Assembly: GCA_951406725.2 (NCBI GenBank)
Contig: OX597818.1
Coordinates: 140,182,001 to 140,246,000 of the forward strand
Direction: 5' to 3'
DNA length: 64,000 nucleotides
Source of the DNA: Octopus vulgaris
Lineage: Eukaryota
The notes beneath the pieces are model-generated. The model saw only the letters and a list, made by a program, of their open reading frames with translations. It was not told the DNA's origin and ran no database searches. The position numbers were made by a program, and so were the translations under genes. Numbering within the stretch: the first letter of the stretch is position 1; every line of letters begins with the position of its first letter. This document shows positions 1 to 64,000 of this stretch, piece after piece.

Positions 1-1142
1 TAAAAGAAAATGTACAGAACGCTAAAGACTTCCATGACACTCCAAGACTGATGGATGGAAAGAAGAAACTAATTTAACACCAGCTATCTTGGTAAGTTTA
101 GTGGCTATTTTTGTTGTTGTCCCAAATGTTTATGATGCTGACGCTGAGAAATTGGCATAAAATTTAACATAAAAAACAACTTTAACTCATCAGCTTTAAA
201 TAGTTCATCATTTTGAACAGTAAAATTGCAGATTGTAGATACAAGTAAAGGGTCCCCCGTCAGTGAGATAAGCTTAATGTTACTGAAGTTGTTATTATTT
301 AACCCTTGACCTGCACTGATCTTAAAAATATTTGAATGAAGGCATTCCAGTTATGATCATTCAACCCTTTACTCGCGTAAATGAAAACCATGTCGGCCCT
401 ATAAAACATGCTTAGTTTTAAAGGCTGTTGTTTCTTCTCCTTTCCAGCAGATAAAACAAGCAAAAAGAGCCACGATGCTAGTGAGGTTACAAATGTTAGT
501 ATTGGGAACTTTTTGGATTGGAACCGTTATTATTACTGGTATTAACTTACATAGTTATTGCTGGTGTTGTTATTAAGTTTAAATGTGCAGTAACAGCGGG
601 TGTTATTTTCAACGAAAGATTCTGTTGATTTAAACTGCAGGCCAATCCTGATCGAGCGGATATGTGTTCAAAATAAAGCATTTCTACGATGATCGAACTG
701 TGATCTCCAGTCATAGTACATGTACAATGACATGACTAATTGCTCCCAGCCCTACATCGTTGATATTTTCAACTACCTTTCTTTAGAATGCAATGAGCAG
801 TTGGTAAGCTGCAGGGATTACTTAGCAATACAACTTGAGAAATGGTCTGCGATAGGCCTAAGATGGCAAACACATGTAATACGCCTATTTGTGCAAACGG
901 CAACCACACTGGCTTCCCGCTATTATTGTCTAAGTATCACTGCATAGCGTTATATCGTGCTAGCGTATCAGCAACTGTTTTACTTTGAAGCCCAGTTACT
1001 AGCTGCATTAGTTGGAAGCAGATGAACCTCACAAAGTCTTGATTTGTATCTCCCACAAGAAACTTGAGAGCAAACACTACGATGTAGTTCGATATTTGTT
1101 TTGACAAGCTGCAACAATAAAAAGGTGGTATACTACAACAAA

Positions 1143-1378
1143 AAGGCAGCGAGCTGGCAGAAACGTTAGCACGCCGGGCGAAATTCTTACCGGTATTTCG
1201 TCTGCCGTTATGTTCTGAGTTCAAATTCCGCCGAGGTCGACTTTGCTTTTCATCCTTTCGGGGTCGATCAAATAAGTACCAGTTACGCCCTGGGGTCGAT
1301 GTAATCGACTTAATCCATTTGTCTGTCCCTGTTTGTTCCCTCTGTGTTTAGCCCCTTGTGGGTAGTAAAGAAATAGAT
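1143..1378 (+). mobile_element. SINE family A (tRNA-like head, central GCCTTTCATCCTTTCGGGGTCGATAAA domain)
   Basis: Starts AAGGCAGCGAGCTGGCAGAA (A-box-like), has GAGTTCAAATTCC (B-box-like), ends GGGTAGTAAAGAAATAG; near-identical copies at 17133, 20152, 45038 and elsewhere. Confidence 0.9.
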
Positions 1379-2721
1379 ACACTACAAAAACAATTTAAAC
1401 GCTAGCCACTTTCGCCCGACATTTTATGGAAACTTTCTTTGTTGACCATTTCCAAAAACAGTAACCATTCTTATCTTCAAATCGTACTAGCTTTATTTAA
1501 TGAAGTTGATATTGCAGGTAATCCTGTCGACTGATTTGCTTCTTAGCGAATACTCGAAATATCCACTGCATCCTCAAGTGTAACTAGATTTTCTCGCAAT
1601 CATAGTTTTGGCTGAGTGGTGGAGAAAGTCATTGAGATAGTCAGCCAAGTCTACAGTTACTCGTATGTCGATACTTGCATAATGATCAAGGAAATATAAT
1701 AAGGAATTGAACCTCTGAAAATATATTACAGATGAATTTATTCCTTAACCTTTTGTTGTTGAAATTTGTTGTCGAAGCCTGTCTTTCCTGACATCAAACT
1801 AAAAATATTCACTGTACCAAATTTAATGCCAGTCAAGGTCCATAATATGCAAGGATACGGAATAATTAACCAGTATCTAGTTTGCCATTGTGAAACACTT
1901 TCTGTGGGATTTTGAAACCATTTTGATTTTAACAAAATATAACGAACAGTATAATTTTAGTTGCTAAATCTCTAAACCTGTGCGATGCTTGTTTAACTCG
2001 GCGAAATATATTCAGAATTTGAAAAGATTTAATTTATAATATTTTATAAAACAGTAAAATAAATTATTCTAAAATAAGAGGAAATGAAAACGTCAATAAC
2101 AAAGTAAAAAAGAAACTAACAAACTATGGAACGATATTTCAAATATAGAAAAAAACAAGCAATATGTATTGAAGAAACTAAGCTAATAACATTTGTAACT
2201 GTGGGCTGTTTATATGGAATTAGATTTTATTTTGGATATTTCCTTTCAAGATTGGGAATTTTACCTACAATATTGGTAAAGTGACATACGTTTATTCTGT
2301 TGAATAACTCACAGCAAAATACGGACGAACGTACGTATATACGCACGTATAACGATTATGTAAACAAATAAAATTTGACGTATACATATATATTCATACA
2401 TATATGTATTTGATTTGCATTTAAAAATAACATAAATTTAGACGAATAAAATTTAAAACAAACATAAATTTCAATTATCTAAAGAAAAGTCAAGAAAGAG
2501 AAAAAAAAATTGGTAAATATTTTTTTAGAAGAAAATTTAGCAAATGTTATTGCTTTTGGTCATTAAGCAGCAGAGTACGAGACTGAAGTTGTACATTAGG
2601 CAACTTCAAACGACGGATTATGATCAAAGAAAATCAATGCAATGAGCCACTAGCATTTGAATATAAGAATATACATACATACATACATACATACATACAT
2701 ACATACACACATACATACAAA

Positions 2722-2792
<71 letters not shown>

Positions 2793-2935
2793 TCATATAT
2801 GGGAAAAGCGAGCGGGAGAAAGAGAGAGGGAAGAAAGGGAAAGAGTGATGAATATAGATATATGCAAATACATCTATATGTACGTACATATTTGAATATA
2901 TGATATATTCCTATATATCTATCTATCTATCTATC

Positions 2936-3003
<68 letters not shown>

Positions 3004-3094
3004 ATTTTGAGCATGGATATTCATAGAGTTCATATAGCTTTAGTATTTATATATTTTACTTGGGGTGCGGCTTTATTTCATTTTATTTTTCATA

Positions 3095-3130
3095 ATAATG
3101 ATAATAATAATTTTATTATTATTATTATTA

Positions 3131-3200
<70 letters not shown>

Positions 3201-3226
3201 CATTATTATTATTATTATCATTATTG
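3095..3226. repeat. (ATT)n microsatellite
   Basis: Direct trinucleotide repeat; source of the poly-Ile ORF 2959..3345. Confidence 0.97.
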
Positions 3227-3707
3227 ACATTATTTCTTTACTAAATAACATAATTAGAACCATTTTATTTATATATACATCTCAGTGGCTTATGACTGAT
3301 ATTGTTGATGTATCTTCGAGATTATTTAATGATTTATTCCAGTAGAATTTTCTCCCAATTACATATGTAAATGCGATATTCATAACTGCATTATTACATT
3401 TAAATATGTCCATCTACAAAGATATTTCATATTGATATATTTACATACGTGTGTGACTGTATGTGTGTGTATATGCCAATATGTGTGTGTGTGTCTGTGT
3501 GCCTATGTGTGTGCCACTGCGTGTGCATGCGTGTGTATGTGTTTATAACATGTTTACTGATTCCCTGAGACTACATCACTGAATGCACCGGAAAATTTAA
3601 ATATCACGAGGTTGTTTGCAACTGTGTAACTAGAGTGTCCACGGTGAGAGAAGCGAAATACATTACAAATTTATACGCACACACACACACACACACACAC
3701 ACATTTT

Positions 3708-3897
3708 CACCATGATAGGTTGCTAACCATTATACCTTTTCTATTTTCTCTCCCTGTTTTTGTCTGTGTTCCTTTCTGTCAAAGAGCGTAGACTCGAAAT
3801 GTAAAAGACTTTCTCACTTCCCGAGCGTTAAAGCAATACATCCGTTTGGTGTTTACACACCCACATTCTTCTTTTGTTCTTTTGCAAATTCTCGCTA
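3708..3897 (+). mobile_element. ~190-bp HHR-like non-coding repeat (family H1), copy 1
   Basis: Homologous to 4475-4663, 44435-44631 and 10933-11098; contains CTTTCTGTCAAAGAGCGTAGACTCGAAATGTAAAAG; ends at TA repeat. Confidence 0.75.
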
Positions 3898-4331
3898 TAT
3901 ATACATATACATGTCTACTCCTAATGCAAAGTCTGACCACCTCTTTTACTTACACCTAAGATTTATCATGGCGTCTGATGTGGCTTTTAAACAATGTATT
4001 AAAAACACACCCACTTAAACTCCATATCTGATTTCGACCACAAAGAGCTGCAATTAAGTTCTGATCTTTGTAGATCTTAAAATGTCTCTTGGGGCCTCTT
4101 AGATTTGTAGACATTGTAGTATACACAGAATTGAAAGGTGTGCACGGATATATATAATGCTTAGTTGCAGGATTCGTTACAATCTAGGTTTTCCAAAGTG
4201 TTGGCAACAAGGAAAGGTAGCAACCGGGCTTATGATACTCTGGAGCAATGTAAAGTTGCTTGCTGTTTGTATGTAGCCTGTATGCAGATATACATGTACA
4301 CATCGATCTCTATATGAGTACATATAAACAA

Positions 4332-4454
<123 letters not shown>

Positions 4455-4474
4455 CATATATATATATATGAGAC

Positions 4475-4662
4475 GCCATGATAGATCGTTAGCTACTACA
4501 CACATTTTCTTTCTCTCCTTGTTTTTTCTGTGTCCCTTTCTGTAGATGAGCGTAGGCTCGAAACGTAAAAGACTTTTTTCTATTCCCGAGCGTTATACTA
4601 ATACATCTGTTTGTTTTGTACACCACCTGTCTTCGTCTGTTGTTGTTTTCGTAAACTCTCCC

Positions 4663-4663
<1 letters not shown>
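4475..4663 (+). mobile_element. ~190-bp HHR-like non-coding repeat (family H1), copy 2
   Basis: GCCATGATAGATCGTTAGC...CTCTCCC flanked on both sides by (TA)n; motif 4536-4571 CTTT-CTGTAGA-T-GAGC GTAG GCTC-GAAA-CG-TA-AAAG. Confidence 0.8.
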
Positions 4664-4722
<59 letters not shown>

Positions 4723-4752
4723 CATGCGTTTTAATGTTCACTATAAAGAGTT

Positions 4753-4802
<50 letters not shown>

Positions 4803-4859
4803 CATGATCATGTAAAACTCTCTTTCTCTCTCTCTCTATATATATATATATACATTACT

Positions 4860-6000
4860 TTATTATAGCCCAACTCTCTATATATGGAGTAATATAGGTT
4901 GTAGTTATCGTAGCTCTAAGTTTATCTTCATATTTATTACGGAATTCTCCCTCAAATAAATCATATAAATAAAAAACGTTTTTGTTAGGCTTCTCATCAT
5001 ATTTATTTCGGAATTCTCTCTCCGATAAACTAAATAAATAAAGAACATTTTTTTTGTTTGTTACTTTAAACAATATATTTTCATATCAATGACTTTAAAG
5101 AAGAGTTGTTATATATTACCAATATAATAGTATATCATCATTTATATTTATTTACACATTTTATTAAAGTCTGTAGATTAAGTAAGACCCTGATACTTAA
5201 TTTATATACCTATATATTGTTGGTGTAAGTTATTATAATAGACAATCTTTGTCTTCGACCGAAACGAGTTTGGATTAATATTGAGATATATAGAAATATA
5301 TTTCGATTGTTGATTCTATTTACTTAATCAATTTGTCCTTTATAAAGTTGCTGTTTTTCAATTGTAGTTGTTATGTAGTTGAAAAGTTAACGCTTACGCT
5401 CATAATACATAGGAATTTGAATTAATATACAATCCAGCCGTCCATTCACACGGAATTTCCTCTCTCTTTAAACCAAAGCTCTCTGATGAAACTTATATAA
5501 GTGGATTCAATTGTTTATAAATCAAATAATGTATATAAGCCAAAACAAATTGTTGGCGCTTTTTGTTATTTAATGATTTCTATGTTATCTTATGTGGAGG
5601 CGCAAAGGCCCAGTGGTTAGGGCAGCGGACTCGCGGTTGTAGGATCACGGTTTCGTTTCCCAGACCGGGCGTTGTGAGTGTTTAATGAGTGAAAACACCT
5701 AAAGCACCACGCGGCTCCGGCAGGAGGGTGGCGATGCCTGCTGTACTCTTTCGCCACAACTTTCTCTCACTCTTTCTTCTGCTGGCCTGCTCGCTTAGCC
5801 AGCGGGGTGGCGTCATTTGAAGGCTAAAACAATGCGAAGCGCATTGTGACCAGCGATGTGTAGCAACAACTGATAGCATGATCGGTCACGGTGATGTTAT
5901 CTTATATTATAATATATTCATAGTATATTATGTTATATTATAATTTAAATAAATCATTGGAGTGTCAATTGAATTTCTCTATTTAATTTATTGTCTATAT
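4860..6000 (+). mobile_element. Penelope-like pseudo-LTR-type segment with degenerate HHR, interrupted by a SINE
   Basis: Homologous to ~9010-9770 (shared CTCATAATACATAG, CCAGCCGTCC.TTCACACGGAATTTC, TTGGA.TGTCAAT); CTGATGA at ~5483 with stem ACTTATATA/TATATAAG; lies next to the PLE ORF relic at 6100-7050. Confidence 0.55.
5594..5893 (+). mobile_element. SINE family B (tRNA-Arg-like head), tail type 1
   Basis: GGAGGCGCAA.GGCCCAGTGGTTAGGGCAGCGGACTCGCGG head with A/B boxes; 12-bp TSD ATGTTATCTTAT at 5582-5593 and 5894-5905. Confidence 0.92.
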
Positions 6001-6027
6001 ATTTATATCTATATCTATATATGTATA

Positions 6028-6075
<48 letters not shown>

Positions 6076-6099
6076 TATATATATATATATTATAATTAT

Positions 6100-7050
6100 A
6101 TATCATAGGTAAACAAGCATGAGCTTGTTTTTGAAGCGTTGAAAAGTATTATAGAACAAGCAGAAAGATATATATTTTTTCAACACGTAAACACTAAACG
6201 GTATATATAAAGGATACAATATGATGATAAATAATATTAATATTGATAATAACAAGCGAATTAAATATACCTTGAATAAAAATAAATATTTAAATAAACT
6301 TAGTTCTAATGATAATAAATATACGCCACATACCAACCCAAATACACCTAATAACGTTTAGTATAATGAGCATAATTATATTTGGTTTAGCATTACTTAC
6401 GCACGACAAATAAAAACAAATCTGGTCAAGCTATTTTACAGATCTATATCTAAGCACTTTAATAATGAACATAGATATTATAAAATAATTTATAATAAAA
6501 GGTTTAGAATGACTTTTTAAGTATCTAAAAATTTGTTTAGAGTAATCTTCTCCTTTAATAATAAAAGTTTAGACAATTTGTATAATAAAAGAAAAAAATA
6601 ATATTACAGAGAATGATCTAGCTACAGACTGTGATTGTAGATATAAGAATAAATGCTTATTCAATGAGTTTTGTTTACAGAACAATATTGTATATAGATG
6701 TAGAGTGGATTCGGAACGAAGAAATTATTTGTACATAGTGCATACGGAAGATTTTATTAAAACACGGATAGCAAACCCTGAATACACCTTCAGGAGTAGA
6801 GTTAGGTTTATCAGTACCATTCTATGTAAACTAATTTGAGAATTTAAGGATAGTAAGAAATCATACAAAATAAATTGGTAAATATACAGTCATGCTAGAT
6901 CGTGTAAAATTAATGATGCTAGATGCGATGCAACTTGTGTATAGAAGAATTATATCAGATATAAATATCTGAGAAAAAATTGTTTAACGACAGACGCGTG
7001 TTCCATCTTCTACAAACTATTCTAAATATGCGCTTAGAAAATTTTATGAA
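6100..7050 (+). pseudogene. Decayed Penelope-like retroelement ORF (linker + GIY-YIG endonuclease, Naiad-like)
   Basis: Manual translation: NYIWFSITYARQIKTNLVKLFYRSISKHFNNEHRYYKII from 6374 and CDCRYKNKCLFNEFCLQNNIVYRCRV...YLYIVHTEDFIKTRIAN from 6630 (CxCx5C linker, VY..YIG-like, R of GIY-YIG); internal stops. Confidence 0.8.
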
Positions 7051-7196
7051 GTGTGTATATCTGTACTCGTATGTATCTATTTAAAAATCTACAGCAATGT
7101 ACACATATGAATAATTATATATTTGTGCATATGCATTTAAGTGCTTGTATACATAAGCATATGTTGTTTTGTATCTATCTGATGCCATCGATATGT

Positions 7197-7582
7197 CGTT
7201 ATGCGGAGGAACTGTTGAGAGTCAACGGACATCCAATAAATGTCTTAAGGCTGTATCATGCGCGGGAACAAAGAAATAATCGGACTGAATACCCGATCAC
7301 GCGGTTAAGCCATTGGGAGTGAAGGACTCCTAGTCTTTGTTAGGGCTTCCTTCTAGGAGAAGGTAACTCAGGTAACTGGGATAACTCCGACATAAAACAT
7401 GCGGCTCAGTGGTTACCAATGATGTTGACTTGTTCTTCTTTTCAGATTATGGCTGCTGTTGCTTAGTGAGTGGGATTGACTCAGTGCACAGCCTTTCCTC
7501 ACTTTAAAAAAATCTTCTTGCACAGGCATTGCACGATAACAACATTGATTAAGCTTCGTACAATGGCCATACTCGATAACAA

Positions 7583-7585
<3 letters not shown>
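7197..7585 (+). mobile_element. Probable RTE-derived short non-autonomous element
   Basis: GC-richer island with CTAGGAGAAGGTAACTC resembling RTE 5'UTR motifs, ending in a TA tract; single copy here. Confidence 0.4.
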
Positions 7586-7615
<30 letters not shown>

Positions 7616-7814
7616 CGTGTGCATATGTATGTCTGTGTGTGCATGTGTGTATATATGTATATATATGGGGGTATATATATAAATATATATATATATATAT
7701 GTATGAATATATGTATGTGTATGTATATATATGTATATATATGTATATATATGTATATGTATATGTATATCATTTATTGTTAATGTGTGTATACATGGCC
7801 ATACTCGATAACAA

Positions 7815-7848
<34 letters not shown>

Positions 7849-8027
7849 GTGTGCATATGTATGTCTGTGTGTGCATGTGTGTATATATGTATATATATGG
7901 GGGTATATATATAAATATATATATATATATGTATGAATATATGTATGTGTATGTATATATATGTATATATATGTATATATATGTATATGTATATGTATAT
8001 CATTTATTGTTAATGTGTGTATACATG
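7563..8027. repeat. Tandem duplication, 232-bp unit x2
   Basis: ATGGCCATACTCGATAACAAGG...GTGTGTATAC starts at 7563 and again at 7795. Confidence 0.92.
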
Positions 8028-8490
8028 AATATATATGTATGTGAATCTATGTATAAGCATCTATTGTATCATTATATAGACATATGTAACCATATAGCTA
8101 TTTATATTTGTGCGTAAATGTATTCGTATATATATCTGGATGTGAGTGTATTTATATGTATATATGTAGGTAGGTATATATGTATGTATAAATACGTATG
8201 TATGCGTTTACATGTATATATGCGTGTATGTGTGTATATATAACCATGTGTGTGTATGTATTTATATATATATATGTGTGTGTGTGTGTAGATGTGTATA
8301 TATTTGAGTTATATAGATCTCAATCTATATAATAACTTAATTTGGAAAATTAATTATTAGTGAACCAATTCTCAATTGTTACATTTTAGTGCATATTCTT
8401 GTAGTTACTGTTAAATTTATCATTATATTAGTATTTAATATTAACTATATATCTCAGATAACGTATCTTCATTATACTAAGTGAATACTA

Positions 8491-8641
8491 AGTGAAATCA
8501 AATGAAAACATCTATTATCAACATCATTATTATTAATTATCATTAATTAATTAATTAATAAGTTTATACGCTTATTAATTAATTAATTAATGATAATTAA
8601 TAATAATAATGATGATAATAGATGTTTTCATTTGATTTACT
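8491..8641. repeat. AT-rich inverted repeat (~70-bp arms, 8-nt loop)
   Basis: AAATCAAATGAAAACATCTATTATCA...TAATAAG / CTTATTA...TGATAATAGATGTTTTCATTTGATTT. Confidence 0.9.
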
Positions 8642-9009
8642 AAATATATTTAATCACCAAAATAAGTATTAGGGTATCGTTTAGTTTATAAATTATATTC
8701 TTAGTACAACAACCTTGTTTGTTACTTCTGAAAGTATTGATAGAGTTTGGATATGGTCCTTCGATTTGTAAATAGCAATATTGATTTGTTCATCGAGAAC
8801 AGTCCTTAATACTTGTTTGGTTTATATTATTGATTTCTATCGATTAGCTAAATTCTCCCTTCCATAATAAACCAATAACAATCATTATTTAAGTAACTTC
8901 AAATCTGTTTACCCCTAAAAGATTAGTAAATTTGATTTTTATAACTATAGCCTAAATATATATATATGGGACACTGAGGTGATCGCACTTACAGCCTTAG
9001 GTTTGTATT

Positions 9010-9770
9010 AATGCTTATTATGGAATTCTTCCTATGATAAATTAAGTAGACAAGGAACATTTTTATTAGGTTTCTATTCATATCTATTACGGAATTATCC
9101 CTTCGATAAACAATAAATACAGAAGATTATTATTAGTTAATTTAAATAATATTCTTTTATATCAATTAATTTAAATAGATAGAAGAGTTGATGTATTGAA
9201 GATGTAGTTGCTTATATATTTTTGTTGCAGTTCTAAATAGGCGAAGAGTCAGATACTTAATTATATACATATATATATATACACACCTATCTTATTGTTT
9301 TATGTTGAGTGAGGAGGGATTCTCTTGGACATGAACGGGTTTCGCTTGGTATGTGTTTGAGATGTAATGAAGGGAATGTCCATAGTTGTGGATTGCACTT
9401 ACTTGGTTGTATCGTCCGTTAGAGTGTTTTTTTTCTTTTGTTTTTGTAATTGATGTATGATTGAACAATTAACTTTCACGCTCATAATACATAGATATTT
9501 TAATTAATTTTTACAGTCCAGCCGTCCTTTCACACGGAATTTCGTCTATATTTAAACCATGATACTGAGTGACTTATATATATATAAGGGAATTGTTATT
9601 GTATATATATATATATATATATATATAGAAGAAAATGTATATAAGTCGAAACAATTTGTTGACCTTCTTGGTTTTGTATTACTTGTTTACTTAATATTTT
9701 AATAATATAATATAGATAAATTATTGGATTGTCAATAGTATCTTTCTATTTAATTTATCTTTGTAATTGC
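9010..9770 (+). mobile_element. Second diverged PLE pseudo-LTR-type segment with degenerate HHR
   Basis: Homology to 4930-6000; CTGAGT-GACTTATATA...TATATAAGTC-GAAAC-AATTT-GTT with a 10-bp stem II whose loop contains (TA)n. Confidence 0.55.
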
Positions 9771-10477
9771 ATTATACCCATATTAAAATGGTATTTAACT
9801 GAAGTACCTCTTTAGCACACGCCTTTGAAGGAACTCTTCCCCAGTTTGTTAATTTATATATATATATATATATGCGGTGCTCCAGCATGGCCGCACTCAA
9901 ATGACTAAAACAAGTAAAAGAATAAAAGAATAAAAGAATATAATGTGTGTGTATGTATGTATGTATATGTATATATGTATGTATATATATATAAGAAATA
10001 ATTTTCGCCTTTTATTATGGAGACAAAAGGGTTTATAAGATGTGAAAAAGAAGTACTGAAATATAATTGTGATAGTGATGAAAAAAACATTGATCAGAGA
10101 ATAAACTTCAAATTCGAGTCAACGACTTTATATATAACACCGCGCCCCCAAGCATTTGATCGTGTATAAATATTACCATGGCCTTTAACATATAAAGAAT
10201 ACATATATGATATATAGATATATATATAGATATATAGAACGGCCTATCAAGAAGGTATAACTATTGGACTAAAAATTCTAGAGCGTGTCATGTGACTAAA
10301 AATCTAAATAAAATGAGAATAAAATATCAATCGACAAAAACATTTTTTACTCCCCTGAAGCAAAGAAAGTATGTCAAAAAAGTTCATTTCATAAAACCAT
10401 GGTAGGTTGGAGACCAGGAACCTAAAAGTGTTCTGCAAAATGAAGTTATATATATATATATCTTTTTTTTTCTTTTT

Positions 10478-10875
10478 CCTTGTTTCAGTCATTTTGACTG
10501 CGGCCATGCTGGAGCACCGCATTTAATCGAGCAACTCGACCCCGGGACTTATTCTATTGTAAGCCCAGTACTTATTCTATCGGGCTCTTTTGCCGAACCG
10601 CTAGGTAACGGGGACATAAACACACCAGCATCGGTTGTCAAACAATGCTAGGGGGACAAACACAGACACACAAACATACACACACACATATATATATATA
10701 TATATACATGTATTTGAAGGGCTTCTTTCAGTTTCCGTCTACCGAATCCACTCACAAGGCTTTGGTCGGCCCGAGGCTATATTAGAAGACACTTGCCCAA
10801 GGTGCCACGCAGTGGGATTGAACCCGGAACCATGTGGTTGGTAAGGAAGCTACTTACCACACAGCCACTCCTGCG

Positions 10876-10880
<5 letters not shown>
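10478..10880 (-). mobile_element. SINE family C (CORE-type, internal TA/CA tract)
   Basis: Reverse complement of 22466-22866; GGCACCTTGGGCAAGTG CORE-like motif; tail GCGGTGCTCCAGCATGGCCGCAG. Confidence 0.9.
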
Positions 10881-10932
<52 letters not shown>

Positions 10933-10933
<1 letters not shown>

Positions 10934-11098
10934 ACGGGAAGCTTTATGAAAATAGACAAAAGACGAAGGCAGGTTTACGGAAATAAACAAAAGACGAAGG
11001 CAGGTGGAATACAAACAAACAATTGTATTAGTATGGCGCTCAGGAAATATAAATAAAACAAGTCTTTAACGTTTCGAGCCTATGCTCTTCAACAGAAA
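10933..11098 (-). mobile_element. Family H1 HHR-like repeat, copy 3
   Basis: Reverse complement TTT-CTGTTGA-A-GAGC ATAG GCTC-GAAA-CG-TT-AAAG at 11064-11098; flanked by (TA)n. Confidence 0.78.
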
Positions 11099-12010
11099 TA
11101 TATATATATGCATATAGGTATGCTTGTATGTAATGTGTATATGGGTGTATACATATTTATGCATTCCTGATCTTGTGCATGTATAGTGAATTGGAATGGC
11201 TGGAACAATGAAGGTTACATATCAATAGAGATTAGATTTATATGCACACTGTTTTGCTAAAGTAATTTGTTCAATCATTCTTTGTACCTTATATATTTAC
11301 TACTTAAACAGTTCCTTTACTTATTGCCTTTTATAATTTATACGGCAATTATTCCTACCGTACATTCATTTTCTCCTTCATTATACCATAATTCACTTCT
11401 TTCATTCCTCCAAGCTTTTCAACTACCTGTTCTTTAATTCTACACTTCCAGTTAGTTCCCTCGTTTACTTCAAACTTTATATTTGTTTAAAACTCTTTCA
11501 TTTATTTTAACCAGTTCAATTTATTCCTAAATTTAATCTACATGTTTTTTATTTTATTTATTTATTTAATTTCGACGTTTCTTTCTTTATTTATTTTGTA
11601 ATATTTTCAGTTTATTTTTCGTGTTTCTACGTTGTTTTGTTTATATTAGTCGTCGTTTGCTTTGAGATTAAGTTTTTCTTTTAATTTGCTTTAAATAATA
11701 ATAATTTTTCTCTTCATTGCTGTTTAAAGATTTGAAGAACGAGTTAATGGGACAGGAGCAGGGTTTTTAGGAAATATCGCATTTCAAGACTGGCCGATTA
11801 ATACTGCATGAAGTATTTTCAAAGTTCAAAGAAATTCTCTGAAGATGCCACTTTGAAGAGGTCTGTCTATTGATCAAACATGCCAAAGGCACTCGATCAA
11901 GAAAAGACAGCAACGATAATTACTTTTCCACCAATCATTTTAACGCCGAACAGTTTGCAACAATTATAAAATCGTGTATGTAAGTGTGTGTTTATACATA
12001 CATATATGTG

Positions 12011-12082
<72 letters not shown>

Positions 12083-12545
12083 TACATACGCACCCACATA
12101 TATATACACGAGCGCACACACGCATATATATACATAGATACAAAGACAGAAAGGAGGATAGAAAGCTATATATAAATAAAAATATACAGATATATACAGG
12201 TGTGTGTGTATATATATATATATGTGTGTGTGTGTATGGATAGATGGATGTAAGGATACGTGTGTGCATAGATAGGAAGATAGATAGACAGAGAAAGAGG
12301 AGGAGGAGAGAAAGACAAACAGACAAAGAGAGAGAGACAAAGAGAGAACGAGAGAAAGAGAGACAGATAAGAAAGAGAGAGAGAGAGTGTGTGTGAGTCA
12401 GAGATAAATAGATAATATGGAATTACTGATGTATATCCAGTATTGGGAGCATTTTAATTGTATGACATCAGATATCCACTGACTTCGGACGAGCTTTGCA
12501 CACCATTCTGCAAGGATTTTACCGGTATCTTATTTGGCTATATAG

Positions 12546-12576
<31 letters not shown>

Positions 12577-12888
12577 TGTATGTATGTATGTATATGTCAT
12601 TTTTTTTTGCCAAATAAGCACACGCACTATATACTGTTTTCTTCACTCTTTTATCACTGTTCTTATTTTCTTATTTTAACCTATGTACATTGTCCAGAAA
12701 TCTTTCGTCGAACATATGTGACCTTTTCACTGACACTCTTCATTTTCGTGTGAGTTCTTGCTCCACTTTATTTCGCAAAAAGAAAACAAAAATGGCCATC
12801 CCGAAACAACAATATCTGTGTTTCAACACACGATGTCACATCAGGAATCTTGCAAAACGAATCGCAATACATATGTATATATATATAC

Positions 12889-13028
<140 letters not shown>

Positions 13029-13499
13029 GTATGTATGTGTACATATTAAATAACAGCTTTAATTAGCTTCATAGTATATCTACATGTATGTGTGTGTATG
13101 TGTATTTGTGTGTGTCTGGAAATTTTACTGCTTGACGATCTATTTTCAATCGGTGAGTCATAAAGATCAATGAGATAACCTCACCAAGTGATTTAGTAGC
13201 ACTGCTAACACTGTAGAACACAATATTGAATTATAAAGCATTGAATATACATTGTAATGTATAACGGTTGGATAACGAAATATGGTGTACCTACAAGTCA
13301 TATACATGTACGTACCAGCAACCAGGTTTAATATGTAAAATTGGTATATCAAATAATGTTACACTGCTATATTTGGTGCCTATTTAAACAATGAGTTCGT
13401 GGATAGTAAATGGGTTGTATGTGGAGCTGATGAATGAACAAGAACTCCTGAAATATCGCATATACACACCCATTACCTATTTTTCACCTACGGTCACAG

Positions 13500-14170
13500 T
13501 GTTATTTACATTGTGTAGGGCATATTTCAGCCTTCCTAGGAGAGAGCTATTCTTTTATAGTTGTCTATTTTTATAGCATTCACAAGGAAATGTTATACTC
13601 GAATACGAAACGTTGTAACAAATCAATGCTGTTGAAAATCTGCAGATATAACCTTAACAAGAACTCTATCATTGCTTATACAACATAGCTTGTGGATAGC
13701 AAAAAGACTTCGATCATACAGGTTGCCAGGAAATTTTGCAATGATTCTTCCTTGTGTAATGGATGCCATTATTTTGGTGTGTCTGTATACATTATCTAAC
13801 ATAATTCCAATTGTTTCTTTGAATAAAACGTTTGTGAGAAGACGTTTAACAACTAGAGTACAAGTGGTAACCATTTTGTTTTCTTCAAACATGACATGAA
13901 TTTCATCTCATGATCATACATTGTATGTCTATTGTCTGTATCTTTCGAAAAGATTTTCTAATTGTTTGTTGATTTAATGTAGAGGCGCGTTTATGCGGGC
14001 TGGTAATTGAAATTTAACTACTACAATAAAATCCGAGAAATCTTATTGCTTAAAGCGTTATAAATATTAACGGTAACCAGGAGAGTTTCCTTGTGAATGC
14101 TATAAAGATAAACAACTATAAAAGAATAGCTATTTCCTTAGGAAGGCTGAAATACGCCCTACACAATGTA
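13500..14170 (-). pseudogene. Penelope-like reverse transcriptase relic with internal inversion
   Basis: ORF 13623..13892 VKRLLTNVLFKETIGIMLDNVYRH resembles the PLE RT motif DVxSLFTNVP..ETI..I; 85-bp inverted repeat 13507-13590 / 14086-14170. Confidence 0.6.
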
Positions 14171-14636
14171 CATACAAACAATGAAATAAGAAGTTGAACT
14201 CAACTAAACGGCAGAAAAAATATTTATACAGTGAGGAAATATTAAGAACCAAAAAAGACAAACTAGAAGAGCAATTCCAAAATATAACTGCAAAATGGTG
14301 AGGAAAATCATTCTAAGACCAATATGTGCAAAAATTCACTGTAGGAGACGAAAGCAAAGAAGATGATGATGATGATGATGATGATGACGATGATTAACGA
14401 GAAGACAACGGAGGAAGAGGAGAGAGGGGCAGAAGGATGTGGACATGGACGAATGCGAGGACGAGGGTTGAAGGAGGACAATAGGAGGGTTAGCAGTAAC
14501 AGAAGCAACATAAAAAAGAACGTAATAACAATAAAATAAGAGTGAGGGTAGAGAGAATGAATGAAATGATAAAGATAGGCAAATACAGTGTAAGTTATAA
14601 TTACTGTATACATATCTGTATATATATATATATATA

Positions 14637-14943
14637 TGGAGGCGCAAAGGCCTAGTGGTTAGGGCAGCGGACTCGCGGTCGTAGGATCGCGGTTTTGATT
14701 CCCAAACCGGGCGTTGTGAGTGTTTATTGAGCGAAAACACCTAAAAGCTCCACGAGGCTCCGGCAGGGGGTGGTGATCCCTGCTGTACTCTTTCACCACT
14801 CTTTCTCTCACTCTTTCTTCTGTTGGCCTGCTCGCTTAGCCAGCGGGGTGGCGTCATTCGAAGGCTTAAACAATGCGAACGCATTGTGACCAGCGATGTG
14901 TAACTACATCTGATGGACTGGTCGGTCACGTGATCACGTGATA
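14637..14943 (+). mobile_element. SINE family B, tail type 1
   Basis: Full-length match to 5594-5893. Confidence 0.9.
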
Positions 14944-15152
14944 TCTGTATATAATGCGTTGATTTAAAGCGAAAATGTTTTTCCTGTATTTACCGTAAGA
15001 ACTAACAAATGTTTCAAATTATTCCAGAGGAATGTATATTGTATGTTTAAAAACAAACAACATATTTACACATTTCAATATTCATGATTTATTTACATCA
15101 CTGTGGTGGAAATTCTCAACGGCTAAATATAAAATAGTAGTAGCACTAATGC

Positions 15153-15328
<176 letters not shown>

Positions 15329-15685
15329 GTGATGATGATAATAAAATGCTTAAAAATGTTACAAAACAAAACTTAACAATTTTAGTATGAAAATAAACGA
15401 AACCATAATATATACTTTATCGATTTTGATCTTTTATAAAATGAGAAAATTAAAGATACCAGAAATGCAAATTAAAATTATAAAGTATGATGAAAAACGA
15501 TTATATTTTGGGGTAAAAGAACGGAAAATAGAAACAAAATTGAAAATTTTCTGAAATTTCAGTGTAACGATCTTAATACAATATAAAGTTAATTTATCAA
15601 CTCCCTCTCACTCACTGTCTGTGTCTCTCTCTTTCTATCTCTATCTCTTACCCACCCACCTCATATCTATATATATGTTTGGTCA

Positions 15686-15818
15686 AGTCAGTCTCTTGCT
15701 ACTCCGAGTTTCACCTGTAGACACGCAGGATTTCCAGGCAAGTTGTGACTTGCAGCCAGCACTTTCTTGACGATCCTGTGTATCTACAGGCGAGAGTCAG
15801 AGTAGCAAGAAACTGACT
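15686..15818. repeat. 133-bp imperfect hairpin / MITE-like fold-back
   Basis: AGTCAGTCTCTTGCTACTCCGAGTTTCACCTGTAGACACGCAGGAT pairs with ATCCTGTGTATCTACAGGCGAGAGTCAGAGTAGCAAGAAACTGACT. Confidence 0.8.
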
Positions 15819-15989
15819 CAAGCTAAATGAAATATCAGCAAACCTTACTATGGTATTTAAGTTCACTTTTCACAGTTAATACTAAAAGGACGTATATATA
15901 TCTAAAAGAACATATATACAGATATGTATATATTATTCTAACGTAGTTACTCGTCGTCAAGTATTGGAGTATCGCCACTATATATGACG

Positions 15990-16388
15990 ATACCTATTTA
16001 TTTACTACCCACAAGGGGCTAAACACAGAGGGGACAAACAAGGACAGACAAACGGATTAAGTCGATTATATCGACCCCAGTGCTTGCGTAACTGGTATTT
16101 ATTTAATCGACCCCGAAAGGATGAAAGGCAAAGTTGACCTCGGCGGAATTTGAACTCAGAACGTAGCGGCAGACGAAATACCTATTTCTTTACTACCCAC
16201 AAGGGGCCAAACACAGAGGGGACAAGCAAGGACAGGCAATCGGATTAAATCGATTATATTGACCCCAGTACTTAACTGGTACTTATTTAATCGACCCCCA
16301 AAGGATGAAAGGCAAAGTTGACCTCGGCGGAATTTGAACTCAGAACGTAGCGGCAGACGAAATACCGCTAACGATTCTGCCAGCTCGC
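15990..16388 (-). mobile_element. SINE family A head-to-tail dimer
   Basis: Two tandem ~190-bp units joined at GACGAAATAC|CTATTTCTTTACTACCC. Confidence 0.9.
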
Positions 16389-16779
16389 AGGTATATGAAG
16401 ATACCTGTTTACACTATAACCGTGTAGTAACAATTAAACATATAACGAAGCAGGGTAACAACAGCGTAGTAAGCCAACAAACTCTCCATGAACTATACAC
16501 GAGCCAACACAAACTACAAAAACAACACCTTACGACTTCCTGCGATTAACGCCTACTCTCTGCCTCTCACTGAGACGGCTACTATTCATAGTCGTTCGGT
16601 CAAGTCAAATCTCGCAAGAAATATAAATAATTGACCTTTCAATAAATTTTATACAATGAAATAATTTCCATAATTATTAATGACCTTTACACATCTATAA
16701 AGCAATTTAAATATTCCATCAGCATACAATTTTAGTTTTCAAGAAAATGAGTTATCTCGATGCATTTTGAATCAATCTA

Positions 16780-18058
16780 AATCATTAAATGTTTTTCCTT
16801 GCAATGAGTTTTGTAGAGTCGAAAACAAGTGGTAGCCGTAGGGCACAATATAAGTAGAATATGGTGTGTGGGGTAAGAGATCCCAGCCAAGTTCTTGTAA
16901 CTTCGCTTGGATAGCCAAAGACACATGTGGTCAGGCATTGTCTTCTTGGAACACTACCCCTTTCCTGGTGGCAATCTCCGGCCTCAGTTCTTAGGAAATT
17001 TTGGTTCAAATGAACCAGCTTACGACAGTAAACATCTGCATTAATGGTTTGATTTTGTGGGAAACGCTCATAATAGATAATGCTTTTATGATCTCACCAA
17101 ACAGAAAGCGTAGCTATTTTGGATTCGGTACAAAGGCGGCGAGCTGGCAGAAACGTTAGCGTGCCGGGCGAAATGCCTAGCGGTATTTCGTCTGTTGTTA
17201 CGTTCTGAGTTCAAATTCCGCCGAGGTCAACTTTGCCTTTCATCCTTTCGGGGTCGATAAATAAAGTACCAGTTTCGCACTGGGGTCGATGTAATCGACT
17301 TAATCCCTTTGCCTGTCCTTGTTCGTCCCCTCTATATTTAGCCCCTTGTGGGCCTTAAAGAAATATATTTTGGATTCGGTATTCGTTTGTGGTTGCTGTT
17401 TTGAGAGATCGTTAAGTAAACTCCAGGATCTTTTTCGCACTACTTTTTGGTACACAATCCACTTTTCATCTCCAGTCACACGTTGTTTCAAAGAGGGCAT
17501 GCTTTCATTCTGTTTCAAAAGCATATCACAAATGGAATACCGGTCCAAGCAATTCCTTTTTGAGTTTGTGAGGGATACATACAATATAGCGTGGAATGTA
17601 TCCTATGTATAAGCCGTACTTTTAGAAACTTCCAACTCCTCTGCAAGATAATTGAGTTTTCTTCGATTTTTGCCTTCAAAACATCTTCATCCAATTCTGA
17701 AGGTCTTCCATAGCGACTGACATCTTCCAAGTTAAAGCTTTAGATTTTGCAAACTAACTTCGAACAATTGATTCACCTACAGTACCATCACCATACACTT
17801 CTCAAAATGTTTTTTCAAGTTTTGCAGTATTTTCTTATTTTTTAAAAAAAAGAAAGGCTTTAGAATGCGAACATGAAATTTTTGGTTATCCACTTCAAAT
17901 GTCAGGAAAGCGTAACCGGAATGAAAAGATAAATCTATTTTTAGTTTGGAACAAAGAAGAAATGCTCTAAGTTTTTATTATAATACATTTCAGGTGTGTT
18001 CAATGAAGCGTTAAAAATTTAGCTTAAAACCCCTCAAGACTATCCGGAAACCAAATGT
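16780..18058 (-). mobile_element. Decayed mariner (DD34D) transposon
   Basis: ORF fragments GRPSELDEDVLKAKIEENS and VTGDEKWIVY..VVRKRSW; frameshifted; interrupted by a SINE. Confidence 0.85.
17131..17365 (+). mobile_element. SINE family A inserted in mariner
   Basis: 16-bp TSD TATTTTGGATTCGGTA at 17115-17130 and 17366-17381. Confidence 0.93.
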
Positions 18059-18069
18059 ATATTTTTTTA

Positions 18070-18412
18070 TTCTTTTATTCTTTTACTTGTTTCAGTCATT
18101 TGACTGTGACCATGATGGAGAACCGTCTTCAAGGGTGTTATTCGAAGAAATTGACAGAAGGACTTATTCTTTGCAAGCCTCTAGAACTTATTCTATCGGT
18201 TCTTTTTCCGAACCACTACGTTACGGGCACATAAACATACAAGCGTCGGTTATTAAGCGAGGGGGGGGAGAGGCAAACACAAACACGCACAAATATATAC
18301 ATACATACATACATACCTATATATATATGTATGTTGACATATATATGTAGTTGGGAAGCAACCATGTGGTTGAGAAGGAAGCTTCTTACCACACAGCCAC
18401 GCATGCGCCTAT
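18070..18412 (-). mobile_element. SINE family C, internally deleted
   Basis: Tail and head match 22466-22866; CORE segment missing. Confidence 0.8.
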
Positions 18413-18419
18413 AGGTGTA

Positions 18420-18487
<68 letters not shown>

Positions 18488-18658
18488 CGTGTGTGTATGT
18501 ATACATATATATGTATAGAAAGACAAACAAAGCGAGAGATAGATAGATGGATAGATAGATAGATAGATCGGCAAACAAGCCACAGTTATATAGATAGAGT
18601 GGTATATATAGCTTTAGAATGAATATAGATTTACGTATACATTTATCTATATATTACC

Positions 18659-18716
<58 letters not shown>

Positions 18717-18793
18717 GGTAATATATAGATAGAAGTATGCATAAATCTATATTCATTCTAAAGCTATATATACCACTCTCTCTTTCTCTCACA

Positions 18794-18868
<75 letters not shown>

Positions 18869-18969
18869 GCTACTTATATATATATATATATATATATAGC
18901 TATTTATGCACACACATACACATATATACACACATAAGCACACATATATATTTATATGAATACATACAT

Positions 18970-19028
<59 letters not shown>

Positions 19029-19930
19029 CACGTGTATCTATATATGTATGTATCTATTTTCAGAGCTATATTTGAAAGAATAAAAAAAAAAATTCTAGTG
19101 CGAATATCACAGTATGTGAAAGATTGTGTGATTGTGTATTTATATGTGTGTGTGTGTGTGTGTGTACTTATGCCTGTGTTACTTTGCGCTGGGATGTGTA
19201 TGTGTCTCCTTTATATAATGGGTATATAGGGATATGTTTATTGAGAAACTGTAGAACAATCTTTATTGACCCAAAGAACGAATAATGCCAAGAAAATTAA
19301 AATGCAACAAAAAATACCAAATATGTTTTTTAAAGTTTCTTTTTAAAAACATAATATATTTTAAATTGTTTTTAAATTCAAATCAAGAGTTAGTTTAAAA
19401 TTTCCGGTTGACATATCACCGAATTAAAAAAAGAAATTGGAGATGGAAAATGGAATACGATGTGTGCAATGTTGGAAAATGTTGTTGGAGCTAGTGAAAT
19501 ACAAGACAGCAGAAAAGACTAAATGATGCAAGTTGTAATGTCAACATGAGGATATGGTTCGAGCAACGTTTGAATATTTTTCTTTTAATTATTCAGCAAT
19601 TTAATGTTTGACGAAGCTTGAAATAAATGGTGTGTTTAGTGAAAGTAGAGACAAGGTAAATTTACATACATCGGGTCTCAAAATTTATTCAAGTGTTCCA
19701 ATTTACACCGTCTATAGCTCACACACGCGTATCATCTTACAGCGCCCATTGTGCTCTCACATACACTTTTATGCTTCCCTACAAACCTACTCTCCCTCCT
19801 TCTCCTTTTTCCTAACTCCTTCTCTACCTCCCTGTTTCCCTCCTTTCCTACCTTTCTATGTAAATACCTACCTACCTATATATACGTATATATTTTATTA
19901 TGCAAATATATATATATATATATATATATG

Positions 19931-21000
19931 TATATCAGGCTGAGTAAAAAGTAAGCAACTAAGCAACGTTTTCAAACATGAAATTCATCACAATATATTT
20001 CAACAATGCGGAAATTTTATTCAGCAAAGTAACTACCATTACAATCAACACATCTTAGCCAACGAGTTACGAGCTTGTTTATTCCGGTAACATAAAAATC
20101 TAGAGTTCTGGAGCTGATGAACTCTTTGAACACACTTTCAGCATCGGTTTGAAGGCGGCGAGCTGGCAGAAATGTTAGTACGTCGGGCGAAATGCGTAAT
20201 CGTATTTCGTCTGCCGTTACCTTCTGAGTTCAAATTCCGCCGAGGTCGACTTTGCCTTTCATCCTTTCGGGGTCGATAAATTAAGTACCAGTTACGCACT
20301 GGAGTCGATGTAATCGTCTTAATCTGTTTGTCTGTCCTTGTTTGTCCCCTCTGTGTTTAGCCCCTTGTGGGTAGTAAAGAAATAGGTTTGATTTTTGAAC
20401 TCCTTCCCTCCCAGGAAACCATCAAGGTTTTGAAAAAGTGGTAGTCGGTAGAAGAAAGGTCTGGGGAATAAGTTGGGCCGGGAGAACTTCGTAGCCAAGT
20501 TCTATCAATTTCTGGAGCGTCATAACTGAAACGTGTGGTCAAGCATTTTCATGAACGATGATTGGCCCTCTTCTGTTGACCAGTCTGGGACTGAGAAGTA
20601 GCAGTTTTTCGTTCATTTTGGCAACTTCATGGCAATATGTTTCTGCATTAATGGTTTTGCCAGGTTTAAGAAGCTATAGTGGATGAATCCAGAAGTACAC
20701 CACTAAAACAGTCACCATAAACTTCTTTTTGAGCTTGTGTTTAGGGAAGGTTTCGGTGCATCATTTTGGTCCAGCGACTGTGAAGAACGTTTTTTTTTTT
20801 ATTATTATTGTACAGAATCTACTTTCATCGCAAGTTACAATACAATCGCGAAATGGATCGGTCCGATTATGGAGAAGAAACGACGAGCAAATTTCATATA
20901 TTTGCATTTGCTGATTTTCATTCAAATCGTGCGGTAGCATTTGTCGAGGTCTTTTGATTTTCCGATCGCATGCAAATGGTTGCAAGCAGTTTTCTGGTTA
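19931..21000 (-). mobile_element. Decayed mariner transposon
   Basis: YSPDLSSTDYHFF (YSPDLAPxD motif), IVTCDESRF and LPHDLNENQ fragments; TA-flanked terminus near 19931 (TATCAGGCTGAGTAAAAAGT). Confidence 0.88.
20153..20384 (+). mobile_element. SINE family A inserted in mariner
   Basis: 7-bp TSD GGTTTGA at 20146-20152 and 20385-20391. Confidence 0.92.
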
Positions 21001-21009
21001 ACCACTATG

Positions 21010-21091
21010 CATATGGCATAGTGATTGAGAGCGCGGGTTACTAACCCCAATATTCCGAGTTCGATTCCAGGCAGTGACCTGAATATTAATA

Positions 21092-21140
<49 letters not shown>

Positions 21141-21623
21141 TTGTTTTGTCTTGGTATAAAAGATGGGCTACAGCAAATATTCAGCTCAATACCACAGATT
21201 TGCTTATCATTTGTTTGACCTTAACCAGTTGAGCATGTCCCTTAGTGGCTGACGATATGTGCATCTCTGATCACGAGCAGAGTATCATAGCCATGTGTTG
21301 AGAGGGATTCTTTGGGGTTTGAATAATTCACCTCTGGAAACATGGGTGGTTCTTTCAACATCCTTAAACAACCCTTATTCAGGGACCTTTTGAGCGGGAT
21401 GGGCTACTCAACCTGAAGAAAATTCTAACTGGGCCCCACCTGCAAGGTCATGTGCTGTTTATCTTGATATGAAATCACCATGTCGCGCACACATGGTTGT
21501 GATGCATGTACCTGGTGTACCCTTATGAGACGGGTAGTCATGATGGGTATACTGGGCTTCGTGTATTTTACCCCAGTGTCACTTTGATGGCATGAACTGC
21601 TCACTCACTCAATAATAATAATA

Positions 21624-21711
<88 letters not shown>

Positions 21712-21858
21712 CATCGAAAAATACCTTAGCGATGAGAAACCAGGTTCGAAATTTTCCCAAGGCAGCCGATGAAAGCTGGAGGGTATATCAGCTGAAACGT
21801 TGTATTAACAACAATCAAAATGAGGTCAGATATCCGTCAATTGTAAATAATGTAAATA

Positions 21859-21862
<4 letters not shown>
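21010..21862 (+). mobile_element. SINE family D: tRNA-like head + (AAT)n + HHR-like tail, interrupted by an insertion
   Basis: Head TGGCATAGTGATT...GAGTTCGATTCC (A/B boxes) at 21010-21082; tail 21708-21862 with CCGATGA-A-AGCTGG..TCAGCT-GAAA-CG-TT; ends (TGTAAATAA)2. Confidence 0.65.
21139..21612 (+). mobile_element. ~470-bp element inserted within an (AAT)n tract, possibly an R4/Dong-type 3' fragment
   Basis: Complex sequence bounded on both sides by perfect (AAT)n; no ORF; class and strand inferred only from target type. Confidence 0.45.
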
Positions 21863-21921
<59 letters not shown>

Positions 21922-22387
21922 TACATATATGGGAATATGTATCAATTAATAACCGTAACCAACCAGATTTTTCAGAACGTCGAAATACATACTTTGCTGT
22001 ATTTGTTCCGTCACTAATAGGTCTGATGAAATCCACACCCCGCTCAATGTCACACACACGCAGACACACACTAACACGCACACATCTTTTATTCATATAT
22101 CTTTTAAAACGGGAAGCGTTTTGAATATGCAAATATAGTTCCTATCTTATTATGCCGGCCACAGTCTAATGATGCTGACTGGTGAACCGGGTTTTTGAGA
22201 TACTACCCTGTAATCATCCCAGGAATACGGACTGTAACCTTAAGGGACATATGTTTTGTGGAAAGGTGCATAACGATACATTAAATGCATATATATTCCA
22301 TCCAAGGATTATTGTTATTACACACACACACACCCATATATATATATGAGTGTGTGTGTGTATGTATATATATATATTTGTAAATAT

Positions 22388-22446
<59 letters not shown>

Positions 22447-22465
22447 CATGTTATATATATATATA

Positions 22466-22866
22466 TAGGCGCAGGAGTGGCTGTGTGGTAAGTAGCTTGC
22501 TAACCAACCACATGGTTCCGGGTTCAGTCCCACTGCGTGGCACCTTGGGCAAGTGTCTTCTGCTATAGCCTCGGGCCGACCAAAGCCTTGTGAGTGGATT
22601 TGGTAGACGGAAACTGAAAGAAGCCCGTCGTATATATGTATATATATATATATGTATGTATGTGTCTGTGTTTGTCCCCCTAGCATTGCTTGACAACTGA
22701 TGCTGATGTGTTTATGTCCCCGTTACTTAGCGGTTCGGCAAAAGAGACCGATAGAATAAGTACTGGGCTTACAAAGAATAAATCCCGGGGTCGAGTTGCT
22801 CGACTAAAGGCGGTGCTCCAGCATGGCCGCAGTCAACTGACTGAAACAAGTAAAAGAGTAAAAGAG
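22466..22866 (+). mobile_element. SINE family C (CORE-type), full length
   Basis: tRNA-like head GGCGCAGGAGTGGCTGTGTGG...GGGTTCAGTCCC, CORE-like ACCTTGGGCAAGT, LINE-like tail, (AGTAAAAG)n end. Confidence 0.92.
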
Positions 22867-22890
22867 TATATATATATATATATATATAAA

Positions 22891-23190
22891 TTTATAAATA
22901 AGGATGATATCGATATTTAAATATCGATATTATCAAGTGGCCTGCATGTGAATGAATACCATACAAAGGTGATAATCTTTTACAAATATAAATAAGGGTA
23001 TCTGAGAGACACCACCACGCCGAAAGAGCAGTCAAATCCCTGACTCTAAAAACCAAATTAAATGTTTATATCGCACCATGAGATAAGACAGAGGGACAAA
23101 ATAGACTGGCAAAAAGATACTACTGAATAATTCAAGATCCTGGATTTCTAGCTTTGCTTCAAAAAAGCTCTGTCTTCATCAGCTGAATAT
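22891..23190 (-). mobile_element. ~300-bp HHR-bearing repeat (family H2)
   Basis: Homologous to 53317-53602; abuts (TA)n. Confidence 0.8.
23130..23188 (-). ncRNA. Type I hammerhead ribozyme-like motif
   Basis: Reverse complement ATTCAG-CTGATGA-agacagAGCTT..AAGCTa-GAAA-TCCAGGA-TC-TTGAAT; stems I and III pair, stem II junction non-canonical. Confidence 0.6.
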
Positions 23191-23317
23191 ATCAAATAGG
23201 CACATAAATACAAATATATATATATACAGAACACACGTTATACTTACATATACGAACGCCCATACTAGCATATATATGCACGTATGTACAAGGGCAGTTC
23301 AAATTGCCCGCCAACCA

Positions 23318-23390
<73 letters not shown>

Positions 23391-23427
23391 TAGATAGATA
23401 TACATATATATATACATATATCCTTGC

Positions 23428-23481
<54 letters not shown>

Positions 23482-24362
23482 TTGTGCGTGTGTGTGTGTA
23501 CTTTCACCAATTTACAAATAGAACTTAAAGAAAAGAAAAATGTGTTTCCTTCATATATTTTGAAGTTTATCCACACTTTAGTTGATTGAAGAGGAAACTG
23601 GTTGAAAGAGAGGAAATGTAGAAATAAAGCTTACTTACAATATAGAATCCTCCAGTTGAACTTTATTTCCAAATAGATTATATTTATGTGCTACTGAATT
23701 CTATTATATATAGTTACCTGATGATTCGACTTAAGTTAAATTTCAAACACACACACACACACACACACACGTATATATGCAAGTATAACTCTGTCTAGTT
23801 GTTTATGAAGTTTATTTTATATATATACATTTACTTGAATGCTTGAATAGAAGTGATAAGTACCATATGATGATGTTTCTATTTACCAATTTAAAACGAA
23901 TAATAAATTATGGATATATTCTAAAATCAAATCTTTGTGAAATATATTCAAAATATTTCTATGTCGAAAATATTTATGCGTCTAAAAATATAGCGCAATA
24001 TTCCAACTGTGAAATATTTCTTTCAGCGAAATTCTCTTCACATTACGTCAAAAATTAATTAAAAACAGAAATACTGAAATAGATACTCATCGGATTTAAT
24101 GTTAAAATATTGAATATAATCTTCGGATTAAATTCAACCTTTGTGCAAGCCTCCGGAATGATGTTTCGAAGTTTTTCGCATAACTTTATTGAAGAATGTA
24201 ATCACATTATGAAATTCAAGTTTATATTTACATATATCATATATGGATGCATATTTATACATATATATTACGTACATGTACATGTTTTATAAGTATGCAT
24301 ATATATTGTATATATATATATGTATGTTATATATATGTATACATACATATATATATATATAT

Positions 24363-24505
<143 letters not shown>

Positions 24506-24516
24506 CATATACATAC

Positions 24517-24587
<71 letters not shown>

Positions 24588-25552
24588 TGTATGTAGGATA
24601 GAATATTTATTTATTAAAATATACACTTTTCCAAGCAGTGAACGACACTTGCCAACGTATGACATTTTGTTTGTATGAAAGAATATTACTAGGAGAGAAC
24701 TTCACACGTGAAGTGGTCATATCATAATCTGTTCAAGGCAATGGTACGCTTAAATTTTAAGCGTTAGGTTTGTTATAACATTTAAATTAATATGCAGTTG
24801 TATGGTTTCAGTAATACTGCAGTTAATACGAATGGTCGCTTTTGGTCAGCTAAATCACTGACATAGAATTTCCTCAGTTTCTGATCGTGATCACCGGGCT
24901 TTATGTAAAGAACAAAATCAAATTTTGACTTTTCCTATAATCAAAATTCGTGCGAAGGACAACTTGTATGGAGTGGCTCGATGCTTCGGAAAGATGACAG
25001 AATCTCCCTAAAGAGCTCCGATCAACAACCTATCTTTTCAGACAGACACTAAAGGCACGGATATAGCATGAATACCTTCGGTTATGCTATCCTTCGAGTG
25101 TAGCTGATCAGAATGTAAACAACGATGGGAAGAAGAACCAACTATCAAACGAATTGCTATGATTTTTCAAGGTTTTTTTTTTTTTTTTGAGGAACACATG
25201 GTTTTACCAATGGTTCTTTTCCGCCCTTAAAAACTGGTTGCGAACGTAGGGTCAAACTTGAAACCTGGCTCGAATGCTTGAGACAGGGTGAACTTTCCTT
25301 AAGTAATTGGAATACCTTTGTAAATGTATTAGAGTTAAGCCGAGCGACATATTCACTGCACTTTTTACACGGACTATTTCTCGATTTGAAATGAAAAGCG
25401 AAGAGCTGAAACAAAGATCATAAGATATCATTTCTGAATCTCTAAAAGTTTCGAAGGTCCGATTAACACGTAGTTCACCCATCTCGGAAATATATGAAGT
25501 AAACTTAACCTCGACGAAATTTGAATTAAACGAATGAGTGCCGTAATAAATA

Positions 25553-26176
25553 TTGGTTGCAAATTTTGCTACAACGGCAGCAAGATCAGGAAAGGGTGTA
25601 AGTTGATTACATCGACCCCAGTGCTCAACTGGTACTTTGTCGATTCCGATAAGAGGATAAGCAACATCGGCTACGGTGAAATTTGAACTCAGAATGTGAA
25701 GACGGACGAAAAGCATTTTTCCTGACGTGTTAACAATTCTGCCAGCTCGTCGCCTTAAGTGCTGTAATAAATATTAGTTTCAAATTTTGGCATAAGGCTA
25801 CCAAGATCGAGAGAGGCCGTAAGTCGATCCCATCGATCTCAGTACTCGACTGGTACATCTTTTATCAACCCCGAAAAGATGAAAGGCAAAGTCGATCTTG
25901 GCGGAATTTGAATCCAGTAAGTAAAGAGGGACGAAATTCTGTTAAGTATTTTTCCTGGCGTGCTAACGATTCTGCCAACTCGCTACTTTAAGTCCCTTAA
26001 TAAATATTGATTCCAAATTTTGGCACAAGACCAGTATTTTCAGGAAAGGGGGTAAAGCATCGTTTGCACCGACCCCAGCACTCAGCTGGCACTTATTTTA
26101 TAGACATTCAAAAGGATGAAATTCGGCAAAGTTGAATTCGGTGGAATTTGAAATTTAGAAAGTAAAGACGGACGAA
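25553..26176 (-). mobile_element. Tandem array of three diverged family-A SINEs with an alternative tail
   Basis: Three ~230-bp units each starting (on +) TAATAAATATT..AAATTTTG and containing the family-A core. Confidence 0.85.
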
Positions 26177-26599
26177 AAGTCAGTCAGTAGGCTTTTAAAG
26201 TTGCTTCAGCCTCCATAATTGCTGGGGTTCCTTTGGGAACCACCTTAAAAGCCTCTGTTGGGACTATCAGATTTGCTCAATTGTTCTCTTATTTAATTAG
26301 TTTCCATTCCTCTAGGAGCATCTGCTGCCTATTTGTAGGTCTACGGTATGTCAGTGCTTGGTCTTGGCTGCTGCTGCTGCAAAACTATTTTTGATATCTG
26401 CATTTGTATTCTTTTCATTATTTTTGTTGTTGTCATTGTTGCTGCTGCAGCTGCTGTTGTTGTTGTTGTTCTTATCGATGTTGCTGGGTTTTGTTCTTGT
26501 TGCTGTTGTCACTTTTGCTCTCGTTTTGGGTTGTTATTGTTGTTGCCATCGCTACTACCACTGCTGTTACTTTCTTTTTCGTAGTTGTTGCTGCTCTCC

Positions 26600-26845
<246 letters not shown>

Positions 26846-27254
26846 TTTCTACCGCTGTTAGTGTTTCTCTCACTATTTTTGTTACTGTTCGTTATACATT
26901 GTACCAGGACAGTCTTGTTCTTCTCCGGCTCCCCCTTCCCCTGTATTGTTGCCCGTGACAGAGGAACGGGGAGGGAAGTCTTCATCTATTGCTACTTATT
27001 AGTAAGAGGGTTTGTTTTGTTCTTCCTCAACTCTTTCAAGATACGCTCCGCCATCTTGTTGGGTTGTATTGATTCCATTAAATTTTAACACCGAATTTAT
27101 TTGGTGGGCCGGAAATCGCCCCTCTGGGGGGCTACACAGCCATAAAAAAATTAATAGGTTCCTGGAACTTCTATTTACAACTTGGAATAAAATAATTATT
27201 GCAAAATTACACCAAACCTGGTGTAAATAAATATTTTGAAACGAACCTATCCAT

Positions 27255-27410
27255 CCCAGTGTTTCACTGATACTTAATTTATCGACTTCGAAAGGATGAA
27301 AGGATGAAAGGCAAAGTCGACCTCGGCGGAATTTGAACTCACTCAGAGCGTAGAGACGAGTGAACTATCGCTAAGCATTTCGCTCGGCTTGCTAACGATT
27401 CTGCCAGTTC

Positions 27411-27411
<1 letters not shown>
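27255..27411 (-). mobile_element. SINE family A, partial
   Basis: GAAAGGATGAAAGGCAAAGTCGACCTCGGCGGAATTTGAACTC; followed by (AAT)n 27412-27520. Confidence 0.85.
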
Positions 27412-27504
<93 letters not shown>

Positions 27505-28068
27505 TAACAACAATAATAATGATCATATATCATTGACTACATTTTTACAAAAATTATTTTAATTCCCGGGATTTTTATATTTTTCTTTTTTTACCTCATG
27601 TCAAATTTGACAGGTTTTACCTGAATGTATATTATCATGTATATAAATCTGAATATGCGCATAAGGATGTAATAGAAAGAAAAAAAAACATGCTAAAATA
27701 TATTCCTGTAATAAATAGTATGCTGTAACACATTATTTCAATATTTCCTAGTTCATGCGTATTCACTCGTGTGTAGAGAGATTTTGTTGAGTGGCGCTAT
27801 ATTTAGTACACGTGCACGCCGGATTTTATTGGGATTGTCACGCTCAATTAATAATTTTTCGAATATATATATATGTGTACACATAAACATATATACAGAT
27901 GCATAGATACACACACGCGTGTATAGACATACAAACTTACTTTTGCACGCATACACAGATACATACATACATACATACATACATACATACATACATACAT
28001 AGATACATACATATATATATATGTGTGTGTATACATATATTTTGCGCTTTTACTGTTCATGATGCAAA

Positions 28069-28190
<122 letters not shown>

Positions 28191-28196
28191 ATATAC

Positions 28197-28235
<39 letters not shown>

Positions 28236-28265
28236 TATACACATACACACACACATATATATATA

Positions 28266-28298
<33 letters not shown>

Positions 28299-28346
28299 TA
28301 TATGTATATATATATGTATATATAAATGTATATATATATATATGTA

Positions 28347-28392
<46 letters not shown>

Positions 28393-29179
28393 ATGTTTGC
28401 ATCATATATATATATATGCATACATATATACGAATATGCGCAAGCACCAGTACAGACAGATACATATACAGACACACGCATGCACGCACACATTGGGTCA
28501 ATGTAAAGGGACACATGCATGCATGGGAAGCTGCCAGCCTTCACCAACATTCGTGTAAACGTATAAACAATTGGTCAACATTGACCGGCGGAGAGCCAAC
28601 AAAACTTTCTTTTGAAACTCAGTAAATGAAGAATAGTTTCCTTACATTTCAGTTTCCAACTGGCCCATCACAGATTCCGGTCGCACCCGTTGTCGAAAGA
28701 AACGAGGTTATCGAATGTTAGAAAACATGCACCAAGAAAGATGGTTCAAATGGTACCATGTAGACATTTCTCTTTACCATGCTTACAACGATGTGAAAAA
28801 TCGACGAAATTTATCCACATATTTCGCACGTATTACGTGCAAGGGCTTCTTTCGTGGGTTACCATGCTAGTTCGTTAACAACATAAAGGGTTATTTCTTG
28901 AGCAGGATGGCTACTATATAGTACGCCGTAATAAGGACAAATTCTGTTCTTCTATTGCTGGGCAGATTGTTCGAAAATATTTTCGAAACAATTCGATTGT
29001 TTCCAAACGGCTTCGCTACAGGTGCTGTGGGTTGTAGTAACAAAACCAACACAGATTACGAGCGTTTGTTTCTAAAACAAATGCCACGAAACCACTAGGT
29101 ACAACGGGAAACGACTGAAAAGGAAAGCGGACGCCCCACGTTTTTCGAGCATTCCAACACAGATTTAGTAGTTCTCACC

Positions 29180-29244
<65 letters not shown>

Positions 29245-29257
29245 CATATATATATAT

Positions 29258-31005
29258 ATGAACTTCTTTGCTGCCTCACCTATAACCAGCGAGGCGGTTA
29301 CAATAAAATGTATTGACATTAGTGAAAAAGATGTCCTACTAGCCTTAGATGAAGTGGACACAAACTCAGCTGCTGGTCCTGATGGTTTCCCAGCCATCCT
29401 CCTCAAAGCGTGTAAGCATGCCCTGGCAAAACCTCACAAGATTCTCTTCCAGAGCTTTCTTGCGAGAATGGCAAACTGCCAAGCCAGCTGAAGGAGGGAA
29501 TAATATGCCCAATACATAAAGGGGGAAGTAGAGCAGATGCCAAAAACTATAGGCCTATCTCTCTGACTCTCTGACACATCAGCAAAGTCATGGAACGGAT
29601 AGTCAGAGAGAAACTAATCGCATTCCTTGAGGAAAATAACTTGCTGAGTGAGACCCAGCATGGTTTTCGACCAAGTAGGAGCTGCCTGACCCAGCTCTTA
29701 CAGCATTATGACTGGGTGTTGAGGCAGTTACTCAACAAATCAAATGTGGACGTAATCTACCTTGATTTTGCAAAAGCTTTTGACAAGGGGGATCATGGTA
29801 TGATATGCCACAAACTGCGTGACCTCGGCATAGCTGGAAAACTTGGAGTGTGGTTACATGACTTCCTGAAAGATAGGAGTCAGGCAGTAGTGGTTAATGG
29901 AGCCACCTCTATGAACACACAAATAGTGAGCGGTGTTCCACAGGGCACTGCCTTGGGACCACTGCTTTTTATAGTGGCCCTCTCAGATATGCCCTCAAAT
30001 GCCCGGATAGCCACTCTGGCCAGCTATGCAGACGATACGAAAGTCTCGCAGAAAATACAGAACACCAGTGATGTTGCACACCTGCAGCAGGAGTTGGACT
30101 CAATCTACAGATGGGCTGAGGATAATAATATGCAGTTTAATGCTGAAAAATTCCAGGCCCTGCGCTACCAGCATCCAAAACTGAATATTAAACTTACAGG
30201 ATACACCGGTCCACAGGGAATTTCAATCCCAGAGCCTAAGTCTGTGTGGGACCTGGGTGTCGACATGAGTGATGATACCTCTTTCCAAGTGCACATTACC
30301 AGGATGGCGACAAAGTTCAGACGACTGGCTGGGTGGATCCTAAGAACATTCAGAACCAGAGATAAGGAAACCATGATGGTCCTCTGGCGGACATTCATTC
30401 TCAGCCGCCTGGATTACTGCTCATAGCTATGGTCACCCACCAGTGTAAAATTAACAGCGGACCTTGAAGCAATCCAGAGAAGATTCACAAAGAAGATCGT
30501 CTCTTTGCAACAGCTCAGCTACTGGGAAAGGTTGAAACAGCTAAGACTCTACTCCCTGGAGAGAAGACGGGAGAGGTATGCAGTAATATATGTCTGGAAG
30601 ATCCTGGAAGAAATTGTGCCAAATTTTGGCATTGTAAGCTACACCAATGCTAGAACGGGTCGACACTGCATAGTGCCAAAGATCCCAGCAATGCCATCGG
30701 GTTTCAGGACAAGCTTCTGCAACAGCCTGGGTTTCAAGGGCCCACGGCTTTTTAATATTCTCCCAAAGAGTATGAGGAACTTGCACAAAGTAGATGTAGC
30801 GGTTTTTAAATCAAAGCTGGACATCTTCCTGTCGAGAGTCCCAGATGAACCTACCTCACGGCAAGAGGTGCAAATGAGAGTAGCTATATCAAACTCCATT
30901 CTTCACCAAGTGCCACATATTAGACGAGGTTCTTCGCAATAACAGTGTAGCACAAAACGGCGGTGCATCAGCATGGCCGCAGCTCTGAGTTGAAACTAGA
31001 GAAAA
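29258..31005 (+). mobile_element. 5'-truncated CR1-group LINE (RT pseudogene + 3'UTR)
   Basis: SAAGPDG, YLDFAKAFD, SGVPQGTALGPLLF, YADD, LSYWERLKQLRLYSLERRRER; frameshifts near 29460-29575 and in-frame TAG at 30424; stop 30942 then short 3'UTR. Confidence 0.95.
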
Positions 31006-31411
31006 AAATATATATATATATACGTGTATGTTTATATATATATATATATATACATACATATTTGTTTGTCTGTTTAGTTTATTTTTTTTTTTGTTTTTGC
31101 GTTTATTTGTTTATTGTTTTTTTGTCATTGTTGCCGTACACATTTGCTAGCTTTCATACAAAGGGGTCAAATGCTTAAGTGTAACTACCCGAAATGGCCG
31201 TGACTTCTGGGACTTGACTGATGAAGAAAGCCAAGAATGAACCGTCTTTTTTTGCCTATCATTGTAATTGTTATTTCTCTTGTATCATCTATCTGTTCGA
31301 ACGTTTTAATGCATATATACATTGCATATATATATATATAACTACAGCCTCGAGCCAACTATAGCCTTTTGAGTGGATTTGCGAGACGGAACCTGAAAGA
31401 AGCCCGTGGTA

Positions 31412-31451
<40 letters not shown>

Positions 31452-31454
31452 TAC

Positions 31455-31500
<46 letters not shown>

Positions 31501-31505
31501 GTATG

Positions 31506-31567
<62 letters not shown>

Positions 31568-31568
<1 letters not shown>

Positions 31569-31694
31569 TCTTCTACTTGCTTCAGTCGTCATTTCACTGC
31601 GGCCATGCAAGAGCACCGCCTTAAACATGCGTTCCCATGCTGGGAATCGAGCCTGAGCTGCCTGGGTGAAAGTTAGGAATCCTAAACACCATAT
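31568..31694 (-). mobile_element. Short SINE family E: tRNA-Glu(TTC)-derived head fused to the CR1-type tail
   Basis: Reverse complement ATATGGTGTTTAGGATTCCTAACTTTCACCCAGGCAGCTCAGGCTCGATTCCCAGCATGGGAA resembles tRNA-Glu; followed by GGCGGTGCTCTTGCATGGCCGCAG. Confidence 0.7.
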
Positions 31695-32118
31695 CTGTAT
31701 ATTGTGTGTGTGTGTGTGTGTTTGTTTGTGGTGCTTGTATGTGTGTGTGTGTGTGGTGCTTGTATGTGTGCGTGAGTTTGTGTGTGTGTGTGTGTTTGTG
31801 TCCTTGTTATTTATTATTTTCATATTACAATTTGGCTGAATCAGTCATAGAATCATATAGCAAATATAAACTCATATAGTCTGGATTTAACCAAACCGTA
31901 CAGCGTGAAGAAGTCACATTGGATGAGCTTGTGATTTTCAAGCGAAAATAGACTTGCATAATGATCTCGCTCAATGTGGTGTGATTATCTCCAATCTCAT
32001 TATAAGAAAATAATGTGCTTATATTTCTAGCAATATAGATGCTATTCGGCACCTCGGTCACTGTTAGTAACGATTGAATTTTACTTTTTTGGTCTTATAT
32101 AGCATAGAGATGTGTTTA

Positions 32119-32252
<134 letters not shown>

Positions 32253-32482
32253 ATTCGGTGTAAGTCATGATTGATATATAAATTTATTTAGGCTTTCCGC
32301 TAACTAAACTGAATCAAATTATTCTTCATATATATGTCATCCCAATATTTCTATGTGCATTATATACATTATATATACAAACACACATATGTATATATCT
32401 ATCATGTATACATAACATATTCATATACGTGTATATGCGCCCATATATATATATATATATACATATCCATATATATATATAT

Positions 32483-32554
<72 letters not shown>

Positions 32555-32989
32555 ATGTATGTATGTATGTTTGCATGTATTTATACATAGATACGTGTAT
32601 ATGCGTCCATACATACATTCATATATAAGTATATAGTTATTTATCTATGTATCTACACACACACATATATATTAACCAGCTAAATATGTAATGGCAGTTA
32701 TTTCGAGGATATTTTTTTATTTAGATGATTTATTTATATATAGCTGATTTATATCTATACATGAGGTGTGATTGTGATAGGTCGATATATATAATAGAGG
32801 GAGAAAATAGATAGACAAGAGAGGGAGAGAGAATGAGTAGAAGATGTACAACGTGTATCTCGGGTGGATATTAACAACATATCATCGACAAACATATATG
32901 TATACACGTATATAAACATGTACACGTACGCGCACAAAGAAACATATATTACATGTATATATGTAAATATATATCCTCACACACCAGCC

Positions 32990-33020
<31 letters not shown>

Positions 33021-33277
33021 TGACGTTCAGATATATATACATGTATATACATACAAATCTACACTCACAAATACATATATAAGAATATATATTATCTAGA
33101 TCTCTGCATATCTATCTAAATACCTAGTCATATATACATTCATATATATGTGTATATATATATATATATATACATACATACATATATATATATTTATAAA
33201 TAAATATACACATATGTACGTATATGTAAGATATAAGTATAAATATATACATATATATATATACATATGTATATATG

Positions 33278-33333
<56 letters not shown>

Positions 33334-33345
33334 TATATATAGACT

Positions 33346-33381
<36 letters not shown>

Positions 33382-33409
33382 TAAACATATATAAATATAT
33401 ACTTTTTTT

Positions 33410-34611
33410 GTAGTTTCAGCTCAGCGCTGTCGCCATGCTGGAGCACCGCTCTTTTGCTACACTGATATTAACGAGAACCTCCTCCAATATGTGGCAAATG
33501 GTGAAGAATGGAGCTTGATGTAACTAACCTCATTTGCACCTGTTGCTATGACTCTTGACAAGAAGAGGTCCAGCTTTGATCTAAAAAAGCCTACCTGTGC
33601 AGGTTCCGGAGACTCTTTGGGATTATATTAAAAAGCACTTGGCCTCTGCAGTAACTGGTCCTGAAGCGCGATGGCATTGCTGGGATCTTTGGTACTGTGC
33701 TGTGTCGACCCGTGCTGGCATTGGTGTAGCTCTCAATGGCAAAATTTGGCACAATTCCTTCTAGAATCTTTCAGATGATGATTTTGCACTGTTGGGTGAC
33801 CATAGCTGGGAGCAGTATTCCAGACGGCTTAGGACGAATGTCCTCCAGAGGACCATCAGGGTTTCCTTATCTCTGTTTCTGAATGTTGTCAGGATCCATC
33901 CAGCCAGTCGTCTGCACTTTGTGAACATCCTGGTAATGTGCACTTAGAAAGAGTTATCACCGCTCATGTCGATACGCAAGTCCCTCACTAATTTAGGCTT
34001 TGGGATTGTAATTTCCTGTGGACCGGTGTATCCTGTAAGTTTCATATTCAATTTAGGACGCTGGTAGCGCAGGTCTTGGAATTTTTCATCATTGAACTGC
34101 ATATTATTATCCTGAGCCCATCTGTAAATTTAGTCCATCTCCTGCTGCTGATGTGCAAAATCGCTAGGGTTCTGTATTTTCTGCGAGCCTTTCGTATCGT
34201 CTTTGTAGCCAGCAAGGGTGGTTATCCGGGCATTTGAGGGCATATCTCGGAGGGCTACTATGAAAAGCAGTGGTCCCAATACAGTGCACTGTGGAACACT
34301 GCTCAATATTTGTGTTTTCAGTTTTCATTGAGGTTGCTCCATTGGCCACTACTGCCTGCCTTCTATCTTTCAGAGAGTCATGTAACCACTGTCCAAGTTT
34401 CCCAGCTAATAATGGCAAATCATACCATGACTTTGCTGATGTGTGAATTAAAAGAGATAGGCCTATAGTGTTTGACATCTGCTCTGTTTCCATCTTTATG
34501 TATTGGGCATATTATTTCCTCCATCAGCTTGCTTGGGAGTCTGCCTTTTTCAAGAAAGCTGTTGAAGAGAATCTGGAGGGCTTTTGCCAGGGCATGCTTA
34601 CACGATTTGAG
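33410..34611 (-). mobile_element. Second, deleted copy of the same CR1-group LINE
   Basis: HITRMFTKCRRLAGWILTTFRNRDKETLMVLWRTFVLSRLEYCSQLWSP matches the 30290-30440 translation; internal deletions. Confidence 0.93.
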
Positions 34612-34612
34612 T

Positions 34613-34777
34613 CCTAGACGAATCTACCTCACGGGAAGAGGTGCAAATGTGGGTAGCTACATCAAATTCCATTCAACACCAAGTGGCATATATTAAAGGA
34701 GGATCTCAGTAATAACAGTGTAGCAAAACGGTTGAGCTCCAGCATAGCCAAAGCTGTGAGATGAAACTACAACAAAA
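34613..34777 (+). mobile_element. 3'-end fragment of the CR1-group LINE
   Basis: Matches 30841-31005 (CTACCTCACGG.AAGAGGTGCAAATG...AACAGTGTAGCA). Confidence 0.88.
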
Positions 34778-34787
34778 TATATATAGA

Positions 34788-34843
<56 letters not shown>

Positions 34844-34939
34844 TATATATATGCCTTTGTATATTTATATATATGAATATATATAATTTATATATATAAA
34901 TATATATGTGTAAAGATATACAAATGTATATATAAATAC

Positions 34940-35007
<68 letters not shown>

Positions 35008-35131
35008 TTATTTCTAATTCTCTCTAAATGAGACAGCGATATAAATACATATATAAAAATATATATGTATGAACACATATATATATATATATATATATGA
35101 ATACATATATGTAATTACTCTCTCTCACATA

Positions 35132-35175
<44 letters not shown>

Positions 35176-35261
35176 AATATATATATATACATATAAATAT
35201 ATATATAAAAATATATATATATATAAATATATGTATATATAAATACAAATATATAAATATA

Positions 35262-35496
35262 CTCTTTTACTCGTTTACTCTTTTACTTGAGTCAGTCATA
35301 TGACTGCGGCCATGCTGGAGCAGCACCTTAAATCGTGCGAATCGACCCCAGAGTTTATACTTTGTAAGCCTGGTAGTTATAGTATCGGTCACTTTCGTCG
35401 AAAAGCTAAGTTACTGGGACATAAACACACCAACATCGGTTGGCATGAGATGTTGGGTGGACAATCACAGACAATCAAATATATATACACATATAC

Positions 35497-35567
<71 letters not shown>

Positions 35568-35698
35568 TATACGACGGGCTTCTTCCAGTTTCCGTCTACC
35601 AAAACCACTCACAAGGCTTTGGTCGCCCCGTGGCTATAGTAGAAGTCTGAACCCGGCACCATGTAGTTGGTAAGCAAGCTATTTTCCACACATCCGCT
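35262..35698 (-). mobile_element. SINE family C
   Basis: Reverse-complement match to 22466-22866. Confidence 0.85.
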
Positions 35699-35738
<40 letters not shown>

Positions 35739-35801
35739 CATATATGTGTATAAATATATGTATATATATATATATCTTTATACATATATATATGTATGCA
35801 T

Positions 35802-35956
<155 letters not shown>

Positions 35957-36300
35957 TGATTTTAGCTTTACAAATATATATATATATACGTATAGGGATG
36001 GAATGAACAAAACTAGAAAGAAAGTACGAAACATTATCTCGTCATTAATCAAAAGAGCGATAAATGCGAGATTATTTTTCCCAATAAAAACAAATCTAGC
36101 GGATAAATTTCAATTAAATTTACAATATCGTATTTTTGTTACCGATAAGCACAATTTAGAAAATGTTATGAAACAGGCATGAATTATTATCCTTTCTAAT
36201 TATTAGCCGAATATGTTTTGGTGGTCAATTCATCATAAAGCACTGTAGGTACAAAGATGAAAATATTATTTTCATTTTATTACCCCCTCTTTCTCTCTAT

Positions 36301-36505
36301 ATGTACGTATGTATGTATGTATGTATGTATGTATGTATCTATGTATGTATGTATATATGTATGTACGTATGTATGTACGTATGTATGCATGTATGTATGT
36401 GTGTATGTATGTATGTGTGTATGTATGTATGTATGTACGTATGTATGTATGTATGTATGTATGCATGTATGTATGTACGTATGTATGTATGTATCTATGT
36501 ATGTA
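36301..36505. repeat. (ATGT)n tetranucleotide microsatellite
   Basis: Direct repeat. Confidence 0.95.
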
Positions 36506-36538
36506 TATACATATATACATATAGTGTGCGTGTGTGCG

Positions 36539-36595
<57 letters not shown>

Positions 36596-37129
36596 TTGTG
36601 TGTGTATGTATATATATTGCGACTACATTCCAATGTAACACACACGCATATAAATATATGGGTTTATATGTTTGTGTAAAAGTAGATATGTCTTTATATC
36701 CATATGTATATGTATGGAAATATAGTCATATATATATGTATATGTGTGTGTATGTATGTATGTATTATATATATATATATAAATATATATATATACACAA
36801 ACACACACACCTTAGTATTACACTATAAAGTTTCACACACTCATGCACATGCTCATACCCACGCACTCACGTACGCTTACACATACATAGATATAAATGA
36901 AGAGGGTAAATGAATGTAGCGAAGTTGCAGAACCGTAAGTCATTTGAATAGGATATCCCACAGCATTTATTTCGAATCCTTATTGCGAATTCTCATCCCT
37001 CTGAACTCAACTTTGACTTGCATTCATTCGAGTTTGATCAAAAGAGATACTTATCCACGAAGGTGAATTGACAGGCATGTTAGAGGGACAATCGAACAAG
37101 TTTTTTGCACTTTCTCTCGTCCTTCTTAG

Positions 37130-37230
37130 CATCTGACAAAAACACTTGTGATGATATTGGTACCAGGTTTCATCAGTTCAAATGGGGGCCTTCGTCTAGG
37201 ATAAATATTGGCATAGTAGGGAGCGGACAG
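37130..37230 (+). CDS. Candidate internal exon (101 nt) of an unidentified gene
   Basis: Long pyrimidine tract + TTAG acceptor (37128-37129), consensus CAG|GTGAGT donor (37231); only one open frame, SDKNTCDDIGTRFHQFKWGPSSRINIGIVGSGQ. Confidence 0.4.
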
Positions 37231-37599
37231 GTGAGTGCGACTACCTGTTTTCTTTTTGATATGTGTCTCCGACCAGTACATGATTGAACAACACAGAGGA
37301 ACAACCCTAAAAATATGGATATAGTCAACTGTTGCTCTATAAATATAATGGTTTCTGATTTTAGACATTACAACGGCAATTTTAAGAAAGATGAATTACT
37401 TAATCCGATTGTACTTCATTGATATTTTATTGAGCCTCATGAGGACGGATGGCAAAGTCTTCCTCCGCAGCATTCGAACTCAGAACGTGAAGAGCCGAAA
37501 CAAATATTGCGAATCACTTAAATTTGACGCTCTGATGCATCTACAGGTCACCGCCTTATGTGCTACATTGATAAGTTTTGTTAACGTAGGAAAAATTAT

Positions 37600-38030
37600 G
37601 TAAATTAGGAAGAAAATTAGTTGCATAAAATTACCTCGAGGTGCTTTGCAGTCAATTGATTTCGAGTACTGTCCCAGTGAATGGCACCTTGAGAAATTAT
37701 CCTCTACTATAGCCCTGGGGCGACTGATGCATTGTAAGTGAATTTATTGATGGAAACTGTGTTGAAGCCCTTTGCATTTATCTTATGTGTACATATATTT
37801 ATATATATATATATATATGCATGCATGCGTGTGTTTGTTCCATCAGCACCTGACAACCGGTGTCAGTTTGTTTACGTCCCTGTAACTTAGGCAACTAGGT
37901 ATAAGAGACTGAAAGAGTGAGAACCAGACTTAATAAAATAAGTATTGCTACCTATTTGTTCGACTAAACATTGTAAGGCAATGCTCACGTTTGACTGTAG
38001 ATCATGAGTGAAGCAAGTAAAAGATAACAA
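37600..38030 (+). mobile_element. Old, diverged SINE family C copy
   Basis: GGCACCTTGAG, CTACTATAGCCC, GACAACCGGTG..GTTTACGTCCC, GCAAGTAAAAGAT match family C. Confidence 0.7.
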
Positions 38031-39063
38031 AGATAGTATTTGAATGTTTATTTTGTCAACAGAGGAACAAAAACAGGTGAAAATTACGTCAGTGTGTTTT
38101 GACCCCAGTACGTAAAGTGCCGTAAATTAAACACTGTGATGCTAGCACTCCATCATGATAAAGTGCTTCCAAAACAACGAAACATACTCAATAATGATTG
38201 CAATAGAGAAAAATAACGACAATATTTAGCAACCCTTACGGAACCTGAATGTTTTAAATCAGAAGAGAATATTTACAAAATTAGAGCATTTTTTTTAAAA
38301 ACTTGGCCAACGTGGTGTGCAACGTAGTGTGTGATACAGTTTCCACTTAATTGACCGCCGAAACGTTTCAGCGTTAGAATTTGCTAATTCTGTCGTTTTT
38401 AAATATAGAACCGTTGTTGTTCTTCAGTGAAAAAAATCAATTTTTATAGGACTAAATTATATATGAAACACCAAATTTCCTTCTTGCCGGTGTGTTACGC
38501 TCAACAAATTTTAAGTACAGTCGATCTAGAGAACTTGTTAGGTGATTCAGTACTGCCTATACACGCATCCGGTTTTGAATTGTCATTGTAGATATAAGCA
38601 GACTTCAAAAGTCTTCTAAACGTATTCACATAATGCATGCAGAATTGTATTTTAGAAGAGGCCATTTGGATAAATAATTAAATTATAGGGAATAAATAAA
38701 ATAATGTATTATGAAAATAGAAATATTTCTAGTATCAGCTATAGATCATTTGATTTGATGATACTATCAACTGTTTATAGGAAGTATCGATAGAGATAAC
38801 TTGAGATATATAAATCTCAAAAAAGAACGAAATATACTCATTGATTTCGAAAGATATTTAATATTTTACTTACAAACGCGTAATTATACTGTTGATAGGA
38901 ATTTCTACACAGAAAATGGTAAGTGAAGAAAGCTATTTGACTTTATAATGCGAGGAGAGAAGTCAGTTCATGATAGTCAAATGCATTGAATTGGGATCGT
39001 CACTCTTTCTTTCAAGCCGTCAGAATTCTTCCAAATTTCTCTACAGTAATGACAAAACCATAT

Positions 39064-39481
39064 ATATTTCTTTACTGCCCACAAGGGGCTAAACATAGAG
39101 GGGACAAACAAGGACTGACAAAGGGATTCAGTCGATTACATCGACCCCAGTGCGAAACTGGTACTTTATTTATCGACCCCGAAAGGATGAAAGGCAAAGT
39201 CGACCTTGGCGGAATTTGAACTTAGAACGTAACGACAGACGAAATACCTATTTCTTTATTACCCACAAGGGGCTAAACATAGAAGGGACAAACAGGGACA
39301 GACATAGGTATTAAGTCGATTACATCGACCCCAGTGCGTAGCTGGTACTTTATTTATCGACTCCGAAAGGATGAAAGGCAAAGTCGACCTCGGCGGAATT
39401 TGAACTCACAACATAACGACAAACGAAATACGGCTACGCATTTCGCTAGGCATGCTAACGTTTCTGCCAGCTCGCCGCCTT
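39064..39481 (-). mobile_element. SINE family A head-to-tail dimer
   Basis: Same junction GACGAAATAC|CTATTTCTTTA as 15990-16388. Confidence 0.9.
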
Positions 39482-39809
39482 TGACAAAACCATATAATTA
39501 TGAAAAAGTTAGAAACCTTTATACGTTTGATATTTTAACCAACGAGAAGCAATCTTCAGGTGTTGCCAATATGAAAATATTAACTTACCGAAACCTTGAA
39601 TGATTTCTCTTTTCTTTCTTTTCTCCTCTTCTTTTTTATTGGGGGGTGGGGTGGAATAAAAGCAAATTTATAGCAAGGAAATTAAAAAAAACAACAATGC
39701 AATGAAAAAGTTGTCCACCATTTAAATATAGAAAGGAAAAAGAAAATATAACATTTTCCAAAACGAAAATAGATAGAAAAGACAATAATTTCAAAAGTGT
39801 GATATGCGC

Positions 39810-40430
39810 TCAGTGTTTCAAAGCGGTAACACATTTCGTTTCTAAGGCGCGACATGAGCTCAGAGAGTTGCATAGTCGATGGTGGATCAATGAGTCTTAC
39901 AGTGACATATATATTTTCGTTTGAGTCTAGCCCATGTGTTTTCCACTTGCTGTGCATGAATCCCCTTGATAAGCTCAACAACGTGCTTCACAATTCTATG
40001 CAAACATTTGTAGCCCGATATCTCTTATGTGTACTTGTATGCTCACCGCAAGTAACTTAATATGGTTGTCTCCGATCGAATAAACAGCTGAATACACTCT
40101 ATATCGTGGCTGTAATCAATAGCTGCGCTATTGTACATTCTAAACGTCTACACAAAGAAACGAACAGTCAACCAAGAATAAACAGAGCCAGTATTCTGAG
40201 AAGTCGATTTCCATTTTCCAGGCATATATCTTTCCAATCAGTCAGATATTCGCAACAGTCACGATTGCTGCAACGTCAATAAACTTTGTCGTGAACTATT
40301 TTAATATTCATGGCATGTTACTTGTAACGCTTATTCTACCGCACCACTCCTTTGCCTTGAAAAAAAAATGTTCCATCATACTGCATCTCCAAATCTTCCA
40401 GCAAATTTCCGAAATTTTTTCTCAAAGCGC
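39810..40430 (-). pseudogene. Merlin (IS1016/ISXO2-like) DDE transposase relic
   Basis: Manual translation FIRSETTILSYLR*AYKY...GYKCLHRIVKHVVELIKGIHAQQVENTWARLKRKY resembles the Merlin TTI.SD.W.AY...H..VNH...HTQ..E..W..LKR motifs. Confidence 0.72.
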
Positions 40431-42134
40431 TCATTTTGGAAAATAGAAAACATTTTCAAAATAGACAACATGGCTACCTGCATTGGGCCAAACATCTGAT
40501 AAAGCAAAAAAAATTAAAATGACGTTTACAGCCTGATGAATAATGACTTCGGGTAATTGGACAATGGAGGCTTCCTATTGGTTGAAATTTCAGACCGTCA
40601 AACTTTTTTTTATTAAGAATGTCTATTAGTCGGCAAACCGGCAGAATCATCAGCATTCCAGATCAAAATGCTTTGCAGCATTCTTTCGCGTTTATACGCT
40701 CAAATTATGCAGAGGTCTACTTTGTCTTTCATCTTTCCGGAGTCAACAAAATAAAGAACTAACTAGGATTGATGTAATCAAAATTACTGACCTTCTGTTG
40801 AAAGTAGAAAGAAATATATCAATGCCTTTGACCGCAGAAGCAAACTTTCCATGAAAAATGAATGCTGTTCTTATTTGCTTGCAAAGGTATATCAGTACAG
40901 GACATTTGAAAACATTTTGATGTGAAGGAAACCACTTAGATATGATCATTTGATTTTGACAACAGTGTATTAATGGTGTTCTCCTCTTGTGCTGGGAGGA
41001 TAGGTGACCTACATTCTTTGTACATAAGCGGTTTTAAAAAATTGATCCAAGTAACATTTGTACAGAAAAAGACACAACTGCAGACCATTTCATATAACAT
41101 ATTACAACACTTTACTCTTAGACATTTGCCGTTCAACCCTGATCAACCTTGCACTATGACAATTCTGATTAAAGGTATTATAAACAAGGATATCGTATGT
41201 TTTTATTGGGGTAGTGTGTCTAAGATTACACGATCATGTTTCTTTATCTTTATTTTCTTTTTTCGGCAGAATACCAAATAAGGAAGATTTGGTTGATATT
41301 TCGAACAGATAATTACGTTTTCCCTCATAATTCGCCATAAGTTATATATTTATCAAAGAGTGTAAGACATGACTTTATCTTTTGTTCAATCAAATCTGTG
41401 ACATTATTTAAACTGTCATTCATCACTGTTTATTTCTCTAATGACCTTGGAAAAATATAATCGTCGCAACTTTATATTCAGCTGTCCTTGAAATATAAGC
41501 ATGTAACTCCTTCTTGAAGAAATCAATAATTCTCCTAGGAAATTGATAACTACCGTATAAGAAAATAAAGCCCAATTTCTGGTTAGCACATTCTAGATTC
41601 TTAATGCCAATTATGCGTTATTGATCATACCGAACGTGGCCACGAAATTCATCCTTAAGTTTGTATCTACAGTACTACAAAAAAGCACAGTAACTAAAAA
41701 AAAAATGGTGATATTCGGAGCATAACAGTAAACATATCCAGCATCCTGTGTTTTTCAGCTCAGTTTTTCTACTGTTCTTAAAACCTCTTGAAAGAAGCAT
41801 GACAAACTCAGTATCACATTCAGCTACGATGCAATTATTCAGTCATGTCAAGTAATGAATATTAAGATCAAACATTGGGATAAGGGTTAAAATATTATAA
41901 CGTGTAAGTATAATCCATTGAGGTAAACCTAGTGCAAAACTAGTGCTTCTTTTGCTGACTCCGAATAAGTAATCAAAGTAAACTTCCTCAAACGGGATTT
42001 AACGTAGAAAGAGAGAATGTGTAAATAAAAATTCAGAAACAGTAAACGTAATAAATACTAAATTGTGCTGTATGATAGTAATTTTCTTTGCAATGGAAAA
42101 ATGACTCTTGCTTAGTAGATTAGATTAAAATCTG

Positions 42135-42550
42135 ACTGCACGAAGAATCCAAGTCTTTGAGCAAAAGTTCCTCACAAAGCTACTACACATCCCGTACACA
42201 GAACACGAAACGAACAGCTTTGTCAAACAACAATATAACTAATATTCTGGCAGACATGAACCACTTCTTGCGCAGGTAAAAAGACGGAAGATTACATGGT
42301 ACGGTCACGTATCGCACCAGAACTCGCGGTCCAAAACCATTCTTCATGGCATAGTTGATGAAGGGCAACAATGAGATGGGCAGAAAATCCTGTATCGACA
42401 AAATCAAAGGCTGGACAGGTCACAACACCAGGAAACTGCTACGCGAGGCAGAATAGAGACCATTAGTGACGGCTAATTGCAAATGCGTCTAGAGTGGCTC
42501 TCCAACGACTGGCTACATCAATTAAGAGATATTGATGATGACGATAATGA
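42135..42550 (+). mobile_element. RTE-clade LINE 3' fragment
   Basis: RIQVFEQKFLTKLLHIPYTEHETN...LLAQVKRRKITWYGHVS...KTILHGIV...IKGWTG, typical RTE C-terminus; (GAT)n-like tail. Confidence 0.85.
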
Positions 42551-44434
42551 TTGTTGTCATTATTGTTCTTACTGTTGTTATTGTAAATCCAAAGGTCAGT
42601 ACCGATTGGGCAGCCCAATTATCAAAGAGACACCAACATTTGTCACGTTTTTGTGATTAAGTCCCAGACCAAAGTTTGCTAGAGCACTTCCACGGTCAAA
42701 GGCATTGATGAACTTGACACTTGAGAACTATTATATTTCTTTAAATTATATGATGGGAAATAATCTAAAACTTTTGTTGCTATTCATAACACATCAAGCA
42801 CCCTAGTATACATTTCCTCATTCAATTTCCAAATGTGAATTGCGAATGATTCTGCACATTATCATTCTACTGCTATGTAGGACCACATTATTTAATATTT
42901 CCATATTCATGGTAGTTGGGCGTAATCTGATGAACATTTCAGTTCGAATTATGACAGATCGAGCAACTCTGCAGACACGCATCCCAGTCAGCTCTGATTT
43001 GTCATGTTACTGAAGGATTTGCAGTATTTTTCGACTCATTTTCATATATTATAAACTGCATTATACAAAGTGTTTGTAAGAAAGTAGGAAGTAAGTACTA
43101 TTTCTAACTGAGTAATACCGCAAAACAGAGACTGACTCGCTCGTGGAATTTATACTTTCAGCGTGGAGTTTATATTTTCAGTGTGAAAGTATAAATGGAT
43201 GGAATGTGATGCCGAAAGAGATAGCTTAAAATAGAATTAATAATACATACCATCATTGATCCGGTATCTTCATAAGTGATTATATGGAGCACTTTTGAAT
43301 AAGAATCACATAAAAATAAAACATTTCAAGAGTTTTAGGTGATTTGTGTAAAAATGAGGATTCTAATTAAATTATTGTATTTGTTTTATTCTTCATTTGG
43401 AATTTTAAACTAATCGTTAAATGTACTTTATGGTGATAGACATTGGATAAATTTTAATCTGTCAGGAGGAAAGGCAATACCCTTGGCTATTTACAGACCC
43501 CAGGACGGTAAGGAGAGTGAGAAGGTATCGTCAAAGTGGGTACTTGGCGAGAATACTTTTGACAGAATGGACCCCAATAAAGGCCCATCAAATGCCTGGT
43601 GATGGTATTAAATTGGGCAATGGGTTACTTCTAGTACCCAAGATTTGGGTTTACAAACCTTTTACAATTCTTTGATATTGGGCATCAGTATGTTAGATTG
43701 GAAATAGATTGCAAGATAATTTATAAACAAAAGATGCATTATTTTATGTCTTAAATTCATGCTTCGAACTATTTAAATGTACGTGATTAAGATATTGATG
43801 TCTAGTTCTATGATTTAACAATCTCAGTTTCGATTTGTCTATTTTCTCAATGTAGTACATGTTTTATGAAGACATCTTGATTTTATAGTAAAACGAAGAA
43901 CATAGAAAAAAGAACTATTGGAAAATTACTCTGTAATCAACATTCCAATTTTTGCCCCCCGATGAAAGTCTGTACATATAAAATGCATATCCAAAGTGAA
44001 CATACTCCGACGTTTAACGAGACATCAGAGAAGTCGCTCGCAATTTACATTCTGACTCCATGACAAACATTTTCCAAGCCTGAGATTCTTAAAATGCATA
44101 CAATGAAAATGTCCAGTAAGTATTTAAGTAGATTGACTAGAATTAAATATCTGACTCCATTAAAAAGCAGTTTTTACGAAACAGTCCTTAACGGGTGCTG
44201 TGAGTTTATGAGAGTCTGTCATGGAATCATATACATTTTATCGTCTTATCCGAACAAGATTGGGGTCTAATATGTTTAAGATTAGTGAAGACAGCGGTAA
44301 GCAAACACAGCCATGAAAAAATAGCAAAGCAATAATACTCATAATTTCCCTAACACCGTATGAAGGTCTTTCAAGTGTCGAATAGAATGCCTCGCAACAA
44401 CGTTGATTACATACTACGGGGATTGTTTTATAAT

Positions 44435-44631
44435 GCCATGATAGATCGTTAGCTCCTACACGCATTTTTTTCTCTCCTTGTTTGTTTTCTGTGTATCTTT
44501 CTCTCGAAGAGCGTAGGCTCGAAATGCAAAAGACTTGTTCTATTTCTATTCCTGAGCGCCATACTAATACATTTGTTTGTTTGTACTCCACCTGCCTTCG
44601 TCTTTTGTTTATTTTCGTAAACCTTCCCGTT
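44435..44631 (+). mobile_element. Family H1 HHR-like repeat, copy 4
   Basis: Match to 4475-4663; core CTCTCGA-A-GAGCGTAGGCTC-GAAATGC (degenerate); ends at (TA)n. Confidence 0.78.
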
Positions 44632-45037
44632 ATATATATATATATATATATTACTAGTCAAGTACTAGTGATGATCTAACCTTGCTCTTTCTTTATTTTC
44701 CGCTTTGAGAATAGACTAAATCTTAAAAGATGTAAGCATAAAAATATTCGATGGAAAGTACGGAAAATGTCATCTTATTCGACTCGATCATTCCACGACA
44801 AACAGATAGAGACTGTAATGTAACTCACCATGTGCATGCGTCGATCTAAGAGAGAAAAGGTAGGAGGTATTTTTACAATGACTCCGGAGAGAAAGAATTT
44901 TGAACATCGATGTGATTTGAACTGCAACTATAACAACAGCATGACCAAATGTCGCAAAGAATTTTATCCTGTCAAATACTGCAAGATATTTATTTAATCC
45001 AATTGTTTGATTTTAGGTTCTGATTACACGATAACAA

Positions 45038-45272
45038 AAGGCGACGAGCTGGCGGAAACGTTAGCACGCCGGGCGAAATGCATAACCGTACTTCGTCTGC
45101 CGATACGTTCTGAGTTCAAATTCCGCCGAGGATGACTTTGCCTTTCATCCTTTCGGGGTCGATAAATTAAGTACCAGTTATGCACTGGAGTCGATGTAAT
45201 CGACTTAATCTGTTTGTCTGTCCTTTTTTGTCCTCTCTGTGTTTAGCCCATAGTGGGTAGTAAAGAAATAGA
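45038..45272 (+). mobile_element. SINE family A
   Basis: Full-length; GATAACAAAAG flanks both ends (TSD-like). Confidence 0.92.
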
Positions 45273-45735
45273 TAACAAAAGTTCTCTTTACTACTGTCCT
45301 TGCCTTTGTTCGATAGAAAGGAAATGTAAAGCTGCAGTTTACTGTAGGATGGAGAGTGATTGAATTGATAGAGTACATGAATGGTACAAATTATATCGAC
45401 ATCCAAACGAAGAAAAGTAGACGACGTGACATGGATTTGAACTTAGAGTGTCTAGAAGCATAATTCACTACTGCAGGCATATTGTTTGGGGTACTATCGA
45501 TTCTAAATAAGCGGTTACAATATATTTCGGAATTTTAATCTAGATAACACAGGAGGGATCTGACATACACGTCTATATATATCTAGAACCAAACCAGAGG
45601 GGGTTTTTCTTGATGCCTCTGTCAATATTTTCAATTCCATTCACCATAGTCCAAGATTTGATCATAAGATTCTAAGTATGTTATACCTATATTGCCTAAA
45701 GACGTCTTTCTATATAGTATAAAAGAAGAAATATG

Positions 45736-45821
<86 letters not shown>

Positions 45822-46429
45822 TGGCACCGAACGTTAAATACATTATTGGTTTTTATTTAGAACATCATTTATTTTTTTACTAGACAGAAGGGTAAATCTT
45901 TGTTGGAAAGAATTATAAATGCTTTGAATCGATCCAGTGTAATATTGGTACTTATATTTTCTGGAAGCATAACAGATGAATACAATCACAGCTTGACATT
46001 AAGTGAGTAATATGTGTCTAGTATCTAAAAAATATATCAACAGTAGCCAGGAGGCTTTAAGTTAATTGCACCACGGTGAAATAAAATAAAATAATCAGAA
46101 TGAAATTGAAAAGTCTCTAGAACGCTGTCGGACCAAATGCTACCGGTCTTTCTAATTAAGAATATATTTAAGCGATTGAACTAAAGCTCGCTTCGTAACC
46201 ACAACGTTCTAAGCTCGATCCCACTGCGTGGAATCTTGGGTTACATGTAGCTTTATTTATTCTCAATTCGCTTCATACACTGTGAATGAAATTGAGTAGA
46301 TGGAACAAAGTATAAATCCCACAACTATATGCATGAAAATACATACGTAAAAGAAAATATACAAATTTGCACATGCACTAACTCCAAATACTACGCATTT
46401 ACACACGTACATGCAAAAATACCATTTTC

Positions 46430-46990
46430 TTGTTCTTCAAATTCCAAGGAGCCTTGGATCTAGGTTAGAAAATGGCTTTTTAACTACTAGCAAGAAATCT
46501 TGACATAATACTAAATAACATACATACATAAGAGAAAAGAGAATACCGATGTTGAACTATTGAGATATCTGGAGTTACTTTAGTTAGATTACAAGTTCAG
46601 GTTTGTACTTGTAATTATTGGGGCAGTGGAATATGTAACACACTGCCTCAATACCAATCTTGACAATTTAGGCTTCTCAATACCAGAAGGGAGAAAGCTG
46701 ATTCGAAGACTACAGATCCAATCCACTACTGGAACTGTAAAATAATCTGTAAAACTTTCCAGAAGTTTATCATTTAAGTATATATGAGCATGTCTAGATA
46801 TGCAACTATACATATGAGAATGCATACATGAAACAAAACATACAAATCTGCACATACATACATACATACAATAATACCTTGTTGCTGATGTTCAAATTCA
46901 AATGAGGAGCCATGTATCTAGGTTAGAAACCGTCTCTTTAATGGCAAAGAATCGTAAAGTAAAACTGTTTAATGGCATACATACATACGT
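46430..46990 (+). repeat. ~100-bp degenerate direct repeats flanking a ~350-bp spacer
   Basis: CTTGTT..CAAATTC..GGAGCC.TG.ATCTAGGTTAGAAA at ~46430-46530 and ~46878-46990, each ending in (CATA)n. Confidence 0.65.
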
Positions 46991-47074
46991 ACATCAATCT
47001 GTGTGTGTGAATATAGAGACAAAGTGGATGTAAGAAATAAAAAGAATAAAGAAGGATTGCGAGAATATTGGCTT

Positions 47075-47420
47075 CAGATTTTGGTACAGGGCCAGCAGTT
47101 TCTGGGAGGAGTAAGTCTTTTTCATCGACTGATTCAGCTCAGCTAGCAATTATTTTATTCATCCTGAAAGCAGAATTTGAACTCAGAACGTAATGACGGA
47201 CGAAATACCTATTTCTTTACTACCCACAAGGGGCTAAACACAGAGGAGACAAACAAGGACAGACAAACGGATTAAGTCGATTACATCGACCCAGTGCGTA
47301 ACTGGTACTTATATAATCGACCCCGAAAGGATGAAAGGCAAAGTCGACCTAATATGACGGACAAAATACCGCTAAGCATTTTGCCCGGCATGTTAACCAT
47401 ACTAGCAACTCAGTGCCTTA
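47075..47420 (-). mobile_element. SINE family A cluster/dimer
   Basis: Same dimer junction at ~47205; family-A core. Confidence 0.82.
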
Positions 47421-48420
47421 TTGCGTGTGAAAATATTAAACGTATCCCTGTGCTTTCCTTTCTATGCTCCCTTTAGACTTACTTCACTTGACTGACTGAT
47501 TCTCTTCCCCTCCCACCCTTAGATAACAAGAATATCCTGCGTGGAAGAAAATAAACCACACGTACAGTTATGGAAGCCACTAATGCTAAAAATAATTGTA
47601 TCGTTGTTTTTCTTTAACGCCTATATTTATGTCACCCAACCCTAAAATCTATAAAAAACTATTTCAGTCATGTAAAGTTTTGTACTTACTCTATCACCCA
47701 TACCATCACTAGTTTTCTTAGATTTTTGTGTTTATTTACTGTCTTTAGCGTTAACTAAACAACGCTACATTTGTGTAAAATTAGAAACAAGTCCCCTGTT
47801 GCTAAGTGGCAACGTGTCTTGGACTACCTTCTCTGTGACATATATCGTTAACAATTCATCTGTCTCACTAATTATGATAAAGTCCGTAAAGATAAGGTCG
47901 GATGGAATTTAAAGTACTAATATGGTTTTCCATTTTTATGTTTATAGTATAAATATATTTTACAATTATCTTCGATAGATATATAGTTTCAGTTTTCAAT
48001 TTGGGAAGAAAGGGGTAAGCTTATCTTGTAAATTATGGATTTCACAGGTGTGGAAATGAGCCAGTTCAAAAACCCCTGCTGTGACATAACAGGACCCAGC
48101 GGTGCAAGCAATGCTACAATCATAAACACACAAACGGATGCCCACATAGACGTGCTTGTGTGTATGTGTGTGCGTGTGTTTGTGTGTGTGTGTGTGTGTG
48201 ATTGTATCCATTAATCTATGTATTTTGTTCTTTCTCGATTGCTATGTATCCAATTCATGCATGCATTCACACACATTCACAGAAACACACACACACATAC
48301 ACTCGCGCCCATATACACATAGTCACACACGCATGAACACATAAATTACATGGACACACGCACACACACACATATATATATTTATATATATATATATACA
48401 TATATATATATACACATATA

Positions 48421-48468
48421 GATTGATAGATAGATAGACAGAGAGAGAGAGGGATAAATAGATAGATG

Positions 48469-48510
<42 letters not shown>

Positions 48511-48522
48511 TAGATAGATAGC

Positions 48523-48595
<73 letters not shown>

Positions 48596-48604
48596 TAGAT
48601 AGAT
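48421..48604. repeat. (GATA)n/(GACA)n microsatellite
   Basis: Direct repeat. Confidence 0.95.
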
Positions 48605-49487
48605 GCATATATATATGTACCCACACGCACGTACACAAATATACACGCACTGTCACACACAAAATTATAACTTTAATGCTACCGTAGTTATTCACCGTCC
48701 TCATAACACTAAATCACACAGAACCCACTCGTTATCAAAACAACCAAAGTTTCTTTCACGGCAAAAATGAATACATTATTCAGAAATACATTACTCAATA
48801 CCCATTTACGTTGCATTCCATCGTACTATATTACGTCTCTTACTTCTCCACATCATATCATGTACATTTATGTATCTGTGTACGGTTGGAAGACTACACT
48901 TTATAATTGGTTATTACTTTTGTGGTTCGGTGCTCGGAGTTCGTAAAGATTTCCATTATACATAGTACAGTTCACTGAACCTAAACATCTGGTTTTGTTA
49001 TATCTTCAGTACAGAGCGGTTTATGTTTTTCCTTTGTGTGTGGTTAAATCTGTCATATGTATAATTTGCAATAAGCTCTGGGAACTATGGTGGTTAAGTG
49101 TAGAGGCCTGAACCTAAGTGTGATATTAAAGCTTAATCTTTCTGTAATGTTTGAGGTTGTTCTAAGTATGGTTCGTCTTGGCTCTGTGAGGTGCTACTGC
49201 ATTGGTATATTTGCTGGAATAAAGAATTGATGTGTAAATGTGCAGTTTTTTAGATTCTGCAAGTTTGATATAGATGGAACGCGAAGTAGACAGTGCTATG
49301 AGTTCTATAGTGTCTACGAAATTCGGATGAGTGTTTCTTTCCTTGAGTCTTTAATACTTGAAGGGGGCCTAATTACTTCATCGCTAAATACAGGGTGCCT
49401 TGGGTATTTTAAACCTAGTGCCGACTTTTCCTTTCCAGATATGAATATAGTCAAATTATTCGAAAGATAAAAATAAAAAACGGCGAG

Positions 49488-49560
<73 letters not shown>

Positions 49561-49599
49561 TTTGGACGGATCGATAGGAGGTTCAATGCGGAGGAGAAT

Positions 49600-49870
49600 G
49601 TTTTTGGTAAGACAATGCGCCGCGACTTGGGCCACTATTACTAAGTGAACTTGCCTTGATAGAAACTCTATTGAAGCCTGTAGGTTAGATTTACCTGTAA
49701 TTCAAATGCACAACCCTGTCACGTTGTGTCACGTTGACCTGCCTGAGAATTGTGGTAAACGTAAAAGTGCCAGTACTACAGGAGCCTCTTACATTCTAAT
49801 TCCATGAGCAGGTAATTCAGTTGATCCAACGATTGAATACTCCTCTTCGAAACCAGTGTAGAACCATCGA
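49600..49870 (+). mobile_element. Old SINE: family-C-like body joined to tail type 2
   Basis: GTGAACTTG..GATAGAAACT..GAAGCC then ACCTGTAATTCAAA..TGTCAC..TGTGTCACG..GAGAA..ATGAGCAGG..GTTGATC. Confidence 0.5.
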
Positions 49871-49939
49871 AACATATGCAATTAAATACGAATAAATATA
49901 TATGTTTCAATATTTATACGTACACTCATACATTCATAT

Positions 49940-50016
<77 letters not shown>

Positions 50017-50381
50017 ATGTGTGTATCTAACAGTAAATAAGATATAGTTATAAAGTATTTTTAATTTCCTTTTACATCTTTAGGTTCTCACCTTTGAAAC
50101 TATATATTCCCCTATCAGAAAGTAACCGACTACCTTTGATAGTTGATAGAGTTATAGACTAAACCTGACATAAAAGGGGGCCTTATTGATTTCGTCTTTA
50201 TATTTCGGTATGCGCTGAGGGGCATCTTAAATTTCCAGCTACACACGATAGTGTAGCAATACAACAAAGGTAAGCAAATCTAAATTCGTTAACGAATTTT
50301 TTTTCTTTTTCCTCTTTATAGGATAACTATCCGTGTGCGTGATATTTCTAATATCCAGATTTATATCTAGGTATTTTTCTC

Positions 50382-50427
<46 letters not shown>

Positions 50428-50510
50428 AATTTATGTATGTATGTTTCTATGTATGTATGCATGTATATACATATATATAAACGTGCGTGTGCACATCTCT
50501 CTCTCTCTCT

Positions 50511-50618
<108 letters not shown>

Positions 50619-50779
50619 AGAGAGAGAGAGAGATAGTGACTGAGAGTGGAAAAGCGAGTGTGATCAAGAAAGATAGATAGAACTGATTAATATATAGGAT
50701 TTATATCTTATATTTATTATATTTGTATGTATGAGAGGTATGTGCGTGCGTGTGGACATATATATATATATACATATAC

Positions 50780-50812
<33 letters not shown>

Positions 50813-50813
50813 G

Positions 50814-50845
<32 letters not shown>

Positions 50846-50941
50846 GCATATTTGTGTGTGTATAGATATGTCTATATATATATATATATATATATACATA
50901 AATATATATATTTATAAATACATATATATATATATATATGC

Positions 50942-50985
<44 letters not shown>

Positions 50986-50990
50986 GTATG

Positions 50991-51074
<84 letters not shown>

Positions 51075-51161
51075 CATATATTTATATATACATATATATT
51101 ATGCATGTATGTATTTACATACATTTCATAGATATGCAATATGTATTTATATATATGTAAT

Positions 51162-51198
<37 letters not shown>

Positions 51199-51253
51199 AA
51201 CTCATGACCAGAAAGAGAGAGTGGGAAACTAGGATTTGTTAATACACGCGTAA

Positions 51254-51291
<38 letters not shown>

Positions 51292-51861
51292 TGCGCTTAA
51301 ATGTGTAAATATCAGCGATGACTCATTCGCACCACAACAAAACACATATATGCATGCACACACTACATACTATATGTCTTCGTAGATATGTAAACATCGG
51401 ATGCAAACATATACGAAAAGTGCAGAAAGAAAAGAATCGGCGGTTAAATGAATACGCTGTGTAACTGAAGACCAGTTTCAAACACCGATATATGTGAGTA
51501 GAAATTGTTACTCAGCTAAATAAACATCTATTGCAAGTATTCCGTGCTGTTTCGCCTCTGTAAACTACACTAGATATTGCTGTTAAGCTATGTCTGAGAC
51601 AAGGTGACTAAATCTTTGGAAATGATCATCACATTAGTCGTTGGGGAGAGGATGGGTTTCTCTAGCTCGTCTGTTTACTCATATATGTTCAATACTTCTA
51701 TATCCAGAGTTTGGTATTGTTTTATTGTGTTATGATAGCAGTCAGAAAACAGCATGTACAGTGACAGTAAAGATACTTAGAGGGTGAAAATTATTAAAAA
51801 ATCTGGTCCTACTTTTGGAAAATATGTGTTTAAAATTTCAATATATAGGTATATACTGATA

Positions 51862-52249
51862 TAAGGAAGCACTCCGTCGGTTACGACGACGAGGGTTCCG
51901 GTTGATCCGAATCAACGGAACAGCCTGCTCGTGAAATTAACGTGTAAGTAGCTGAGCACTCCACAGACACGTGTACCCTTAACGTAGTTCTCGGGGATAT
52001 TCAGCGTGACACAGAATGTTACAAGACTGGCCCCTTTGAAATACAGGTACAACAGAAACAGGAAGTAAGAGTGAGAGGAAGTTGTGGTGAAAGAGTACAG
52101 CAGGGATTACTACCATCCCCTGCCGGAGCCTCGTGGAGCTTTAGGTGTTTTCGCTCAATAAACACTCACAACGCCCGGTCTGGGAATCGAAACCGCGATA
52201 CTATGATCACGAGTCCGCTGCCCTAACCACTGGGCCATTGCGCCTCCAC
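51862..52249 (-). mobile_element. SINE family B, tail type 2
   Basis: Reverse complement of 61410-61796; TSD ATACTGATA at 51853-51861 and 52250-52258. Confidence 0.92.
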
Positions 52250-53110
52250 ATACTGATACAAAAGCAATGTATAACAATATTCAGGAAATTACGTATTTAT
52301 TCTTATATTGTTGTACACGTTTCAGTCAATGAACTGCAGGCATCCGGCTGCTGGATCAACACTGGTCGCCAGGCAGTGTGGGGAAAACACAAACGCGCGC
52401 GCCCACACTTACATACAAACACACGGATATTCGCACACCAAAAGACACAAACACACACATACACGCACATTTATATTTGTGAAAGCTTCCATACAGTTTT
52501 CGTCAATCAGATACGCTTACAAAGCATTGGTCTCCAGAGCCTGTAGTTAGAATCTCTGGCTATAGTGCTGTACGTTGAGACTAAACCCGAAACCAGGTGG
52601 TTGAGGAACGAACTTCTGAAACACATAACCATAACCATGACTGTCGGCATGCTATCATTTTCTTTGTTCAATAAACAAAAATCAACATGGATTGTAAAGT
52701 TACATATTTCTTCGAAGTTTGTATATAATGGCAAGCCATAAAACTGCAAATATTCTAGTCATCTGCAAAACAAGAATATTACATTCAACATTGAACAGTA
52801 CATCTGGTGCTATCGTATCATACGTTTAAGTATATAAGTATGCATATATACGCACATATACGTAAATATATATAAAGTCAATACTTGTATTTTTAATTGC
52901 ATTATATATATATATACATACATATGTATATATGTATATATATATGTGTGTGTGTGTGTCTCTGTTTGTGTGTGTGTGTGTGTGTGTGTACATATATGAT
53001 ATGCATATTGTATATGGAAAAACCATGATATGATATGCATATTGTATATGGGAAAAACATTAAATAGATATTCGCAAACAGGTCTCTCCAATCGAAAACC
53101 GGTGATTACC

Positions 53111-53153
53111 GTACGTTGACGAGAGGCAAAAATCTCGAAACTATAGTCCGTAT
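53111..53153 (+). ncRNA. Minimal type I hammerhead ribozyme motif (C3U variant) at the tip of a long hairpin
   Basis: GTACG-TTGACGA-GAGG caaaaa TCTC-GAAA-CTATAG-TC-CGTAT; all three stems pair, GUC cleavage triplet. Confidence 0.7.
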
Positions 53154-53316
53154 GTATCACTTAGGTTTTCGAGAGAGGATAACTTCCCTTTGCGAATATC
53201 AGAGGGACACAGAAAGTGTGTCTAAAGCCAGCTGGAGACGATGATCTCCTGGGGCTAAAAGCTTCAGTAACACCCACCCCCAGTGGCTAGTACACTTTAT
53301 GTTATATATGTATGTA

Positions 53317-53813
53317 TTTATAAATAAGGATAATATCGATATTATCAAGTGGCCAGCATGGGAATAAATACCATATAAAAGTAATAATTTTTTTACAACT
53401 ATATATAAAGGTATCTGAGAGACACCACCATGCCGAAATAGCAGTCCAACCCTGATTCTAAAAACCACCTAAAATGTTCATATCGCACCATGAGATACGA
53501 CAGAGAGACAAAATAAACTAGCAAAAAAATATTACTGGATAATTCAAGATCCTGGATTTCTAGCTTTGCTTCAAATAAGCTCTGCCTTCATCAGTTGAAT
53601 ATTCATATACCATCTGGTATATTCAACTGGTAAAAGCAGAGCGTATTTGAAGCAAAGCTAGAAATCTAGGATCTTGAATTATTCAGTAATATTTTTTGGC
53701 TAGTTTATTTTGTCTCTCTGTCTTATCTCATGCTGCGATATGAACATTTTTATGTGGTTTTTAGAGTCAGGGTTTGACTGTTATTTCGGCATATAGTGGT
53801 GTCTCTCAGATAC

Positions 53814-53819
<6 letters not shown>
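53317..53819. mobile_element. Family H2 fold-back: two inverted ~200-bp arms, each with an HHR motif
   Basis: 53405-53602 is the reverse complement of ~53619-53817; centre ATATACCA-TC-TGGTATAT. Confidence 0.88.
53542..53600 (-). ncRNA. Type I hammerhead ribozyme-like motif
   Basis: Reverse complement ATTCAA-CTGATGA-aggcagAGCTT..AAGCTa-GAAA-TCCAGGA-TC-TTGAAT; perfect 6-bp stem I. Confidence 0.62.
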
Positions 53820-53887
<68 letters not shown>

Positions 53888-53889
<2 letters not shown>

Positions 53890-54204
53890 GATATACTTGG
53901 AATGACCAATTTTAAATCATATTGGATTTTATTCACAAGCTATTGGAATCTTATTTGTATACAATTCTTCCTAAATAATGGATCTACAAATGCATTATCT
54001 CTGCATATCTCACATCTATTTTCTTTCCTACACTTCACTTCTATTTTGCATCATATCTAAATTAAATATTGCTTAACCATTTTCTCAGACCGTCCCCGAT
54101 GAAGTAATATAATAAACATCCTGGAAACAGCTGTAAGACCTTCTATTTATAAATGTTCGAAAATCTTCAGACACTTGGGTTTTTTTATCTCATTCCGAAA
54201 AAAG

Positions 54205-54207
<3 letters not shown>
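53888..54207 (+). mobile_element. PLE 3' fragment with HHR-like motif at 54092-54139
   Basis: GTCC-CCGATGA-..-GAAA-CAGCTG-TA-AGAC (palindromic stem III, U4C, weak stem II); upstream HKLLES-like GIY-YIG C-terminal trace; bounded by (TA)n on both sides. Confidence 0.6.
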
Positions 54208-54261
<54 letters not shown>

Positions 54262-54273
<12 letters not shown>

Positions 54274-54935
54274 ATAAATGGCACAACGAAGTACCGATAT
54301 TTACTGGAAAATAGCGAACGTAATAAATACGACGCTAATGTATAGCTTCACTGCGTATGTACAAGTAAAGATTCGTGTGTGCAACAAACATGGAAAAAAT
54401 TGTCTTACCTCTAGGAAGAACATCTGAAAAATGATTTTATATGTGTAATTTTACCCTCACGGGCTATCCTTTACTGGAAAGCAATACTCTCGTATTGCAT
54501 TACTATTTTCATTGAAACCTCTTCACTGTTCTCGTTCTGTTAACGTTTTGGCGTTCAGACGAGTGTACTGGTATAGATGTGGCAACATTTGAAATAGTGT
54601 CGAGGTATATGCAACTGATGAAGATAAGTCAAATATACGTTGGCAAACGTATTTTGAAGAATCTGAAACCGGTACTGCATTATCCGTTTCTAGGTTTTTC
54701 ATTTTTCAGATGTTCTTCCTAGAGGTATGACAATTTTTTTCATGTTTGTTGCACACACGCATCTTTACTAGTACATACGCAGTGAAGCTATACATTAGCA
54801 TCGTATTCATTAGGTTCGCTATTTTCCAGTAAATATCGGTACTTCGTTGTGCCCTTTATTTACTTTTATATGTATAATTTTACCCTCACGGGCTATCCTT
54901 TACTAGAAAGCAATACTCTCGTATTGCATTACTAT

Positions 54936-54940
<5 letters not shown>
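54262..54940 (+). mobile_element. Retrozyme/PLE-like non-coding element: inverted 5' segment + 77-bp terminal direct repeats + HHR
   Basis: 54262-54434 is the reverse complement of 54699-54870; 54435-54511 repeats at 54864-54940; flanked by (TA)n. Confidence 0.85.
54609..54680 (+). ncRNA. Type I hammerhead ribozyme, canonical core
   Basis: ATGCAA-CTGATGA-AGAT(aagTCAAATATACGTT ggca AACGTATTTTGAaga)ATCT-GAAA-CCGG-TA-CTGCAT; palindromic ACCGGT stem III, GUA site. Confidence 0.78.
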
Positions 54941-54986
<46 letters not shown>

Positions 54987-55055
54987 TGTAACATATATAA
55001 CACATGCATTGCATTTACCAATATATCCATCAATATTGTGTGTGTGTGTTTGTGT

Positions 55056-55291
55056 AAGGCGGTGACTTGGCAGAAACATTAACACGCCGGGAGAAATGCT
55101 TAGCGGTATTTCGTCTGTCTTTACGTTCTGATTTCAAATTCCGCCGAGGCCAACTTTGCCTTTCATCATTTCGGGGTCGATAAATTAAGTACCAGTTGCG
55201 TACTGGGGTCGATCTAATCGACTGGTCCCCTCATCCTAAATTTCAGGCCTTGTGCCTAAAGTAGAAAAGAATATACATATATATATGTGTG

Positions 55292-55337
<46 letters not shown>

Positions 55338-55548
55338 CGAACTGGCAGAATCGTTAGCACACCAGGCAAAATGACTTGCAGCATTTCGTCTGTTTTTACG
55401 ATCTGAGTTCACTTTCCGACGAGGTCCACTTTGCCTTTCATCATTTTGGAGTTCATGAAGTATATAACAGCTGATCGTTAGGGTCAATGTAATTGATTTA
55501 GCAACCCCACGAAATCGCTAGCCTTGTGCCAGCATTTAAAATCAATAT
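55056..55548 (+). mobile_element. Two family-A SINEs (alternative tail)
   Basis: 55056-55272 and 55333-55548, separated by (GA)n. Confidence 0.85.
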
Positions 55549-55626
55549 TGTGTGTGTGAATATATATTTATATATTTATGTTTTCACACGTATGCCTCGT
55601 ATATATGCATAACTCTCTCTATACAT

Positions 55627-55658
<32 letters not shown>

Positions 55659-56246
55659 GCACACATGTATAAGCGTGTGACTGTGACTGTGTGTGTATGT
55701 GCATATGTATGTATGTATGTATGTATATATGTATGTATATATGCATGAAGGTATGTATGTATGTATGCATTATGCGTATGATGCATTGTGACATCAAATT
55801 GCACTAATAGACACCTTCGCAATTCTAATCAGTATTTCATTAGTAGTGTATATCCCGCTGGCTTAAGAGGAGATGCTTGCAATGAGATTCTGCTTGCATG
55901 CAGCACCGGCGTATTTCCGAATCGGCTTGAGGACGGTAGTAAGCATATATTTCAAAGACGTCTTATAGGTTAATAATGAATTGGATTGGACAATGTCCAA
56001 TGGTGAGAGGCAAGATTCGATAAGCACACAATGATACTATAGGCAAGTATGACGAACAAAGCATTAGCAAAGACTTAAAAATCGCAACAGAAATGCATAC
56101 ATAACGCGTAGTTGAACACGCAAACACACGTGCACACAAACAAGCACACAATGGTATATACATATACATGTATGTGTGTGTGTGCATATATATATATGCA
56201 TGTGTGTACATATATATATATGTATATATATACACATTTATATGTA

Positions 56247-56297
<51 letters not shown>

Positions 56298-56460
56298 CCA
56301 CTCACATACACACACATTTATGTACAAATGCATATGTATACACGTATGTACAGATTCATACGCAGGTAATATACAACTGTACACACAAATAAATAAATAA
56401 ACATAAATTTATGAATATATATGAACCTATGTACCGATATTTATCTATTTACCTCTCTCC

Positions 56461-56530
<70 letters not shown>

Positions 56531-56534
<4 letters not shown>

Positions 56535-56817
56535 AGGCGCAATGGCCCAGTGGTTAGGGCAGCGGACTCGCGGTCGTTGGATCGCAGTTTCGATTCCCAG
56601 ACCGGGCGTTGAGTGAAAACACCTAAAGCTCCACGAGGCTCTGGTAGGGGGTGGTTGTGATCCCCGCTGTAATTTTTCGCCACAGCTTTCTCTCTTTCTT
56701 CTGTTGGCCTGCTCGCTTAGCCAGCGAGGTGGCGTCATTAGAAGGCTAAAACAATGTGAAGCGCATTGTGACCAGCGATGTGTAGCAACATCTGATAGCC
56801 TGGTCGATCACGGTGAT
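56531..56817 (+). mobile_element. SINE family B, tail type 1
   Basis: Match to 5594-5893. Confidence 0.9.
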
Positions 56818-57373
56818 ATATATAATATATATCATGATTTAAAATATGTATTGAAACCATTGTTGGTTATGCTTTCACCTTTAGAGTGTTCCGTGTTTTT
56901 TGATGAACAAATTTTCTTTATTTACAGGTTCTTGTACAGAAATTGTAGCTTTGCTCTGGTAGATGGGATAAACTGTGAAGTTTGGTTTGAGATAACCTGC
57001 ACCTCACGCTAAAGGTATCTGCATGTATTTCGGAAGCTGGATCTCTTCCTTATGTAGTGTGGTACTCCGTCTCTCACTACGTGGGGATAATCGAAATTTC
57101 CTTCCTTCCATTTTGTTATAAATATATAGATATATAAATGTTTAGAGTTAATTTAAACCTTCTTTCCGTCTACAATATCTACCCACAAGACACTTGCTCA
57201 ATGTGCCACGCAGTGGGACTGAATCCGAAACCAGATGGTTGGGAAGCAAGATTCTTACCACACAGCTGCGCCTGTGTATATATTCATACACACATACATA
57301 CATAGACATATATATGTGCATGCGTGTGTATACATCCGTCTATCTATATTTATGCATATATGTACATACTTTT

Positions 57374-57404
<31 letters not shown>

Positions 57405-57413
57405 CACATAAAT

Positions 57414-57470
<57 letters not shown>

Positions 57471-57472
57471 TA

Positions 57473-57820
57473 CATGGGTACAGGACGTTACAAAACGTAA
57501 ACATAATGATGCACGAAAACAACATGAAATACGAAGGCAAATATGGGTATGTGAACGACGAGAGAAACAAATGGAAAACAAAGACATGTAACGTAGTGAA
57601 CAACACTTCATCAGTTGTCGGCTGTTCATCTACTCCACATTTCGAGTAACTAACGTCATTAATAGCTCGGAATGTGGAGTAGATGAACAACCGACAACTG
57701 ATGAAGGGTCGTTCTTTATATTACTTGTTTTGCTTTCTATCTGTTTCTCTCGCTGTTCGCATACCCATATTTGCCTTTGTATTTCCTTATGTTAACGTTT
57801 TCTGACGTCCTGTACCTATA
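57473..57820. repeat. ~350-bp fold-back element (inverted arms ~160 bp)
   Basis: GGTACAGGACGT..CTTCATCAGTTGTCGG.TGTTCATCTACTCCACATT.CGAG / CTCG.AATGTGGAGTAGATGAACA.CCGACAACTGATGAAG..ACGTCCTGTACC; within TA-rich flanks. Confidence 0.88.
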
Positions 57821-57890
57821 TATGAGTATTTGTGTGTATATATATATATATATACACACAGTATATATATATATATATACACACAGGAGG

Positions 57891-57925
57891 GTTCAACGTT
57901 TCGAGCGGGGCTCTTCGTCGGAAAC
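57891..57925 (-). ncRNA. Minimal HHR-like motif (U4C)
   Basis: Reverse complement GTTT-CCGACGA-A-GAGC CCC GCTC-GAAA-CG-TT-GAAC within an ~80-bp insert between TA tracts. Confidence 0.55.
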
Positions 57926-57966
57926 ATAGGTGAAGGAAATATCCAGAGAAGGGAAGACAGAGGAAA

Positions 57967-57998
<32 letters not shown>

Positions 57999-58085
57999 TT
58001 AGGTATATACATGTATATATGTATATATGCATATTTTTATTTTTTATTTATATTATTATATGATTGAACTCTACGCATCCATCTC

Positions 58086-58132
<47 letters not shown>

Positions 58133-58814
58133 CACACCTTACATGCCCATATATATGACACCTCAGCATGGCCACAAATTTTAGGTTGGAGCGCATAATC
58201 AAAAATGTACTTATTTATGCATATGTGTGTAACAAATATATATTATATACTTACACATACACACATACATGCATAAACACATACATAAATGTGTATGAGT
58301 GTGCGCGTGTTTGTGTGTATGTGCGTGTGTGTGTATGTGCGTGTGTGTTTGTGTGTGTGTGTTTGTGAACACATACGTACTCATGCAACGAGAGGAAGAA
58401 CGATTGCGAGACGATGGTGTTCTGTTTTTATGGCATCGATTATACAGCTCATAATAACTCGACAGTTGGATATATGCCATGCGTATATGGATATATCATC
58501 ATCTGGATGAAACTTAGAAATTCACGCACATCTGCAACCGATGTTCACTTTCACAAGAACTGATGTACAAAGAACAACCAGCTGTTTTTATATGATGTCA
58601 CTATAAATACTTTCATCCATTCCTTTATACATGCATGCATGCAAATACATGCATACACACACACGCACACACCTATGCATGTGCATACATATGTATGTGT
58701 ATGTATGTATGTATGTATGTGCCTATGTAAGTATGCATGTAAGTATGCATGTATGTATATATATATGTATATATATATATGTATATATATATTTATATAT
58801 ATATGTATATATAT

Positions 58815-58879
<65 letters not shown>

Positions 58880-59058
58880 ATATGCCTGTATATTTATATA
58901 TATATTTGTATATTACATATATTACAGATATGTTTGCATGACATTTATATTATACATACATTTATATTATATTATATTATATTATATTATATATATATGC
59001 CTAAATCCATACACACGCATACACACACACATATACATATATATACATATACACACAT

Positions 59059-59090
<32 letters not shown>

Positions 59091-59232
59091 GTATATATAT
59101 GCATATAGATGTACATGGCTCACACTTCGTCAATTACAACGACGAGTGTTCCAGTTGGTGTGGTGGTGAAATTTACATGCAAATGGCTGAATAGTCCACT
59201 CCTCTCTCTCTTTCTTCTTCTTCTCTCTCTCC

Positions 59233-59285
<53 letters not shown>

Positions 59286-59389
59286 ACATACATACACATC
59301 TATGTACGTATATTTTATATGGGTATATCTAGAGCAAGATAGATAAATAGACATTCCTGTATATATGTACATATATATGTACATATATA

Positions 59390-59464
<75 letters not shown>

Positions 59465-59676
59465 GTATATATGTATATATATATATATATATATGCATGT
59501 ATAATTCAGGGAGTGACGTAAAGCTGTAATAATATATTAAGTGCACTTTATGTACGTGGGTATATTTAAAATTTTATTGTATTACATGAGGGAATGGGCT
59601 AAATCTGTCAAATGGGTTGCTTTTTTAAAAAACTCTTACTCGCCTCTTTAATTGATAAATTACTATAATTCAGTGA

Positions 59677-60526
59677 AAGGCGGCGAGCTTGCAGTATTGC
59701 AGTATTTCGTTTCACACTTAGCGGTATTTCGTCTGTCTTAACGCTGTGAGTTCAAATTCTGCCGAGGTCGACTTTGGCTTTCATCATTTCGGAGTCGATT
59801 AATTAACTACCATTTCGGGGTCGATAAATTAAGTACCAGTTCCGTACTGGTGTCCATTTACTCGACTGGCCCCCTTCCCCAAAATTTCGAGGCCTGTGCC
59901 TAGAGCGGAAAAGCATATTTCTTTCAATGAAATCAGTGAGGTGACAGAATTGTGAGCACGTTGTGCGAAATTGTAGCATTTCGCCCGTTTTCACATTCTG
60001 AGTTCGAATTCCATCAAGGTTGACTTTGCCTTTCATCCTTTCGAGATCGATAAAATAAGTACCAGTTAAGCACTGGAGTCGATGTAATCAACTTACACCC
60101 ACATGCGAAATTGCTGGCCGTAAGCTAAATTTTTAATCAATATTTCTTTCAAAAAAGGTGGAGAACTGGCAAAATATTTAGCCCGCCGGGCGTAATACTA
60201 AGCAGCATTTTATCCGCCTGTACGATAGGAATTCATATTCTGCCGAAGTTGGCTTTACTTTTCACTCCTTCCGGATCAATAAAGTAAGTACCATATGTAA
60301 CCTATTTCTTTACTACCCACAAGGGCCTAGACACAGACAGGACAAACAAGGACAGACAAACGGATTAAGTCAATTATATCGACCCCAGTGCGTAACTGGT
60401 ACTTAATTTATCGACCCCAAAAGGATGAAAGGCAAAGTCGACCTCAGAACTCAGAACGTAACGGCAGACGAAATAACGCTAGACATTTCGCCCGGCGTGC
60501 TAACGATTCTGCCAGCTCGTCGCCTT
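59677..60526. mobile_element. Cluster of four family-A SINEs (three +, last -)
   Basis: Heads near 59677, 59935 and 60155 (+); 60301-60526 (-). Confidence 0.85.
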
Positions 60527-61409
60527 TTGTACCAGATGTAACCGTCTTACCCCGCTCCGAACTTGCAAGCATGATGCCAAAATTTAAAATGAATTTCTCT
60601 TTCGATGGCTTTGATAGTAACCATGATATTTCTATAACATATCTCCTACTTTGTGACAAATGAAGCAATTGAATAAATCTGATATTTAACGTCGTTGTAC
60701 AGCTTGTGTATGGTACTACTAATATAAAATGTCCACATTATAACAAATTGCAAGGTATAATACGAAGGCATGTAATCATATCTCCACATTGTTGATACGG
60801 AAGTTATCTAATGTGCAGACATTGTTGGAGTATGTAAGCCGATTCTTAAACATGTATTTCCTCACAGCAAGTCTACTGCATGTAAGTTTTACCCCCAGCC
60901 TCTCCCTACCGATAACCCGATGACTCTTAGCAACGGTTCTGTTAGTTAAGTATCACAGTTAAGTGTAGCATTGCAGTCAATGCTGTGAATATTCATTTAC
61001 TTCACATTACCAATGCAACGTTTTGAATAGGATGCCTCTTATCCTTTCTCAAGTAGGATATGTTAGGACTCCATTGTGCTAGCTCTTCTATCAGCTCTGT
61101 CTTTGTATCTGTTGTGTATATTTAATATTTCATTTCGTATGTAGTTTATGCCTGCTAAATTTTATTCACAAAGTATTAATCATCACGAGGCTATGTTAGA
61201 AAATATTTGGGTAAGACGGTGCGTAACGCCATTTACCCCTGAACCGTGTGGTTGCGAAACATGATTCTTGTTATTCTGTGTGGTCTTATTTTTCAAATGT
61301 TGTGTACTAGTTAAAATATGTATTAGATTATATTGTTATAATTGATTCAAAACTTTTTTCCATGTTTTTGAATGTAATGGCTAACAACAAGCGCATATTA
61401 ACTGAAAAG

Positions 61410-61796
61410 AGTGGAGGCGCAATGGCCCAGTGGTTAGGGCAGCAGACTCGTGGTCATAGGATCGCGGTTTCGATTCCCAGACCAAGCGCTGTGAGTGTTT
61501 ATTGAGCGAAAACACCTAAAGATCCACGAGGCTCCGGCAGGGGATGGTGGTGATCCCTGCTGTACTCTTTCACCACAACTTTCTCTTACTTCCTGTTTCT
61601 GTTGTACCTGTATTTCAAAGGGCCGGCCTTGTCACTCTCTGTGTCACGCTGAATATCCCCGAGAACTACGTTAAGGGTACACGTGTCTGTGGAGTGCTCA
61701 GCCACTTACACGTTAATTTCACGAGCAGGCTGTTCCGTTGATTCGGATCAACCGGAACCCTCGTCGTCGTAACCGACGGAGTGTTTCAATCCATCC
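61410..61796 (+). mobile_element. SINE family B, tail type 2
   Basis: 13-bp TSD ATTAACTGAAAAG at 61397-61409 and 61797-61809. Confidence 0.93.
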
Positions 61797-63320
61797 ATTA
61801 ACTGAAAAGGGTTTACTTAAGAGTGAAATTATACTGAAGTGAAATTGTACTGAACTTATGAGAGTCATTCAGTTTTGGAGATGATAGTTACTTCTTCAAA
61901 CACTGATAAATGACAAAATTGAGAATATCTCATGAGAATTATAAGAAAGGCGAAAATAATAAGAAAGGAAGAAATGCTAAAATACATTAGGCCTTCAAAA
62001 AATCAGATAAATAGCTTTACAAGTCTATATGTTCTGGGTATAGTGATAACATTGACGTAAACACTTAAATGAAAAATCGATTAAAATAATTCTCCGGTGT
62101 GAAAATCTATTTTCTAAAATTCATTCCAAATTCAGCTTTTGATTTCGGTTACTGAATATTAGCCTAGTTCCATTATTTTTCTATATCAAAGAAATGATAC
62201 ACTGTTATTAAATCAATAAAAGTCGGCTAAAACGTATAAATAGCTTTAATATAAAGCTATTAAAGTATTTATACTTATACCAGAGATTAAATACATTAAT
62301 CAGTACATTATGTTTAAAGTCAGTCATATGCCCTATATCTTACACGATACTATTTTAAATGTCTTAAATGTTTTCAAATGAGAGGCACAACACTATAATG
62401 AATCATTTAGGAAGAGTGCTTTTAAACAAATTAAGAACTTATACAGTATATTTACATATAATACACCAAAACAAAACAAAAAAAAGAAATAAAAGGCGTA
62501 GCAGAATTTCGTTTGGTTTCATCAATATTGGTATATCCTATCAGGTGACTCAAATAAGCGTAATAAGTTTGTTTGCCGTACAGTCATAGGACATCTGTAA
62601 AATATTTCTGATAGATATGCAATTAGCACATATTAGCCAGAAGTAAATTTATTATAGAAACCTTTTGAAGTATAGTACACAGTAAATGCAAGCATGTGTA
62701 AAAGAAATCACACGTACAAATGAATATAATAGTTATTATTTGTACACAGACTATATGTTATGTATTTATGTATATAGGTATAAGTAACCCTGAGTATCAG
62801 TGGCTGAATAAGTAACAATAGACATGTAATTTTGTGTTATCTATGTTAGTAGGTATAATCTTCTATAAATGTATGAATGTATCTACTATAAGAATACTCT
62901 TGTGTTTTTCACCGTCACAACATATGAATGAGAAAGGAAGGGGAGTTAGATGAATGAGGAAGGAAGGGATGATAGCAAAGTGGTATTGGGATGATGGAAA
63001 TACTACGGTGAATAAAAAAAATCAAACAGCATTTCAACTCAATGTGAGTATATGTGTGTGTATGTAAAAGGGAGGTATATGAATGTTTGTGTGTGTGTGT
63101 GTGTGTGTGTGTACAATGAAAATTGGGATGGTGAACATTCAACACTGAAAAGAAAAATCAAAGAGTGTTTCAACTCTGTGTGAGTATATGTGTATATGTG
63201 TGTGCGTGTGCAAGGGAAGTATGTGAATGTTTGTATGTGTGATTTTTATGTACCTTATTTTATACCTTACCTAAATATATATATATATATATATAGGGGG
63301 TGCGTGTGTATTTGTATATA

Positions 63321-63371
<51 letters not shown>

Positions 63372-63446
63372 TAGTGTTTCTTTTGTTCTTTTGCCAAACA
63401 AGCGAACGTACTATATTATTGTGCATGTGTGTGTATGTTTTTTGTA

Positions 63447-63478
<32 letters not shown>

Positions 63479-63497
63479 TGTGTGTGTGTGTGTGTGT

Positions 63498-63695
63498 CTA
63501 TCTGTTTGTGATTTTACAACAACATCGCTTGACAACTAATGTTGGTGTATCTGCGCACCAGTAAGCTAGCGGTTTGGCAAAAGACACAGGTAGGATAAGT
63601 ACTAGATTCACATAGAATAAATCTTTTGATCGATTTGCTCGACAAAAGGCGGTGCTTCAGCATGGCCACAGTCACATGACTGAAACAAGTAATAC
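63498..63695 (+). mobile_element. SINE family C, 3' half
   Basis: GCTTGACAACT..GATAAGTACTAG..GGCGGTGCTTCAGCATGGCCACAG..CTGAAACAAGT. Confidence 0.85.
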
Positions 63696-63719
63696 AATGA
63701 AAAACCATGCCATTTTAAT

Positions 63720-63748
63720 CCCGAGCAAGGTCGGGTATCTCTGCTAGT
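63720..63748 (+). mobile_element. Helitron-like 3' terminus
   Basis: GC hairpin CCCGA gcaagg TCGGG followed 8 nt later by CTAG|T. Confidence 0.55.
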
Positions 63749-63892
63749 TTATGTATAAAATATTACAAATAGCCGTTATTTTTGAGGGCACGAGGCCAGC
63801 TAGAGTACGTATAATACTGTCTGTTTATCTGTCTATATGTATGTGTGTAGCAATATGCATACGTATACATGTCTGAGTATACATATAAAAAT

Positions 63893-64000
63893 ATTTTATA
63901 TCAACCCAAAACTAAGAAAGACAAAATCGACCTCGGCCAAATTTGAACTCAGAACGTAAAGACATGAATTGCCGCTAAACATTTTACTCGGCGTGCTAAA
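63893..64000 (-). mobile_element. SINE family A, partial (runs off window)
   Basis: TCGACCTCGG..ATTTGAACTCAGAACGT..CGGCGTGCTAA. Confidence 0.8.

Follow-up and report, generated by a model that had tools for sequence, protein, structure and literature searches.

This study concerns a stretch of 64,000 nt from the Octopus vulgaris genome (hereafter, the window), in which positions 53067..53290 fold into a rod with a hammerhead ribozyme motif at its tip. A first-pass annotation, made from the letters alone, took this sequence for the genomic monomer of a retrozyme or viroid-like circular RNA family and suspected that a C3U change in the ribozyme core might attenuate this copy. The locus thus raises the questions of what kind of element it is, how its copies entered the genome, and whether a hammerhead with such a core works.

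A truncated repeat copy in the window

The annotated element is real, but it runs further out at both ends than the original coordinates (Table 1). The call of a genomic monomer stands in that the sequence belongs to a retrozyme family and falls in that the copy is 5'-truncated. Since it carries one ribozyme and only ~255 of ~356 nt, this sub-monomeric copy could not by itself release an RNA of unit length. It also lacks 18 nt near its 3' end, which in most copies form a small hairpin preceding the first end site. As had been noticed, the original 224-nt stretch is richer in GC (47%) than the 500-nt flanks (30% and 33%). No reading frame with reverse transcriptase (RT) and GIY-YIG domains was found at the window copy or linked to the family copies seen, and no clear target duplication was found at the window copy. 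The copy itself is decayed and ordinary; the noteworthy part lies at the family level, in a rule governing insertion ends and in fusions at the predicted cut site.

Table 1. Positions of the repeat copy and its parts in the window.
Feature	Position	Strand	Remarks
Retrozyme-type repeat insertion, 5'-truncated, subfamily A	53049..53303	+	~255 of ~356 nt; unit ~257 via cleavage site to ~174
Interrupted rod prolonging hammerhead stem I	53067..53200	+	134 nt; across subfamilies inner helices covary, outer less well
Type I hammerhead motif	53110..53154	+	stem I 6 bp, stem II 4 bp, stem III 2 bp; cut predicted after 53148
Core positions 3-9, U3 opposite G8	53116..53122	+	subfamily-wide state, no private mutation
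Stem III/loop 3 palindrome, 8 nt	53140..53147	+	predicted dimerisation site (double hammerhead); duplex energies computed
Hairpin 3' of rod	53206..53222	+	part of the minimum free energy (MFE) structure
Second downstream hairpin	53226..53256	+	possible; rival pairing preferred by MFE and centroid
3' end at the family's first end site	53284..53303	+	TA-rich flank next

A dispersed family with a permuted unit

The genome (2.8 Gb, 227 contigs) was searched at the DNA level with the window element, giving at least 60 matches (40 of 2,689 candidates scored), with the best full-length ones 90-97% identical. A general hammerhead motif pattern matched at 1,840 places, and its reversed control at none; the count is a lower bound because the pattern missed the window copy itself, which has a private C-to-U change in stem II. 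A single-copy sequence is thus ruled out, and the family is multi-copy and dispersed. In other copies the sequence beyond the 5' boundary of the window copy continues the element's own 3' end, so that the unit is circularly permuted. Natural units measured from cut site to cut site span 352-358 nt. Tandem multimers, a check that the first-pass annotation had proposed, were found: a tandem-spacing pattern returned nine dimers (eight of subfamily B and one of subfamily A), and trimers exist with motifs 353-357 nt apart, three motifs being the longest arrays seen. Copies are mostly dispersed, at about 0.6-2.5 units each. All four monomers analyzed are non-coding, with a longest ATG frame of 45-81 codons and a GC content of 41-47%. 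The assignment to a retrozyme family is borne out by this combination of a multi-copy, permuted ~355-nt unit, tandem dimers and trimers, and absence of a long ORF.

At least four subfamilies can be distinguished. Position 3 of the core is U in A and B. It is C in subfamilies C and D; stem II of the former has a C.A mismatch at its base, and the core of the latter is canonical in full. Family sequence was also found in contigs of four sequencing runs (three presumed RNA and one of unknown kind), where no piece spans the unit, and this is neutral on expression and circles. We found no description of a cephalopod retrozyme or hammerhead family in the literature searched, of which supplementary species tables could list cephalopod motifs.

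Two ideas about sequence change within the family were rejected. Fixation of ADAR-type editing by retrotransposition would raise A>G over T>C, and an alignment of 28 copies gave no such excess (10 of 75 A columns versus 6 of 51 T columns). The second idea was a short reading frame running out of the tail, but the substitutions between subfamilies were mostly non-synonymous by eye. In the subfamily A alignment (28 copies, a small sample), C>T on the sense strand (31 of 55 C columns) was commoner than G>A (19 of 58 G columns). One dimer (G000:C1:116315131-116315261) contains a 97-nt internal duplication of the hammerhead and inner rod only.

A subfamily-wide variant of the hammerhead core

The motif has type I architecture, with three stems around the core and stem I open. 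The core reads UUGACGA, with GAAA at 53137-53140, a 6-nt stem II loop and a stem III closed by a self-complementary tetraloop, and cleavage is predicted after C53148 (C17). Measured against the core consensus (C3 U4 G5 A6 N7 G8 A9 / G12 A13 A14 / U16 H17 with a Watson-Crick 3-8 pair), the window copy deviates at U3/G8, and sister subfamily D agrees throughout, 3-8 pair included. Rfam Hammerhead_HH9 matched positions 53098-53170 at E 2.2e-7 and 35.9 bits, short of the model's gathering score (52); at gathering score, the whole window had no Rfam match. In five other family loci searched at E 1e-4, there was no hammerhead match, only matches of microsatellites or palindromes to miRNA models.

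The U3 state is not peculiar to the window copy. An exact 15-mer with U3 had 162 genome matches (control, 5), and its C3 version had five (control, 1), of which three lie in subfamily D, one is unrelated and only one is a subfamily A copy; copies with C3, which the first reading had suggested looking for, thus do exist. In the first 100 general-motif matches listed, 32 had U3 by eye. Given 162 matches against five, U3.G8 is an inherited subfamily state and not decay of the window copy, and because U3 faces G8 in its subfamily, the window motif is a core variant. The suspicion of copy-specific attenuation by C3U is therefore unsupported, U3 being normal in subfamilies A and B. A lone C3U change strongly slows hammerhead cleavage. 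We found no published cleavage rate for it in the literature searched. As described in the available text of the respective papers, a natural halophile core has both U3 and G8, together with a 2-nt insertion (PMC7151607), and the usual natural change is the compensatory U3-A8 (PMC3088659, PMC4209133). Most of the coding Penelope-like elements (PLEs) inspected in the O. vulgaris genome carry U3-A8.

A self-complementary stem III tetraloop is present in 108 of 124 motifs, in several different loop versions. In the monomer, an alternative pairing of core bases with positions 16-17 beats the active form by 4.6 kcal/mol, and it is also the alignment consensus. Hammerheads whose helix III is short and palindromic are described as needing to dimerise (PMC7229834; PMC3088659 / PMC4209133, each as far as the available text goes), and the favoured, core-sequestering monomer is in keeping with this.

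Insertion ends follow a two-site rule

We mapped 69 loci of subfamilies A and B, which reduced to 52 insertions after 16 duplicates and one compound locus were removed; these loci are a non-random set, picked by similarity to the window, dimer spacing or exact motif. Outer ends fell at unit positions 166-181 or 215-227 in 75 of 81 cases, and two of the six others, including that of the window copy, are alignments broken at the 18-nt deletion. An inverted arm is present in 29 of 52 insertions. All 25 inverted insertions that could be classified have one end at each site (p 2.4e-8 versus independent choice). Flanks are TA-rich, often (TA)n, and target duplications of 9-13 nt accompany at least 8 of the 52 insertions. 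In the accessible parts of the PLE literature, an anole PLE has two internal start sites for reverse transcription (PMC11167929), and PLEs carry a "tail" on one end only (PMC8557442). Ends at two sites, inverted arms and AT-rich targets match this "tail" pattern, in which both strands are extended; judged by sequence anatomy, the insertions look Penelope-made and the family looks PLE-mobilised.

Candidate machinery exists in the same genome. PLEs with RT and GIY-YIG domains and a Neptune-type cysteine linker have frames of 781 aa (family F1) and 765 aa (family F5), and the motif joining the F5 hammerhead and tail has 1,618 exact genome matches. At least five Neptune-type PLE families were seen (L221:1623-4760, L081, L070, L071, and L060). 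Many F1 copies keep the 781-aa frame open, which suggests recent activity. The minimal hammerheads of F1 and F5 are U3-A8, with an additional A13C in F5.

The end pattern would also arise if the copies were not a self-standing retrozyme at all but terminal 3' fragments, each a pseudo-LTR with its tail, left by an autonomous PLE yet to be found. Their insertion anatomy is indeed that of PLEs, Xenopus retrozymes resemble pLTRs (10.64898/2026.07.22.740005, available text), and with 150 of 6,136 GIY-YIG candidates scored, families may be missing from the comparison. Upstream of the ribozyme, though, copies enter their own tail, as a permuted unit would, and not coding sequence, and trimers recur at monomer spacing. 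The one apparent PLE link proved to be a chance neighbour 600 nt away, and motif pairs 1.4-3.6 kb apart proved to be segmental duplications and not pLTRs around an ORF. Among the 42 GIY-YIG loci compared, none had nucleotide homology to the unit. We regard such an origin as improbable and retain that of a retrozyme copied by PLE protein.

Fusions at the predicted cut site

A pattern that asks for a purine directly after C17, and so covers partners starting with A or G, gave 23 matches in the genome, 22 of them distinct: 12 point changes, three deletions, one insertion and six switches to foreign sequence. A seventh foreign switch came from a separate search, making seven fusions at the ribozyme's predicted cut site. 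In four of these (three in a U3 subfamily), the partner begins exactly at the predicted cut site of an autonomous-type PLE. At three loci, U3 subfamily A3 is joined to F5 tail sequence after H17 of the F5 hammerhead. The three F5 alleles involved differ and occur in 1, 5 and 5 of 30 stand-alone F5 copies, so the three fusions are independent. When 31 spacings were allowed, all four A3-F5 matches (three events, one of them duplicated) joined one predicted cut site precisely to the other. One locus has the junction, together with a shared 1-nt deletion, in both of its inverted arms, as expected if the fused RNA served as template; copying from the first cDNA would also explain it. In the fourth case, a subfamily C copy is joined to the F1 tail exactly at both predicted cut sites.

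The remaining partners are more varied. In another subfamily C copy the partner is a third tail family with a hammerhead (297 genome matches), and 4 nt of microhomology make this junction ambiguous. A subfamily A copy like that of the window ends at C17, after which a LINE-like 5' region follows from a point other than that family's end, and a subfamily D copy continues into a 3' fragment of R2/NeSL type by eye. A control with the break set one base later contained 1 break in 17 versus 6 in 22 (Fisher p 0.11, not significant), and this single control break is itself compatible with C17. Pattern searches of the genome for C/D-F5, A-F1, F5+A and F5+C/D fusions had no matches. We found no retroelement fusions at cut sites of this type in the literature searched. 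Four loci (L233, L231, L235, and L237) have one 14-nt insertion and three deletions starting right after C17, the deletions with 2-3 nt of microhomology; they are compatible with ligation of trimmed or foreign ends.

From their sequence, the fusions point to cleavage in vivo, followed by ligation or a template jump, and suggest that the U3.G8 ribozyme of this family has cut RNA in the living animal. They can also be read without any retrozyme cleavage. In that case the ribozyme would be dead and carried along by a PLE-mobilised family, uncut linear multimers would be copied, and the RT would jump from the 5' end of a cut PLE RNA onto uncut retrozyme RNA. Similar cores, which line up in register, would guide such a jump and could bring it down close to the cut site. 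Such guidance would not serve the two LINE fusions, which break right after C17, the one that was checked having no hammerhead core on its LINE side. Neither does it accord with the retention of the retrozyme C17 and loss of the partner A17 in all four F5 and F1 fusions, with the insertion whose two arms share a junction, or with stems and a stem III palindrome that covary between both U3 subfamilies. A dead ribozyme would nevertheless be consistent with the broken Watson-Crick 3-8 pair, with the favoured misfolded monomer, and with the single changes C3G and G8C, which abolish activity of the anole PLE ribozyme in the available text of PMC11167929. The lack of reverse fusions and the non-significant offset control likewise lend it support. 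On balance we judge this account unlikely, although it is the best of the alternatives, and favour cleavage by the family's own ribozyme.

A local rod in a branched monomer

All pairings named in the first-pass annotation are present in the sequence. The rod exists as described, except that its outer arm 53189-53200, which pairs with 53067-53078, ends it at 53200 and not at 53207. Further in, 53093-53100 forms an 8-bp helix with 53164-53171, and 53102-53106 extends stem I by pairing with 53156-53160. The first of the two additional hairpins described is supported, and the second could form but has a competitor that both MFE and centroid structures favour. Compared with shuffled controls, as had been suggested, the 224-nt stretch was more stable (-80.7 kcal/mol versus -54.0 +/- 4.75; z -5.62), and none of 200 shuffles equalled it. 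By raw folding energy the stretch does not stand out, since at least 8 of the 143 window tiles fold lower, and the argument is therefore carried by the shuffle z-score and covariation. Most of the lower-folding tiles are low in GC and likely TA palindromes.

Covariation was assessed in 16 natural copies of four subfamilies, using the structure of the window copy. In this set, 84.2% of cells were paired versus 33-47% in slid controls, and 16 of 43 pairs had changed on both sides, figures that are inflated by the relatedness of the copies and by a structure drawn from one member. Pairing was kept in 97.9% of cells for stem I and 96.3% for its first extension, and in 66-73% for the two outer rod helices, partly from poor alignment. 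RNAalifold, run on the alignment of all four subfamilies, predicted the core-sequestered form without the outer rod helices.

The "viroid-like" part of the original reading finds no support at the scale of the whole unit. In favour of a viroid-like circular RNA that replicated from RNA to RNA and became endogenised are the strong local rod with a hammerhead, a size within the viroid range and RNA-RNA replication being raised as possible for mussel retrozymes (PMC7229834, available text). Against it, whole natural monomers modelled as circles are branched (59-65% paired; z -2.4 to -3.4, 60 shuffles each), none of four monomers has a minus-strand hammerhead-like core, and PLE copying explains all insertion features. 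We regard this origin as highly improbable.

Proposed mechanism and relation to known systems

We consider it probable that the window holds a truncated, likely inactive copy of a dispersed, ~355-nt non-LTR retrozyme-type repeat, the RNA of which is likely self-cut, rejoined by a host ligase and copied in trans by PLE protein into TA-rich DNA. The step of this mechanism seen directly is the head-to-tail permutation of the unit and its genomic dimers and trimers. Multimer transcripts, including those of U3.G8 subfamilies, would cleave after C17, slowly and probably as dimers paired through the stem III palindrome; the evidence is the fusion junctions. By analogy with coral, mussel and axolotl retrozymes, an RtcB-type ligase would then circularise the unit-length RNA and might now and then ligate the cut retrozyme RNA to a cut PLE RNA. 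A Neptune-type RT/GIY-YIG protein may nick TA-rich DNA, as the anatomy of the insertions suggests, with cDNA predicted to start inside the unit, either about 175 or about 220 nt past the cut site, and from one start per arm in inverted insertions. Reverse transcription would usually stop early, and the window copy would be a short, one-armed product. No PLE family that we examined has nucleotide homology to the unit that would mark it as the mobilising partner. The offset control, the empty searches for other and for reverse fusions, the ambiguous junction, the lower stability of the active monomer fold and the five family loci without an Rfam hammerhead match weigh against the mechanism.

A further proposal is put forward tentatively, at somewhat less than even confidence: that hammerhead cleavage and host ligation amount to RNA-level recombination of retroelements, in which cut retrozyme and cut PLE RNAs are joined, swap tails and are written back; that the fixed U3.G8 core is slow but working in vivo; and that F5 is the protein partner of A3. 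Two published results count against the main mechanism, in each case as given in the available text: in vitro, cleavage failed in 8 of 9 retrozyme dimers from Xenopus (10.64898/2026.07.22.740005), and cleavage is dispensable in the anole PLE, for which no reads at the cut site are reported (PMC11167929).

The octopus repeat is a non-LTR retrozyme-type family and not a viroid. As described in the available parts of Cervera & de la Pena 2020 (PMC7229834) and Li, Clavereau & Pollet 2026 (10.64898/2026.07.22.740005), animal non-LTR retrozymes have one type I hammerhead per unit (350-390 bp in mussel, ~355 nt here), a GC content under 50%, no long ORF, forms from monomers to multimers, and PLEs in the same genome, and the octopus family resembles them in all of these. 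Its units lie within the 150-450 bp in tandem used to define such elements, the window copy being sub-monomeric, and its short palindromic stem III is like that of amphibian retrozymes. Unlike the known families, its copies are mostly dispersed, in arrays of up to three motifs; U3.G8 is fixed in two subfamilies, and a third has a C.A mismatch as the basal pair of stem II; and no homology to a pLTR of the same genome was found among the GIY-YIG loci compared.

With endonuclease-bearing (EN+) PLEs of the Neptune/Poseidon type (PMC11167929; PMC8557442; PMC4209133, available text), the repeat shares two 3' end sites, which lie past the hammerhead at ~45 nt from each other, inverted arms truncated at the 5' side, a tail on one arm and TA-microsatellite targets. 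It differs from them in being non-coding and in combining a hammerhead of canonical architecture with a long rod, whereas the coding PLEs of the octopus genome have minimal, mostly U3-A8, hammerheads. The closest precedent for the fusions is the RtcB-made U6/LINE-1 chimeric retrocopies (Moldovan et al. 2019, PMC6789731, available text), in which an RNA with a predicted 2',3'-cyclic phosphate end is likewise fused to the 3' part of a retroelement and retrotransposed; in the octopus, in contrast, a ribozyme would make that end, and four of the partners start where their own ribozymes are predicted to cut. Size, hammerhead and local rod are shared with hammerhead viroids and viroid-like circular RNAs, but the octopus ribozyme exists in one polarity only, the fold is branched, and the element is genome-encoded and retrotransposed.

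For the copying of animal retrozymes, and for in vivo cutting by retrozyme and PLE hammerheads, the case has so far been built on co-occurrence and on assays in vitro. In this family the ends obey a strict rule of two sites, one per arm, which ties retrozyme insertion to internal initiation as in PLEs, and the double-cut-site fusions name a candidate partner element. The results suggest that a U3.G8 core should not be written off as dead in ribozyme searches. If true, cut-and-ligate recombination would be a route by which new non-autonomous elements arise.

Other sequences in the window

A direct duplication of ~30 nt (52994-53058) crosses the 5' junction of the retrozyme copy and takes in the element's first bases, which suggests a restart during integration. 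The region directly 3' of the copy (53310-53830) contains a self-inverted repeat of 425 nt (53400-53824; 89.5%) that is extended on one side, possibly another TA-targeting mini-insertion; at a second locus (L003), a related element also adjoins a retrozyme copy. A second, unrelated hammerhead-like motif, with a C3-G8 core from 54615 and a long stem II, sits at 54257-54941 in an inverted-arm insertion with a duplicated 78-nt tail between TA runs and looks like a PLE end piece. Elsewhere, the window contains a broken LINE reverse-transcriptase fragment at 29575-30942 (Pfam RVT_1, E 6.7e-24) and a decayed mariner-like transposase fragment at 16785-17602 (Pfam Transposase_1, E 7.3e-5, below cut-off).
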